From an uncultured virus (IMG/VR IMGVR_UViG_3300044568_002560) (lineage: Duplodnaviria; Heunggongvirae; Uroviricota; Caudoviricetes; Ackermannviridae): 56,667 bases of DNA. Under the pieces are notes generated by a model. The model was not told the origin of the DNA. It saw only the letters and a program-made list of their open reading frames with translations, and searched no databases. Position numbers and translations under genes: made by a program. This document shows, piece by piece, positions 1-56,667 of this stretch. Position 1 is the stretch's first letter, and each line of letters opens with the position of its first letter. Where the stretch lies: IMG/VR virus record IMGVR_UViG_3300044568_002560; one strand, written 5' to 3'.

Positions 1-491
1 TGATATTCAGGATTCATGGCACTCTGAATCTTCTCAAAAATCTTCTTGCCGTAACGGAACAGGAACACCTTGCCCTCGTTTTCAGGATTCTTGGGATCGC
101 TGACCACAAGAATGTTGCTGACATACGACAGGCGACGCTTGCGGTCACGAGCCAACTTCTTGTCCTCGTCGCTACCGCTGTTCCACAACTGCGAATTCAG
201 TTCCGAAACCGGATCCTTTAGACCAATGGTGGTGAGCGAATTCTCAATGTACCAACCACCCGGACCACGGAAACCGTGATTCCACACTCGTGCCCACGGC
301 AGGTCTTCACCTTCAACCGCAGGTAGGAAGCGGATCACCGCGTATCCGTTAGAAGTCTTGTCTAGTGCGGGCTTCCAAAATCGGTCGTCCTTGTAGGACT
401 CTGAACGCTTGTTCAGTTTTTCCATTTCAGCCGCAAGGGACTGGTAGGAAGTGGGCGACTTGGAACGGCTCTTCATATCCTTGAAACTCAT
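1..491 (-). CDS. gp32: T4-like single-stranded DNA-binding protein gp32 (3' part runs off window)
   Basis: Manual translation from ATG 491 (SD AAGGAG): MSFKDMKSRSK...DDRFWKPALDKTSNGYAVIRFLP...WNHGFRGPGGWYIENSLTTIGLKDPV...GKVFLFRYGKKIFEKI, which are hallmark gp32 motifs; absent from the ORF track. Confidence 0.95.
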   Translation of the reverse strand, partial: MSFKDMKSRSKSPTSYQSLAAEMEKLNKRSESYKDDRFWKPALDKTSNGYAVIRFLPAVEGEDLPWARVWNHGFRGPGGWYIENSLTTIGLKDPVSELNSQLWNSGSDEDKKLARDRKRRLSYVSNILVVSDPKNPENEGKVFLFRYGKKIFEKIQSAMNPEY

Positions 492-553
492 GCGTATCTC
501 CTTGTACTATTTGTACTGTGTGTTGATGTGTTGACGAACAATTCAGACACAGG

Positions 554-593
554 TATTTAGGAGCAATATACCCCAATACCTACGGCTTGTCAA
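554..593 (-). promoter_or_regulatory. Tandem sigma70-type (TTGACA-17-TATATT) and late-type (CTAAATA) promoters for gp32
   Basis: Motifs read directly at 565-593 and 554-560. Confidence 0.7.
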
Positions 594-596
594 GTG

Positions 597-830
597 TCAA
601 ATAGGAAGTTTTGCCTTCTTGGGAAGCAGATTCAAATTCTGTCCTTCAGCCCGTATCTTTTCAATTATGGGCTTGTTCAGGAATTTAGCGGCTACTTGGG
701 GTTCAATCCCGTACCGCTCACACACCGCAATCACGGAGTCAATATACGAAACTCCATATTTTTGAGCGTGTACTTCTACTTCTTTAGGAAACCGTGCATT
801 GTTTACTTCCATATCCAACCTTTCGTTCAT
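597..830 (-). CDS. gp33: Late transcription coactivator gp33
   Basis: SYIDSVIAVCERYGIEP...KPIIEKIRAEGQNLNLL pattern, size, adjacency to gp32. Confidence 0.85.
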   Translation of the reverse strand: MNERLDMEVNNARFPKEVEVHAQKYGVSYIDSVIAVCERYGIEPQVAAKFLNKPIIEKIRAEGQNLNLLPKKAKLPI

Positions 831-836
831 GCGTCA

Positions 837-901
837 TATTTAGCGTGCTGCATTCCACTGATGCGTTGGCAGCATCATACACGCAAAAACCGCGTTGTCA
901 A
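837..901 (-). promoter_or_regulatory. sigma70-type promoter TTGACA-16-TATGAT (874-901) plus CTAAATA (837-843) upstream of gp33
   Basis: Motifs read directly. Confidence 0.6.
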
Positions 902-1089
902 CGCTGAAATAATGCGATTTCTGTTTAAACGGTTTTGCAGAAGGAATGGGGCGTTTTACCCCTTAACCGTGCCGCCAGTCTATCCGCACCCCCAAATGCA
1001 GCACAGGGCATCCACGGCGGCTGTACAGCACGGAAATCCCTGTTTCCACCACCCTATGCCGTAGATTATGGGACTGCCTGTTATCGGAC

Positions 1090-1188
1090 TTATTTGAGAG
1101 ACAGCAGGTACTTGGTTTGGTTCAGCACCGCTAGCATCTCGTCCCGAATATTTGAAAGATCGGTATCATCGTCTTCCAAATACTTCAA
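1090..1188 (-). pseudogene. C-terminal fragment of a ferritin/Dps-like (DUF5856-type) phage protein
   Basis: (L)KYLEDDDTDLSNIRDEMLAVLNQTKYLLSLK*; in-frame TAG just upstream, so the N-terminal part is missing. Confidence 0.6.
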
Positions 1189-1418
1189 GTATTTAGGAGG
1201 CGGCTATCCTTCCGATTAGAGCGTTCTGCGGATTTCCATAAGCCTTCGCTAAACCCTGCGTGGCGACCGTGTGCGTATCCCGTGGAATACGCCCGTCTGT
1301 AAAACCACATTTGGGCAGCAACGAATGCGGACAGCCCCGAAACAATAAGAAATACAATCTGTAGGTCTTCCATACTGGTATGTTGATTTGGGAAGAGTGT
1401 TGAACTAGGTCTTAACAA
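1185..1418 (-). CDS. Small single-TM membrane protein
   Basis: Hydrophobic segment LQIVFLIVSGLSAFVAAQMWF followed by YxxGYxxG-like repeats; true start probably M16. Confidence 0.55.
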   Translation of the reverse strand: MLRPSSTLFPNQHTSMEDLQIVFLIVSGLSAFVAAQMWFYRRAYSTGYAHGRHAGFSEGLWKSAERSNRKDSRLLNT

Positions 1419-1425
1419 TGAAAAA

Positions 1426-1498
1426 TGGCGAAGGTTGGAATTGAACCAACGACTTATCCCGTATGAAAGGATTGTTCTGCCATCTGAACTACTTCGCC
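1426..1498 (-). tRNA. tRNA with CAT anticodon (elongator Met or lysidine-Ile), no encoded CCA
   Basis: Cloverleaf GGCGAAG/CTTCGCC, anticodon arm ATCCT-TTCATAC-GGGAT, T-loop TTCAATT. Confidence 0.92.
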
Positions 1499-1519
1499 AA
1501 ACAACAAACGCAGATTAAG

Positions 1520-1592
1520 TGAGCCTACGGAGATTCGAACTCCGGTCAAGAGGATGAAAGCCTCCTATCCTAGACCACTAGACGATAGGCCC
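1520..1592 (-). tRNA. tRNA-Glu(TTC)
   Basis: Cloverleaf GGGCCTA/TAGGCTC, anticodon loop CTTTCAT, T-loop TTCGAAT. Confidence 0.93.
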
Positions 1593-1647
1593 GTAATCTG
1601 ATCTTTTCAACCGCTGCGAGGGAAAGACCAGTAGAAACCTGAACGGT

Positions 1648-1977
1648 TCAGTAGGGGTATCCGTACTGACCGTAGTTAGGAACAACCACGGGAACCACAG
1701 GAACTGCACCGTAGCCACCATACGGCATACCCATACCAACACCACCCATGCCCATGCCACCGCCGTAGATTGGGCCGTAACCGTAATCACGCACATGAAC
1801 CGACTGCTCGTTCGTGCCCGTGAAGTTGGGATTATAGTTGTAGCCATTGCTCTTGTTCACATAAGTCTCCACCTTGCCATCAGGCATGGTCACGGTTCGC
1901 GTGATGTCGGTTTGCGTGTAGCAACCAAAACCACAGAACAGGAAAGACGAAACAAGGGCAGTAGACGCGAATCGCAT
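1648..1977 (-). CDS. Gly/Tyr-rich putative lipoprotein
   Basis: Start reassigned to ATG 1977 (SD GGAG); signal-like MRFASTALVSSFLFCGFGC; G/Y/M-rich tail. Confidence 0.65.
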   Translation of the reverse strand: MRFASTALVSSFLFCGFGCYTQTDITRTVTMPDGKVETYVNKSNGYNYNPNFTGTNEQSVHVRDYGYGPIYGGGMGMGGVGMGMPYGGYGAVPVVPVVVPNYGQYGYPY

Positions 1978-2002
1978 TTTGAATGTCTCCGTTTTCAGAA
2001 GT

Positions 2003-2413
2003 TTAGCGAACAATGAACTGACCACCACACACGGGATACACAGGCACAGCGCAACCACCGTAGTACGGAACCACAACGGCAGGATAGATGGGCGCACCGT
2101 AGCAGCGCGTGAACGGCGAGTACACAGGCACACAGCCGTAGCCAACAGGACTGCCGTAGCCACCGTAGCCACCACCGTAGCCGTAGCCACCGTAACCGCC
2201 GCCGTAGCCACTTGCAGCGTTCACACCGATGCCGCCGCCAATGTAACTGTTGGAAACCCTATAAGTTCCCTGCGGCGTATCAACCTTGGTGGTACTGTAG
2301 CCACCACCGAAGTTTACACCGATTGCGCTGCCCCCGTACTGCGCCGAAGCGGAAGAGGCGAACAGAGTAGATGTTGCGAGAACGGCAGAGGCTAGAAGAG
2401 TCTTGAGGTTCAT
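2003..2413 (-). CDS. Gly/Tyr-rich exported protein
   Basis: Signal peptide ending ASA-Q, YGGGYGGYG repeats, SD AAGGAG, promoter TTGACA-16-TAACAT at 2435-2462. Confidence 0.75.
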   Translation of the reverse strand: MNLKTLLASAVLATSTLFASSASAQYGGSAIGVNFGGGYSTTKVDTPQGTYRVSNSYIGGGIGVNAASGYGGGYGGYGYGGGYGGYGSPVGYGCVPVYSPFTRCYGAPIYPAVVVPYYGGCAVPVYPVCGGQFIVR

Positions 2414-2466
2414 GGATGAACTCCTTTCACATATATGTTACCACAAATCGGAGGGGTGTCAAGCCC

Positions 2467-2598
2467 CTAACGAGAATTCCGATTATTTGATTTGGGCTTG
2501 GTGCAACCACAGCGTCCGCCATTTCTAATTTTAGAAACGGCATTTTTTAAGAGTAAAGTTTTTAATTTATCCCGAGAAGACTTGGGGATTTTAGACAT
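2467..2598 (-). CDS. Small basic protein (43 aa)
   Basis: MSKIPKSSRDKLK...GGRCGCTKPK; SD AGGAG and CTAAATA at 2612-2618. Confidence 0.5.
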   Translation of the reverse strand: MSKIPKSSRDKLKTLLLKNAVSKIRNGGRCGCTKPKSNNRNSR

Positions 2599-2614
2599 TT
2601 TGCTCCTAAACTAT

Positions 2615-3469
2615 TTAGGAGTTTTCGTCGTTCAATTCCTCAAAAATTGTGATCCACTTGGGGTCTTCACCACGACGCAGATACGCAGCCTTGGAAAAAC
2701 TCCACTCTTCACGCTCTTGAATCTTGTAACCGCTCTTGGTCTTCTTGGCGTAACGACGCGCAGCGTCTTGGTCTTCAAAGTATTCGTATTGCCTTGCATC
2801 GTTCATTGCACCAAACAATCCGCTAGAGGTCTTCCACACATCACCGGGGCGGTGCTTGTGTGCAGTAGTGGCACTTTCTCCACTCTTTTCCTGCTCGCCT
2901 GCGTGTTGTGGTTCGTCCTTGACATTAAACACAAACTTCTTGTTTGCGTGATCGCCCTTACGCAACTGCGAGAAGAATTGTGAAACCTTGTGCTTGGCTA
3001 GTTCAAGATTCTGTTGCCCTTCGCCCTTCTTGAAGCGCATAAGAACCTTGCCAACACCAGCACTTTCGTTTGTGCCGATATAGAAAAAGTCCTCATTGTT
3101 CTTGTACATCACGCTGTGTTGCTCGTAATGGCGACCCAACTGCACAATTTCAGACTTCTTGATTTGAGGAATCAGTAGACTCAACTCTTCCACAACGCCA
3201 CCTTCTTCTTGGTAGCCGCCCTTCATCTCAATGTAGCCGTATCCCATCTTGCGAACACGAGCCTTGAGATCAGCGTGACGCTTCATGTTTTCTTCGTTGC
3301 TTAATCCGCCACGGAAAGAACTCACAATACCGAAATCCTTGCTATCGTCTTCCACATATTGGAAAACGCGAGACAGTTTGGCTTCAACTAGTGGAGTCTC
3401 GCTTGTGTCTTTGCGATTAATCCACTCGTTTAGTTCGTTTTGGTCAAGAAATTGTGAAAACTTCTTCAT
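2615..3469 (-). CDS. Putative internal virion protein with DUF3293-like domain
   Basis: N-terminus MKKFSQFLDQNELNE; FGIVSSFR...ENMKRH...GRHYEQHSVMY; late motif at 3500-3506. Confidence 0.7.
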   Translation of the reverse strand: MKKFSQFLDQNELNEWINRKDTSETPLVEAKLSRVFQYVEDDSKDFGIVSSFRGGLSNEENMKRHADLKARVRKMGYGYIEMKGGYQEEGGVVEELSLLIPQIKKSEIVQLGRHYEQHSVMYKNNEDFFYIGTNESAGVGKVLMRFKKGEGQQNLELAKHKVSQFFSQLRKGDHANKKFVFNVKDEPQHAGEQEKSGESATTAHKHRPGDVWKTSSGLFGAMNDARQYEYFEDQDAARRYAKKTKSGYKIQEREEWSFSKAAYLRRGEDPKWITIFEELNDENS

Positions 3470-3887
3470 TTGAATGCTTCTCCTGATGGGGTAATACTAT
3501 ATTTAGCGGCAGTAGAGACTCGCCGTGCAGCATTACACCCTCATCTGTGGTGTACCAAATCTCTGAAAATGCACCAACACACCACGGCATACACCGTTCA
3601 CACGGGCGTGCCATCCGCATTTGCCCCAAATTGTTGAAACGCACATTAAAAAGCACTAATCCCCGTTCAGGAGCGTCTAATTTCAAAAATGCGTCCAATT
3701 CAGAGTGCATTTCTTCAAACATATACCCCTTTTCCTTGGCTCGGGGGTGAGTTTTGAAGCGGTTGCACCCGATAGACACGATTCGCCCCTTGCGAAGAAT
3801 GATAGAAATGTGCTTTTTCTGTCGTTTGATGTCCAAACACAGAGGATGCGCCATTTCTAGCAGTCTTTGGATGCGTTTCGCGTTCAT
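3444..3887 (-). CDS. Cytidine/dCMP deaminase-family protein
   Basis: HSE and RPCERC zinc motifs, IVSIGCN; start reassigned to ATG 3887. Confidence 0.85.
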   Translation of the reverse strand: MNAKRIQRLLEMAHPLCLDIKRQKKHISIILRKGRIVSIGCNRFKTHPRAKEKGYMFEEMHSELDAFLKLDAPERGLVLFNVRFNNLGQMRMARPCERCMPWCVGAFSEIWYTTDEGVMLHGESLLPLNIVLPHQEKHSNEEVFTIS

Positions 3888-3939
3888 AAAGAAAAGACGG
3901 CAAGAGGCGTTAGCCCCATGCCGCCCAAAAAGTATCAAA

Positions 3940-4314
3940 TCACAGAGTCTTGCAGCAAGTATCGGTCTTGGACTCGCTATGGTACTCCATCTCACGATAG
4001 ATGGAATCCGTAGTCATGTCAATCCGACGAGCAATCTTGCCGTTCTCGTCATCAATGTAACGATACGCAGCCTCAATATCACGACCGCGCTCATTCACTT
4101 CGTCCTGAATTGCATCAAAAGCGTGATCCATGCTCTGCTTCTGACCAGCAAGCACATAGAACACCACCGTAGTGCACAGGAAACTGTAGAACGCCATGAA
4201 AGTCTCCGCAGCGTTCAGGCTTTCCCCACCCTTCGCCCCGAACCACCAAAAACCACCGAAACCAATCACGCTCACTAGAGCGTATGTGCTGAAAATAGAA
4301 GTCTTGTTACGCAT
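3940..4314 (-). CDS. Two-TM membrane protein with coiled-coil tail
   Basis: SD AAGGAG before ATG 4314; two hydrophobic segments. Confidence 0.65.
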   Translation of the reverse strand: MRNKTSIFSTYALVSVIGFGGFWWFGAKGGESLNAAETFMAFYSFLCTTVVFYVLAGQKQSMDHAFDAIQDEVNERGRDIEAAYRYIDDENGKIARRIDMTTDSIYREMEYHSESKTDTCCKTL

Positions 4315-4417
4315 TTTGAATCTCCTTGAAAAAGTTTTGAACACAAAACACCCAAAGGGTGGGTGCGCGGAAGAATTTAGCATCCACACACCCACCCCTC
4401 ACCACAGGTGTTTCTGA

Positions 4418-4669
4418 TTAGGCGGTGAAGACCTTCACGGTCGCATCGCGCATACCCGAACCCAGACGCTTCGTCCAACGATTCAGCAGAATCGCAACGC
4501 CCTGCTCGCTGCACTTGAAGGTGTACGCACGACCCTCATCGGTGGGGCGGCTACGCACGAGGCTGATGTTGCTGCCGCTGATGCGATCAGCGAAAGCATC
4601 AAACTTGCCGTCGTTGCTGTTGTTGTACAGATTGACATTCACGGAAACGGTGTAGTTACGAGTCTTCAT
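4418..4669 (-). CDS. Hypothetical protein
   Basis: SD GGAG; promoter TTGACA-16-TATACT at 4754-4781. Confidence 0.65.
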   Translation of the reverse strand: MKTRNYTVSVNVNLYNNSNDGKFDAFADRISGSNISLVRSRPTDEGRAYTFKCSEQGVAILLNRWTKRLGSGMRDATVKVFTA

Positions 4670-4823
4670 AGTGAAATCTCCAAAATCGGGCTTGTGATTG
4701 AAAGAGCCGTTAGGTGCTGCCCGTTAGCACCGTTGGCTGACTTGTACTCCCATAGTATAGCATCATTCGCCACGATGTCAATACCCTTGGGAGAGTTTTC
4801 TATATTTGTTTTGATTACTTGAA

Positions 4824-5816
4824 TCAAATAGTCTCGGCGTTGCCCGACCACTTGATGTCGTGCAGGTATTCAAAATTTGCAGTAATTAGTTCACTAGTAA
4901 TAAATGCCTGCATTTCCGAAAAACTCTTAAATTCACGCAGACAACCGCTGCTGTAAACTTTAAACAATCCCAAAGTTTTAAGCACATCGCATTTATTGAT
5001 TACCAATTCCGTGCAACCTGATACTTGAACGGATTGCTTCAGGAAATCAAGATTCAACCAATTTACCAATCGCTTACGCCCTGTGGTTGAACCGTATTCA
5101 CCACCCAATTCAATAATTCTGTTCAGCGCAGGATCGTCCCACAGGGATTCAGAGAACAGCGGATCAACACCACTCTTGGTGTCGTATGCTTTTGCAACTC
5201 CGATCAGACGCTTAATTTTCTGTGTGGGAAATCCAAGAGAGCAAGCACCGTAAGGCATGGTTGTGCTGCTTGTCACATACGGGTAATCGCCGTAGTCAAT
5301 ATCCAACCACACGCTCTGTGCGCCTTCGCACAGCACCTTGCCGTCCAATTCTCCGTCCCACAGCCATTGGGATTCAAACACATCAACTGCTCGCTTGCCG
5401 CAGCGAATCATCTTGTCTGAATAGCACGGTGCAATGCCCTGCCCTGTGGTTCCAAGATGCCCCAAGTGCCGCTTGTCGTAATCAATGTGTGCTTCGGTAA
5501 TGATATGTGCAGCAGGAGAAATCTTTACAAGTGAAGTATCAAATCCTTCGCTGCGAAGATACCGAATCTCTTTGAAAAACTTGTCCGTGTTTATTACACA
5601 ACCTGCACCAATCACACACCGCTTGCCTGCAAAAATGCCTGAAGGAATAATGTGGGTCTTGTGCTTCTTGCCGTTTACCCATACGGTGTGTCCTGCGTTT
5701 GGTCCGCCGTTCCATCGGCACACCCAATCGTATTTGGGGGCAAGAGCAGCGGCAATCTTGCCCTTGCCTTCATCACCCCACGCAAGACCGTAGACCACAT
5801 CAACAGTTTCAATCAT
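4824..5816 (-). CDS. purA: Adenylosuccinate synthetase (short type)
   Basis: WGDEGKGK, GGPNAGHT, GTTGQGIAP, EGAQS, YPYVTSS, TTGRKR, NKCD motifs. Confidence 0.95.
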   Translation of the reverse strand: MIETVDVVYGLAWGDEGKGKIAAALAPKYDWVCRWNGGPNAGHTVWVNGKKHKTHIIPSGIFAGKRCVIGAGCVINTDKFFKEIRYLRSEGFDTSLVKISPAAHIITEAHIDYDKRHLGHLGTTGQGIAPCYSDKMIRCGKRAVDVFESQWLWDGELDGKVLCEGAQSVWLDIDYGDYPYVTSSTTMPYGACSLGFPTQKIKRLIGVAKAYDTKSGVDPLFSESLWDDPALNRIIELGGEYGSTTGRKRLVNWLNLDFLKQSVQVSGCTELVINKCDVLKTLGLFKVYSSGCLREFKSFSEMQAFITSELITANFEYLHDIKWSGNAETI

Positions 5817-6187
5817 TACAGTCCCAACTCTTCGTCAAGTTGTGCGAGTCTATCCATTGCTTCCTCACGCTCTTTGGTTTCAAAACAATCCCATCCGCGT
5901 ATCTTTGCGGTGTCCTGAAATTTCTTGCCAGTGTCTCCGCTTTGCCATGCACACACTTCTCGTCGTGCCTCGTCACGCTCACGCTTTGCTTCACGCAGAG
6001 CGAACGCTGCTTCGATGGACTTGTGGGTTTGCTCACGCAGTAGGGCTTCGGTGCGTTTAATAGCATCTGCCACGGCGTTCAGACGCACACCTTCGGGCAG
6101 GTAATACCCGTCGATCATGTAATCATTCTGTGCGATATAGATTAGGAAAGTGTCATCGCTCAATTCGTTGTAAGGGTTTTCAGGCAT
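5816..6187 (-). CDS. Coiled-coil phage protein (ERDEARRE family)
   Basis: ERDEARREVC...RGWDCF motif; probable start MPENP. Confidence 0.65.
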   Translation of the reverse strand: MPENPYNELSDDTFLIYIAQNDYMIDGYYLPEGVRLNAVADAIKRTEALLREQTHKSIEAAFALREAKRERDEARREVCAWQSGDTGKKFQDTAKIRGWDCFETKEREEAMDRLAQLDEELGL

Positions 6188-6620
6188 TGTCAATATCCTT
6201 GAAGCAGTCCCAACCACGGGAATCTGCAATTTCATACACTTCCTTCATGTCATGTGGATATGAAGTGGAACGGAACTGACAGATTTCCCTACGAGCCTCG
6301 TCACGCTCGGCGGTAATCACCCCACATTCAATGCGGAGCATGGAGCATTCCGTTTCAGCCTTTCGTAGATCGCGGTGCATCTCGTCGCGTTCCTTGCGGA
6401 GCCGATTGATCTGCTGTTCCATCTGCTGGTTCAGCACTCCGACAGGTTCGCAGGACATACAAGAACCTTCAAGACCTTTGAAGATTCTTGCGTATTTGGT
6501 TTGCGCTTCATCACGCTCCTCGCGCAACCGTTCAATTTCGTCTGCGGCTTCCCGACAATGCAGTTCCACAGAACGGTCATTGTGTAAGATGCTGCGTAAC
6601 CAATCCACGATATCAGTCAT
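6180..6620 (-). CDS. Coiled-coil phage protein (ERDEARRE family)
   Basis: MTDIVDWLR...EAADEIERLR; ERDEARREIC...RGWDCF; SD GGAG. Confidence 0.75.
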   Translation of the reverse strand: MTDIVDWLRSILHNDRSVELHCREAADEIERLREERDEAQTKYARIFKGLEGSCMSCEPVGVLNQQMEQQINRLRKERDEMHRDLRKAETECSMLRIECGVITAERDEARREICQFRSTSYPHDMKEVYEIADSRGWDCFKDIDNA

Positions 6621-6636
6621 AGTAATCTCCGTTTAG

Positions 6637-6709
6637 TGCCCCCAGCAGGACTTGAACCTGCAACCTACGAATTAAAAGTTCGCTACTCTACCAATTGAGT
6701 TATGGAGGC
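6637..6709 (-). tRNA. tRNA-Lys(TTT)
   Basis: Cloverleaf GCCTCCA/TGGGGGC, anticodon loop CTTTTAA. Confidence 0.93.
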
Positions 6710-6718
6710 TGAATGTCT

Positions 6719-6931
6719 TTAGAACAGGCTAGGCTGATTTGATTCAGCGTCCCTGTGTGTGCGAATCCGCAAATCGTCCATTGCATCAGTCAACTTGAAA
6801 ACCAAGTTTTCTAGTTCTGCAAGGGTGTAACTGTCCACCATCTCAATGGTGTCTACACCAAAAATTGCCATGCACGGCTTGTTGCCCTTGTGAGGATTCC
6901 GAACAATCTGTGTCTTGAAATGATTATCCAT
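6719..6931 (-). CDS. Hypothetical protein
   Basis: SD AAGGAG, coupled operon. Confidence 0.6.
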   Translation of the reverse strand: MDNHFKTQIVRNPHKGNKPCMAIFGVDTIEMVDSYTLAELENLVFKLTDAMDDLRIRTHRDAESNQPSLF

Positions 6932-7187
6932 TGGTGTTCTCCTTGTTTAGCCACTTGTGGCGAGCAATCAGTCCAAATTCCTTTTTAATGGTCTTGCCTT
7001 CACGAAACGCTTCCATCATGTCCATGAGGAACATTGTAGTGTGTTCGTCTCCCGAAATCAAGACCTCATCGTGAAGAATCTCAAACAAATCCAAAGTTGC
7101 TTGGGCGGTAACAGGATATCGCGTTTCGTTGTGGGTATGAAACCACAGAGGCTTCTTTTGTGTTTTCTTGCTTATAGGCTTCTTCAT
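6924..7187 (-). CDS. Hypothetical protein
   Basis: Start MKKPISKK overlapping the upstream stop. Confidence 0.6.
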   Translation of the reverse strand: MKKPISKKTQKKPLWFHTHNETRYPVTAQATLDLFEILHDEVLISGDEHTTMFLMDMMEAFREGKTIKKEFGLIARHKWLNKENTNG

Positions 7188-7438
7188 CGCTTGAACAGAT
7201 ACTTTAGTCTGCTCCAAAGGTTTTCGTATAGAGGAAATCCCAAAACTCCACGCTTCAAACTGTCCTGCCATCCACACCCGTCAGTTGCTCGGCTATATTT
7301 CAAAATGCTTGCGGGCGGATACCGATCACTTATTTCTCGCCACGCATGGCACTCATCAGACAGGATACGAACCTGCCGCAGCAGTTCTTCCTGCCGTTCC
7401 AAAAACCGCTCTTGGCATTCGCGGTCACACAGGCACAT
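7184..7438 (-). CDS. Hypothetical protein
   Basis: Start MCLCDREC coupled to guaC stop (TAATG). Confidence 0.55.
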   Translation of the reverse strand: MCLCDRECQERFLERQEELLRQVRILSDECHAWREISDRYPPASILKYSRATDGCGWQDSLKRGVLGFPLYENLWSRLKYLFKR

Positions 7439-8499
7439 TAGTCGCTGCCCCACACGGTGTTGAGTTGACGGTTTACGCGGATAAAAGTTGTGCACTTGCT
7501 CAAATCCTTGAGACGAGACGCACCCACATAGGTACACGCAGACCGCACACCACCAAGAATCTGCTGCATGACTCCACCAACCGAACCCACACAGGGAACC
7601 ACAACCCTCTTGCCCTCTGCTGCACGATAGGTAGCCACGCCTCCTGAATGCTTTTCCATTGCAGTAGCGGAACTCATGCCGTAGAACTCCTTGCCGTCTT
7701 CTGTTGCTTCTCCTGCCGCTTCGTCCGTGCCTGCAAACATACCGCCAATCATTACAAAGTCTGCGCCTGCACCGAATGCCTTGGCTACATCACCGGGGCA
7801 GGTGCATCCACCGTCCGACAGCACATAACCGCCTAGTCCGTGTGCAGCATCAGCACATTCCATGATGCACGACAGTTGCGGATAGCCAACGCCTGCAACC
7901 TTTCGGGTGGTGCAGACTGATCCTGGGCCAATTCCAATCTTGACAATGTTTGCACCTGCAAGAATCAGGGCTTCAGTCATTTCTCGTGTCACCACATTGC
8001 CTGCAATCAGAATATGATCGGGAAACAGCCCACGAATGGTACGCACATAATTCACAAACTTTTCGGTGTATCCGTTAGCCACATCAATACAGATAAACTT
8101 GATAGACTTGTGGCGATTCAGAATCCGTTCAGCCTTTTGGATTTCTTGCATACTGGAATTGGCATCACCCATTCCGATTGTGTACACCACATTGGGTGGG
8201 CAAGAGTAATCGGTCTGCCAACCGTACATGAAATTGTCCCATTGGGCTTCTGTGTAGTACTTGTGAATACCACACAGAGCATTAAACTCCGACAGCGCAC
8301 CAGCCATTTGGAATGTGCCAACAGTATCCATGTTGGCAGCAACAACAGGAACACCTGCCCATTGGGACTGCACATTGTCTGGAAGTCTGAATGTAAAACT
8401 TCGGGTTGTGTCAACCTTGCTGCGACTGTCCAAATTACTGCGCTTTGGGCGAATCAGCACATCAGCGAAATCCAACTTTACATCGTCTTCAATCTTCAT
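7438..8499 (-). CDS. guaC: GMP reductase
   Basis: [64 protein letters not shown]. Confidence 0.95.
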
Positions 8500-8517
8500 G
8501 GTGTACTCCTTTCACAA

Positions 8518-8589
8518 TGCGGGTTGGGAGAATTGAACTCCCGTGACGGGTTTGGAAAACCCGCGTAATAGCCTCTATACGAAACCCGC
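8518..8589 (-). tRNA. tRNA-Gly(TCC)
   Basis: Cloverleaf GCGGGTT/AACCCGC, anticodon loop TTTCCAA. Confidence 0.9.
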
Positions 8590-8595
8590 AACTAC

Positions 8596-8808
8596 TTATC
8601 TTGCACGGGAACTGACCCGTGCTGCCCTCCGAAGGTTTTCACGATCATCCGCACGAACCGCAACAAATTCAGGTGCAGTCTTGTGCGACCAATCCATAAA
8701 TCCAACAAATCCCACCTCACGGGAACACCGCACACAGGTAGTGGTGTGTGGCAGTGCTTCAAGCCGAAGTGGCGGAATAGTGTTTCCGCAAGTGTCACAA
8801 TTACGCAT
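8596..8808 (-). CDS. TraR/DksA-type C4 zinc-finger protein
   Basis: CDTCGNTIPPLRLEALPHTTTCVRC; start reassigned to ATG 8808. Confidence 0.85.
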   Translation of the reverse strand: MRNCDTCGNTIPPLRLEALPHTTTCVRCSREVGFVGFMDWSHKTAPEFVAVRADDRENLRRAARVSSRAR

Positions 8809-9001
8809 GGGCGTACCTCGTAAATGATTGCTTGATTGTACGGCACTCCACCTTGGCTGCGCCGTCCTTGTGCATTCGTCGCTGCTTGATGATAGCCTTG
8901 TTCCACCCGTAGGGCTTGCACACCTGTTGGCGGCTACGGGCGACTGCTGCGCCTTCACGCTCGGCTTCAAGATCAATAGGGTCTAGAACTCGCTTTGGCA
9001 T
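8801..9001 (-). CDS. Hypothetical basic protein, leaderless
   Basis: TTGACA-16-TATACT-6-ATG at 9008-9035. Confidence 0.65.
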   Translation of the reverse strand: MPKRVLDPIDLEAEREGAAVARSRQQVCKPYGWNKAIIKQRRMHKDGAAKVECRTIKQSFTRYAHA

Positions 9002-9073
9002 ACACAGAGTATACCCTAGAAAGAGCAGATGTCAAGTGGCAGAGTATTTGATTGTAATATTTAACTTGATTAT

Positions 9074-9322
9074 TTAAGAAAGAACTGCACCAGTAAATCC
9101 GCTACCCAAAGAAATTCCCCAAATCTGAAGTTGATAGATTTGAGTAGTTCCTGTGGGAACCAATACACGGGTAAATGCAGTTGTTCCGTTTGCACGGTAA
9201 GTAACCAAATCAGCGGTATTTCCCGAGGCAATTGTATTGGTTAACAATACACCTTTATTTTTTCCAAACGAAGCCGAGGCGTTGGTGTTTGGAAATGGAA
9301 CTGCTTCTCTGTAAAAGTTCAT
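9074..9322 (-). CDS. Small putative structural protein
   Basis: SD GGAGG; late-type TATACATA at 9342-9349. Confidence 0.65.
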   Translation of the reverse strand: MNFYREAVPFPNTNASASFGKNKGVLLTNTIASGNTADLVTYRANGTTAFTRVLVPTGTTQIYQLQIWGISLGSGFTGAVLS

Positions 9323-9351
9323 AGGTTTCCTCCGTGTCCAATATGTATAAA

Positions 9352-9612
9352 AGAAAAGGAGCCTTGCGGCTCCTCTTCCTGCCCGTTCAGATGCGGGAGG
9401 GCTTTCCCCACGGCTTCAAGCCGCCATTGCCAGTCTGTTGGCAATTATGGTTTACAACCCGTTTTTAACGAGGCGCGTTGCAGACCCCGAATGCCTCTTG
9501 CTTCTGTACTCCACGCCAGTCGAATGCCTGTACAGCCCCAGAAAGATTTAGTGGAGCGGAGGGGAATCGAACCCCTGTCCTGATCGTGTTTCTATCTGCC
9601 GTCAACAGCATT
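9352..9612 (-). ncRNA. ssrA: Circularly permuted (two-piece) tmRNA
   Basis: Acceptor piece ending GACAGGGG-TTCGATT-CCCCT-CCGCTCCA (9552); 12-nt spacer; coding piece starting GGGGCTGTACAGGCATTCGAC (9539); G3-U70 pair; tag ANRLAMAA* at 9442-9416; terminator 9352-9375. Confidence 0.92.
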
Positions 9613-9802
9613 ACTGATATTTAGCCGTTTCTCGCTTCCACTTCTCTTCCACTCTGTGTGGCATGGGAAAGTGCTTGCACAAGCGGTGTGCCTGAAGACG
9701 AACGGCTCGTGGCACACGGGGAGTCTTCTTGGGGTCAAGCAGATCGTAAAGAAACTGCCGAACCCCATTCAGACTATTCACTTCTTCATGTGGTAGTGTC
9801 AC
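9611..9802 (-). CDS. BPSL0761-like small protein
   Basis: GTG start; TLPHEE...RQFLYDLLDPKKTPRVPRAVRLQAHRLCKHFP. Confidence 0.65.
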   Translation of the reverse strand: MTLPHEEVNSLNGVRQFLYDLLDPKKTPRVPRAVRLQAHRLCKHFPMPHRVEEKWKRETAKYQ

Positions 9803-10184
9803 GCTGCGCTTCCTGCACTGCCTTGAGCAGATCGGTGTACATTTTCTTCCATGTCTTGAGCGGAAGAAATACCGGATGCCCTGCGGATTCATCCCATATC
9901 CACCAGCCCTTGGCAATTTCAGACAAGTACTTGAACATAGCCGCATCAAGAGCGTGAACACCCTCGTCGCCACTTTCCCACTTGAGAATCATGCCCCAAA
10001 TGGTTACTTCAAGACTGTCTTGCCAACCTGCCTGATAAGCGTCTTCGCTCCAATCACGCATTACGCGGAGTAGTGCGTGTCTTGCGATTTCGCTTTCGCT
10101 TGGTGTTTTTCTTTTTGTCTTTGCCAAAAATAGCCTCCCAATTCTTTGACCAAAGTGCGTAATCAATTGGACGATACCTGTCAC
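9786..10184 (-). CDS. Hypothetical protein (true start likely downstream)
   Basis: MRDWSEDAYQAGWQDSLE...GWWIWD phage-like motif. Confidence 0.55.
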   Translation of the reverse strand: MTGIVQLITHFGQRIGRLFLAKTKRKTPSESEIARHALLRVMRDWSEDAYQAGWQDSLEVTIWGMILKWESGDEGVHALDAAMFKYLSEIAKGWWIWDESAGHPVFLPLKTWKKMYTDLLKAVQEAQRDTTT

Positions 10185-10212
10185 CTTTGCCTGCCGAATG
10201 CTTACCGCCCAT
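10054..10212 (-). CDS. Small basic phage protein
   Basis: MGGKHSAGKGDRYRPIDYALWSKNWEAIFGK. Confidence 0.65.
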   Translation of the reverse strand: MGGKHSAGKGDRYRPIDYALWSKNWEAIFGKDKKKNTKRKRNRKTRTTPRNA

Positions 10213-10411
10213 GAGAAACAACAGGGCTAGAAGGTGCGGGCTTTGGTGCGTCAATCTGACGCATTGCGTCTGCAAGAATTTCGTTGATCTGCTGATTGAA
10301 GGTCAAGTTGTTGGCATGAGCCATCTTGGCAATTCGTAGAAAAGCGGCATCGCCAATCTGCATGTCTAGTGAAATGGTTGTCTTCTTTGGTGTTGTCATT
10401 TTATTCTCCAA
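10202..10411 (-). CDS. Small putative DNA-binding protein
   Basis: AKMAHANNLTFNQQINEIL pattern. Confidence 0.6.
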   Translation of the reverse strand: MENKMTTPKKTTISLDMQIGDAAFLRIAKMAHANNLTFNQQINEILADAMRQIDAPKPAPSSPVVSHGR

Positions 10412-10667
10412 GGTCTTTATCGTTCAAGGTGTATGAAACAATCTCACGCGCACACTCACTTACCCACAACTCGTGTGGGTTGCATCCCCAATCCTTTACG
10501 GCACGAAGGATAAGTGTATTTAGATCAGTATCCTTGTCAATGATTTCATCCACCATTCCCTCACGGGCGGCTTGGCGGGTTGCAAGGCACAAGCCCCACA
10601 TACCCCGATCAATGTAATCAATAATTGCGTGCTTGGTGTATGCGTCTTCGTATGCGTTAGTGTGCAT
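10401..10667 (-). CDS. Hypothetical protein
   Basis: SD AAAGGA, packed operon. Confidence 0.55.
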   Translation of the reverse strand: MHTNAYEDAYTKHAIIDYIDRGMWGLCLATRQAAREGMVDEIIDKDTDLNTLILRAVKDWGCNPHELWVSECAREIVSYTLNDKDLGE

Positions 10668-10683
10668 GGTTTCCTTTCGTGAA

Positions 10684-10755
10684 TAGGCGGTTCAGGTGTC
10701 GATCCTGAATGAATCGGGTATAAGCCGATCTGCGAAGCCGTCCGCCCACCGCCCA
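10684..10755 (-). tRNA. Atypical tRNA-Ile(TAT)
   Basis: Acceptor GGGCGGT/ACCGCCT, anticodon arm ATCGG-CTTATAC-CCGAT, T-arm TCAGG-ATCGACA-CCTGA; promoter TAGACA-17-TATACT at 10767-10795. Confidence 0.75.
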
Positions 10756-10869
10756 GTGGTTGCCCTAGTATAGACGCATATAGGCGTTCTGTCTATAGGC
10801 AAGTGCAGATTTTGTTATATTTTAGAGAAGAATTTTCAAACCCTGATTTGAATCATTTCTTTTGAGAGA

Positions 10870-11127
10870 TTACTTCTGCCGACGAGTCTTGCTGACCGGC
10901 TTCTTGCGGCTCTTGATGCGCTTGCTGCGAGCCGCCTTTACCCGAGTCACAACCACTTCTTCAACAGGAGTCTCTGTGGGCTTGTAGTAGTCCGAAAAAA
11001 GATCGTCCGTATAGGTTTCGTACTTGGTCTTGGCTTCCTTGCGACCTTCCCACCACTGCCACACAGCCAACACCAGAGCCGAACCCATACCCGCACCCAA
11101 AATGAAAAATCCAGCATCAGTCAACAT
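10870..11127 (-). CDS. Single-TM protein with basic tail
   Basis: N-terminal hydrophobic helix. Confidence 0.6.
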   Translation of the reverse strand: MLTDAGFFILGAGMGSALVLAVWQWWEGRKEAKTKYETYTDDLFSDYYKPTETPVEEVVVTRVKAARSKRIKSRKKPVSKTRRQK

Positions 11128-11377
11128 TTTCGCAATCCTTTTCTGTAAGAGAAATCCTAGACTTCTTGTTCACAACATGACCTGAAGCGGTCTTGAGCAG
11201 GTAGTTACTCTTCTGCCTGTCTTCGTCGTGACCCAATCTGTAATTCAGTTCGCCAATTCCTGCCTCACGCAGACGGGACTCACACGCTTGCAGCATATCA
11301 GCCACCACTTGGTGAGTCAATGCACACGCGCTGGCTTCGTCAAGATTTAGTGGAATGTCAATGTGCAGTCTGTACAT
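11117..11377 (-). CDS. Hypothetical protein
   Basis: Packed operon ORF. Confidence 0.6.
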   Translation of the reverse strand: MYRLHIDIPLNLDEASACALTHQVVADMLQACESRLREAGIGELNYRLGHDEDRQKSNYLLKTASGHVVNKKSRISLTEKDCENVD

Positions 11378-11483
11378 TTTTACTTTCTATTGTCTTTGAA
11401 CAGCAGTTCCCACGCAAACCATCCGCAAGCCACCGCAACAACAGCAGCCATAAACGACTGCAACAAACCCCAAACCATTTGGC

Positions 11484-11708
11484 TCATCTCCATTTCGCAG
11501 CCTTTTCAATACGAGAAATATACTCACTCATTTTTTGCTTTAGTTCTATATTTTCTTCACGCAACATCTTTGCGTCTTCCAAAGCCAAATGGAGTGAGGT
11601 GTTTTCCAAAACCAATGCGTCGTACTTATTCTTAAGTTCCGCATTGATTCGCATCATTTCCTTGATCTTGTCCAACGCTGCATTCATTTGATAAGCGTAT
11701 CCGCTCAT
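11484..11708 (-). CDS. Coiled-coil hypothetical protein
   Basis: Heptad pattern, coupled operon. Confidence 0.6.
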   Translation of the reverse strand: MSGYAYQMNAALDKIKEMMRINAELKNKYDALVLENTSLHLALEDAKMLREENIELKQKMSEYISRIEKAAKWR

Positions 11709-11908
11709 GGTGTTTGCGTCTCCGATGGGTAGTCAAAACGGGCTTCATGCCAAGTCTTGTGCACCAACATGCCGTCCCAAGACGGACTCCAATACCAGCC
11801 GTCACGAAGTTCATCCCCCGTGAGTTGGAGTGTGGTATCACCCATTAGTTGGTCGTATCGCGTTTCGGTCATGCCGTGGCAATCCCAATCAAAGTTTTCA
11901 CAGGTCAT
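11705..11908 (-). CDS. Hypothetical protein
   Basis: MTCENFDWDCHGMT...GWYWSPSWDGM; ATGA overlap. Confidence 0.55.
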   Translation of the reverse strand: MTCENFDWDCHGMTETRYDQLMGDTTLQLTGDELRDGWYWSPSWDGMLVHKTWHEARFDYPSETQTP

Positions 11909-12360
11909 CGCTTCCTCCGCAATCCAACCAGTGCTGCACACAGCAATACGACAACCGATGCAGGTGCAGGCACAGGGTCTTCACTTTCAGGAGTGCCCAT
12001 ATACGGCACAGCAGGTGTACCGGGCGTGAGTGGCACACTCATACAGAAGCCTTCAATCCGATCAAAAGTAACGGAGAACGAAAACGCTTGATCGCTGAAT
12101 TGGTACACACCCACGAGTTGATCGTTCAGGAACAGTTTGTAAATCCACAATCCGATGGCTTCACCTGTAAGCATGGTGGAATTGTAACTAGCCAAAGCAT
12201 TGGAGTGCCCACTAATAGACGCACCAAATTCTGTGGGCATGGTGAGTGCTGCCTTGAACAGCGGCGGCTCACAATAGGTTTGTGTGGTGTAGGTGGAACC
12301 TTGGTAACTAGCGGTGTACGGCTTGTTGCCGCTGCCGTAAAAGATAGAGGAAAATCCCAT
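11905..12360 (-). CDS. Protein with C-terminal PEP-CTERM-like sorting signal
   Basis: Ends PVPAPASVVVLLCAALVGLRRKR*; start at ATG 12360 (TAATG coupling). Confidence 0.75.
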   Translation of the reverse strand: MGFSSIFYGSGNKPYTASYQGSTYTTQTYCEPPLFKAALTMPTEFGASISGHSNALASYNSTMLTGEAIGLWIYKLFLNDQLVGVYQFSDQAFSFSVTFDRIEGFCMSVPLTPGTPAVPYMGTPESEDPVPAPASVVVLLCAALVGLRRKR

Positions 12361-12719
12361 TAGTCTGTCTCCACAAGCACATAGGCGTAGTCGGGCTTGT
12401 CCATAGTCTTGACCCAATGGGAACCTGTCAGCCCAAGCAGTTCCACTGCTGTTTCTGGGTCTACACTCTTGACGCTCTTGATGATCGCGTGTTCACGCAC
12501 GCACGGCAGATCGCCCACATTCAGAGACAGGGATTCACCCGTCATCAAGAACGGGCCACCTTCAAAGTCCACCATAGTGGAACCGGTTTGCGGATCACCG
12601 CCACCACGCAGGTAGTGGGTCTGACCCTCAATCAAGTACCGAGTAGAATCAATTCGGGTAATGGAACGGTGTTGCCCGTACCGTGACGCGAAAGCGTATG
12701 AAGGAGAAGGAGTGTTCAT
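12360..12719 (-). CDS. Hypothetical protein, leaderless
   Basis: SRYGQHR...VDFEGGPFL motif; TTGACT-16-TATCTT-6-ATG. Confidence 0.7.
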   Translation of the reverse strand: MNTPSPSYAFASRYGQHRSITRIDSTRYLIEGQTHYLRGGGDPQTGSTMVDFEGGPFLMTGESLSLNVGDLPCVREHAIIKSVKSVDPETAVELLGLTGSHWVKTMDKPDYAYVLVETD

Positions 12720-12749
12720 GCCTTAAAGATACCACATATTTGCGTGGAG

Positions 12750-13097
12750 TCAACCCTCTGTACCAGTTTTTCCAATATTTGGTTGTGGTAGTGGGTGGTA
12801 ATTTATGAGAACTCGTGTGTGTCCGTCCACGGGTGAGGGTAAAACCAGTATTCCAGTAATTATTCCAAACACAGGAATTCCCAAAGTAATTAATGGAGTT
12901 CCAATTCCAAAAGTTGGGCTGTCGTCCAGCGTGACGCTGTAAACTAAACTGTTTTCTGTGGAAGTACGGAGTATTGGGGACGGTGTGGTAAGCAGCAGTT
13001 GGCTGTGGGAGAGCGTGGTGAACACTCTTTCTGCTTTCTTGGTGGGGCTAATCCCCATAAAAGAACGAGAACAAAACGGTTCTTGTGGTGTGTTCAT
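12750..13097 (-). CDS. Hypothetical protein (uncertain)
   Basis: Fills a gap in a minus-strand block; no clear RBS. Confidence 0.35.
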   Translation of the reverse strand: MNTPQEPFCSRSFMGISPTKKAERVFTTLSHSQLLLTTPSPILRTSTENSLVYSVTLDDSPTFGIGTPLITLGIPVFGIITGILVLPSPVDGHTRVLINYHPLPQPNIGKTGTEG

Positions 13098-13213
13098 CGT
13101 GAGTATGGAAGAGTGTTGTTGTGGTCCAGAAGTGTTTGAAGAGAATCATCCTTCAACCCGGACACTGTTACTTATGCGTCTCAAATATACAACCCAATAT
13201 AAAAGTGTATATT

Positions 13214-13399
13214 TCAACGAGATTGTATTTTTGATTCGTAGGCAAGAATCTTTTCGCGCAGCACTTCCATTGTCTGCGCCAGTTCTCGCCAACCCACATT
13301 GTCCATCAGGTACGACTCGTAGTCCTTTACCGCATCACGGGCAGCGTCTAGGAGTTCCTGTGTTGGATTCTTGTCTCTGTCTTTGTCGTGGCGTGGCAT
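13214..13399 (-). CDS. Hypothetical protein
   Basis: Packed after the 13406 ORF. Confidence 0.55.
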   Translation of the reverse strand: MPRHDKDRDKNPTQELLDAARDAVKDYESYLMDNVGWRELAQTMEVLREKILAYESKIQSR

Positions 13400-13405
13400 G
13401 GTGGT

Positions 13406-13747
13406 TTACCCCCATAGAATGCGTTTTAGCAACCTTTCCCACCACGACAGGAGGGGCGGCATTAGTGGCGGCTCTTCCTTCGCTTTCAAATAACCTAACT
13501 TTTTGAGTTCGCGTGTCTCCAAAAATTCGTAGCGTAACAGTTCTCGTATCTGCTGGGGCAGTATCATTTGAGTACTTTCGGAATACGCCAACTTTGCAAA
13601 TTCCAAAAGTGCGTCAATACTCCGTCCCTTGTGAACAATTTTCCAAGTCTCGCCGCCGTCGTGTGATTCGCATAAACCGTAAAGCCCACCCCCGTCGTCG
13701 TTGCTCAACAAATCAATGCCGACGATTGGGATGGGCTTTTCACTCAT
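13406..13747 (-). CDS. Hypothetical protein
   Basis: SD AGGAGG; CTAAATA at 13763-13769. Confidence 0.65.
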   Translation of the reverse strand: MSEKPIPIVGIDLLSNDDGGGLYGLCESHDGGETWKIVHKGRSIDALLEFAKLAYSESTQMILPQQIRELLRYEFLETRELKKLGYLKAKEEPPLMPPLLSWWERLLKRILWG

Positions 13748-13807
13748 GCGTAGCCTCCTACTTATTTAGGAAAGCGTTGCTCGGCAATTGCTCTCATTTA
13801 GACCAAT

Positions 13808-14071
13808 TCATGCTCCACCTTCTTCCGCAAAGATTTGACCCTTTTCGTGAAGTTCAGAAACACGCAGAATGGGATGGGCAAGAGCGTCCCGAAACCGATT
13901 GAGTGATTCGTGCAGCCCTTCAATTGTGTCTCCCAACACGCTTGCAAAATGCGGAGACACAGTAGTAAGCGTTCCGTCTTGATACCCTGCTTCGTGAATT
14001 GCAAAGTATTCGTTCTCGGGGTCGGTGTCGTGGTGAACCACGCGATGATTCCATGTGAATTCCATTTTCAA
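13808..14071 (-). CDS. Conserved phage protein (WNHRV...IHE type)
   Basis: TWNHRVV...FAIHEAGY...ALAHPIL. Confidence 0.7.
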   Translation of the reverse strand: MKMEFTWNHRVVHHDTDPENEYFAIHEAGYQDGTLTTVSPHFASVLGDTIEGLHESLNRFRDALAHPILRVSELHEKGQIFAEEGGA

Positions 14072-14087
14072 TTTTCCTTGCTTGGTG

Positions 14088-14381
14088 TTAGTTAATTATT
14101 TTTTGAAAGTCGCTACGAGTCTCGGTCATGTGAGGCATAAACAAGCCCTTCTGCTTGGTCAAGTAATGTCCCCACAGTTGGCGAGCATTTTCCACATCGC
14201 AATTCCACCTGCTGAGAATCCTACCGGGTTTGCCGTCGTCGTCTTCCCGAACAACCACTTTGGCTAGATTGAGTTTATTAGACGCGGTTTTGTTGTGAAT
14301 GACAAACTGCACCCATTCTTGTCGCTTGCCCTTGAATTCGTCTTCAATCTGCATCCAATAGTGAATCACTTCCCATTCCAT
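14088..14381 (-). CDS. Hypothetical protein with ARxLW motif
   Basis: SD GGAGG; NARQLWGHYL. Confidence 0.65.
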   Translation of the reverse strand: MEWEVIHYWMQIEDEFKGKRQEWVQFVIHNKTASNKLNLAKVVVREDDDGKPGRILSRWNCDVENARQLWGHYLTKQKGLFMPHMTETRSDFQKIIN

Positions 14382-14674
14382 CAGTTGTCCTCCTGATTGT
14401 CCATCCATTCCGCAGCAGCAGTCAACCACGCTGCCATTTCGCGCAAATCCAACGAACTCTCAATATCCACATTCACAATGTGGTCATCGTCGCTGCTCTG
14501 AACCCGAACAATTCTCTGCTGCCATGTTCGGTCAAACCAAGTGAAAAACTCAACTGTCCTGCCAATCTTTCCGGGTATGCTTATCGTGCCGGGGGCAGAA
14601 CGGTTTGCTCGCTCTTCTCGCAGTTTGTTCTTGTTGTTGCGAACTGTCTTGGTCTTTTTCTTTTTGCTTTTCAT
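14381..14674 (-). CDS. Hypothetical protein
   Basis: Start MKSKKKK; TGATG coupling. Confidence 0.6.
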   Translation of the reverse strand: MKSKKKKTKTVRNNKNKLREERANRSAPGTISIPGKIGRTVEFFTWFDRTWQQRIVRVQSSDDDHIVNVDIESSLDLREMAAWLTAAAEWMDNQEDN

Positions 14675-14693
14675 TTGTTTTTCTTTTCTGTAA

Positions 14694-15482
14694 TCAGTTG
14701 ATTGTATCGCACGGCTCGTATCCACTAGCGATAAGATTGTCCCAAAGCGCACGAGCGTCTTGGACATTCAAAAAATTGTGGATGATACCCGTGATATCAT
14801 ACTGCTTCTCGCCGTTCTCGTAACGGGTAATCATCACCGTATTATCCCCGTTCTCGTTGTAGACGAATCGCACGACCATGCTGCCATTACGCAGCATGTA
14901 GGTTGCGCCACCCCGCTCCTCTTCGTCCGCAGGAACCGCAGCAGGAACCGCAACAACAGGAGCGGCAGTAGCGGTGCTGCCGTCGTCTTCGGTGAAGAAG
15001 TGGATGTCGCCCGCGATGCCCTTGGCAGACATACGGTCAATGGCTTGCATCTTTGCGTACTTGTCAAACAAGGCTTCGTTGAACTTGCTTGAGGACGAGA
15101 ACCACCAGCACTTGCCCACGCTGTCCCACATTGCGCCGTCAGCCTTCGCAATGTCCTTCTGCTCGTAGGGCAGACGCAGCACCACATTGTACGGGTGCGT
15201 GTGGTTCAGATCGCTCCACTTGATCGCGGAGTTGAACACGGGCGACTTGCGCTCGCCACGGAACATGTTGTGCTTGTTGAACCAGTTCACGCTGTCCTGC
15301 GTGATACGACGCTGCGGAAGCCACCAAGACCACTTCTTGCCGTTGGGCAGGTAACGCGCACCGCGACCCTTGGCTTCGCTGCGAAGAGCGGTTGCGCCCT
15401 TGGTGCGGAACGGAATGTCCAGCCACAGACCGTAGGGAAGCGGCTTGGACGCATCAAAAGTGAAAGTGTAAGAGTTCTGCAT
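14694..15482 (-). CDS. DUF5710-like repeat protein, leaderless
   Basis: Two LxxPF/Y...AKxxGAxW/Y...KxWW units; start MQNS after TTGTTT-16-TATACT. Confidence 0.75.
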   Translation of the reverse strand: MQNSYTFTFDASKPLPYGLWLDIPFRTKGATALRSEAKGRGARYLPNGKKWSWWLPQRRITQDSVNWFNKHNMFRGERKSPVFNSAIKWSDLNHTHPYNVVLRLPYEQKDIAKADGAMWDSVGKCWWFSSSSKFNEALFDKYAKMQAIDRMSAKGIAGDIHFFTEDDGSTATAAPVVAVPAAVPADEEERGGATYMLRNGSMVVRFVYNENGDNTVMITRYENGEKQYDITGIIHNFLNVQDARALWDNLIASGYEPCDTIN

Positions 15483-15583
15483 GTTTCTAGTATACCAGAA
15501 CGGGAAACAAAAACAAGCCCCGCTAGGAGCCTGTTTTCGCAAATAAATTACCGAGTTATCGGACGCTCCGTAAACGCGGTGGT

Positions 15584-15844
15584 TTAGGCGGGAGGATGCA
15601 CCTCGACTGCCTTCAAAGAGTCGGGCTTGAAAGAACGCCAACCCTTTGCCTCCAAATCGTAAACAGGAAGCGTATCGCTCTTGCGAGACTGTTCGCTGCC
15701 CTTGGGATGGTGGTCGGACGGAATCATCGTGATGTTCCGTGTGCCGACCAGCACTCGCTCCGTTCCGTCCTTCTTGGTAAACACCAAGCGAACGACTGCT
15801 CCATTGTCAAGGTACTGCTTCGCGGTTTCGTAGAGAGATGTCAT
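15584..15844 (-). CDS. SH3-like beta-barrel (DUF2693/WYL_2-type) protein, leaderless
   Basis: FTKKDGTERVLVGTRN...YDLEAKGWRSFK. Confidence 0.85.
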   Translation of the reverse strand: MTSLYETAKQYLDNGAVVRLVFTKKDGTERVLVGTRNITMIPSDHHPKGSEQSRKSDTLPVYDLEAKGWRSFKPDSLKAVEVHPPA

Positions 15845-15906
15845 GTGAGTAGTATAGCGTGTTGTGGGTGGTTGTCAAGTGGGTGGGTGGAGTTTTGTAT
15901 ATTTAA

Positions 15907-16398
15907 TTACTCGTCGTGCAGTTCGCCAACCTCGTCATCACCCAATTCCCAAGTAATTTCGGGTTGAGGAATCCCTGAACCGTCACCGTCTGCAATAAGT
16001 GAAATCATATCACCGTCAAATGTGTAGAACGCCACAGGTCGGGCAGGGTAGCCAGCCCTCTTCAGGATTTGAACCATTCGCATTCGTCCCACAGGATTCA
16101 ACGAGTGGCAAATTGCTTCTCCAATATGTGGAGTGTGTTCACGAATCCAATCAGCAATAGCCGTACCGTCACGCCACCCCTGCTTTTCGCTAGAGTAGTG
16201 AGCGTCCTCAAGATCGTGATCCAAAAACACCACATCCCACTTTCCGTTTTGAAGTTGTGTAATGGCTTCGTCGTAATTCTGCGCCCACACAAATTCCACA
16301 TGGGCGGTTTCAGCCCGCTTATACAGGTCTGTGAAAATATCCCAACGCTCGCGCATGTCGTCTACAAAAAGAATTCGTCGCTTGTTTTTTGTGCTCAT
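15907..16398 (-). CDS. Cyclic-phosphate-processing receiver (cREC)-like domain protein
   Basis: ILFVDDMR, NYDEAI, FLDHDL, DGTAIADW, CHSLNPVGRMRM. Confidence 0.8.
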   Translation of the reverse strand: MSTKNKRRILFVDDMRERWDIFTDLYKRAETAHVEFVWAQNYDEAITQLQNGKWDVVFLDHDLEDAHYSSEKQGWRDGTAIADWIREHTPHIGEAICHSLNPVGRMRMVQILKRAGYPARPVAFYTFDGDMISLIADGDGSGIPQPEITWELGDDEVGELHDE

Positions 16399-16491
16399 TT
16401 TATCTCTTGTTTGAAAGTAGTAAACGGGTAAGAAACGCCCAAAACAGAAATCGTCCAAGATTTCTCCAATTGATTTCAGGAAAATTCGTGT

Positions 16492-17037
16492 TCATGCTTC
16501 TAGGGCGTAAGTATCATGTGTGTATATTTTCCGCGAACTCTTTCGCTTTTGTATACGGGACAAACGGGGCATTCGGGTCACGGGATGATACGAATCAATT
16601 CCGTTGGGATGCTCTGAAACGCGAAAGAATTCCGAAGGCAGGTCTGATTGCCCCGTATAGTCGGGATATCCGCCCGTGAAGTGGTTCCAACTGAACATGT
16701 TTGAAACCACATCACGATATTTACAGGCTCGCAAGTAATTCAACACAGTCTCACATCTCTCTGGAGTAACCGTGCCCACAGGAATCCATCCGTCGCTGAT
16801 GAAACCGTCCCACAGGTCGCGTGACACCGTTGTATCACACCGCACAAGGTGTACAGGTAAAGAGTAGATGCCGTTGGAAGGAGGATTGGCGTAATCGTAG
16901 AACTGCCTAGACGAGTATTGGCAAACCACAAACCGATTGGTCACGGTGCGTTCAAAGCACACGCAGTCGGGCAGCGATGGGTCGTTAATTTTGGGGTGAC
17001 GCAGCAGCCACATGTCTACGAGTTCAGGCTTGTCCAT
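16492..17037 (-). CDS. Hypothetical protein, leaderless
   Basis: TTGACC-16-TATATT-7-ATG; SRDLWDGFISDGW. Confidence 0.7.
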   Translation of the reverse strand: MDKPELVDMWLLRHPKINDPSLPDCVCFERTVTNRFVVCQYSSRQFYDYANPPSNGIYSLPVHLVRCDTTVSRDLWDGFISDGWIPVGTVTPERCETVLNYLRACKYRDVVSNMFSWNHFTGGYPDYTGQSDLPSEFFRVSEHPNGIDSYHPVTRMPRLSRIQKRKSSRKIYTHDTYALEA

Positions 17038-17214
17038 ACACACAAATATACCACATTTCCTGCACGGGTCAAGCCCTACGGATATTTTTTTCTCAAAGCA
17101 GACAAAACAAATATTGCGCTGCTGGTTTTGTTGTGGACTTTAGGGATTAGTAATAGGTCAAGTTTACTTTCATAAATTTTTTGGTGAACACACAGAGTTC
17201 TATATACATAACCT

Positions 17215-17289
17215 TTACCCGTATTGTTGAAAGTAGCGAAGCATCACTCCCGTAGAGCAGCCCCTCCACCCGAGGGGCTGTTTCTTTTT
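17215..17289 (+). ncRNA. Candidate late small RNA
   Basis: TATACATA at 17203-17210, no ORF, hairpin CAGCCCCT/AGGGGCTG plus T-tract. Confidence 0.45.
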
Positions 17290-17291
17290 GG

Positions 17292-17321
17292 AAAAGAAAA
17301 AGGGCGGCATTTCTGCCGCCC
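17292..17321 (-). terminator. Intrinsic terminator of the 17346 gene
   Basis: GGGCGGCA/TGCCGCCC hairpin plus T-tract on the minus strand. Confidence 0.8.
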
Positions 17322-17345
17322 CCTTCTTTGTGTATTGTTTTAATT

Positions 17346-19013
17346 TTATTCGAACTGATCGCCAATATCTGCTTCCAATTGGGTAGAAGATATGTTGATG
17401 TTGGTTCCGTCCTTTGGAATCAACCGTGAAGCAGTACTCTTGAATGCAACAGTAGTGTCCATTCCCTTGTGATTGGGTGCTTGGCTCAAATCCAACACAG
17501 AGTCGCCAAACATGGTGAGTTGAGCGACTTCCACATTGTTTTGATCGGCAATTCCGGAAGCAGGATAGAAACTGCCTCCGTACATTACCGCCTCGTTAGT
17601 GTTTAGATTGCCAAGAACTCCAATGTTCCACTCGTATCCGCTGCCGTTCATGTTGTAGATGTAATTTATCGTAGACAGGTTAGTTCCCTTTGTGTTTGCA
17701 TCACTTGATGGGTATCCAACCGTACAGATAGAACCAGCACTCAAACCATTTGAACCTAGTACTCCACTAACGGTTGGATTTAGTATCAGGTTTCCATTGG
17801 TTGTAACTATCACTGTTCCTGCTGTGCCACCTGATGCACCGCCCTCGTATTGCGGATATGTGCAAACGAATCCACTGGTTGATGTGATATCGCCTTCCAC
17901 ATTCAGTGTTGATACTGATTTTACAATACCGTTTGAAGAGTCTCCAATTCGTAGTGTTCGTGTGTTGCTGCTTTGGTCAAACGAAATGATATTATAATCG
18001 GTATAACTAAAAGGTTGTCCACCAGAGAATCCATTAGACACAAAAACTGGACTATTGGAACTAGTTGAATAAGCGTATCCAAATGCTGGTGCTAATACAA
18101 ACTTATTGCAAACAAGCCCATTACCAAAAACGCTTCCTGATTTGGTGGATATCTGTCCCGTAACCGAATTCCAAAAACCAGCAATAATAGAATCACCGTG
18201 TGGCAAAACATCGCCAATCGTGGTTGTTACGCCGGGTATTGCTCCATTATAAGCAGATTTATTTTGTTCAGTGCCTAATTTTGGAAGATTACCAACCGAT
18301 GCTATCGAATAAAAATTATACGAACCGTCGTATGCGTAAGTTACCCCACCGAATGTGAATCCACTTCCAGCAGTATACCCACGGAAATAGCAACGAGTCG
18401 GATAGAAGGAACCATCGTATACATATCCCATTGTTCTAATAAACTTTTCACCTTGGAATTGGGTTGGCTTTGATAGTGTAAGAGTTGCAGCAGTTGCACC
18501 AGTGGAACCAAAATTTGAACTAAAGTATGCTGCGGTTTCTTCTCCGTCAGCGGTGCTTCCAGTTACACCGAACGCTTGTGCGGTAAACCCTAGTCTTCGG
18601 CATTGTGCTGCCCATTCGTTCAGAATGGTAGTGTTCAATTCACCACCAATTTGCGAGAACGGATATGAGGGTTGTACAGTAATATAAACTGATCCTTTTT
18701 TAGCACTAATGGTTGAGCCTGCCGTGGTTCCACTCCAAGTCAAAGTAAGTCCAGTACCAGTACCAGTGGTTAAACCACCAAAAAGACACGGCGAAAATGT
18801 GGGAATAGCAACAGGAGTATAAGCACTTGCTGCACCATAAACTGATCCAAAATAGACATAATCTCCACCGTATGGTAGACGAGATGGAGTAACCCATTTT
18901 GCAAGAGTTGATCCTGCAACTGCGCTACTTGTGATTCGCCAATTCCCCAAACTGTGCCAAGACAAAGAGTTGATGTTTCCAGCGGTTGATCCTACCCAGT
19001 AGTAATTTGCCAT
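17346..19013 (-). CDS. Gly/Ser/Thr-rich beta-structured putative virion/adhesin protein (paralog 2)
   Basis: YWVGST..W..LGNWR N-terminus; paralogous to 19041-20654. Confidence 0.8.
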   Translation of the reverse strand: MANYYWVGSTAGNINSLSWHSLGNWRITSSAVAGSTLAKWVTPSRLPYGGDYVYFGSVYGAASAYTPVAIPTFSPCLFGGLTTGTGTGLTLTWSGTTAGSTISAKKGSVYITVQPSYPFSQIGGELNTTILNEWAAQCRRLGFTAQAFGVTGSTADGEETAAYFSSNFGSTGATAATLTLSKPTQFQGEKFIRTMGYVYDGSFYPTRCYFRGYTAGSGFTFGGVTYAYDGSYNFYSIASVGNLPKLGTEQNKSAYNGAIPGVTTTIGDVLPHGDSIIAGFWNSVTGQISTKSGSVFGNGLVCNKFVLAPAFGYAYSTSSNSPVFVSNGFSGGQPFSYTDYNIISFDQSSNTRTLRIGDSSNGIVKSVSTLNVEGDITSTSGFVCTYPQYEGGASGGTAGTVIVTTNGNLILNPTVSGVLGSNGLSAGSICTVGYPSSDANTKGTNLSTINYIYNMNGSGYEWNIGVLGNLNTNEAVMYGGSFYPASGIADQNNVEVAQLTMFGDSVLDLSQAPNHKGMDTTVAFKSTASRLIPKDGTNINISSTQLEADIGDQFE

Positions 19014-19040
19014 TGTGGTGTTTCCTTTTTAGATTTTAGA

Positions 19041-20654
19041 TTACTGCTCGCTTGCTAATTCGTCCGAACCAAGAGTGAGACGGGTTCCAATGTTTGGAAT
19101 GATTCGTACACCCGTGGAATAGCACTTGACGGTACTGACGAATCCACGGTACGAAGGTGCTCGGCTCAAATCAACCACGGCTACACCGTTTGCAATAATA
19201 TTGGTTATGGTTAGAGTGTCGTTGTTTCCGATGTACGGCGACACATACACAGTTCCACCAAACGAGTACAGATTTGTGGTGGTAAAGTTGCCCTGAATCT
19301 CAATGTTCCATTCTGGGCCAACTCCTGCATTGCTGTACAGGTTGGTAATGGTGGTAAGGTTTTGTTCTTTCAGATTTGCTGTGGTTGACGGATAGCCAAT
19401 GGTGCAAACGGGTGGCACAGAATCGTCTTCTCCGATTGGTGGAGACAACCACAGGCTACCGGGGAACACTTCAGTATTGGTTGATCCACCTGATAGTCCG
19501 GCAGAAGCCTGTACGGCACAAGTAAATCCTCCATTGGGAGTAATATCACCTTCAATATTGACTACCCCAATAGAGTTCATGTAACCCACGGTTCCGTATG
19601 TGCCAAGAATCAAATACCGAGCAGTACTGGTTTGACTCATGGTCAGATTACCTAGATTAAATCCACTATACGATGTGCTGTTGGTGCGTGTGGTGTAGTG
19701 GTTGGGATACGAGGCTGTGGTATTTTCGTAACCGTGATTGGGTGACAACTGAATCAGGTTAGCGTTGAGTGAATCCAGTTCAATGTCTCCACCGGTGCTG
19801 TTGTTGATTTGAGTAATGCTGTTCCAATTTCCAGCAAGTGACACAGAACCGTGAGTGTATATGCTGCCGTTTGGGGTAGGAACTGTTCCGGTAGATGCTC
19901 CGCTGTTTTGTGCGGTTCCGTATGGGCGCACTATCGCGCTGCCACGCTTATAGAAATTTTCAGAACCGTCAACCTTGTATGCGGTAATGCCTGAACCGCA
20001 AGCACCAGTTACACCACGGAAAAAGCACTTGGTTGGGCTTTGTGAGTAATCAGTAACCGTTCCCTTTACACGAATGTATTTTTCATTTTCAAAATCTGTT
20101 GGTCTGGAAACACCAAACCCGCCGGTTCCACTAAACACACTAATCGAGAATGTTGCAGAAGTTGTGCCTTCCACTTTTCCGGGATCCAAAACAAACAATG
20201 AAGTGTTTGGATACCCATTGTTTCTAACAGTTTCCGCCCATTCGTTTAGAACGGTGCTAGTCAAATCGCCACCTATTTGTGAGAACGGGTATGTGGGGCG
20301 AACAGTCAGATAAATTTCTCCAAACCTTTCAAGAGTGGTTCCGCCTGCTGTGGAACCGTACCATTGTGCTGTTGCGCCGTCTGCAAGGGTGTTTCCTGTT
20401 GATGTTCCACCAAACAGAAGTGGAGAGTAGATTACTGGTGCTACTGGTTCATATTTCCCTGCGGGTTCGGTGCTGTGTCCAAAATATACAATATCGCCAC
20501 CCATAGGAAAACGGTCTGCTGCCGATAGAGTTGCAACTGTGGCTCCGGGTGTGTTTGGAATAACCAAAGTTCTCCAATTTCCTAGACCGCTCCAAGACAG
20601 AGAATCGTTGCTGTCAGCAGTAGAACCTACCCAGTAAAATGTTTGTGATGGCAT
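19041..20654 (-). CDS. Gly/Ser/Thr-rich beta-structured putative virion/adhesin protein (paralog 1)
   Basis: Shares YPFSQIGG..LNEWA blocks with its neighbour; ATAAATA at 20708-20714. Confidence 0.8.
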   Translation of the reverse strand: MPSQTFYWVGSTADSNDSLSWSGLGNWRTLVIPNTPGATVATLSAADRFPMGGDIVYFGHSTEPAGKYEPVAPVIYSPLLFGGTSTGNTLADGATAQWYGSTAGGTTLERFGEIYLTVRPTYPFSQIGGDLTSTVLNEWAETVRNNGYPNTSLFVLDPGKVEGTTSATFSISVFSGTGGFGVSRPTDFENEKYIRVKGTVTDYSQSPTKCFFRGVTGACGSGITAYKVDGSENFYKRGSAIVRPYGTAQNSGASTGTVPTPNGSIYTHGSVSLAGNWNSITQINNSTGGDIELDSLNANLIQLSPNHGYENTTASYPNHYTTRTNSTSYSGFNLGNLTMSQTSTARYLILGTYGTVGYMNSIGVVNIEGDITPNGGFTCAVQASAGLSGGSTNTEVFPGSLWLSPPIGEDDSVPPVCTIGYPSTTANLKEQNLTTITNLYSNAGVGPEWNIEIQGNFTTTNLYSFGGTVYVSPYIGNNDTLTITNIIANGVAVVDLSRAPSYRGFVSTVKCYSTGVRIIPNIGTRLTLGSDELASEQ

Positions 20655-20884
20655 TTGGATTTCCTTGAATGGCGGGGGGTATCACGACAAATTTGTCAAT
20701 TTTAGAGTATTTATGCTTGCAGACGCTCCCACTATCCAACAATAAAAAATACACCAGTCCCCGTTTCTGCACCAAAAACAGGCAACACCGAATAAAGTAT
20801 GGGATGGGGTTGTGTGATCCTCCACAAGCCACGCTAGATACTGCACCCTTCGTGTGGAGGGCATTTTCTTAAAGGAGAAGATTG

Positions 20885-21640
20885 ATGAAGACTACTTTTG
20901 CAACTTTACTACTCGGCGCACTTGCCACCGTGGCTAGTGCACAAACGGCTCCTGAAGCCAAGGCTCCCGTCACCGCTCCCTCTGCTGCTCTGTTCAACAG
21001 CGTGAGTGTGGACGAGACTTTGGTCTTCTGGGGCAAGACCAATGTTGACACCGTTGTGGAACTTGACTCGTCTGTAAAGGGCAAGTTGTACGACCTCGTG
21101 GGTTGGCACATTACTGTTCCCGTGTACTCGCAAGACACCACTGGATACGGTGCAATCGACCTTGGTGTTGACTACGCTCTGGTCAAGGGCGTAAAGTTTC
21201 TTGGTGCTGACACCAACTTTGCCGTTGAAGGTGGCGCGTGGATGCCCACAGGCTCGGCTGGTTACGGCACTGATAATGTGAATCCCCATGTTGGTTTCAA
21301 TTACGACATGACTTGGGGTTCGATGGTATACGCTCAAACCTTTGATGTGCGTTGGGTTGGATCGTATGCGTATAGTCCCGTGTTTGGTAATTTTAACAAC
21401 TACGGTTTGAATGCCGAGTCGTTTGTTGCCTACAAGTGGAGCAGCCTACAGGTCGGCGTAGACCTGAACCAATGGTACACCGAGGGCAGCAATGTGGCTT
21501 TCCTTGGCCCAAAGGCGGAATGGGCTGTTTCACACAATGTTGACCTGAACGCAGGCTTCGGCGTTCCCGTATGGCAGGAAGTAAACGCTGCCAACGAGAA
21601 CTCGTGGGCTGTGACTCTGGGTCTTGGTATCAAGTTCTAA
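20885..21640 (+). CDS. Outer-membrane beta-barrel protein
   Basis: Signal peptide ending ASA-Q, alternating amphipathic strands, C-terminal beta-signal LGLGIKF. Confidence 0.85.
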   Translation: MKTTFATLLLGALATVASAQTAPEAKAPVTAPSAALFNSVSVDETLVFWGKTNVDTVVELDSSVKGKLYDLVGWHITVPVYSQDTTGYGAIDLGVDYALVKGVKFLGADTNFAVEGGAWMPTGSAGYGTDNVNPHVGFNYDMTWGSMVYAQTFDVRWVGSYAYSPVFGNFNNYGLNAESFVAYKWSSLQVGVDLNQWYTEGSNVAFLGPKAEWAVSHNVDLNAGFGVPVWQEVNAANENSWAVTLGLGIKF

Positions 21641-21659
21641 TTCTTAAAGGAGAATACAA

Positions 21660-21812
21660 ATGAAGAACACTAATTGCCCCGTTACTGGTTGCTTCTGCTG
21701 GAAGAACCCACTACAACTCGCTGGTTTTCTTGCTCTGCTGCCCTTCGCTGTGAAGGGTGCTGTGTGGGCATGGAACGCGGTGGGTGCGGCTCTTGCTGCG
21801 TGCTGCAAGTAA
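21660..21812 (+). CDS. Small Cys-rich membrane protein (50 aa)
   Basis: MKNTNCPVTGCFCWKNPLQLAGFLALLPFAVKGAVWAWNAVGAALAACCK; same TTCTTAAAGGAGAA RBS as the barrel gene. Confidence 0.7.
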   Translation: MKNTNCPVTGCFCWKNPLQLAGFLALLPFAVKGAVWAWNAVGAALAACCK

Positions 21813-21864
21813 TCTGTAACTGTACAGACACGAAGGGGACGGCAGAAATGCCGTCCCTTTTCAT

Positions 21865-22167
21865 TTAGATTTCACCGCCGTCAATCACATACACAACCGC
21901 ACCTGTTGCGCCGTTGAAACTGCTGACACCCTGCACATGCCCTGTTGCACCGTTAAACGACAACACACCGGCTGAGCCGGTTGAGCCTTGTGACGGTAAT
22001 GGAATTTCTCCCGCTATCAGTTCATCTCTAAAAATAGCATCCAAATCGCTTGCAACAATGAACGAAAGATTGTTTACTTCAACCACTTGATTGACGCTCA
22101 ACGCATCGCTGGTTAAAATTTCAGCGTGCCCTGTTGCGCCATCAAGCCTTGGATACTGTAGTGTCAT
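21865..22167 (-). CDS. Small structural protein with tail-repeat-like motifs
   Basis: VxSFNGATG repeats and C-terminal IDGGEI. Confidence 0.7.
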   Translation of the reverse strand: MTLQYPRLDGATGHAEILTSDALSVNQVVEVNNLSFIVASDLDAIFRDELIAGEIPLPSQGSTGSAGVLSFNGATGHVQGVSSFNGATGAVVYVIDGGEI

Positions 22168-22185
22168 GTGCGCTCCCGTTTGTGG

Positions 22186-22728
22186 TTAGCGGCAGTTCCA
22201 CTTTCGCAGCGACTTGTTGATTCGTGAATCAGGATCGTTTGCAGTTTTAGCAGAAGTAAGTTTGTTCTTCATGCCCTGCATTCGTGAGCAAAACGATTTG
22301 CGACGCTTTGCACTCTTGGAACCGGGTTTGAGTTTACTGGGCTTGGTGGTTACAGCCGTTTGCAGTTTGCTGCCCGGATTGGCTCGGCGATACGATTCCA
22401 CGCCCGCCTTGTTTAGCCCGCCTTCAGGATTCTTGCCTTCCTTGCGCTGCCATGCAGCCACGGCTTCGTTCACGGTATCGCCCACCATGTAGTTGCGAAC
22501 ACTTGAAATGTAGTCCGCAGCCTTGGTGATTTTGCTCTGTACCCACGCTTCAATTTCCTCGTCTTCACCCAGCATCTTGAGGAGTTCTTGTGCGTTGGCA
22601 ATCAATGACTTGAGTTCGCCACGAGACATCTCGCCTTCGTAGTCGCCTTCCACACCGCTGCCCGGAGCCTCGTCCAAACGGGAAATGCTTTCATTCAGTG
22701 CACGGTATTTGCTGGAATTAAATCGCAT
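22186..22728 (-). CDS. DUF6321-like T4-like phage protein
   Basis: AWVQSKITKAADYI; AWQRKEGKNPEGGLN...RRKSFCSRM...KSLRKWNC; CTAAATA at 22743-22749. Confidence 0.85.
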   Translation of the reverse strand: MRFNSSKYRALNESISRLDEAPGSGVEGDYEGEMSRGELKSLIANAQELLKMLGEDEEIEAWVQSKITKAADYISSVRNYMVGDTVNEAVAAWQRKEGKNPEGGLNKAGVESYRRANPGSKLQTAVTTKPSKLKPGSKSAKRRKSFCSRMQGMKNKLTSAKTANDPDSRINKSLRKWNCR

Positions 22729-22788
22729 AGAATCCTCCGCTGTATTTAGATTTTTTTATGGGTGTTCTACATACGGTGGAGGAAATAT

Positions 22789-23463
22789 ATGACAAATTGG
22801 AACACAACCAAATCCCTGAAAGCCGCACGAAACAACGCATTGGCTGGTGTGCAGCCACCCACTCCTCCTGATTTTTCAGATATTGGTACTCCCCCAACCA
22901 TTGATGTGGGTGGAGTCACTACTGATTTTGTGTTTGGTATACCGGGTGTGGTTCCCCAACGGGCAGACATTAGTGAGGCTGTGGTGGAAGAAACGATTGA
23001 ACGGTGGCCCGCTCGTCCGCGTCCAGCCGGATTCCCGTTGAAATATCAAGGCTTGGATGCCGGTGGTTTGGACGCAGAATTCATCACGGTAACAGGTCTG
23101 ACCGCTTCAGTAATCACCGCAAACACATGGGTGGGTTACTATCCGGGGCTGTCGTCCACTACTCAAGTAGGCGTGGCGAGCCAACTCACAGCAGGCGTGC
23201 CTGTGTCGTTCACCATTGCAGGTGGTGTGTCGTTGTACGGAACTGCGTATACGCCTCCTGTCACAACGGTGTACGCAGTGGACGGCAGCACTGCAGGCAC
23301 GCAATGGAACGGAACTATTAGCGCGGTAAACTACTCCACCAATACGCTTACCGTGATTCCTGCGTATGTCAGCAGAACTGTGCTGATTGGCGATCCCACA
23401 CAGGTGTGGTCGCTGTACCACACCGCCGCAGAAGCAGCCGAAGGCGAAGCCGAAGCCGAATAA
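22789..23463 (+). CDS. Putative structural protein
   Basis: SD GGAGG; CTACATA at 22767-22773; Thr/Val/Gly-rich. Confidence 0.7.
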   Translation: MTNWNTTKSLKAARNNALAGVQPPTPPDFSDIGTPPTIDVGGVTTDFVFGIPGVVPQRADISEAVVEETIERWPARPRPAGFPLKYQGLDAGGLDAEFITVTGLTASVITANTWVGYYPGLSSTTQVGVASQLTAGVPVSFTIAGGVSLYGTAYTPPVTTVYAVDGSTAGTQWNGTISAVNYSTNTLTVIPAYVSRTVLIGDPTQVWSLYHTAAEAAEGEAEAE

Positions 23464-23585
23464 AAAAAGAGGGGAGTCCCGTTACCCGTGGGACTCCCCC
23501 TACTATGGCGGTCGAAAGGTAGCGAAGTTCCTTTGCATGAGTAGCGTAATCTGTTCGCACAGTCCACGCCAACCCAGACCGTAAC
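23464..23585 (-). ncRNA. Candidate late small RNA complementary to 23S rRNA H69-H70
   Basis: CTAAATA at 23586-23592, GCGA tetraloop hairpin, terminator 23464-23500; plus strand resembles 23S positions ~1906-1979. Confidence 0.65.
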
Positions 23586-23630
23586 TATTTAGGTTTCCTG
23601 TGGTTGCAACTTTACGATTTTTTTATCGCC

Positions 23631-24071
23631 TTACACCGCGTCCCACTTGCCCTCCCACCGATACCAAATCTTGCGGTTGGCCCAATACTCTAAACCAAAA
23701 TTCATGCACGCGCTCCACAACTCTCGTGCCTGACTCCATGTCATGCTAGCCTTGCCGTCAACAAACAGGTGGGGAATGTGGATGGTGTACACACTACGCA
23801 ACCACACCTCGCGCTTCAGGCTTTGCGGATTCAGCCATGCGCGTGCGTGTGCCCCGTAACCACAAACCGTAACATCCATGCCGTCCACACGCCACTTGCG
23901 ACGGTGGCACACCCAACTAGGCGTGAACGCCAAAACGGTGGTGGTGTCGCCGCCCACAACACCGTCACACACCCGCCACCCGTGCATGGTGGGCAGCGGG
24001 TACTCTTGCGTAATATCTAGTGGCTCCTTTGGTGGCAGCGGCGTGAGTAATGTGGACGAGAAGTAGTTCAC
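23631..24071 (-). CDS. Hypothetical protein with ARxLW motif
   Basis: QARELWSACMNFG. Confidence 0.6.
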   Translation of the reverse strand: MNYFSSTLLTPLPPKEPLDITQEYPLPTMHGWRVCDGVVGGDTTTVLAFTPSWVCHRRKWRVDGMDVTVCGYGAHARAWLNPQSLKREVWLRSVYTIHIPHLFVDGKASMTWSQARELWSACMNFGLEYWANRKIWYRWEGKWDAV

Positions 24072-24074
24072 GGT

Positions 24075-24470
24075 TTACGCCTTGACCTCTACCGACACCA
24101 CCGCATCCAACTCTGCTTGTGAAAGCAGCACCGTGGGCGCGCATCGGCTTGCGTCCGCAACACTGGTGTGCCAACCGCTACGAATCAGCAGTCTCCACGC
24201 AAGACGAGCGGTTTCCGTGTATATAATAATCGTGCCAGATTCGGTCTTGTGCTTGCGATTGTACCTACGCGCCAGCGTGCCTATGATTGGTGTGCGTGCC
24301 CACAGCGGTGATTCCGGCGATGCCATAGTCATGGTGCACTTTCGGGTTTCGTGGTCAGGAGCGAATTCCACATAGTAGTTGTACGGATGCACGGTGGTGA
24401 TGTTGTGCTTTGCACCGGGTGTGCGTGGTTCCGCGAATCGTGCCCACAAGCGGTAAACGGGTTGTGTCAT
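24075..24470 (-). CDS. Hypothetical protein with ARxxW motif, leaderless
   Basis: TTGCAC-16-TATACT-6-ATG; TARLAWRLLIRSGW. Confidence 0.7.
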   Translation of the reverse strand: MTQPVYRLWARFAEPRTPGAKHNITTVHPYNYYVEFAPDHETRKCTMTMASPESPLWARTPIIGTLARRYNRKHKTESGTIIIYTETARLAWRLLIRSGWHTSVADASRCAPTVLLSQAELDAVVSVEVKA

Positions 24471-24599
24471 GCCCCTAGTATAACACACCCCTGTGGGAGT
24501 GCAATGGTGTGGAATATTTTTTTCGTCCAGTGTGGAATTAAAACTTTACCTGTTACCGTAATAGTTTAAGTGCTTCCCGCACCAGCGCGTGCCGTGCCC

Positions 24600-24905
24600 A
24601 TATTTGAAAACACGGGCAGTAACCGATTAGAGAGTGGGCATGGGGTTCCGTATAGGGATAGGGGACGGGGCTACGCGCCGTTGTACGGGGCTGCGCTGTG
24701 TGGGGTGGGGCTGATGGGGGTACAGGCGGGGCAGCGCGTGTGGCGGCACGCCGTGCGTGTGCTGATGAATATTTGAAAAGGTGGAAGGTAAAGTTCGCCA
24801 AAAGCGAATTCCGTAAACGAATATTTGAAATCTTGGGAGAGACTCATAGGAGTCCCAATATTTGAAATCTACTTTAGGCATTTCTAGGAGTCCCAATTTT
24901 TGAAT
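24600..24905. repeat. Dispersed ATATTTGAAA repeats and TAGGAGTCCCAAT direct repeat in a non-coding region
   Basis: Exact copies at 24600, 24769, 24821, 24858, variant at 24896; 13-mer at 24847 and 24885. Confidence 0.75.
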
Positions 24906-25063
24906 TGTGGCTTCGGGATTCTTCGCGGTACGGCTAGCCGGCCCCCCTCCACCCCATAGGGGCCCGAAATGACTGGTCCGCAAACGCCCGACTCGCGTGA
25001 CCCGTAACAACCGTGTTTGTAGCGCGTGTTCAGGGCTTCCACACACGCGGGAAACCCCTGTAG

Positions 25064-25134
25064 AAATAAAAAAACCCTGACCGCACTACGCGATCAGGGC
25101 TGTTGCCCGCAGAACTCTACTAATGGGGGCAAAG
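25064..25134 (-). ncRNA. Candidate small RNA antisense to leaderless early mRNA starts
   Basis: Hairpin TTGCCC/GGGCAA with GTAGAGTTCTGC in the loop, followed by terminator CCCTGA/TCAGGG plus T7. Confidence 0.55.
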
Positions 25135-25146
25135 TATCTATTAGAA

Positions 25147-25219
25147 TAGGTGCGGTGGGATTCGAACCCACACTGTGGAGATTTTGAGTCCCCTATCTCT
25201 GCCGTTGGATTACGCACCC
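25147..25219 (-). tRNA. tRNA-Leu(CAA) with short variable region
   Basis: Cloverleaf GGGTGCG/CGCACCT, anticodon loop CTCAAAA, 73 nt. Confidence 0.9.
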
Positions 25220-25227
25220 GGGTGCAT

Positions 25228-25431
25228 TTATTCCGCGTCGGTGTCCCACGGTTCATCGGGGAATTCATCAGCAGAATCGGTCACATCGGCTTCCATGTCT
25301 GTGCCGCCTTCGTCATCGCTGGGGAATTCGATCCAATCATCGTCCCAATCCGCATCAGGATCGTGCGGGTACATGGGCGAATCGGAACGGATGGAACGCT
25401 CAAAATCACTCATTCGGAGTTGCTTGCACAT
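25228..25431 (-). CDS. Small highly acidic protein
   Basis: D/E-rich, SD AAGGA. Confidence 0.6.
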   Translation of the reverse strand: MCKQLRMSDFERSIRSDSPMYPHDPDADWDDDWIEFPSDDEGGTDMEADVTDSADEFPDEPWDTDAE

Positions 25432-25472
25432 GCTGTGTGTTTCCTTGTAGGTTTGCGAGTGTACGGGGGAAG

Positions 25473-25545
25473 CGTCCCCGAGTGGATTTGAACCACTGAC
25501 TTGCCGCTTAGAAGGCGGCTACTCTATCCACTGAGTTACGGGGAC
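25473..25545 (-). tRNA. tRNA-Arg(TCT)
   Basis: Cloverleaf GTCCCCG/CGGGGAC, anticodon loop CTTCTAA. Confidence 0.93.
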
Positions 25546-25552
25546 GGGTAAT

Positions 25553-25912
25553 TTACGCCTTGACGGGAGCCGGAGACGGAACCGCAGCCGGAGCCGTGCC
25601 CTTGACATTCTTGCTGCCAGCCTTGCGTCCGCGATTATTGGTGTTCACGACCAGCGTCTTGATCTCTGCATTAATTTCAGGAATCAAGTAGTTTCCGCGA
25701 CCACTACGGCGCGACTTGGGCGCAGCAATCCACGCAGGCACGGCAATGTACGCAGAATCACTCTGGAGCAGTGCCAGCAGTTCCTTGCGGCTCACGGTGC
25801 ATTCGTCAAAAACCGTGATCTTGCTGCGGTTCTGCTGAATCCACTGAATAAAGGCGATCTGACCGGGGGTGTACGAGGGGAGCATGATGTTGGTGTTGGT
25901 GTTGGTGTTCAT
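25553..25912 (-). CDS. Putative DNA-binding protein, paralog of the AAA ATPase N-terminal domain
   Basis: AVPAWI...SRRSGRGNYLIPEI...RGRKAGSK. Confidence 0.7.
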   Translation of the reverse strand: MNTNTNTNIMLPSYTPGQIAFIQWIQQNRSKITVFDECTVSRKELLALLQSDSAYIAVPAWIAAPKSRRSGRGNYLIPEINAEIKTLVVNTNNRGRKAGSKNVKGTAPAAVPSPAPVKA

Positions 25913-25944
25913 TGTGTTTCCTTTGTGTGTGTGAGTTGAGAGAT

Positions 25945-26319
25945 TTAGACAGTAGCAGCAAGTGGCGGCAGAGACGCTGCCCACCACACGATTCCAAGCA
26001 TGGTGTCCATATCAGTGTATCCGCGAACCTCTTCGCTGTCCTTGAAGGGCACAAACTTGCCCATAGGATCAAGCACCGCGATTTCCACAGCCTTGGCTTC
26101 AGGCGTGGTCAGCCCGCCGGGGGGTGTATCACCGTGGCGTTCACCGTTCAGAGTGTGCGAGTACATGCCTGTGCCGTACACCATGCTGATGGTGTATCCG
26201 TTTGCGAGATACAAGCGCATACGCCGCTTGAACGAATCCTTGTATTCATCGGATTCAATGGTGATGCCTGTGAGTAGTCCTTTTGTGGGATTCATTGTGG
26301 GATTCATTGTGGGATTCAT
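25945..26319 (-). CDS. Hypothetical phage protein
   Basis: LANGYTISMVYGTGMYS...VEIAVLD...VRGY motif. Confidence 0.7.
   Translation of the reverse strand: MNPTMNPTMNPTKGLLTGITIESDEYKDSFKRRMRLYLANGYTISMVYGTGMYSHTLNGERHGDTPPGGLTTPEAKAVEIAVLDPMGKFVPFKDSEEVRGYTDMDTMLGIVWWAASLPPLAATV
26284..26319. repeat. 12-bp tandem repeat (TGTGGGATTCAT)x3
   Basis: Read directly; encodes MNPT x3. Confidence 0.9.
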
Positions 26320-26339
26320 TGTGGTTTTCCTTTCGTGGA

Positions 26340-27689
26340 TCAGAAGGGGCACTTGGTGGAAGCAGCAGGAGCGGCATCAACAGGAGCCGCAACAGGATCA
26401 GGAGTCTTGGCAGTCGCGTCGATCTTGGTGTAGAACTCCGTGAACGCATTCTTCGTCTCCTCATCGAAGCGCGACACGCAACGCTCAATGGCTTGCATCT
26501 TGTCGCCGAACACGCTGAACGCGAACACGATGTCACGCAGACGGCGCGTGGTGATGATCTCGTTCACGATCTGCTGCTTGAACGACTTGCGAACCAGATC
26601 AGCCCAGTTCACGAGATTGTCCATGAAATCATCGTCGCTCACACCGAGCGAACCCGCGTACTTCTTGAGAATCTTCTTCTCAACCTTCGGCTCTGCGTAG
26701 TCCTGTTCGTAGCAGAAGTGGAAGCGGTCAAGGAACGCCTCGTTCAACTGATTCGTGCCAGCGAAGCGACCGTCTGCGCTGCCCTTGCCCTTGGTGTTTG
26801 CGGTTGCCACGATGGTGAAACCCGCAGCAGGACGCACATACTGACCAATCTTGGGGATGAACTTGCCCTTGCCCTCCAGCACCGACTGCAAGCACATGAT
26901 GGCGTGACCGCCCAGATCCACCTCGTCAAGCAGCAGCACCGCGCCACGCTCCATTGCCACAAGCACGGGACCGGGAACGAACTTGGTTTCGCCTGCAATC
27001 AGACGGAAACCGCCAAGCAGTTCGTCTTCATCCGTCTGCACGGTGAAATTCACGCGAATGCACTCGCGTCCCAACTTGGCGCACACCTGTTCCACCATCG
27101 TGGTCTTGCCGTTGCCGCTCATGCCCGTGATGAACACAGGGCAAAACGCCTTGGACGCGATAATCGTCTCGATTTCGCTGTGGTAGCCCCACGCAATGTA
27201 GTTGCTGTCGGTGTCAGGCGTGAACGAAGTGCGCTCGCCGCCCGTCAGGCTTGCCACCATGCACGCCGCATCAGCAGTGAGCGACACGCCGCTGCCCGTG
27301 GTGATGCGCGTAGCCACCGAGGAGTCCGCAACCACGGACGCAAGCGCAGCAGCAGCGCGAGACGCAGGAGCCGCAGCAGGTGCGGGAGTCTTGGTTGCGC
27401 TGTTTGCGGTCTTTGCACCCGCAGGGCGACCACGCTTCACCGCGATCACGGTGATATCCGAGTCGCTTGCCATGATTTCGGGCAGCATGTAGAAGCCACG
27501 ACCGGACTTGCGGCTTGCGGTCATGCACCACGCGGGCACTGCGGAGTAGCCAGCGCGCTTGGCAGCAGCAAGCAGTTCGCTGTACATCACGCCGCCGCCC
27601 TTGCCGAAGTTTCCTCCGTGGAAATACGGGCGAACGGCGGTAACGAAGGCGTGCTGGGTCGAAGTAAGAGTGTAGGTAGAGTTCTTCAT
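26340..27689 (-). CDS. MoxR/CobS-type AAA+ ATPase, leaderless
   Basis: Walker A GMSGNGKT, Walker B LLLDEVD, ATANTKGKG, NEAFLDRF, ITTRRL. Confidence 0.92.
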   Translation of the reverse strand: MKNSTYTLTSTQHAFVTAVRPYFHGGNFGKGGGVMYSELLAAAKRAGYSAVPAWCMTASRKSGRGFYMLPEIMASDSDITVIAVKRGRPAGAKTANSATKTPAPAAAPASRAAAALASVVADSSVATRITTGSGVSLTADAACMVASLTGGERTSFTPDTDSNYIAWGYHSEIETIIASKAFCPVFITGMSGNGKTTMVEQVCAKLGRECIRVNFTVQTDEDELLGGFRLIAGETKFVPGPVLVAMERGAVLLLDEVDLGGHAIMCLQSVLEGKGKFIPKIGQYVRPAAGFTIVATANTKGKGSADGRFAGTNQLNEAFLDRFHFCYEQDYAEPKVEKKILKKYAGSLGVSDDDFMDNLVNWADLVRKSFKQQIVNEIITTRRLRDIVFAFSVFGDKMQAIERCVSRFDEETKNAFTEFYTKIDATAKTPDPVAAPVDAAPAASTKCPF

Positions 27690-27822
27690 ATCAATAATTT
27701 ACCCGATTTTTGGGTTCCTGTCAAGGGTTTTTTGCGAAAAACGATTCAAAAAGTCCGATAATCCACTTCGTAAACCCCTGTGGGGAGGGAATTTACGCTG
27801 TTTTTGCAGAATGTGCTGCGGC

Positions 27823-30105
27823 TCACGCCAGTGCAAGGTACTCGCCGATGATGGTGGACAGCGAACGCATGGAATTTGCCATGGCCTGCTTGTTCACCAC
27901 AGCCGTCACCAGCGTGCGGGCACTCTTTGCCGCATCAATCTTCTCGTCCATCTTGTGCATCTGCCGTTCAATCCACGCATTATTGCCTGCGTCACCGAAA
28001 CGCGCTGCCACAGCCACCACCGCAGTGTCAAAACCACACGCAGTACCACGGGCAAAACCGTCACGGCTCCAGTTGTTGCCCTTGGCAGACGGCACAAAGC
28101 CACCCATGTTGGGCACATTAGTGCTTTGACGCTCGGTCAGACCGATCCAGTGCACCTTGGAACCCGTGCGACGGCGCAGAATGTCAATGGCAGCACACAC
28201 CGAAGCGTTGTACGGGTTTTCCCAACGCACAGTGCCACGCTGGAAACTGCCGTACTTGCCGTCAGCACCCGTGCAGTAGTGCGTATCAATATCATACGAC
28301 ACGCCAGTCTGCGGGTCTTGCATCACATGGTGGGTGCGATACCCACTACCACTGGTGTTCGTGAAGAACCCATCGGTGGCTTCGCCGTCAGTCAGCACCA
28401 CGGTGTGTGCAATCTGAATGCGGTTCACCTTGAGGAAGTTCTCCACAACAGGCACAATGTGGTACAGTGCCGAAACGGTGGGCGTGGAACCCATGCGGTA
28501 GCAGCGATCATTGGTGATCGTGCCCCAGTGCCGCCACAACATGCTCTTCATGCGCTCGTACTGCGGAGCGGTCATGCGACTGCTAAAGAAATTCAGCAGA
28601 CTCACCTGCACGGTTGCAGCCTTGCCAATCATGGGCTTTTCCCACGCTTCGCGCTGTGCCTTGTACTGCGTGTACACATCGTCGCTGTACGGATCAACCC
28701 CCTTCTCCAACTTGAGGTACGGCGAATCGGTGAACGCAAACACTTCAAAGGGGATGCCAGCCATGCGGCAGAAATCAGTCAAGATGATCAACTGACCCAG
28801 AGTCTGCTGCATGATGCTGCACATGGAGCCGCTCCAGTCAAGCAGAATCACGATGCCGTGGTTCTTGCCAGTGGTGACGCGAGCGGTGCGACGGAAAATG
28901 TCTTCGTTCCACTTGTACTGCGTCATGCGGAGAGGATCAACGCCACCAGTCTTGGCAATCACGGTGCGCTTCCAAATATCCGCAGACTTGCGACGATCAA
29001 ACGCGGTAGCCATCGCGGTGCTGGCAGTCTTGTACTCTGCGCTGCGGAACGGCTCCACAACGGGATTGAGACGAGCCACGATGCGCTCCACATCAGCGAG
29101 CACGCTCTTGAAGTCCACAACAGCGTCCTGTGTATCGCACACGCGCAGCGTCTTGACATCGTAACCGCTGCGGCTGGTGTCGTTCAGCGTCTTCATGGCA
29201 TTCTCAAAAGCACTCTGCGTGGTGGGCATGGGCATATCGCTCTGCGGCTTCTCGCTCTGCGAATTGCCGTGCGACGGCTGGTTGCCACCAGTGTCGCCAC
29301 CCTGCGAGTCTTCAGGGCTACCGCCGTTGCTAGCGGATTCGTCGCCACCATCAGTAGTGGTGCTGCCGCTCTCGCTCTTGGCTTCGCCTTCACCGCTGCC
29401 CGACTGTGACTGGCTCTCCTGCTCTTCGCCTTCGCCCGAGCCACTCGCGCCGTCCGACTGGTCGCTGTTGCTGTCCTGCTTTTCCTTCATCCACTTGCCA
29501 GCGTCCACCGCAAGCATGGCATCAGCAGCAGCAACAGCGTCTTCCCAAGTCTGTGCAGCATCAAGCGCGTCCACGATGCCCTGCTCGTGCGCGTTGAAAG
29601 TAATGCTTGCACCAGTGTGCAGACCCAACTTGAAGTGGAGGTTCACGCGGTCGCCGCAGCACAGGGTGTTCCAGTCGCTGCCCTGCGTCTTGAAGAAGTC
29701 CTGCGCGAGCAGTTCACCGTAACCCTTGAAGAAGTCTGCACGCAGACCGGGGAACTGATTCTTAATCAGTCGCTCAATGCGAGCGTCTTCTGCAATGTTG
29801 AGGTACTGACGCGCCACACCCTCGCTCACGCCGTGCTTGGCGGCAAGCGTCTTGGAGTCCGTGCTCCAGCCGGTCTGCGGCGTGTGCAGCGCGTGCGACA
29901 CTTCGTGACCCACAAGCATATCGTAGAGCGCGTTGCTCATATCCTTCCAACGGGGCAGGATGAGGGTGCGGGTCTTCAAGTCGAACGCAGCGGTGGGCAC
30001 ATTGCTGTGCTCCACGGAAATGTTTTCAGTGGCAAGAAGACGCGCAAGCACGCTCTTGGTGGAGGTGTTCGGGGCGGTGGTAGCCGTAGCGGTAGAGTTC
30101 TGCAT
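27823..30105 (-). CDS. CobT-like protein: HExxH metallopeptidase domain plus VWA domain, leaderless
   Basis: LARLLATENI, HEVSHAL, EDARIE, acidic linker, DWSGSM MIDAS, LTDGE. Confidence 0.92.
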   Translation of the reverse strand: MQNSTATATTAPNTSTKSVLARLLATENISVEHSNVPTAAFDLKTRTLILPRWKDMSNALYDMLVGHEVSHALHTPQTGWSTDSKTLAAKHGVSEGVARQYLNIAEDARIERLIKNQFPGLRADFFKGYGELLAQDFFKTQGSDWNTLCCGDRVNLHFKLGLHTGASITFNAHEQGIVDALDAAQTWEDAVAAADAMLAVDAGKWMKEKQDSNSDQSDGASGSGEGEEQESQSQSGSGEGEAKSESGSTTTDGGDESASNGGSPEDSQGGDTGGNQPSHGNSQSEKPQSDMPMPTTQSAFENAMKTLNDTSRSGYDVKTLRVCDTQDAVVDFKSVLADVERIVARLNPVVEPFRSAEYKTASTAMATAFDRRKSADIWKRTVIAKTGGVDPLRMTQYKWNEDIFRRTARVTTGKNHGIVILLDWSGSMCSIMQQTLGQLIILTDFCRMAGIPFEVFAFTDSPYLKLEKGVDPYSDDVYTQYKAQREAWEKPMIGKAATVQVSLLNFFSSRMTAPQYERMKSMLWRHWGTITNDRCYRMGSTPTVSALYHIVPVVENFLKVNRIQIAHTVVLTDGEATDGFFTNTSGSGYRTHHVMQDPQTGVSYDIDTHYCTGADGKYGSFQRGTVRWENPYNASVCAAIDILRRRTGSKVHWIGLTERQSTNVPNMGGFVPSAKGNNWSRDGFARGTACGFDTAVVAVAARFGDAGNNAWIERQMHKMDEKIDAAKSARTLVTAVVNKQAMANSMRSLSTIIGEYLALA

Positions 30106-30268
30106 ACCTAAAATATACCATAAAAACGGGGCTTTGCAAGGGGTATTTCCATTTAAAGTATTCCAATGTCCGGTAATAGCGCGTATAACTGCTTTCAAAT
30201 AAAGGGTTTACGCTTTTCTTCCATTTTCCTTGTGGTAGAATAGCAACATACCTCTGGAGGATTCCCGC

Positions 30269-30703
30269 ATGGCGTACCTAAAGAACCCCCGTGTCCGCGA
30301 CTTCATCCGCACCATCCGCTCACAGTGCCGCAAGTGCAATATTCGTTTTGTAATGAGCAGCGGCTACCAAATTAATTCATTGGACGGCGAACGCTGCCAA
30401 GGCATTTTTGAACCGCCTGACCACACTGCAAAGAGTACCTCTGCTGCACGCGGTGCTTTAAAGGTAGCCACAGGTGGTCGCCGTACTAGCGAATGGCTGT
30501 TCTCACTAGCACACGAATACGCCCACTTTCTACAGTGGATGCGTGATGACCCTATTTTCAACGAGAAAGACTACTACACCTTGGAAGAAGCCACCGAGCG
30601 GGAAGCACTGGAAATCTGCCGAGAATTCAGATTGCCCATGCCTCGCCGTGTACTGCTGCGAGAAAAAAAGAATTACCTTAAGAAACTCAAGGGGGGTGTG
30701 TAA
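30269..30703 (+). CDS. Zincin-like (HExxH) metallopeptidase
   Basis: LAHEYAHFLQW...E; SD GGAGG. Confidence 0.75.
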   Translation: MAYLKNPRVRDFIRTIRSQCRKCNIRFVMSSGYQINSLDGERCQGIFEPPDHTAKSTSAARGALKVATGGRRTSEWLFSLAHEYAHFLQWMRDDPIFNEKDYYTLEEATEREALEICREFRLPMPRRVLLREKKNYLKKLKGGV

Positions 30704-30727
30704 TAGATAGAGCGGAGGATTTACACT

Positions 30728-31015
30728 ATGCCCGTATACGAATACCATTGTGAGAAATGCAGCGGCGCGTGGGAGACGGTGCTGCCTATCCCAGAACGCG
30801 ACTCCCCGTGTGCTGCCCCGTGTCCCAAATGTAAAAAGCGGAAATGCGTGCGGCGTGGGGTGAGTGTGTGTACGATGGGGGTGGACGCTACCAAGGGGCC
30901 AGGCAGCGAGTTCAAGGCGTTAATGAATAAAATGAAGCGGGGACAGCCCAAGTCCACACACAACACTTTAGATAAAGCCGCAAGTCTGCGTGGTAAAAAA
31001 TACGGCGCAATGTAA
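30728..31015 (+). CDS. FmdB-family zinc-ribbon protein
   Basis: MPVYEYHCEKC...PCPKC. Confidence 0.88.
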   Translation: MPVYEYHCEKCSGAWETVLPIPERDSPCAAPCPKCKKRKCVRRGVSVCTMGVDATKGPGSEFKALMNKMKRGQPKSTHNTLDKAASLRGKKYGAM

Positions 31016-31155
31016 AGCCGTATCACACGCTCAACCCTATTATTTCAGGTATTCCGTAATGTGGGGCAGAGTGGGGCGATGTGGTGCAATATTCTCAAAT
31101 ATTAGACAGAAACGCCCATAGCATTCAGATATAGGGGTTTCCTACATATTTGCAC

Positions 31156-31569
31156 ATGAAATCGTTTTCTGCACACCTCGCCACCAACACACACAGCCCA
31201 CGCCCTCGTGGCGAGTACTTTGTTAGTAGATTTACCATTACTGGAACCGTGATCTCTGCGGTAGCCGTACACGGGCGGCTAACCAAAAACTACAGAAATA
31301 AAAAACTGTTTTGGCGGTGGCGTGTGCGTATACACACATCCGAAGGGTGGATGCTCATGGGGTATATCGGCACGAGCGAAACACGGGAAGACCTGCCTCC
31401 GCTCCGTGTGGGCGACACCGTGGAAGTACGCGACCTTGTGCTGTCCAGAACCACAGGCGGTGCTTGGGCAGAACGAAACGCAGTAGTGGGCGCACCACTA
31501 GACTACCGCTCCAACCTGTTCTCTCGCCAACTACACGGCACGATTAAAAGGGGTACAACCACCGTATGA
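31156..31569 (+). CDS. Hypothetical (OB-fold-like) late protein
   Basis: CTACATA at 31142-31148; MKSFSAHL start. Confidence 0.6.
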   Translation: MKSFSAHLATNTHSPRPRGEYFVSRFTITGTVISAVAVHGRLTKNYRNKKLFWRWRVRIHTSEGWMLMGYIGTSETREDLPPLRVGDTVEVRDLVLSRTTGGAWAERNAVVGAPLDYRSNLFSRQLHGTIKRGTTTV

Positions 31570-31985
31570 AACGCTTTGCCGCCCACATCACCGAAGCCGC
31601 CACCGACGCAGCACGCCGTAAAAGCCGTATGGAGTCGTCCATGAGTGCGTTCATGGAAAAGGTACGGCACAGTTCGCGTACCCACGCAGTCATTCACGCG
31701 TGGATACTAATGGAACCCGAACAGCACAGTGGCAACAGGCTTACACCTGCTTCCAGTGGCAAAACGCCTGTACACGCATGGGTGGAAGACGCTACCGATT
31801 CCCAATATGTGTACCACTACCGTGGGGAGTACTGGTGGAATCCGTCTCGTGGTGACTGGTGGATGCGTGGGCGTACCCGTGTACACAAGAGTGACGCACG
31901 AGCGGACTGGGACAAATTGGAACGCACCGCTGTGGGCACAGGCGAGTGGAGTGACGGTGTGCTGACAGTGTTGAGTGTCAAGTAA
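31566..31985 (+). CDS. Putative internal virion protein
   Basis: MKRFAAHITE start; DARADWDKL. Confidence 0.65.
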   Translation: MKRFAAHITEAATDAARRKSRMESSMSAFMEKVRHSSRTHAVIHAWILMEPEQHSGNRLTPASSGKTPVHAWVEDATDSQYVYHYRGEYWWNPSRGDWWMRGRTRVHKSDARADWDKLERTAVGTGEWSDGVLTVLSVK

Positions 31986-31989
31986 AAGT

Positions 31990-32217
31990 ATGAAATGCCC
32001 CCACACATTCTTTGCCGAAGCACGGCTCGCACGCGACTCGCTTAGTGCTTTGGGTGCGGCAAACACAAACGATTTGCGGGAGTATCCGGGCGCACGGGGT
32101 GAGCGTGCCCACAAGCGGTTGCACCGTGAAATTGCTAAAGTGCTGAAGGGGCGGCTGTCCAAGACTGGAGCCGAACTTGCAGTGGGTATGAACGAAGCGC
32201 GGAGCCGTAAACACTAA
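31990..32217 (+). CDS. Hypothetical protein
   Basis: Packed plus-strand ORF. Confidence 0.45.
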   Translation: MKCPHTFFAEARLARDSLSALGAANTNDLREYPGARGERAHKRLHREIAKVLKGRLSKTGAELAVGMNEARSRKH

Positions 32218-32244
32218 ATAATAAAAACAGGAGAACAACCCCAC

Positions 32245-33186
32245 ATGAACCCCATCCACAACCCCTTTTCTCGTGACGAACACCCTGATCTGACCGCTGC
32301 CATTAACGGCGTGGTGAACGGGCAACCCCGACCTGTAGAGGAAGACATCCAAACCCCTGCTCGTGAGCGGCAGATGAAGCGCAAGATGAAGGCAGCAGAA
32401 CACGGCAGCGACGCAGCGTCTAGCCGCTACATTCAGGCATGGGACGCAGAAGCCAAGTCTCCTGACACCAACCCCAAGGCAGCAAAGGCACTTCGTGCGG
32501 CTGGAGAGCGTTTCAACGCAGCAGTAAAAAAGCGAAATGCACTGTACACCACTCAACGCAAGGAAGGCAGCAGCAAAAAGACATACGGTGTGGGCGGCAA
32601 GGTGGTGCGTGAATCCGCGTCTCCACAAGGCGGTGACAAAAAGCCGTTCAACCCATTCAACCCCACGCTGGGCGATCTGCTCCGCTCAAAGCAACAGGAC
32701 AAAAAAGCACCAAAGGGCAAGCCTGTAAAGGAAGCCGTGACACCTGCTCAACAAAAGGTGTTTGCCCGTGAACGGGAGCGGATGCTGAACGCACTCAACA
32801 ACCCCAAGCAGAAACTCTCACCCACCGAGCGTGAAGCAGTGCTGGCTCGTGGGGCGCGCAATGCTGCTGCCGAAACCCGCAAAGGTGCGGTGTCACCCAC
32901 TGGTGAGAAGTCACCCATCCATTCCGCAGCCAAGGCACACCACGAGTACGCTCGTCGTGAAAGCAAGAAACTGGATGCAATAGCCAAGCGCAAGGTACAG
33001 GAAGGCGCACAACTAGACGAACGCATCATTGACGAAGTGGATTTCTTTCAAGCGTCCAAGAATCTGCTTACAGGCAAAGGCTTCAAGACCAACCGTGAGG
33101 TGAGTGGCGCACGAGTAAACGCCAACATGGCAGCAATGCAGCGTCGTAAAGCACGAGCAGCCAAGACAGCCAAGAAAACTAAATAA
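32245..33186 (+). CDS. Basic modular putative internal head protein
   Basis: CTAAATA 32214-32220, SD AGGAG; modules separated by VxE/LxE. Confidence 0.75.
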   Translation: MNPIHNPFSRDEHPDLTAAINGVVNGQPRPVEEDIQTPARERQMKRKMKAAEHGSDAASSRYIQAWDAEAKSPDTNPKAAKALRAAGERFNAAVKKRNALYTTQRKEGSSKKTYGVGGKVVRESASPQGGDKKPFNPFNPTLGDLLRSKQQDKKAPKGKPVKEAVTPAQQKVFARERERMLNALNNPKQKLSPTEREAVLARGARNAAAETRKGAVSPTGEKSPIHSAAKAHHEYARRESKKLDAIAKRKVQEGAQLDERIIDEVDFFQASKNLLTGKGFKTNREVSGARVNANMAAMQRRKARAAKTAKKTK

Positions 33187-33206
33187 CAGCACAAGGAGAT
33201 ACACTA

Positions 33207-33767
33207 ATGGCACGATTCAACACCAACACATTCCGTTCGCTCAACGAGAGCATTGCACGCATCCAAAACCCAATTGCTGCACTGGACGAGGCTATGGAGT
33301 ACACCAGTATTCTTGAAGCAGTAATTCTTGACCTTTGCGAAGCACTAGACCTTGATCCACAGGCACTACTAGAAGACTTGCAGACTCCTGAACGAGATTA
33401 CGAAATGTACTCAAGCATCCGTAAAAAGAAACAGGCAGCGGATAAGCATAGACTCAAGGCAAAAGACACATCAACGCCTGCACGCAAGCGAGCAGCGGTT
33501 GCACATAAACTCAAGGCAAAAGACGCAGCAGCGGATGCACGCAAACTCAAGGCAACAGACGCAGCAGAAAAGGCTGACAAAGAGAATGTGTACGGCACGG
33601 GTGGCAAAGTGGTGGATACTCGTACAGCGTACAATCAGCGAGTAAATCGTAAATGGACTGCCGCAGACAAGAAAGAGTGGGCACGAACTCACTACGGTAA
33701 TACGGGGCGAGAAATAGAGTACGATGACAGCAGGAGCACCATCCCTTACAGGAATTACAAACGGTAA
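33207..33767 (+). CDS. Modular putative internal head protein
   Basis: N-terminal ~62 aa closely similar to the 51694-52305 protein. Confidence 0.75.
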   Translation: MARFNTNTFRSLNESIARIQNPIAALDEAMEYTSILEAVILDLCEALDLDPQALLEDLQTPERDYEMYSSIRKKKQAADKHRLKAKDTSTPARKRAAVAHKLKAKDAAADARKLKATDAAEKADKENVYGTGGKVVDTRTAYNQRVNRKWTAADKKEWARTHYGNTGREIEYDDSRSTIPYRNYKR

Positions 33768-33791
33768 ACCCAAAATCAATTTGTAAAAAAG

Positions 33792-33819
33792 AATCCCCCC
33801 GCAAGGGGGTTTTTCTTTT
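33792..33819 (+). terminator. Intrinsic terminator
   Basis: CCCCC-GCAA-GGGGG hairpin plus T-tract. Confidence 0.75.
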
Positions 33820-33849
33820 GCCTAAATAATTGCTATAACGGAGAAGCAC

Positions 33850-34770
33850 ATGCCATCAAACACAGACCTAGCAGATGTGAATGAAATTTATGTTGGTTAT
33901 TTACTGGCAGGTAGTAAATGGTGGGATGCCGAAGCAAAAAATCAATTCAATCGCAAATCCAAGGTGATTGGTGCGTCACGAACTGCTATTCAAATTGAAC
34001 GGGCAGAACGAATGGTTGAAGAGTTTTTGATATGGGCAAAAGCACACAAATACTCTGGAAAAGTAAAAAAGGTGTGGTGGACTGCACGACCGGGTGTGCT
34101 GTCTCGTGCGGTTGGACGAGAAGTAGACTCACGCAAGAATCCCACAGACATTCTTATACAATTCACCAGAGGGCCAGTTGACGGATTCTTGGGTCTGTCC
34201 GCAAAATCCACATCAGGTGGGGGTGATATTGGTTTCAAGAATCCGGGTATTGGAACCGTGGAAGCCGCACTTGAAGTGGATTTGAGCACTGTGCTCACAG
34301 AAGCAGTAACCACTGCTGTAAAAAAATTTAAACTACCAGAAAACTCAAAAGCACGAAAAGACGCTATTCGTAACAAACCCGGCGTACAAAAACAAACACA
34401 AGAGATAGGATCACAAGTGCTTGCCAAGGTGCGAGACATCATGTACACCCGCTTGAACGAACTTGATAGTTTAAAGTTGCGTGATTACATATTGAAAAAT
34501 TGGTTGGATGCCAGTAATGATTTATACCCACCGTATGTTAAAGTCACGGGCATGGGCGACAAACCGGGAAAGATTACTGCCAAAGTAGACGACCCGCTCA
34601 AGAACAAAAAACTTGACGCAATTATGAAGGGTGAAATTTCAATAGAAAAAGTTGGAAACGAATCAATAGGTGTGAGTGCAAGTGGTAAAAAAATCCTGAA
34701 AATGAGAGCCAAGTTTGAATCTGAAAAATTAGCGTCCACCATTAAATTTTCGGGTGATCCGTGGAGTTGA
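33850..34770 (+). CDS. PD-(D/E)XK-type endonuclease-like protein
   Basis: DVNE...NPTDILI...GLSAK; CTAAATA 33822-33828. Confidence 0.65.
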   Translation: MPSNTDLADVNEIYVGYLLAGSKWWDAEAKNQFNRKSKVIGASRTAIQIERAERMVEEFLIWAKAHKYSGKVKKVWWTARPGVLSRAVGREVDSRKNPTDILIQFTRGPVDGFLGLSAKSTSGGGDIGFKNPGIGTVEAALEVDLSTVLTEAVTTAVKKFKLPENSKARKDAIRNKPGVQKQTQEIGSQVLAKVRDIMYTRLNELDSLKLRDYILKNWLDASNDLYPPYVKVTGMGDKPGKITAKVDDPLKNKKLDAIMKGEISIEKVGNESIGVSASGKKILKMRAKFESEKLASTIKFSGDPWS

Positions 34771-34801
34771 AACCTGCTCTACATATTCTAAAGGAAAACA
34801 C

Positions 34802-35572
34802 ATGAAAGACTATTTCCAATTTATCCGTAATCTACACGAGCGTCTAGGCATTTACGATAACCCTAATGCTTTTGACCCAGCGAGTGCTGATCCTGAATCT
34901 CCTCGTGCTCGTAAACTAACACACGAATTTGATCGCAGGATGCGTGCAGCAGGCACAAGCAAGGGGTACAAGCAAGCCCTGTCCGCAGCGTGGGCAGGAA
35001 TTCGTGCCAAGCGTAAAGCAGCAGCACAAAAGCCGTCTCGTACTCCGTATCCGTGGGGCAACAAGACCAGCATTGCAGGCTGGTGGAATCCCAAACTGGA
35101 AAACTACACATTCTCGCACAGCAACGGCTACCATGTAACACAATTGGTAAGAAACCCGTCTCGTTTCGGTATTAGTCAGCAAGAATTGTATGAAGGATTA
35201 AAAAAAGAGGGATACTACTATAATCAAAGGGGTTTGGGTTGGTACGACAAAAACGGAGACGAGCACATGTACACTGCTGAACGAGTCAAAGAGCGAATAG
35301 AAAAAGAGGACATGGATTTGGCTTACGAAGTCCAGCGTGTTGCGTACATAAAGGGTTGGCTCAAAGTGTACAGCGGTGGAGAAAAAACACCGTCTCTTGA
35401 AGGCATTGATCGCAGTTCCATTAAAGCCGCACTTCGTGAAATACTATCCGTGCGACCAGAAATAATAGATTTGGGCGGCAGCGTAGAAATCTTTGAAGTA
35501 GGCTTGGTACGAAACACACAGAAACTCCGCTGGCTGCGTGGCAAAGAAATACTAGATTACCTGAACTCGTAA
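34802..35572 (+). CDS. Putative internal virion protein
   Basis: CTACATA 34779-34785; MKDYFQFIRNLHE. Confidence 0.7.
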   Translation: MKDYFQFIRNLHERLGIYDNPNAFDPASADPESPRARKLTHEFDRRMRAAGTSKGYKQALSAAWAGIRAKRKAAAQKPSRTPYPWGNKTSIAGWWNPKLENYTFSHSNGYHVTQLVRNPSRFGISQQELYEGLKKEGYYYNQRGLGWYDKNGDEHMYTAERVKERIEKEDMDLAYEVQRVAYIKGWLKVYSGGEKTPSLEGIDRSSIKAALREILSVRPEIIDLGGSVEIFEVGLVRNTQKLRWLRGKEILDYLNS

Positions 35573-36057
35573 TGCACCACGATTTCCGCTCATATCTGAC
35601 TGAACTGTACGACAAGCCGTTTCGGGTTGTGAAAAAGGTGGAAGCCCCCGATCACGCTGCGTACCACTACACAGACGGTGACGAAGCCGATCCCAAAGCA
35701 GACTACTTGGTTATAAACTTTGGGTACATTCAGCCACAAGACGAAGGTTGGGACATGGATTTTACACGCGGTGGTTCTACTGCACTCACAGGTGAAGGCA
35801 AGGCTACACAGGTGTTTGCAACAGTCATGGACGGGTTCAAACGATTTGTTAAACGCTACGCTCCAAAAACGGTTTCATTCACCGCAGCCAAATCAGAAGT
35901 AAACGCAAAAACATATTCGTACAGTTCAGGCTCGCGTGTAAAACTGTACAACTCGCTTATCAAGCGATACGCTGCACAAGCAGGATACCGTCTTGAGTCA
36001 ACAAAATCCTTGGGCATGGGGCGTGAACTGTTTGTGTTGGAGCGAATTGCCCAATGA
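35572..36057 (+). CDS. Putative internal virion protein
   Basis: DFRSYLTE; TGEG..QVFATV...SRVKLY. Confidence 0.7.
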   Translation: MHHDFRSYLTELYDKPFRVVKKVEAPDHAAYHYTDGDEADPKADYLVINFGYIQPQDEGWDMDFTRGGSTALTGEGKATQVFATVMDGFKRFVKRYAPKTVSFTAAKSEVNAKTYSYSSGSRVKLYNSLIKRYAAQAGYRLESTKSLGMGRELFVLERIAQ

Positions 36058-37004
36058 GCCGTCTACAGTTCAAATCGTATCTGACCGAAGCGTTTACTCG
36101 CCCTGCACCGTGGCTAGAACTCACCAAGCCCACAATATGGGGTCGGGTTGGCAAGTACGAAGACTTGATGCACCACAGGTACTTTGCAGTTAGCCGCAAC
36201 GAAGGCTTGGACACCGAGATTGGTGTTGACAAGGGAAACGCAGGCAGAAAATACCACAGCGGCTACGGTGTTCCTGTACAAAGCGGTGAGCAGATGGACA
36301 AGTGGGTACAGGAAAAGGTTTCGCCGCTTCTGATTCCCCAAGGCATGTTATACTTGCCCAGTATTCAAGCCCACATTTTCCGTGTGTCGTTTGGGCACGC
36401 ATTTGTGTGGGGCGAGAACAAGGGCAGCGAAATTCGTCCACTCGTGACAGCAGACGGTAAACGGATATACGAATTGTCTTTTGCCCGTCTAGCGTTTCCT
36501 GTCCATTTGGACAAGATAAGCGGACACTACTACTGGTCAGACGAACACATTGCGGACTGGAACACTAGTAACGATTTTGTGGACAACGATGTGGGCGACC
36601 TGAACCCACGCCAGTCCATCGGGGTGTTTGGCACGGTGATAGAGATTGCCAAAGCGTTTACCCGCCGACCTGATTTTGGTGGGCTACTGTTTGGTCGCAA
36701 GCAGGACGCTAAATCGTCTCGTGGGCGCATCTACGGTGGGCTAGCCCAACGGGTGGGTGCGTCTATTGGGCTAAAGTCCTACGAATTCCCACAGGGTGAT
36801 CGCCATTTCAGCGATATGGGCGGGCCGAGCACAGACACGGTGCTGGTGGTGAAAAGCAAAAGTATTTACGACGAGTGTGTGGCTATTGCAGACGAAGCGT
36901 CCCGAGCACAACGGGGCGTGGACTCTATGGTTGCAGGGCTACAAGCGTATGGTGCGTCGCTGAACAAGCCTAAATATAAACCCATACAACAAATCAAATA
37001 TTAA
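36054..37004 (+). CDS. Putative internal virion protein
   Basis: QFKSYLTE; GVFGTV...SRGRIY. Confidence 0.7.
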   Translation: MSRLQFKSYLTEAFTRPAPWLELTKPTIWGRVGKYEDLMHHRYFAVSRNEGLDTEIGVDKGNAGRKYHSGYGVPVQSGEQMDKWVQEKVSPLLIPQGMLYLPSIQAHIFRVSFGHAFVWGENKGSEIRPLVTADGKRIYELSFARLAFPVHLDKISGHYYWSDEHIADWNTSNDFVDNDVGDLNPRQSIGVFGTVIEIAKAFTRRPDFGGLLFGRKQDAKSSRGRIYGGLAQRVGASIGLKSYEFPQGDRHFSDMGGPSTDTVLVVKSKSIYDECVAIADEASRAQRGVDSMVAGLQAYGASLNKPKYKPIQQIKY

Positions 37005-37081
37005 ACTCCGTGGGTGACGCTACAGAAATGAATAAATAAGTAGACAAGGCAATTACTCCCCCCAATCGAAAGGACATTCCG

Positions 37082-37891
37082 ATGGCATTTACCGCAGGAT
37101 CAGTAGAACTAGCACGAGCCAACAAACTAGGCAACATTCTCGCCCACCTTTTTACCTCTCACGGTGTAAGCGGTGCAATTGGTCGCACAGGCGCACAGAT
37201 GATTGAAAAAATGGCGAGAAAACTGGGCTTTGGTATTACTGGTTTGACTACCGGTACTGGATTCCCTCCTTTTGGCACAATCTATCCGGGATTGCTACCT
37301 AATACACCAGAATTTGCCACGGAGGCTGAACTACAGAATCCCCGTGGTAGCACTCTGCCAAATGGAAATATAATTGGAGCAAATGAAGGACAAACTGTTG
37401 GTATTTTCCTAAAGAAGTTTGTTCGTAGCGGCGCAGACCATAGGGCTGTCATGTATTCCGGCATTTCATTGGGTGGAACACTAAGTCCCGGTGCAACTGG
37501 TGCAACTGCTTGGGGAATAGTTGGTGGGGTAACACTAGACACTGGAGACAGAATTAATTTCGGTGGGGCTTTCAGCAATAATGATTTTGCGGTTGTTGGT
37601 AGTCCAAGAGGATTCACTTTGGCTTCGGCAGCAACACGACAAATTGCTTTTGCATCTCCGTGGGCTGGTGCTACAAAATCCCCAGGAACTCTTTTTACCG
37701 TTGAAACAATTGGAGTAAATGCTTTTACAGGTGTTGCTGGGCCTACAGGTGGTCAGCCTAACAATACTGCTGTAGTGGCAGGAGCAACTTTTGAAAACTT
37801 CGCAAGCGGAACACAAGTAAATGCAGGATTTACCGCAATGATTTATTTCAATGCTCCTGTTAGTGGTAGCGGTACTTGGAACATAAACTGA
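37082..37891 (+). CDS. Gly/Thr-rich putative structural protein
   Basis: ATAAATA 37032-37038; many GxT motifs. Confidence 0.7.
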   Translation: MAFTAGSVELARANKLGNILAHLFTSHGVSGAIGRTGAQMIEKMARKLGFGITGLTTGTGFPPFGTIYPGLLPNTPEFATEAELQNPRGSTLPNGNIIGANEGQTVGIFLKKFVRSGADHRAVMYSGISLGGTLSPGATGATAWGIVGGVTLDTGDRINFGGAFSNNDFAVVGSPRGFTLASAATRQIAFASPWAGATKSPGTLFTVETIGVNAFTGVAGPTGGQPNNTAVVAGATFENFASGTQVNAGFTAMIYFNAPVSGSGTWNIN

Positions 37892-37898
37892 GTGGTAT

Positions 37899-38390
37899 AT
37901 GGGTGATACCGAATTTGATTTCGGTTTCACAGCGGTTGATGAAGACGAGTTAAAGGTACTTGCCCCTTCACCACCGCAACCACCACCGCAACCGGCGGTG
38001 TCAAGTGCTGCCATTTCGGCTATACAGGCTAGACTTGCAGAAATAGACGCTAAACTTGTGGCTTTCAAGCCAGCGTCTCCTGCACAACTAACCCGTGTGG
38101 AAGAAAAGATTGATCGTGTACTAAACATGGAGTTGGGGGAACTCAGTGCTTCAGTACACGCTCAAGGCGAAAACTTGAGTGCAGTTTTGGATGAGGTTGA
38201 AGAACGATCTAATGCTATGCGTGAGGACTGCAAAACCAAACTGTTGGAGTTGGAAGCCATGATACTTCCTCTACTAACTAATTTGATGAAGAACCCACAG
38301 AAAGAGTACATTCACTGGCCCAACCGTTCGGAAAAACTACAGACTCAAATTGACAGGATCACCAAACTGACACGCAGTTACGGAGCATGA
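37899..38390 (+). CDS. Conserved T4-like phage protein
   Basis: FDFGFTAVDEDEL...ILPLLTNLMKNPQKEYIHWPNR. Confidence 0.8.
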   Translation: MGDTEFDFGFTAVDEDELKVLAPSPPQPPPQPAVSSAAISAIQARLAEIDAKLVAFKPASPAQLTRVEEKIDRVLNMELGELSASVHAQGENLSAVLDEVEERSNAMREDCKTKLLELEAMILPLLTNLMKNPQKEYIHWPNRSEKLQTQIDRITKLTRSYGA

Positions 38391-38391
38391 T

Positions 38392-40251
38392 ATGAGCGAC
38401 CAATACAAGAGTCTACGCACAGTAATCCTTGAACTTCAAGCAGCACCCGTAAAAACAGGGCACAAAGAGCGAGAAGTGTGGAAGACCGCTAGTGGTCACT
38501 ACGGTGCAAAGAATCCATCTGGAACCGTGGACTACTTTGATGACGAGCAAAAAGCAAAGGTGTACTCAAAAGGACAGGGACGCGGTGGCAGCGTGGATCA
38601 CGGCACAGTTGACTCTTCTCGGGAAGTGTCACTAGATCAAGACGGGTACGCAAAAGACAAGACTGTGGATCAAAAGCAAAAACCACAGGCACAGGCTGCT
38701 GAAGCACCTGCTCCCGCTGCTGCATCTCAAGCCAAACCACAAGCAGCACCACAACAAGGCAAGCCCGCAGATCAGCCCACCAAAACCGCTAAAGATCAAC
38801 CACAGCCTGAAGAAGAGCATCCTGATGTAGCCGCAGAAGACCCACAAACAGTTTTTGATGCAGCGTTTCGTGAAGACCCTGTGGGCAGCGGAAAACTAAA
38901 ACCTGATATTCGCAAGGCTAATGTGGTAGCCAATGCTATCAAAACCGAAACCTTTGCTGGCCCACGAGACGACAGCGAATCCGTATTCGGTGACGCAAAC
39001 GCAGAAAAACAATTCACCGATGAAATGAACCACGCAGCACTTGCTGCTCTGCGTGGGCAAAAAGTGATTGACTTTGAGTTGTGTGACAAGATGTTTTCTC
39101 AAGTTGGTTTCTGCTACGACCGCAAGGGTGAAAAGACCACAAAGGGTATTGTGCGTAAAGAGATGCCGCAATTCTCTTCACAGGTTGATCCCAAGAAGCC
39201 TGATTCGCCTGCATTCAAGGCTCTCATGGCAGGCAAGGGATACACTAGTCCTGAACAAGTAACTCCCGAAGACTTGAAACTAGAAGTCAACATGGAGAAG
39301 GCGTATCAGGAAGCACTCAAAGACGCAGGCTACGAGATCAACGATCAGGAAGTGGATGCCACTTCACTCAAGCCTATTCAGGGTGAACTACTAGGCTCCA
39401 AAGTTGCAGCCATGTACGGCACACTCGTAGCCGCACAGCAAGACCCACAAAACTACGGCAAGGCTGCTGCTCGCCTGCTTGAACCCATCTATGTAAGCGA
39501 CGGCTATGTGATTGACGGGCATCACCGTTGGGCAGCACAATGTGCAGTAGATATTGCAAACGGTCAAGGCACAAATGCCAAGATGAGAACCCGAACCATT
39601 ACCAAGGGTGGCAAGGCAGTACCTATTGATGAAATTATCCAGTTCTCAAACAAGTTCCAACAGGATGCAGGACTAATGAGCCAAAGCCGCTCGGGTGCAA
39701 CTGTGGGTGAGAAGCCAAAGGAAGAAAAGAAGGAGAAGCCCATGAAAGAAGGATTCGTAGACCCCCGTTCGTCTCGTGAGCGTTTGGTTGAGTCGCTGCT
39801 TGAAGCCGTAAAGGTAAAGCGTGATCGCAACCCACAACTAGGAACCATTGGCTACGGTGTAGACACCGATGACCCTGCACGATTCGTGGGATCAAACAAA
39901 CCACTCAAGACTCGCAAGACTGATGCAATGGGCAACCTGCTTCCCAAGCCAAGCGCAAAGGGGTGGAAGGCAAGCGCAGCAGCCACAGGTAATGCCATTG
40001 AGATGGCACAGCAACTCATTGCCACCATGAACATCAAGCCCGCAGGCACAAAGTTTGAAGTGTACGGAGAGAAAAACGGTAAGCCGTATACACTCAAGGT
40101 CAAGAAGATCAAGAAGATGGGCATAGATACTTACGAGACTGCTGGTAGCCGAGAGGTTGAACTCAAAGCAGCAGGCACAGGGCTACAGGTTCTAGACAAG
40201 CGTACCCGCAAAATTGTACTAGATCGTGGCAACGACATGTTGTGGGACTAA
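38392..40251 (+). CDS. Large protein with ParB/Srx-like domain
   Basis: LKPIQGEL...IYVSDGYVIDGHHRWAA. Confidence 0.75.
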   Translation: MSDQYKSLRTVILELQAAPVKTGHKEREVWKTASGHYGAKNPSGTVDYFDDEQKAKVYSKGQGRGGSVDHGTVDSSREVSLDQDGYAKDKTVDQKQKPQAQAAEAPAPAAASQAKPQAAPQQGKPADQPTKTAKDQPQPEEEHPDVAAEDPQTVFDAAFREDPVGSGKLKPDIRKANVVANAIKTETFAGPRDDSESVFGDANAEKQFTDEMNHAALAALRGQKVIDFELCDKMFSQVGFCYDRKGEKTTKGIVRKEMPQFSSQVDPKKPDSPAFKALMAGKGYTSPEQVTPEDLKLEVNMEKAYQEALKDAGYEINDQEVDATSLKPIQGELLGSKVAAMYGTLVAAQQDPQNYGKAAARLLEPIYVSDGYVIDGHHRWAAQCAVDIANGQGTNAKMRTRTITKGGKAVPIDEIIQFSNKFQQDAGLMSQSRSGATVGEKPKEEKKEKPMKEGFVDPRSSRERLVESLLEAVKVKRDRNPQLGTIGYGVDTDDPARFVGSNKPLKTRKTDAMGNLLPKPSAKGWKASAAATGNAIEMAQQLIATMNIKPAGTKFEVYGEKNGKPYTLKVKKIKKMGIDTYETAGSREVELKAAGTGLQVLDKRTRKIVLDRGNDMLWD

Positions 40252-40252
40252 A

Positions 40253-40798
40253 ATGAAAGACTTCAAGGACTTACGAGATCACGCATTCAACTCACTTCAG
40301 AGATTATTCTTTGAAGAGTTTGATGCTGAACTCACCGAAAGCAAAATAGTTCTTGATATGCCTAATTTTGATCGTGAAGATGTGATTGCGTATCTTGACG
40401 AAGAAGGCATTGAGTGGGAAGAAAAAGACGGCGTGATTGAGATTCTTGATCCTGTGGAGCAAGCAGATATTGATGTGGAAATTGAAGCCGAAGAAGACGA
40501 AGAGATTGAAGAATCGGTTGAAGTGCAAACCGAAATGATTAACGAGGCTGCTGCTCGTCGCAAGATCGTGGTTCGTAAAGGCAAGAAGCGAATCATTTTC
40601 AAGTGCGGACCGGGCATGATGAAAAAGGGCGCAAGAGTGTGTGTGCGACGACCGGGTTCTCAACTACGCAAACTCAAGATGCGCTCCAAGCGGTCTGCTC
40701 GCAAGGCTCGTTCCAAGCGTAATGTGGCTAGAAGACGGCGTAAAATTTCTATGCGTAAACGGCTCTCGTTCGGCTTGCGTCCACGCAAGCGCAAGTAA
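40253..40798 (+). CDS. Prohead core protein (gp68-like)
   Basis: Acidic N-half ending INE; very basic C-half KIVVRKGKK..KC...SMRKRLSFGL. Confidence 0.6.
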   Translation: MKDFKDLRDHAFNSLQRLFFEEFDAELTESKIVLDMPNFDREDVIAYLDEEGIEWEEKDGVIEILDPVEQADIDVEIEAEEDEEIEESVEVQTEMINEAAARRKIVVRKGKKRIIFKCGPGMMKKGARVCVRRPGSQLRKLKMRSKRSARKARSKRNVARRRRKISMRKRLSFGLRPRKRK

Positions 40799-40815
40799 AA
40801 ACAGGAAACTACACC

Positions 40816-41634
40816 ATGATTCAATGTGACAAGACACCCAACGGTGGTCGTATACAGGTTCGCAGCAACGATTCCCAAGCGGATATTGGTTTCGTGCTTT
40901 CCGATCAAACTGAAACTCCGCTGACTCTATACATCAACGAAGAGTACGGCAGCGATCCACGCCTCACACTGGCAGTAATCGACAGTCTTGTGGAGCGTTA
41001 CGCTTCTCCTGTTGTGTGGTTCCGTACAGGCAACGCAGAGTTGCGGTATCTGCCGTACATATCAAACACAGTCTACAGGCACTCCACAGTTCACGAACAG
41101 TCGCTATTCACTCGCCCGTTCAACGACAGCAAAGCGTTTACACGAATCTATTCTCTTGCAGAAGCCATGAGCAATTACGCACTGGTTCGTTCTGTAAACG
41201 AAGAACTACAAATATTTGACAGATACGCTGTGCTGTCCAAGTTTAGGAAAGCGTTAAAACCACTGGAATTCATCACCATGAAAGAAGAGTGTGACTACAA
41301 TATACAGACCGCGTGTGTGGACGCAACCCGTAACACCATTCAGCACGGCAAGGAGAACTTGGATGCCACAGGCTCGTACTCGGCGGCTTTTCAAAAAGTG
41401 CTACACGAATTGGAAGCGAAACAGGCGAGCGGCTCGTATTCGTTTGACGCAAAAACCGCGTATCTGCGTGAAGTCGTGGTTGGAGTGTGTCTACCAGCAA
41501 TCGTCCTGTTTGGTAGCAGCAATCCATTCACACAGGCTGTGACCGAATCATTTATTCGTGGTGCTGCGGAGTACGCACGAATATCGGAAGAGTTGCTAGA
41601 AGGCTACGAAGCCGCACTCAAGTATTCAAACTAG
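40816..41634 (+). CDS. Hypothetical protein
   Basis: 272-aa ORF with SD AGGA. Confidence 0.7.
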   Translation: MIQCDKTPNGGRIQVRSNDSQADIGFVLSDQTETPLTLYINEEYGSDPRLTLAVIDSLVERYASPVVWFRTGNAELRYLPYISNTVYRHSTVHEQSLFTRPFNDSKAFTRIYSLAEAMSNYALVRSVNEELQIFDRYAVLSKFRKALKPLEFITMKEECDYNIQTACVDATRNTIQHGKENLDATGSYSAAFQKVLHELEAKQASGSYSFDAKTAYLREVVVGVCLPAIVLFGSSNPFTQAVTESFIRGAAEYARISEELLEGYEAALKYSN

Positions 41635-41691
41635 ATACTTTGTTGAATATTTCATAAATTACACACCTAGATACTATTAGGAGATTAAACT

Positions 41692-41859
41692 ATGCCAAAC
41701 ATGAGAGATATGCTGCTATGGATGCAACAGCAACAGAACAAGCCTGAATTCGCTGCTGCCAAGCGGTGGATGGAACGCAACCAAACTCCACTTCCCCAAC
41801 AGCCCAAGACTGAACCCGAAGTGGAAGCGGTTGATGAACAGCCATCTGAAGACGAATAA
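41692..41859 (+). CDS. Small hypothetical protein (55 aa)
   Basis: MPNMRDMLLWMQQQQ...; SD AGGAG; CTAGATA 41667-41673. Confidence 0.6.
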   Translation: MPNMRDMLLWMQQQQNKPEFAAAKRWMERNQTPLPQQPKTEPEVEAVDEQPSEDE

Positions 41860-41861
41860 GT

Positions 41862-42527
41862 ATGAAATCTTTTCGTCATGCTTTTGTGAATATTTCGGGG
41901 GATATAACAGCCGCAGAGGCAAACGGCTCTCGGCAGTACACAACACCCGATGGAGTTTTCCCGTCTGTGACTACTGTTACAGGATGGGCAAAGCGAAAGT
42001 TCTTCGCAAAATGGCGACGAGAGAATCCCGAAGAGTCCAAACGAATCCTGTCTCGTGGCACTCGGGTTCATGCTCTTATAGAGGACTATTTACAGAACCG
42101 TTTTGAGGCTTCGCTGCAAGAAGCCGCAGGCACGGAAGAGTTGGATATGTTCCACACCATGCAGCCGTATTTGGACTGCATTGACAACATTCGTGCGGTT
42201 GAAGTACCCCTGTGGTCAAAGAAAATTGGATTGGCAGGACGCACCGACTGTATTGCAGAATACAACGGCAACCTGTCCGTGGTGGACTTCAAGACTTCCA
42301 AGAATCCCAAGAGTGAAGACGCAATTGGTGATTATTTTACTCAAGGAGCCGCATACGCGCTCATGTGGCAAGACCTGACAGGGCAGCGAGTGGACAATAT
42401 TACAATCATCATGGGTGTAGCCAGCACAGGCGAGTGCCAAGTGTTTGAAGCCCACACCCGCGATTGGGTGGAACCCCTCGTGGACGCTATTGCACTATGG
42501 AAATCCGAACAGGTTTCTACGGTCTAA
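41862..42527 (+). CDS. Cas4-like PD-(D/E)XK exonuclease
   Basis: PSVTTV, RGTRVH, AGRTDC, VVDFKTS, QGAAYA. Confidence 0.9.
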   Translation: MKSFRHAFVNISGDITAAEANGSRQYTTPDGVFPSVTTVTGWAKRKFFAKWRRENPEESKRILSRGTRVHALIEDYLQNRFEASLQEAAGTEELDMFHTMQPYLDCIDNIRAVEVPLWSKKIGLAGRTDCIAEYNGNLSVVDFKTSKNPKSEDAIGDYFTQGAAYALMWQDLTGQRVDNITIIMGVASTGECQVFEAHTRDWVEPLVDAIALWKSEQVSTV

Positions 42528-42544
42528 ATAATGGGGTGAAACCC

Positions 42545-43762
42545 ATGAATTCCTTTATTCCCTTTCTAGCCGAATCCCTGAAAAGCACAGGGGGCAAGAA
42601 TGTACATTTAGAGCATCTTGAAGACGAAATCTTCAACAGCGGTTTTGCAGGCTTCTCAAAAGCAATGAACTCTCTGCGTGGTGTGGTGCAGTCTCTACAC
42701 GGCAATGAAACCGTGCCATACGATATTTCAGTCAAGTGGGACGGTGCGCCTGCTGTCATCATGGGCATCAACCCCGAGAACGGCAAGTTTTTTGTGGGCA
42801 CAAAGAGTGTGTTCAACAAGACACCCAAGATTAACTACACCGATGCAGACATTAATGCCAACCATCCTGCTGACGGGCTGAACGCCAAACTCAAACTGGC
42901 ACTCAAGTATTTCAAGACACTCCGCATCAAAACCATTCTGCAAGGCGATCTGCTGTTTGACAGCGAGACACGCAAGACTGAAACCATTGACGGCAAGCGG
43001 TACATTACATTCCAGCCCAACACCATCAAGTACGCGGTTGATCCGCAGTCCCATTTGGGCACACGAATCGGAGGAGCCAAGATTGGTATTGTGTTCCACA
43101 CCGAATACGGTGGTGACAGCATGGCTGATCTGCGTGTTGTGCGGTTCAACCCTTCACTTGAAGGACTAGCCAAAAGCAAAACCGTATGGTACGACAACGC
43201 CACCTACCGATTCTCTCGTGGTGACGGCTTGTTTACCACCAAAGATATTGCACACATCAATACCCAAATAGACGATATTATTCGTGAGGGTATTGGGTTG
43301 CGAGCAGTAATGAACGGGCTAGCCAAAAACACAGCAGTTGTAGCCGAGATCAAGATGTATTTCAACAGCATTATCCGTAGCGGCCGCGAACTAGGCGATA
43401 CCAATGAACTGCTAACATTCCTGTCTGCTAAAGTGGATGCCAAGCGTAAAGAACGAAAAACCAAAGTTCCTGCCAAAACACCAACCCCAACACTGGATTA
43501 TGTGCGTAACAACCGCAACCAAATCAATCGGCTGTTCACGCTACATAATCGTGTAGCACAGATCAAGAAGTATGTGCTAGGCAAATTGGGAACCCTGTCC
43601 ACAGAGTTTGGAACATTTGTGCAGAAGGGTGACAAGTATGTGGCAACAGTTCCCGAAGGGTTTGTTGCAATAGATCGTTTGAGTAACGATGCGGTGAAAT
43701 TAGTTGATCGCATTGAGTTTTCAAAGGCTAACTTCACGATTTCCAAATCGTGGAAACAGTAA
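42545..43762 (+). CDS. DUF6267-type ligase-like nucleotidyltransferase
   Basis: KNVHLEHLED, VKWDGAPA, QGDLLF, EGFV, VKLVDRIEFS. Confidence 0.8.
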   Translation: MNSFIPFLAESLKSTGGKNVHLEHLEDEIFNSGFAGFSKAMNSLRGVVQSLHGNETVPYDISVKWDGAPAVIMGINPENGKFFVGTKSVFNKTPKINYTDADINANHPADGLNAKLKLALKYFKTLRIKTILQGDLLFDSETRKTETIDGKRYITFQPNTIKYAVDPQSHLGTRIGGAKIGIVFHTEYGGDSMADLRVVRFNPSLEGLAKSKTVWYDNATYRFSRGDGLFTTKDIAHINTQIDDIIREGIGLRAVMNGLAKNTAVVAEIKMYFNSIIRSGRELGDTNELLTFLSAKVDAKRKERKTKVPAKTPTPTLDYVRNNRNQINRLFTLHNRVAQIKKYVLGKLGTLSTEFGTFVQKGDKYVATVPEGFVAIDRLSNDAVKLVDRIEFSKANFTISKSWKQ

Positions 43763-43804
43763 AGAGTTGGTGCACCGCAAGTGCATTACGGGAGGTGATC
43801 TAAA

Positions 43805-45088
43805 GTGGCTAAATCTATAAAGGATACACGACGAAGCAAAACTATTGTAGTTGCTTTCGGTCGTTTTCAGCCACCAACTTCGGGACACCAACTCCTTTTC
43901 AACAAGGTGGTAGACACGGCACACAAAATGGGAGCAGATCACGCGATTGGGTTTAGTCGCAGTCACGATCCCAAAAAGAATCCGTTGTCGCCATCTCGTA
44001 AATATTTTTGGTTGAAACGCCTATTCCCGGGAGTACATTTTTTAAACTCTGAAAAGATAAAGACCCCATTTGATCTGCTGTACACGCTTGCAGAGATGGG
44101 GTACGAGCATGTGGTGTTTGTGGGTGGCGAAGATCGCAGCGAAGACTACGATGACAAAAACATCCGTAAACTAATGAAGCACTCTGATCCTAAACGCCGA
44201 CTAAAACTAAAGCGTTACGATTTCGTCATGGCAGGCAAGCGTGATCCCAAAGCAACAGGTGTGCAGGGCATGAGTGCCAGCAAGATGCGAGCCGCTGCCG
44301 AACAAGACAACAAGAAATCGTTTGCACAAGGAATGCCGTCTGCTGCGAGTCGTGACGATACTGTTCGCCTGTTTGATGAACTACAGCGTGGAATGCGTAA
44401 GGGCATGAAAGAAGAGTTTGACTTTACTGAACTGTACCATACCGCTGCTGCCAATATTATTGAAAGCGACAAGAACAAGCGTCGCCCACCCACACCCGGT
44501 CAGACAGGTGGATTCTCCAAGCACAACACACAGTTCCCAACCCCACCGTGCAAGATTGACGAAGACTTGGGTGATTGGTTCAAGCAGAAGTGGGTAAACA
44601 TTGGTGGCAAGCGTGATCCAAAAACTGGAGAGTACCCCCCGTGTGGTCGCAAGAGTGCCAGCGAAGGCGGTTCGTACCCCAAGTGCCGACCTATGCGTAA
44701 GGTGGGCAAGACTCCTGAAACTGTGGGCGAGATGTCACCCAAGGAACGCAAGGCTGCTGTGTCACAAAAGCGACGAGCAGAATCCAAAGCGTCCAAGAGC
44801 GGCAAGGGCAACAAGCCTGTAATGACCAGCCACAAGTCTTTAGAAGAGGACTCGTCGTGCCCACGCACTCCGCAAAACAATGCTGAAAACACATGGGTAG
44901 CAGTAAAGGGCGGCAAGGTATATTTTTATATTGGTCGGTGCAGCCAGCCGTATCAAATATTCGGCAACGACGCAGTTTCAGCCATCCGTTACGGGGAAGA
45001 AATCTATGTAACACTCCGTAACGGCAAAACCGCTATTTACCGAATAAACAACGGGCGAACGGTTTACGGTCCCGTCCGCATGACCTGA
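43805..45088 (+). CDS. Cytidyltransferase-like protein with appended DUF5872-like module
   Basis: FGRFQPPTSGH, SASKMR; LGDWFKQKWV...PCGR...YPKCRP; extended SD GGAGGTGATC. Confidence 0.85.
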   Translation: MAKSIKDTRRSKTIVVAFGRFQPPTSGHQLLFNKVVDTAHKMGADHAIGFSRSHDPKKNPLSPSRKYFWLKRLFPGVHFLNSEKIKTPFDLLYTLAEMGYEHVVFVGGEDRSEDYDDKNIRKLMKHSDPKRRLKLKRYDFVMAGKRDPKATGVQGMSASKMRAAAEQDNKKSFAQGMPSAASRDDTVRLFDELQRGMRKGMKEEFDFTELYHTAAANIIESDKNKRRPPTPGQTGGFSKHNTQFPTPPCKIDEDLGDWFKQKWVNIGGKRDPKTGEYPPCGRKSASEGGSYPKCRPMRKVGKTPETVGEMSPKERKAAVSQKRRAESKASKSGKGNKPVMTSHKSLEEDSSCPRTPQNNAENTWVAVKGGKVYFYIGRCSQPYQIFGNDAVSAIRYGEEIYVTLRNGKTAIYRINNGRTVYGPVRMT

Positions 45089-45142
45089 CAGGAATATTTC
45101 ACAGCCTAAATACTGAAAACACATTTACAAGGAATTCCACTC

Positions 45143-46747
45143 ATGGACTCTGCTATCAAATCAAAACTTCAAACCCTGTTGCGCCTTGGTCTAGTGTCAC
45201 AAAACAATGTGCGTCGTGCTATGACCATGTTCCAAGACCCAGAGAAGTACAGCAAGAGTCCTGCTTACCGCACTCTCATGCAGGAACTAATGGTGGATGT
45301 GGTGGACAAGATTGTGAACAACCGTGCCATGTACACCGCACTACGCTCCAGCCTGACCAAAGACAAGGGCGTAAAGGAAGCAGACGAAACCATTGCTGCC
45401 ACCACACAAAAGATTGGTGAAAGCGTAAAAACAGATCGTACCACAACCCTGCTGCGTAGTGGACTGGTTGACAAGACCCAAATCACCGCTGCTCGCAAAG
45501 CACTAAAGTCCAAGAGCAATCTCAAGCAAATGAGCATGGGCAAGGTGTACCGTGAAATGATGATTAATATGCTAGACAGCCTTGTAAAGAAGATTACAGG
45601 TAGCCCTGCCCTGTTCAACGCTTTCAAGTTCACTATGGGCAAGGAAGGCAAGATTGAAGAGGCGTTTGACGGTGGAGACACAGACATTATTGCGCTGTTT
45701 GATCTGCACGAAGACGCACAAGAAATCCTTGAAGCCAACAAGCCCACCAATCCGTCTCTGTGGTCAAAAGCCAAGAGCATGGCAAGAAGCAAGTTTGATG
45801 TGTACCCGTCTGCGTATGCCAACGGATGGGCAGTCAAGTGGTACAACTCCAAGGGTGGCGGTTGGAAGAGCGTGAGCGAAGGCAAGACTTTCTTCCAGTT
45901 TGCAAATGATCTTGAAGAAGCCCTGACTCCTGCTCGTAAGGCAGTGATTGATCGTGAACGCAAGAAGGCTTCCGAAACCATGAATCGTGCTAGCACTCCT
46001 ACACCTGAACGCAACAAGGCATACGCTCGTGGCTCACGAGTCAACTACCTTGAACTCAAGGGACTAGCAAACAAGTCTGACAAACAAGGCAGTGATTATC
46101 AGATCAACAAGCGTGAACACGCCAAGTGGCGTAAGACTGAAAAGAGCATGAAAGAAGAAACCCAAAGACTTGATGAGGTATCTCCACCAGACATGGAGCA
46201 CATGACTGGTTCCAAGAACGCCAAGGCTTCGTTCACCAAGCAGTACGGCAAGCGTGGCAAGAGCGTGATGTACGCCACTGCATGGAAACTCCACAACAAG
46301 AACAAGAAGAAGCGCGAAGTCAAGGAAGAGATTGAACAGATTGACGAGTTGAGCAAGGCGACCAAGGACTCGTATGTTGCCAAGCGTGGCTCACAACTCT
46401 CGTCCATGATGTACGGTTCTGGAAAGCACTACGCTTCGCTCACAGGCAGACAGCAAAAGAATGCCGTGAAGGGCATCAAGCGAGCCACAGGTGTCAAGGA
46501 AGAAGCCGAGCAGATTGACGAGTTGAGCAAAAAGACCCTTGCCTCGTATGTGCAAAAGGCACACGATTCCCAATCAGAAAAAGAGTTTCTGAAGGGACAC
46601 AGCATGGGCAAAAAGTATCAGGCAGCAAGAGAAGCAGAGAAAAGAGGCGTGTCTACCCCACCAAGCAAAAAGACACCACTAGACAAAAAGTACAAAAATC
46701 GTGAGATGGGAATCGGTCGCGCACTAAAGCGTCTCCAAAAGGACTGA
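45143..46747 (+). CDS. Modular putative internal head protein
   Basis: CTAAATA 45106-45112; duplicated LLRxGLV domain; VYPSAYANGW; EQIDELSK repeats. Confidence 0.8.
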   Translation: MDSAIKSKLQTLLRLGLVSQNNVRRAMTMFQDPEKYSKSPAYRTLMQELMVDVVDKIVNNRAMYTALRSSLTKDKGVKEADETIAATTQKIGESVKTDRTTTLLRSGLVDKTQITAARKALKSKSNLKQMSMGKVYREMMINMLDSLVKKITGSPALFNAFKFTMGKEGKIEEAFDGGDTDIIALFDLHEDAQEILEANKPTNPSLWSKAKSMARSKFDVYPSAYANGWAVKWYNSKGGGWKSVSEGKTFFQFANDLEEALTPARKAVIDRERKKASETMNRASTPTPERNKAYARGSRVNYLELKGLANKSDKQGSDYQINKREHAKWRKTEKSMKEETQRLDEVSPPDMEHMTGSKNAKASFTKQYGKRGKSVMYATAWKLHNKNKKKREVKEEIEQIDELSKATKDSYVAKRGSQLSSMMYGSGKHYASLTGRQQKNAVKGIKRATGVKEEAEQIDELSKKTLASYVQKAHDSQSEKEFLKGHSMGKKYQAAREAEKRGVSTPPSKKTPLDKKYKNREMGIGRALKRLQKD

Positions 46748-46753
46748 ACCCAA

Positions 46754-48418
46754 ATGATTAAGAAGCAAGGCAACAAGTTTGTAGTAACGAACAAGGCAGG
46801 CACTAAAGTATTGGGAACACATCCGTCCAAGGAAAAGGCACAGAAGCAACTCGCAGCAATTGAAATATCAAAGGCAAAACACATGCACGAAAACAAATCA
46901 TTCAAGTCGTTCCGTAGCACTCTTAACGAGAGCGAGTACAGCGAAGTTCTAACAGGTTACGGCAACCGCTCTGCTCACAAGGACGATGCAGGTTTGCACC
47001 ACCTACAGTCTGCGGGTGCTCTTGCTGGTATTAATGCCATGCTTGCCACCATCAGCAAGGGCACTTACCTTGATCCCAACGAAGCGTTCCTCAAGATGAA
47101 GGTGCGTCTCAATGTGGTGCAACTAGACTTCCCGTGGAAGCCCCGTTCATGGGACGGTGGCGTGGGTTCGTTTGATATTCCTGTGGTGCAGTTTGGTCGC
47201 GTTGACGGCTACGACGCACAGACAGGACAGATTCGCTTTGACGGCAAGGCTAACCCCACAGGCGGCTACACCGAACTAAATCTGCATGTTGAGGTTGGAC
47301 TAAACGCGGATTCGCTGTACACCGTGAGTGCCAAACTAACTCCTGCCGTGCCTGTAGCGGAAGAGGTTGAAGTTGCAGAAGACTACCAGACTCCTGCTCG
47401 TGAACGGGAAATGGATCGCAAAATAGCCAAACACGATGATGCTGCTGATAGTGCGTACAGAACTAGAATGACCAAATACGGCAAAGTTGCTGATCGTGCC
47501 TCTAAATCAGAAGACAAGCACGACAAGGCAATTGCTCGTCTTCTCAAGCGTTCCCAAAAAGAACAAGAGTCGTCCCGTACTTACGGTCGTAGCGGCAAAC
47601 TTGTAAAGCGTGGTAGCCGTGCAGAGGTAAAGGAAGAGATGGAGCAGATTGACGAAGCAGGCGCAGCCAAACTGGCTCGTATGGGATACGCATACGACCG
47701 CGCACGAGTCGGTGCTCGTGGTGTTCTGAATCCCGAGCGCAAAAAGCAAATGGGTGATGCGTACTACAAGCAGCGTGAAAAGGTAGAAGCCAACAAAGCC
47801 AAGCGAGTTGCAGCAGGCAAATTTGACAAGGGGCGTGAACTAGAAGCCCTCCACAAGAAGTACGAAATTCGTCGTGCTAAAAATACCGTAAAGGAAGCAC
47901 TCATTGGCGGTCAGAAGAAACTAGACCTGAACAAGAACAAGCGTCTTGACTCACAAGACTTTGCCATGCTTCGTGCCAAGAAAAAGTCGGTAAAAGAAGA
48001 AGCCCTTGTCGGCGGTCAGAAGAAACTAGACCTGAACAAGAACAAGCGTCTTGACTCACAAGACTTTGCCATGCTTCGTGCCAAGAAGAAGGCTATGAGC
48101 GAAGCCAAGAAGCCCATGATTAAGATTGGTCTAAACCCCAACAAGAAAATTGGTTACGAGGTTGCTTCAATCGGAGCAGGTGGCAAGAAGACTGTAGAGA
48201 AGTCTGTTGACTACACCATGCCCCATGTGAGGCGCGACACCACCAAGAAGGGTGTAAACGAAGCGAAAATGAAAACATGGAGTCCCCGCTTGGACAGACT
48301 AATGGCAAATCGTGACGCGATTCGCAGCAGACCCAAGAAGAGCATCCTGACCCAAAAAGTACAGGACGGCAAGAAGATTGGTGCTGCTCGCCCAATAGCC
48401 AAGTACGAGGGCAAGTGA
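46754..48418 (+). CDS. Modular putative internal head protein
   Basis: KVLGTHPSKEKAQKQLAAIE; EDYQTPARE; duplicated GGQKKLDLNKNKRLD. Confidence 0.8.
   Translation: MIKKQGNKFVVTNKAGTKVLGTHPSKEKAQKQLAAIEISKAKHMHENKSFKSFRSTLNESEYSEVLTGYGNRSAHKDDAGLHHLQSAGALAGINAMLATISKGTYLDPNEAFLKMKVRLNVVQLDFPWKPRSWDGGVGSFDIPVVQFGRVDGYDAQTGQIRFDGKANPTGGYTELNLHVEVGLNADSLYTVSAKLTPAVPVAEEVEVAEDYQTPAREREMDRKIAKHDDAADSAYRTRMTKYGKVADRASKSEDKHDKAIARLLKRSQKEQESSRTYGRSGKLVKRGSRAEVKEEMEQIDEAGAAKLARMGYAYDRARVGARGVLNPERKKQMGDAYYKQREKVEANKAKRVAAGKFDKGRELEALHKKYEIRRAKNTVKEALIGGQKKLDLNKNKRLDSQDFAMLRAKKKSVKEEALVGGQKKLDLNKNKRLDSQDFAMLRAKKKAMSEAKKPMIKIGLNPNKKIGYEVASIGAGGKKTVEKSVDYTMPHVRRDTTKKGVNEAKMKTWSPRLDRLMANRDAIRSRPKKSILTQKVQDGKKIGAARPIAKYEGK
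47906..48087. repeat. 77-bp exact direct repeat with 105-bp period
   Basis: 47906-47982 identical to 48011-48087. Confidence 0.9.
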
Positions 48419-48597
48419 AAGGTTTTTGGGAATACATCCGTCTGCGTCCAAACAAACCACTAGTGTTTGAGGACATCTTTATAGATCAGGGAGTTGAACT
48501 CCAATCACCTGTGCCCGGTTCAAATGTTTCCGATGTGGACTTGACACCCAAAGAAAAGCAGAACAAGTTCAAGAAAAAGCAAGCCCTGAAGAAATAA
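48415..48597 (+). CDS. Small hypothetical protein
   Basis: GTGA overlap with the upstream stop. Confidence 0.5.
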   Translation: MKGFWEYIRLRPNKPLVFEDIFIDQGVELQSPVPGSNVSDVDLTPKEKQNKFKKKQALKK

Positions 48598-48615
48598 ACG
48601 GTAAACCTATTCGTC

Positions 48616-48999
48616 ATGGATTTCAAGACTCTGAACCGAGACAATTTCATGCTTTACGCTATGGGGCAATACACCAACCCCCAGTGTAATGGCATGACTG
48701 AATTCACAGAAGACCTGAATCGTATAAAATATGTAAAGCGTCTTCTTAAAAAATACAACCGCAGCGGCAAGATTCGCCCCATCCTGCTCCTGAATCACTT
48801 GACTATTTTAGGAAATGTGTTTGGGCCTCGTGGTGCAGCACGAATGCTATTATTTAAATTGGAACCCAATCTGTACCCACCCCTGAAAACCGCACTTCTA
48901 TATTTAAACTACATAGGAGAGGGCATGGTGCTTGAAAGCATACGCTTGGATACCATTCCCGTGGACGGACGGCTTGCAGAGGCTCTACGGAGCCTATAG
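48616..48999 (+). CDS. Conserved T4-like phage protein (DUF7207-like)
   Basis: NFMLYAM..YTNPQC..EFTEDLNRIKYVKRLL...LLNHLTILGNVFG. Confidence 0.85.
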   Translation: MDFKTLNRDNFMLYAMGQYTNPQCNGMTEFTEDLNRIKYVKRLLKKYNRSGKIRPILLLNHLTILGNVFGPRGAARMLLFKLEPNLYPPLKTALLYLNYIGEGMVLESIRLDTIPVDGRLAEALRSL

Positions 49000-49007
49000 G
49001 AGCGATT

Positions 49008-49223
49008 ATGAAGCGACTCAAACGGTTTGCACAGTTCATGGAACAGGACGGTGGCTTGCCCACCTCCGCTCCCACAAATATAACAGGGGCAGATCGTATT
49101 GCAGGCACAGGCAGCGATATTCCTCCCGTATCTCCCAAGAAGCGGTTTAATATTTTAAAGAGGAAGACCGCTAAACTCATAAATAATAAGGTGATTGAAA
49201 ACACTGATTTAGAAAGGAAGTGA
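49008..49223 (+). CDS. Small conserved T4-like protein
   Basis: APTN...IAG...PPV motif. Confidence 0.7.
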   Translation: MKRLKRFAQFMEQDGGLPTSAPTNITGADRIAGTGSDIPPVSPKKRFNILKRKTAKLINNKVIENTDLERK

Positions 49224-49663
49224 ATATGTTTACACCTGAACTACTTTCGTTGGTTGGCGGCGGCGCAGCAGGATTCCTGTTTCGCTACATGGCACAAAAG
49301 TCGCAAGACCAAAAAGAACTGTTCCAACAGATGATGGCTGCAAACGCGCAGACCACCAGTAACCAAGATAAAGCCGCAGAGCGTGTTCCCTACGATGTGG
49401 GGCGTGGCGTTCGTCAAGTAATCGTGCTGTCCATACTGTTCGGCACTTTCTTGGCTCCGTTCATCCTGCCGTTCTTTGGTCTGCCCACTTTTGTGGAAGT
49501 AGACGCAACCACTCCTGAAGGGCTGTTTGGGCTGATTCCACAAAGCACCAAGAAGTTTTTCGTGGAAATCAACGGCTACCTGTTCACCTCTGAAAACCGT
49601 CAAATCTTGTTAAGCATCGTAGGATTCTATTTTGGTTCTGCTGCTGCGTCCAACAAGTCATAA
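49220..49663 (+). CDS. Multi-TM membrane protein (holin-like candidate)
   Basis: Three hydrophobic segments, C-terminal IVGFYFGS. Confidence 0.65.
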   Translation: MNMFTPELLSLVGGGAAGFLFRYMAQKSQDQKELFQQMMAANAQTTSNQDKAAERVPYDVGRGVRQVIVLSILFGTFLAPFILPFFGLPTFVEVDATTPEGLFGLIPQSTKKFFVEINGYLFTSENRQILLSIVGFYFGSAAASNKS

Positions 49664-49673
49664 GGAGTACACC

Positions 49674-49961
49674 ATGAAAGCCGTATACACAATTCTGCTT
49701 GGACTACTGCTGACTGCCTGCAACACCGTTCCACAAATCGTTCCTGATTCCAGTGGCGACAGCGTGATTATGAAGCGATTGGATCACGAAATTCAGCGTG
49801 GTGACAGCGGAAACTCTTGGGGATGGGTGCTATGGTATTTGCCCATCGTGCTGATTGCGTTTGCTTGGGCGTGGAAGGAATGGGTTCGCCCGTCCATCAA
49901 TGCTCTTGAAAACGAAGACATTGACACCATCAAGAAGTACGACAACACACCCAAGCCTTAA
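49674..49961 (+). CDS. Lipoprotein with an additional TM segment
   Basis: Lipobox LLTAC; WGWVLWYLPIVLIAFAWAW. Confidence 0.7.
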   Translation: MKAVYTILLGLLLTACNTVPQIVPDSSGDSVIMKRLDHEIQRGDSGNSWGWVLWYLPIVLIAFAWAWKEWVRPSINALENEDIDTIKKYDNTPKP

Positions 49962-50536
49962 TCCCCATCGGGATTCGCAGCGCGGATGTTTTCGTACATC
50001 TTCTTGCAGATATAGTACGAGTCCACAATATCTGAAACGGGGCTACCAATCTCTTTACGATTGGGTGCTAGTACTGCTTTCAGGTGCATTCCTGTTTCCC
50101 ACACAAACGCATCGTACATTTGGGTCTTGTCTGCGTTGCCCTTGCCTGATGCAAATTTCTTAACTTCGGTGGGTGGAATAATCGTGACAGGAACCCCTAG
50201 ATGGTACAGTTTGTATTTCAGGATGCCTGTGTTTTCTGCAATATGAAATACTCGCCCACTTGCAGAATACGCATACCCCTCAAGTGCCACATGGGAGCAA
50301 CCCATCACAATGTCAATAGCCCAATCTGCAATGCTCTCGTAGCGTTCCTGATCGGAGTTCCAATCGGACAGCCGCTCGCCGTAAATATTCAGGGTACGAA
50401 TTTCTGATTGTTTTTTGTTTTCGGTCAGGAAATAGAATGAACACTTGGTGTGATCCCACGGCAGCGAATCGTCTGGGTTGTTGTACAAACAGACGGCGGG
50501 ACCACAAAGAGAATAATCAATTCCTGCTATAACCAT
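49958..50536 (-). CDS. RuvC-like Holliday junction resolvase
   Basis: AGIDYSL, LEGY, PTEVKKFASGKGNADK, DIVDS. Confidence 0.88.
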   Translation of the reverse strand: MVIAGIDYSLCGPAVCLYNNPDDSLPWDHTKCSFYFLTENKKQSEIRTLNIYGERLSDWNSDQERYESIADWAIDIVMGCSHVALEGYAYSASGRVFHIAENTGILKYKLYHLGVPVTIIPPTEVKKFASGKGNADKTQMYDAFVWETGMHLKAVLAPNRKEIGSPVSDIVDSYYICKKMYENIRAANPDGD

Positions 50537-50541
50537 AACAG

Positions 50542-50564
50542 TATTTAGGGAACCTGACTAAATA
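50542..50564. promoter_or_regulatory. Divergent pair of late-type CTAAATA promoters
   Basis: TATTTAG 50542-50548 and CTAAATA 50558-50564 between divergent genes. Confidence 0.75.
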
Positions 50565-50584
50565 CGGTAAAGGAGGATTCAATA

Positions 50585-50800
50585 ATGATTCCAGAAAACA
50601 ATGCAGAAAATTACAATGAAACTGTGCTGATCCCTCTGTTGGAAAAGAAGGTACACGCTCTGACTAGCAGCGTGATTCTAGCCGAAGCCAAACTAGAGAT
50701 TGCCAACAAGGAAAAGGCTGAACTACAGAAGCAGTTGGACGCAGCACAGGCAGCAGCACAGTCTGTGCCTGTGACTGATGTGCTAGACGAAGGGGACTAA
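50585..50800 (+). CDS. Small coiled-coil protein
   Basis: SD AGGAGG, late promoter. Confidence 0.7.
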   Translation: MIPENNAENYNETVLIPLLEKKVHALTSSVILAEAKLEIANKEKAELQKQLDAAQAAAQSVPVTDVLDEGD

Positions 50801-50812
50801 ACCCCATCGCAT

Positions 50813-51577
50813 CTATAACGGGTTTCCTGATAACTCTAGAACTACTGCTCGCACCCACTCCGCTACAAGGTCTACCCGAGTAGCGGAGTTTTCATATATG
50901 GTAGAGTCTTTGGTGGCTAGTGAGGAAATGATTCCAACCAGCACGCCCCTGCTGTTCAGGACTGCGCCGCCTGAATCGCCAAAATACAGGGTTCCGTTGA
51001 TTGGCAGCATTTTGAATACTGTGGGTTCTTCAATCAGGGTTCCGTAGTACCAAAACACATCAGGATTGCTACGGCGTTTGTAGCCTCCACCAAAACCAAT
51101 CAGAGTAAGCGACTCGCCTTGAATGTATCGGTTACTTTTGCCCATGATGGGAACAGGAGTAACAGGGCAGTTACGCTCAAGCAGCCCAACTGCTGCGTCT
51201 TGGAACAAGCGATCCCCAATTTTGTATTTGGGGTGCATACGGTAGTCCACAATCTTGTACGATTCGCACCCCACCACGAACAGGTCAGCGTCACCGTCTT
51301 CCATGCAATGCCCTGCGGTAATGAAAACATTGGGTGCAATAAGTACTGCACTACCAATTTCAGAGCCATCGGCTTTGGCAAGCATACCAACTGCCAATTC
51401 CTCTGTTTGCTCGTCCAGTAGGGAAAAGCCGCCCATGAACCACGGAAGGTGTGTAGCGGGAATCCCTACTGGAGTTTTTTCCTGTGGTGTGTCGTATACC
51501 GACACCGATGCCTCGTCACATGCCCCGAAGAGTAGTGAGAGGGCCAGCAGAAGAGATGGAACATAGCCTCTCTGCAT
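50813..51577 (-). CDS. Trypsin-like serine protease, putative lipoprotein
   Basis: ITAGHC, QDAAV, GDSGG triad motifs; lipobox-like LFGAC. Confidence 0.88.
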   Translation of the reverse strand: MQRGYVPSLLLALSLLFGACDEASVSVYDTPQEKTPVGIPATHLPWFMGGFSLLDEQTEELAVGMLAKADGSEIGSAVLIAPNVFITAGHCMEDGDADLFVVGCESYKIVDYRMHPKYKIGDRLFQDAAVGLLERNCPVTPVPIMGKSNRYIQGESLTLIGFGGGYKRRSNPDVFWYYGTLIEEPTVFKMLPINGTLYFGDSGGAVLNSRGVLVGIISSLATKDSTIYENSATRVDLVAEWVRAVVLELSGNPL

Positions 51578-51693
51578 ACAAATATCTAGCCCACCCACCA
51601 ACACAAAAATGTTGGAATTTCTTGAAGGTTTGTGCTAAAAGAAAAACCCCCTTGCGGGGGTTTGGTGTGTGGGATCGGTTTTCAGCCTTCCAT

Positions 51694-52305
51694 TCAGTCA
51701 CCGTACTCTGGGCCACGCCCGCCTGTGTAGGGACCACGCCGATGTGCTGCGTCTTCATAGCCTTGCATCTGTGCGTGATGATCCCGATCTCCTGCCCGAC
51801 TCCTGTGCCATGCTTCGCTTTCTCTTTTCTGCCGTGCGTGTCGTTCAGCATCGGCTCGCTTTTTGGCACCCATATCCTGTTTGCGCTTCATGGCTCGCTT
51901 GTGGTCTTCTGATCCCTTGCGGACAGGCTTGCCGCCCTTGCCGTAAACGGTCTTTGACTTTTGTTCCTTGCGATGACGATCCTCCGCTGATTGAAGTTCC
52001 GCGTCAGCCTTTACTTGTCTTTCCCTTGCTGCTTTGCCTTTGGTCTGGTTACGGAGGCGAGTCGCCCAGTCTCCTGCACGGCGCGACAGTTTCCGCAGAT
52101 TCTTTTCGCTTTCCGCTTCGCGTTCTGGTGTCTGGATGTCTTCCAGCAGGGCATTAGGATCAAGTTCTAGTTCTTCACATAGAGCCAACAGCACTGTTTC
52201 TAGCAGTTCGTTGTACTCCATAGCCTCATCCAAAGCGGCTTGTGGGTTTTGGATGCGTGCAATGCTCTCGTTGAGCGAACGGAATGTGTTGTGGTTGGTT
52301 CTCAT
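51694..52305 (-). CDS. Modular putative internal head protein
   Basis: Paralog of 33207-33767; CTAAATA 52326-52332; terminator ~51637-51663. Confidence 0.75.
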   Translation of the reverse strand: MRTNHNTFRSLNESIARIQNPQAALDEAMEYNELLETVLLALCEELELDPNALLEDIQTPEREAESEKNLRKLSRRAGDWATRLRNQTKGKAARERQVKADAELQSAEDRHRKEQKSKTVYGKGGKPVRKGSEDHKRAMKRKQDMGAKKRADAERHARQKRESEAWHRSRAGDRDHHAQMQGYEDAAHRRGPYTGGRGPEYGD

Positions 52306-52408
52306 TAGAATAATCTCCTATACTATATTTAGGAAAAGAAACAACCCCCATTTACGGGGGTTGTCGGGCGGGAGATGCTATCTCCTGCGGGGCACAAGCC
52401 TGCGAAGT

Positions 52409-54343
52409 TTATGTGGTCAGGTCAACAATCTCACACTTGTCGCCAGTGCACGAGAATGTTTGGGTTCCAACAGTCTTGTCTTCCTTCTCGTAGTTCACCA
52501 TTTCACTCCAGTCCACGCCCTGTGGCATGGCAGCAAGAGCGGCTTCGTACTGCTCCTTGGTGCAGTCCTGATACGGTGCTTGCTTGTACGAGTGATCGGA
52601 ATGGGGCAGGAAAGAAATACCGCTGATCTCGTCAAAGTGCTTATACACCCACGCACCCACCTCCATCCACTCGTGCTCACGCACAGTAACAGTAATACTG
52701 GGCTTGTGTTCGCACCAGTGCCGCTGATACGCCAGCCACAACTCCAAGTGCTGAATAGCAGTCATGTGGTTGCGGGTCACAGAACCCACAGCCTTCATGG
52801 GGAACGAGAACACCATTGTGTGGTCGGGACGCATATTGCACACTTCGTGTGGGAAGCCCTTGTCAATCATAAACTGACACAGAGGGTCTTTGCGATCTGC
52901 ACGAACGGTGCGAATGTAGTACTCGTTGTGACGAGCGTGGATGCCGCTTGCAGAATCAGTCAACTGCGATACGGTTCCACTAGGCTTGACACAAGTAATA
53001 GCCGCTGCGGGGTTGATGCCAATCCGCTTTGCCCACTCCTTGTTGGTAGCCACGGCATGGTCACGAAGCGATTCAAGAATGTGCTGCAAGTTTTCGGTGT
53101 TGTCACGCATCATGGCGTTGTCAAGAATACCTGTGAGTGACACACCAAGCAGTGCTTCCTCTTCACAGTTCTTCTTCCAATCACTAGACAGGTACGGAAA
53201 ATGGGTAAGACTAGCCTGCCATGTGCCAAGAATGGCAGCAAGCCGTACCTTACGCTTCAAGGTTTCTTCTGTATCGTCCTTGCGAACAATTACTTCAGAC
53301 AGATTGCAGAACTGCTTGTCACGCAGAATAATTTCAGAACACGGATTAGTGCCGAACTCGTAGGTGGCATCACGACGCTCACCCAACTTTTCCACAGTCT
53401 TCTGTGCAGCCTCACGGTTAAAGATGCCACGCTCACCGCTCTTGCTGTTGTACAGAGACAGCCACTCTTCCATGAATGTGCCAATCTCGGGCTTCTCCTT
53501 GTACGCCACACTGTTGTTAGCCAGTGCACGCTGTGGGTTCTCGTTCCACCACGCACCGCTCTTGGCATTACGCATACGCTCGTCTGTCAGATTGGACAGA
53601 GAGATGAGTGCAGAACGACGCACACCACCCACCACAACCACTTCTGCTACCTTGCAAATAATGTCATGGCATTCCATTGAGGTGAGTTTGCGTCCTGCTG
53701 CTCGCTTGAAAGTATCAACGGTGAAACCGAACAGTTCTTCAAGTGGGCGAGGACCGCTTGCACGACCGCCAAATGTTTTTAGTCTTGCACCAGCGGGGCG
53801 AATCTTACTGGTGTCCCACGACGGAATCTGCCCACCAATCAGGAGTGAAACCAGTTCACGATACGCTTTTGCCCATCCTTCTTTGGAGTCCTTCACCACG
53901 ATAACGGTATCGCTACTGCTGAACTGCTCTGCAATAGTGGGTAGTTTCTCCACATACTGCCGCTCCACAGAGAAGCCCACGCCTGTGCCGCACATAAGCA
54001 CATACAGGATTTCATCAAACGCACGCACCTTGTTTACTGCCACATACGAGCAGTTGTAGCCTGCGGTGTTGTCACGCTTTAGTGCTTCGCCTGCGGTCAT
54101 TAGCGAACGCATGGACGGCATGATTTCTTGATTCAGGATAGCGGATTCCAATTCTTCACGAACAGACTTGGGAATCTTTATGCCCTTCTCTTCCCAATGC
54201 TCGTCAAAGAAAAGGAAATAACGAGCAACCGTTTCTTCCCATGTTTCGCGTCTGCCTTCGCTTTCAATCCACCGCGAGTACCTTGAAAGATGGATGAATT
54301 GCTGATAGAAACTGGGAAGAGTCTTGGTCATTAGTGCCTCCAT
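52409..54343 (-). CDS. nrdJ: Class II (B12-dependent) ribonucleotide reductase
   Basis: GYNCS, CGTGVGFS, GGVRRSA, TNPCSEI, TCVKPSGTVS, C-terminal CTGDKCE. Confidence 0.95.
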   Translation of the reverse strand: MEALMTKTLPSFYQQFIHLSRYSRWIESEGRRETWEETVARYFLFFDEHWEEKGIKIPKSVREELESAILNQEIMPSMRSLMTAGEALKRDNTAGYNCSYVAVNKVRAFDEILYVLMCGTGVGFSVERQYVEKLPTIAEQFSSSDTVIVVKDSKEGWAKAYRELVSLLIGGQIPSWDTSKIRPAGARLKTFGGRASGPRPLEELFGFTVDTFKRAAGRKLTSMECHDIICKVAEVVVVGGVRRSALISLSNLTDERMRNAKSGAWWNENPQRALANNSVAYKEKPEIGTFMEEWLSLYNSKSGERGIFNREAAQKTVEKLGERRDATYEFGTNPCSEIILRDKQFCNLSEVIVRKDDTEETLKRKVRLAAILGTWQASLTHFPYLSSDWKKNCEEEALLGVSLTGILDNAMMRDNTENLQHILESLRDHAVATNKEWAKRIGINPAAAITCVKPSGTVSQLTDSASGIHARHNEYYIRTVRADRKDPLCQFMIDKGFPHEVCNMRPDHTMVFSFPMKAVGSVTRNHMTAIQHLELWLAYQRHWCEHKPSITVTVREHEWMEVGAWVYKHFDEISGISFLPHSDHSYKQAPYQDCTKEQYEAALAAMPQGVDWSEMVNYEKEDKTVGTQTFSCTGDKCEIVDLTT

Positions 54344-54412
54344 TGTTAGGGTTGGTAGAGTATGTAGCCCCTACCACGAGGTTCACAGGCGTTCAAATAT
54401 AGTTTTGAATTT

Positions 54413-55204
54413 TTAGTTTTCTTCGGGACACCAAACGATTGCACTATTTGTTTTTCCCCACTCGCCCGTAATCAAATTTGAAATATGAAGAGGGAAACTT
54501 CTATTTGTAAGGGAGTTAAGTAGTTGCCATCTTTCTAAAATTCCTTCATGCCCACCATACCACCTATCTTTAAATTCTACATCCCGTTCAAAGTAGTAGT
54601 TGTAATGAGTGAATCTTGGCGTGAGTAATACCGCTTCTTTGCCTGCACCTTGAAGCAGAGGAGGTTCGTGGCAAACAAAATCTTGTCCACACCATTTCCA
54701 CAAGCGAATGTAACCGTATGTGCGGCACTCACCCCAATCACCTATTGCTCGTAGGTTCTTTCCAACACGACAGTCAGCAGCGAATGCTCCTGCAATTTCT
54801 CCTGAAGCCTCTAATTGGTTTTCTGCTGCGGTCATGGATTCCGCAGTCCATTGCTCGTCTATGTCTATCTGCCACAGATAGCAGGAGTCTGTGAGTTTAC
54901 GAACTTCTTCTATTGCACGGTTCACCTGTACATCTTTGGAATGCCAAAAGCCGTCAGACTGAACATACACCAAGTTGGGATGGTGCTGTTGCAACTCCAA
55001 CAAGTATTCATGCGTTCCGTCCACGCTTCTGCCGTTGTCGTGAAGGTGCGAAGGAAACTCCTTGCACCAACGAGTGCTGCCGTTTGACCGTGCAGCACCT
55101 TCCACCACAACCCACCAATCACAGTCACGAAGTATGGATTCTGCTTGCTCGTTATGCTTCAGGTGATGAAGCCCATTATGAATAATAGTGAACGCTATTC
55201 GCAT
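54413..55204 (-). CDS. Glycosyltransferase (GT-A/GT2-like)
   Basis: VVEGAA, SVDGT, WQIDIDE (DxD), HEPP. Confidence 0.75.
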   Translation of the reverse strand: MRIAFTIIHNGLHHLKHNEQAESILRDCDWWVVVEGAARSNGSTRWCKEFPSHLHDNGRSVDGTHEYLLELQQHHPNLVYVQSDGFWHSKDVQVNRAIEEVRKLTDSCYLWQIDIDEQWTAESMTAAENQLEASGEIAGAFAADCRVGKNLRAIGDWGECRTYGYIRLWKWCGQDFVCHEPPLLQGAGKEAVLLTPRFTHYNYYFERDVEFKDRWYGGHEGILERWQLLNSLTNRSFPLHISNLITGEWGKTNSAIVWCPEEN

Positions 55205-55617
55205 TAAGGATTGTTTGTTATGTAATCGTCTATCTGTTGGTGAGTGGTAAGAGCAGCCACAACCGCTTTATCGGCTTGCTTGTCGATCATGGCTTGTAGA
55301 AAGGCTTGTGTGCTTTCTGCTGGATCGTTTGCTGTGTTCACGACATCTGTGAGTTGCTGTTTATACTTTTGATCTACGGCAGAAAGTAGAGGCTGCTTTC
55401 GATCTTCCACACTCAAGTCCTTAACATTCCAAAGAATTTCTACAGGAGTCTTGGTTAAGTCAAACCAATGCCCATCGGTGACTTGTTTTCCTGCAACTAG
55501 TTCAGGTTGAACCTCCACCGCATCGCGCCAATCGCCTGTGTTCATGGCTCCTTCAGGAACCTCGTCTGCATTCATGCACTCAACCACAGAGTTGTTTTCT
55601 ATTCGTATTTTCTTCAT
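55204..55617 (-). CDS. Hypothetical (tail-fibre-assembly-like) protein
   Basis: SD AAGGAG; coupled to both neighbours. Confidence 0.6.
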   Translation of the reverse strand: MKKIRIENNSVVECMNADEVPEGAMNTGDWRDAVEVQPELVAGKQVTDGHWFDLTKTPVEILWNVKDLSVEDRKQPLLSAVDQKYKQQLTDVVNTANDPAESTQAFLQAMIDKQADKAVVAALTTHQQIDDYITNNP

Positions 55618-56667
55618 TTGCTTGTCTCCTTCCGTATGTAGTTACAAGTTCAGTACCCAACTTTTCTATCGGAGCATTCCAGTCTCCAAATTTTTCTTGA
55701 CGGAACAACCGCACGGAATCATAGAAGGGAGATGTTTCTCCTTCAGGACTCCAAATATAATAATTCAGCACAGGTAACACCACCCATGTAGGCACACCCA
55801 TAGCACCCGAAAGATGGGCAATACTTGTGCAGGACGATATTACAAGATCACAGCCTGATATGACTTCCCGTGTTTGTTCCCAATTATTCAAGGCTACCTT
55901 ACGAATAAAATCAGGGCAGTCTTCCTCACCTTCATCCCGTTGCAGACACACAAAGTCTGCGTCTATGTCTCGTAGTGCTTCAAAGAACGGCTCCAATGGA
56001 AACCTGCGATTCTGCTCGTCTTCAAACTTGGGATTACCTTGCCAACGCACACCAATCACAGGACGGGGAGCATTGGGCATATGTGTGCGTGGAATGTATG
56101 ACTTGCCGTTAATATCTGAATACTCGTATCCCAAAGGAGTGAGAACAGACATGGCAGGAATCCAAAAATCGTGATACACCAATCCTGCGGCACGATGATC
56201 AATAATCATTTTCACGCCTGTGCAAGTCTTCACAATGGGACACAGTTCAGGTGAACACGCCACTATAACATCACAACCACGGCGATTCAGATCAGAAATG
56301 TATTTCAAAGAATGAATCTGATCACCCAAACCGCCTTCAAGATAATACAAAATAGTTCCCATGCTCTTGCCGTCCCATATGGGTGTAGGCACATCAGGCT
56401 TGGGATTTCCAAAAGCGTTTTCGTATCGTCCCCGCGACATGAGGTTCATGCCGTCTTGAAGTTTTCCTTCACGCAAGGCAAACCATCCCATGTTGAATGC
56501 TATCTTGTTGCACTCAGGGCGTTCTGCCTGTGCTGCTTGGAGTACACGATACGACTCTTCAAACTGTCCTTGTTTGGAAAGTTCCACGGAGATATCAATT
56601 TTCTTCTTTGGTATCTCTGCTTGTGTTTCACCCATCCAGAATCGTGGCTTGTGAAACGAGTCCCAAT
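55580..56667 (-). CDS. TPR plus GT9-like glycosyltransferase (5' end probably beyond the window)
   Basis: EGGLGDQI, GVRWQGNP, CDLVISSCTSIAHLSGAMG, YDSVRLFRQ; frame stays open to the window edge. Confidence 0.8.
   Translation of the reverse strand, partial: WDSFHKPRFWMGETQAEIPKKKIDISVELSKQGQFEESYRVLQAAQAERPECNKIAFNMGWFALREGKLQDGMNLMSRGRYENAFGNPKPDVPTPIWDGKSMGTILYYLEGGLGDQIHSLKYISDLNRRGCDVIVACSPELCPIVKTCTGVKMIIDHRAAGLVYHDFWIPAMSVLTPLGYEYSDINGKSYIPRTHMPNAPRPVIGVRWQGNPKFEDEQNRRFPLEPFFEALRDIDADFVCLQRDEGEEDCPDFIRKVALNNWEQTREVISGCDLVISSCTSIAHLSGAMGVPTWVVLPVLNYYIWSPEGETSPFYDSVRLFRQEKFGDWNAPIEKLGTELVTTYGRRQANEENTNRKQLCG

Follow-up and report, generated by a model that had tools for sequence, protein, structure and literature searches.

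A conserved small-RNA-like unit behind a phage tRNA operon, with a loop complementary to the starts of three putatively leaderless early genes

The window, which is the whole stretch of 56,667 nucleotides analyzed here, derives from an uncultured, T4-like phage of lake or freshwater origin. Directly behind the final tRNA gene of one of its operons lies what is, judged from its sequence, a discrete and conserved small-RNA-like unit, in which a late-promoter-like box is followed by a hairpin whose loop never varies and then by a terminator (Table 1). This unit is probably a functional small-RNA element. The best single explanation, to which we give about an even chance of being right, is a small RNA gene whose loop pairs with and represses leaderless early mRNAs. 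The anatomy, conservation, and structure of the unit, its complementarity to gene starts, and the distribution of the start motif among clades are direct observations, from which we infer that an RNA would be made, would pair, and by pairing would repress.

Table 1. Positions of the small-RNA-like unit and of the three complementary gene starts in the window
Feature	Position	Strand	Basis or remark
tRNA-Leu(caa), 73 nt	25147..25219	-	ARAGORN; Rfam tRNA, 51 bits
Late-promoter-like box AATAGATAC, variant of CTAAATA[AC]	25134..25141	-	Ends 5 nt before hairpin
Hairpin 1: 6-bp outer stem TTGCCC/GGGCAA, bulge, 2 inner pairs (CA/UG)	25103..25132	-	Folding, RNAalifold
Invariant 12-nt loop UUAGUAGAGUUC	25112..25123	-	Alignment of 11 distinct sequences
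Proposed seed GTAGAGTTCTGC (RNA: GUAGAGUUCUGC)	25109..25120	-	Exact reverse complement of 30092-30103
Intrinsic terminator, 12-13-bp GC-rich stem plus U7	25064..25101	-	Stem 25101-25073 plus T-run
760-aa gene, phrog_459, weak cobT-like (cobalamin-biosynthesis) match; promoter TTGCAA-16-TATATT and start ATGCAGAACTCTACC at 30105	30091..30139	-	12-nt complement
449-aa CobS-like AAA_5 gene, phrog_249; promoter TTGACA-17-TAAATT and start ATGAAGAACTCTACC at 27689	27675..27724	-	10-nt complement
262-aa DUF5710 gene; promoter TTGTTT-16-TATACT and start ATGCAGAACTCTTAC at 15482	15468..15516	-	10-nt complement

The unit occupies the location typical of 3'ETS-type RNAs, flanked by the final tRNA of the operon on one side and the intrinsic terminator on the other. 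The tRNA(CAA) directly upstream has no encoded CCA, so that an endonucleolytic 3' cut would be expected and would free the trailer. A 14-nt spacer containing AATAGATAC separates this tRNA from hairpin 1, whose arms on the minus strand (TTGCCC at 25132-25127 and GGGCAA at 25108-25103) enclose 18 nt; three further bases lead to the terminator stem. At -31.2 kcal/mol (z -4.68), the fold of the 89-nt trailer has a stability equaled by none of 200 shuffles. An earlier note on this DNA had described just such a hairpin downstream of tRNA-Leu with a terminator after it, and all of these features are present where it placed them. It had also put the seed at 25109-25120 into the loop, which is right insofar as the seed lies within the 18-nt span of the outer stem; however, in the covariation-supported structure 9 nt of GUAGAGUUCUGC are in the loop, and its last three bases (UGC) belong to the upper stem. 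The terminator is the sole strong minus-strand terminator between 30105 and 25064, and the unit doubles as the 3' end of an early operon that is headed by two of the three complementary starts (30105 and 27689).

No sigma-70-like promoter was found for the unit; a late-type box is present instead. In an Rfam scan, no family other than tRNA reached its gathering threshold, the C4 antisense RNA included, and the best scores besides the two tRNAs were those of sX11 (24.7 bits; gathering threshold, 70) and NsiR1 (18.7 bits; gathering threshold, 39). A remnant tRNA was rejected as the identity of the unit, as no tRNA model matched it. Our covariance model of the unit (R1) detects a single copy within the window. 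Three RNA runs, one of which contained 6% of the words, yielded only 20- to 40-nt tRNA-like pieces from other contigs.

Relatives were gathered by protein-anchored searches of viral and metagenome contigs; the close clade (clade A) comprises loci whose cobS-like protein is 81 to 100% identical to that of the window. The sequence TAGTAGAGTTC was present in 15 of the 20 clade-A loci checked, with L136 as a sixteenth, while the other five either end before the site of the unit or, like L050, have an insertion of an HNH endonuclease. Across the 11 distinct sequences, all 12 columns of the loop are invariant, compared with 6 of 16 in the spacer, 11 of 18 in the stems, and 35 of 56 in the 56 nt past the terminator (spacer and downstream flank together, 41 of 72). 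Pairing in both stems is kept through three double changes: two inner stem pairs are changed on both sides in L054 (C-G to G-C and A-U to C-G), as is one terminator pair in L004. Overall, 98.8% of the cells are paired, and none of 500 shuffles reached the observed covariation. The fold returned independently by RNAalifold agrees, with an 8-bp stem interrupted by a single bulge and a loop of 12 nt. As in trans-acting base-pairing sRNAs with a seed hairpin and a Rho-independent terminator, the seed is conserved above the remainder and the structure is kept by compensatory change.

Judged by its neighbors, the unit is independent of any particular tRNA, since it follows a 73- to 75-nt tRNA(CAA) in some genomes, an 85-nt tRNA-Leu(CAA) in L051, L053, L068, and L136, and an open reading frame (ORF) in clade B. 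The model R1 found one weak homologue (19.8 bits) in G002, the complete 147-kb genome of clade B; it consists of CTAAATAA, a hairpin, and a terminator, and the hairpin is closed by a UUCG tetraloop. In clade C (G003) no homologue was detected with R1, and no close DNA relative of the window was found among GenBank phages. A search of viral contigs for loop variants (pattern TTGCCC-N12-22-GGCAACAGCCCTGA) returned seven loci but no variant loop, as five were the known unit with the same loop and two were unrelated coding matches.

Several peculiarities were noticed around the unit. The 73-nt "Leu(CAA)" tRNA lacks a long variable arm, and its ortholog in L051 and L053, which has the anticodon UAA, precedes a normal tRNA-Leu(CAA) of 85 nt (L051:2930-3090). 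In L050, an HNH-type homing-endonuclease-like ORF (4620-5016) is inserted between a small acidic ORF and the place where the tRNA and the hairpin would be expected. A stretch of 60 to 100 nt that follows the terminator (window positions 25000-25063, minus strand; L130:1590-1680) is conserved in clades A and B, with TACAGG repeats and GGACCAGTCATTTCGGG. In the 570-nt noncoding stretch after the terminator, TTCAAATATT is repeated directly to give five copies at 24599-24904 on the minus strand, and GGGACTCCTA follows three of these copies. Window-wide, there are 21 matches against 4 expected. The array is conserved in L004 and L136 and could represent iterons, an origin, or a promoter array.

The three complementary genes are otherwise unrelated, and the best GenBank phage matches of the 449-aa AAA_5 protein are annotated as CobS (approximately 60% identity over 62% of the protein). 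In all three, a sigma-70-type -10 hexamer ends exactly 6 nt before the ATG, a geometry from which the mRNAs should start at or beside the A of the AUG. A leaderless layout is therefore plausible. The observation of the earlier note that three leaderless genes share near-identical starts despite being unrelated is borne out at 30105, 27689, and 15482, where the promoter geometry also fits. Further motif-bearing starts, which it suggested looking for, were not found in the window or in G001, G004, and G005, where the motif is confined to these three starts. A strict scan identified other leaderless-type starts (9001, 12719, 15844, and 17037, and also 24470), none of which has the motif, and genes led by a Shine-Dalgarno (SD) sequence are likewise without it; a similar sequence at 1212-1232 is part of a coding region. 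All three starts use the Ser codon TCT, which accounts for 16% of Ser codons, and this hints at a constraint on nucleotides rather than on the peptide.

Upstream of all three motif-bearing ATGs, at a distance of 63 to 82 nt, there is a copy of TTATCGGAC (27753-27761, 30168-30176, and 15556-15564), one copy being TTACCGGAC and one inverted. The box, which often has GCGTAAA further upstream and is also found in clades B and C, may be a regulator site shared by the three promoters. Directly upstream of the DUF5710 gene lies an 86-aa leaderless gene encoding a WYL_2 Sm-like SH3 domain (E value, 1e-16; 15584-15844, minus strand), which is adjoined by a gene for a cREC_REC (cyclic-phosphate processing receiver) protein (15907-16458, minus strand). 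Either protein could be an RNA-binding or RNA-repair factor.

The seed sequence, perfectly complementary to the 760-aa start, has one mismatch to 27676-27687 and two to 15469-15480; the complementary sites correspond to bases +3 to +14 of the three minus-strand genes. Contiguous complementarity amounts to 12, 10, and 10 nt at 30105, 27689, and 15482, respectively, both by hand and with duplexfold, exactly as the earlier note had reported. To gauge chance, 5,000 dinucleotide shuffles were searched for perfect antisense matches to the first 20 nt of any of 74 gene starts. Matches of at least 12 nt arose in 0.34% of shuffles of the 83-nt trailer and in 0.1% of shuffles of the loop alone, and the 12-nt complementarity is thus unlikely to be accidental. 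Matches of at least 9 nt arose in 19% and 3.6% of shuffles, respectively, and the complementarity common to every clade-A genome in which both are readable is limited to 9 nt (GUAGAGUUC with +6 to +14 in the cobS-like mRNA).

The energetics are less telling. The predicted duplexes with the 760-aa, cobS-like, and DUF5710 mRNAs have energies of -20.1, -15.2, and -16.8 kcal/mol, compared with -4.7 to -9.4 kcal/mol for four other leaderless starts. Net cofold gains were -11.5, -4.9, and -8.0, and those of control leaderless mRNAs were -1.1 to -6.1; the value of the cobS-like gene falls inside the control range and is not distinctive, which speaks against an antisense role. The same is true of the mean unpaired probability of the seed (0.39), which indicates partial pairing. 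In a duplex scan of both strands of the whole window, the target sites do not stand out by their energy; the 760-aa site ranked 13th of 37,758 windows (12th without the RNA's own gene).

The box in front of the hairpin is a variant of CTAAATA[AC], and CTAAATA resembles the consensus of the T4 late promoter, TATAAATA. The exact TATAAATA is absent from the window. In contrast to an expectation of 1.9, CTAAATA[AC] occurs 12 times there, a number reached in none of 100 shuffles; for the looser TA[AG]ATA[AC], 25 copies were found and 13.2 were expected. The CTAAATA[AC] copies are on the strand of the local genes and lie before SD-led genes (sites include 13762, 22742, 32214, 33179, 33822, 45106, and 50558). 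Nine of the 12 are located 5 to 62 nt before a predicted start on their own strand (8 within 31 nt), while one falls within the gene that precedes the next start, at a distance of 117 nt from that start, and no start is assigned to the remaining two. Counts of CTAAATA[AC] against its reversed control were 14 and 6 in G002, 20 and 4 in G003, 5 and 3 in G004, and 7 and 1 in G005.

Homologues of gp55, the late sigma factor of T4 (phrog_234; E values, 1e-58 and 2e-57), are encoded in the sister clades B (G002) and C (G003). The same two of five related records encode RegA (PF01818; E values, 3e-43 and 5e-44), and a gp32-like protein is encoded in the window at 3-491. Together these genes identify the phage group as T4-like, and a T4-like group with gp55 makes CTAAATA[AC] late-promoter-like; the box probably is the T4-type late promoter of the group. 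The ATAGATA at 25135-25141, called late-like by the earlier note, is not itself enriched in the window (3 copies found; 2.0 expected). However, it is a close variant of the enriched CTAAATA[AC], and a perfect CTAAATAA occupies the same spot in L051, L052, L053, L055, and L136 and in clade B.

Under our preferred explanation, an RNA of approximately 60 to 85 nt would end at the intrinsic terminator. It would be synthesized from its own late-type promoter (a TA[A/G]ATA box 5 nt before the hairpin), or be cut as a trailer from the CCA-less tRNA, or both. Late timing is plausible, but the operon headed by two of the targets has the unit as its 3' end, so that a processed trailer of the early transcript is an equally good origin. 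Of the late sRNA or tRNA-trailer RNA proposed earlier, the late part gains some support from gp55 in the sister clades and from the enrichment of CTAAATA[AC] before SD-led genes. The 12-nt loop would nucleate pairing with +6 to +14 of the leaderless early mRNAs, and in the lineage of the window pairing would extend over the AUG (+3 to +14). Since a leaderless mRNA must offer a free 5'-terminal AUG to the ribosome, the duplex is proposed to block initiation, and the cobT-like, cobS-like, and DUF5710 genes would be turned down as the RNA accumulates.

RegB of T4 cuts at the Shine-Dalgarno GGAG, and a part of the early programme that uses leaderless mRNAs would be beyond the reach of RegB or of operators 5' of the AUG. 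On this premise, the RNA could be a late sRNA that serves as an RNA counterpart of RegA and RegB, its loop capping the 5'-terminal AUG and unrelated early genes having converged on a 12-mer "off" tag. We put this forward tentatively and consider it somewhat short of an even proposition.

Comparison among clades bears on both the antisense reading and its main competitor. In clade A, the first seven codons of the cobS-like start ATGAAGAACTCTACCTACACTCT are identical in the seven sequences with a readable start, although 60% of codons vary and third positions are approximately 70% identical. The invariance extends to +23, however, past the pairing region, which argues against an antisense constraint. 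A search of viral contigs for DUF5710 relatives returned the same contig only. The ortholog in G004 (clade A) keeps ATGCAGAACTCT at 58% amino acid identity, but the 90 nt upstream of it are equally conserved and the conservation is therefore not specific to the start. In clade B, the orthologs of the DUF5710 and 760-aa genes start with ATGGCAACTGCC and ATGAAGACTCTT, respectively; those of clade C start with ATGGCTACCGCT and ATGTCGAATACT. Given these differing starts and the closed loop of clade B, the open loop and the motif at two genes co-occur in clade A. This co-occurrence is one evolutionary event and not replicated covariation.

The 760-aa start drifts synonymously within clade A. AAC has become AAT in L004, L052, and L053, giving a G-U pair, and in L054 TCT has also become TCC, an A-C mismatch without a compensating change in the RNA. 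The RNA of L054 moreover has UUCGCG instead of UUCUGC, so that pairing to +3 to +5 is lost and the AUG is uncovered. As the loop never varies, the relatives show no covariation of seed and target, which the earlier note had proposed to examine; the cobS-like site is kept in the seven readable clade-A sequences and the DUF5710 site in G004, whereas the pairing of the L054 760-aa start fails uncompensated.

Shared starts also occur elsewhere. The cobT-like and cobS-like genes begin alike in clade B (G002; ATGAAGAC) and in clade D (L062 to L066; ATGACCACTACTAC), where the shared start differs from those of other clades; a counterpart of the unit in clade D, if it exists, would have a loop complementary to ACCACUACUAC. 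No antisense copy of at least 12 nt of the clade B, C, or D starts was found in the loci examined, and the complete G002 has none at up to 2 mismatches over 14 nt, other gene starts aside. An 11-nt match in L006 sits where a coding region ends and was set aside. Consequently, shared starts need no such RNA to arise. The concerted pattern itself, with cobT-like and cobS-like starts alike within a clade and differing between clades B and D, is a curiosity of its own. An extra site that favors the antisense reading is L071:2418-2432 (GTGAACTCTACTAA), which is complementary to the whole loop at 12 of 12 positions. It is situated 128 nt past the hairpin, where the sequence departs from that of L068, a locus that is otherwise near-identical.

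In the strongest alternative, the unit is conserved, as a terminator or a small RNA, for some other task: its loop might bind a protein, it might serve the processing or stability of the tRNA operon, or it might be a leader or attenuator of the late promoter. The match to the gene starts would then be accidental, and the shared starts would be a protein operator, for example, of RegA, or the sequence that best suits leaderless initiation. In its favor, shared starts without a detected antisense copy exist in clades B and D, clade B retains the unit with a closed loop, the peptide MQNST of the 760-aa start is kept while its codons drift, and the energy and accessibility of the pairing are unimpressive. 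The three promoters also have the upstream TTATCGGAC box in common. RegA itself is encoded in the two sister-clade records, and its sites in T4 overlap the AUG of approximately 30 mRNAs (PMC3014915). No regA has been seen so far in the other three records, which are clade-A fragments each 15 to 20% complete. In addition, the start of regA is unlike the shared starts, and known RegA sites are A+U-rich and unlike the motif (PMC3014915). A 12-nt perfect match inside the one invariant loop (P of approximately 0.001 to 0.003) and the finding that, at two genes, only the clade whose loop is open has the motif are also hard to reconcile with an accidental match. We regard this alternative as rather unlikely, though as one to be taken seriously.

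Pairing could instead occur in cis, with transcripts from 30105 or 27689 pairing their 5' AUG region with their own 3' loop; the mRNA would thereby be closed into a ring, and its stability or translation would be affected until the tRNAs are excised. The operon would permit this, as two of the three complementary starts head it and the unit ends it, no strong minus-strand terminator intervenes between 30105 and the unit, and its tRNAs and ORFs are interleaved without promoters. However, 15482, the third gene, belongs to a different transcription unit, the ends would soon be separated by tRNA excision, and the late-promoter-like box suggests independent synthesis, which leaves pairing in cis improbable. 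In another reading, which is very improbable, a dimeric regulator would bind the 12-mer as DNA at +1 to +15 of the three early promoters, and the copy in the trailer would be accidental or serve another purpose. The 12-mer is an imperfect inverted repeat (near-palindromic GYAGA-AC-TCTRC), which is why the seed self-pairs in the fold, and it overlaps the three predicted transcription starts, but neither strand has a promoter at 25109-25120 that such a protein could regulate, and the position of the 12-mer within the loop of an RNA hairpin that covaries speaks for a role at the RNA level. Inversion between the 12-bp inverted copies was dropped, as so short a repeat would not suffice, the surroundings contain no recombinase, and the inverted product would make no sense.

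The small RNA gene favored here has partial parallels in known systems. Like 3'ETS(leuZ) of Escherichia coli, the unit lies between the last tRNA, also a tRNA-Leu, and the intrinsic terminator of the operon, and from its sequence it would be released by tRNA 3' processing and act by base pairing. 3'ETS(leuZ) sponges the sRNAs RyhB and RybB. In contrast, the partners of the phage unit would be mRNA 5' ends, and it is phage encoded and has a promoter-like box of its own. In the T4 record, the small stable RNAs of species 1 and 2 (rnaC and rnaD) are likewise encoded directly behind the last tRNA of the cluster; to our knowledge, no function is known for them. These RNAs are 119 and 139 nt long, however, and have no sequence or structure similarity to the unit; the best score of R1 on the T4 tRNA region was 10 bits (E value, 0.63), at the terminator behind rnaC.

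The c4 antisense RNA of phages P1 and P7 is part of the same transcript as its target, is released by a tRNA-processing enzyme, and pairs through its loops with the translation start region. The unit would resemble c4 in being a phage antisense RNA on the transcript of its own target. However, c4 lies upstream of its target and covers the Shine-Dalgarno sequence, whereas here the target would be the 5'-terminal AUG of leaderless mRNAs. We know of few phage-encoded base-pairing RNAs with known targets.

In silencing a set of early mRNAs through a common sequence at the initiation site, the proposed RNA would act as RegA and RegB do in T4 (PMC3014915). RegA, in contrast, is a protein whose sites are A+U-rich and mostly 5' of the AUG, whereas an RNA would act here on leaderless mRNAs. 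A literature search, which included passages of PMC8244752 and PMC3014915, found no description of a phage or bacterial sRNA acting on the 5'-terminal AUG of leaderless mRNAs, which is not proof of absence.

If the explanation holds, it would mean RNA-based shut-off of early genes in a T4-type phage and the convergence of unrelated genes on a common target tag. It would also provide a first functional model for the small stable RNAs behind the tRNA clusters of T4-type phages. Because the unit, its targets, and the promoter class are short and defined, reporter tests would be straightforward even though the phage is uncultured. Apart from the unit and its putative targets, the window has genes of auxiliary metabolism at 2615-8499 and 52409-54343, encoding SAM lyase-like, adenylosuccinate synthetase, IMPDH/GMP reductase, and ribonucleotide reductase-like proteins (weak Pfam matches; E values of approximately 1e-8).
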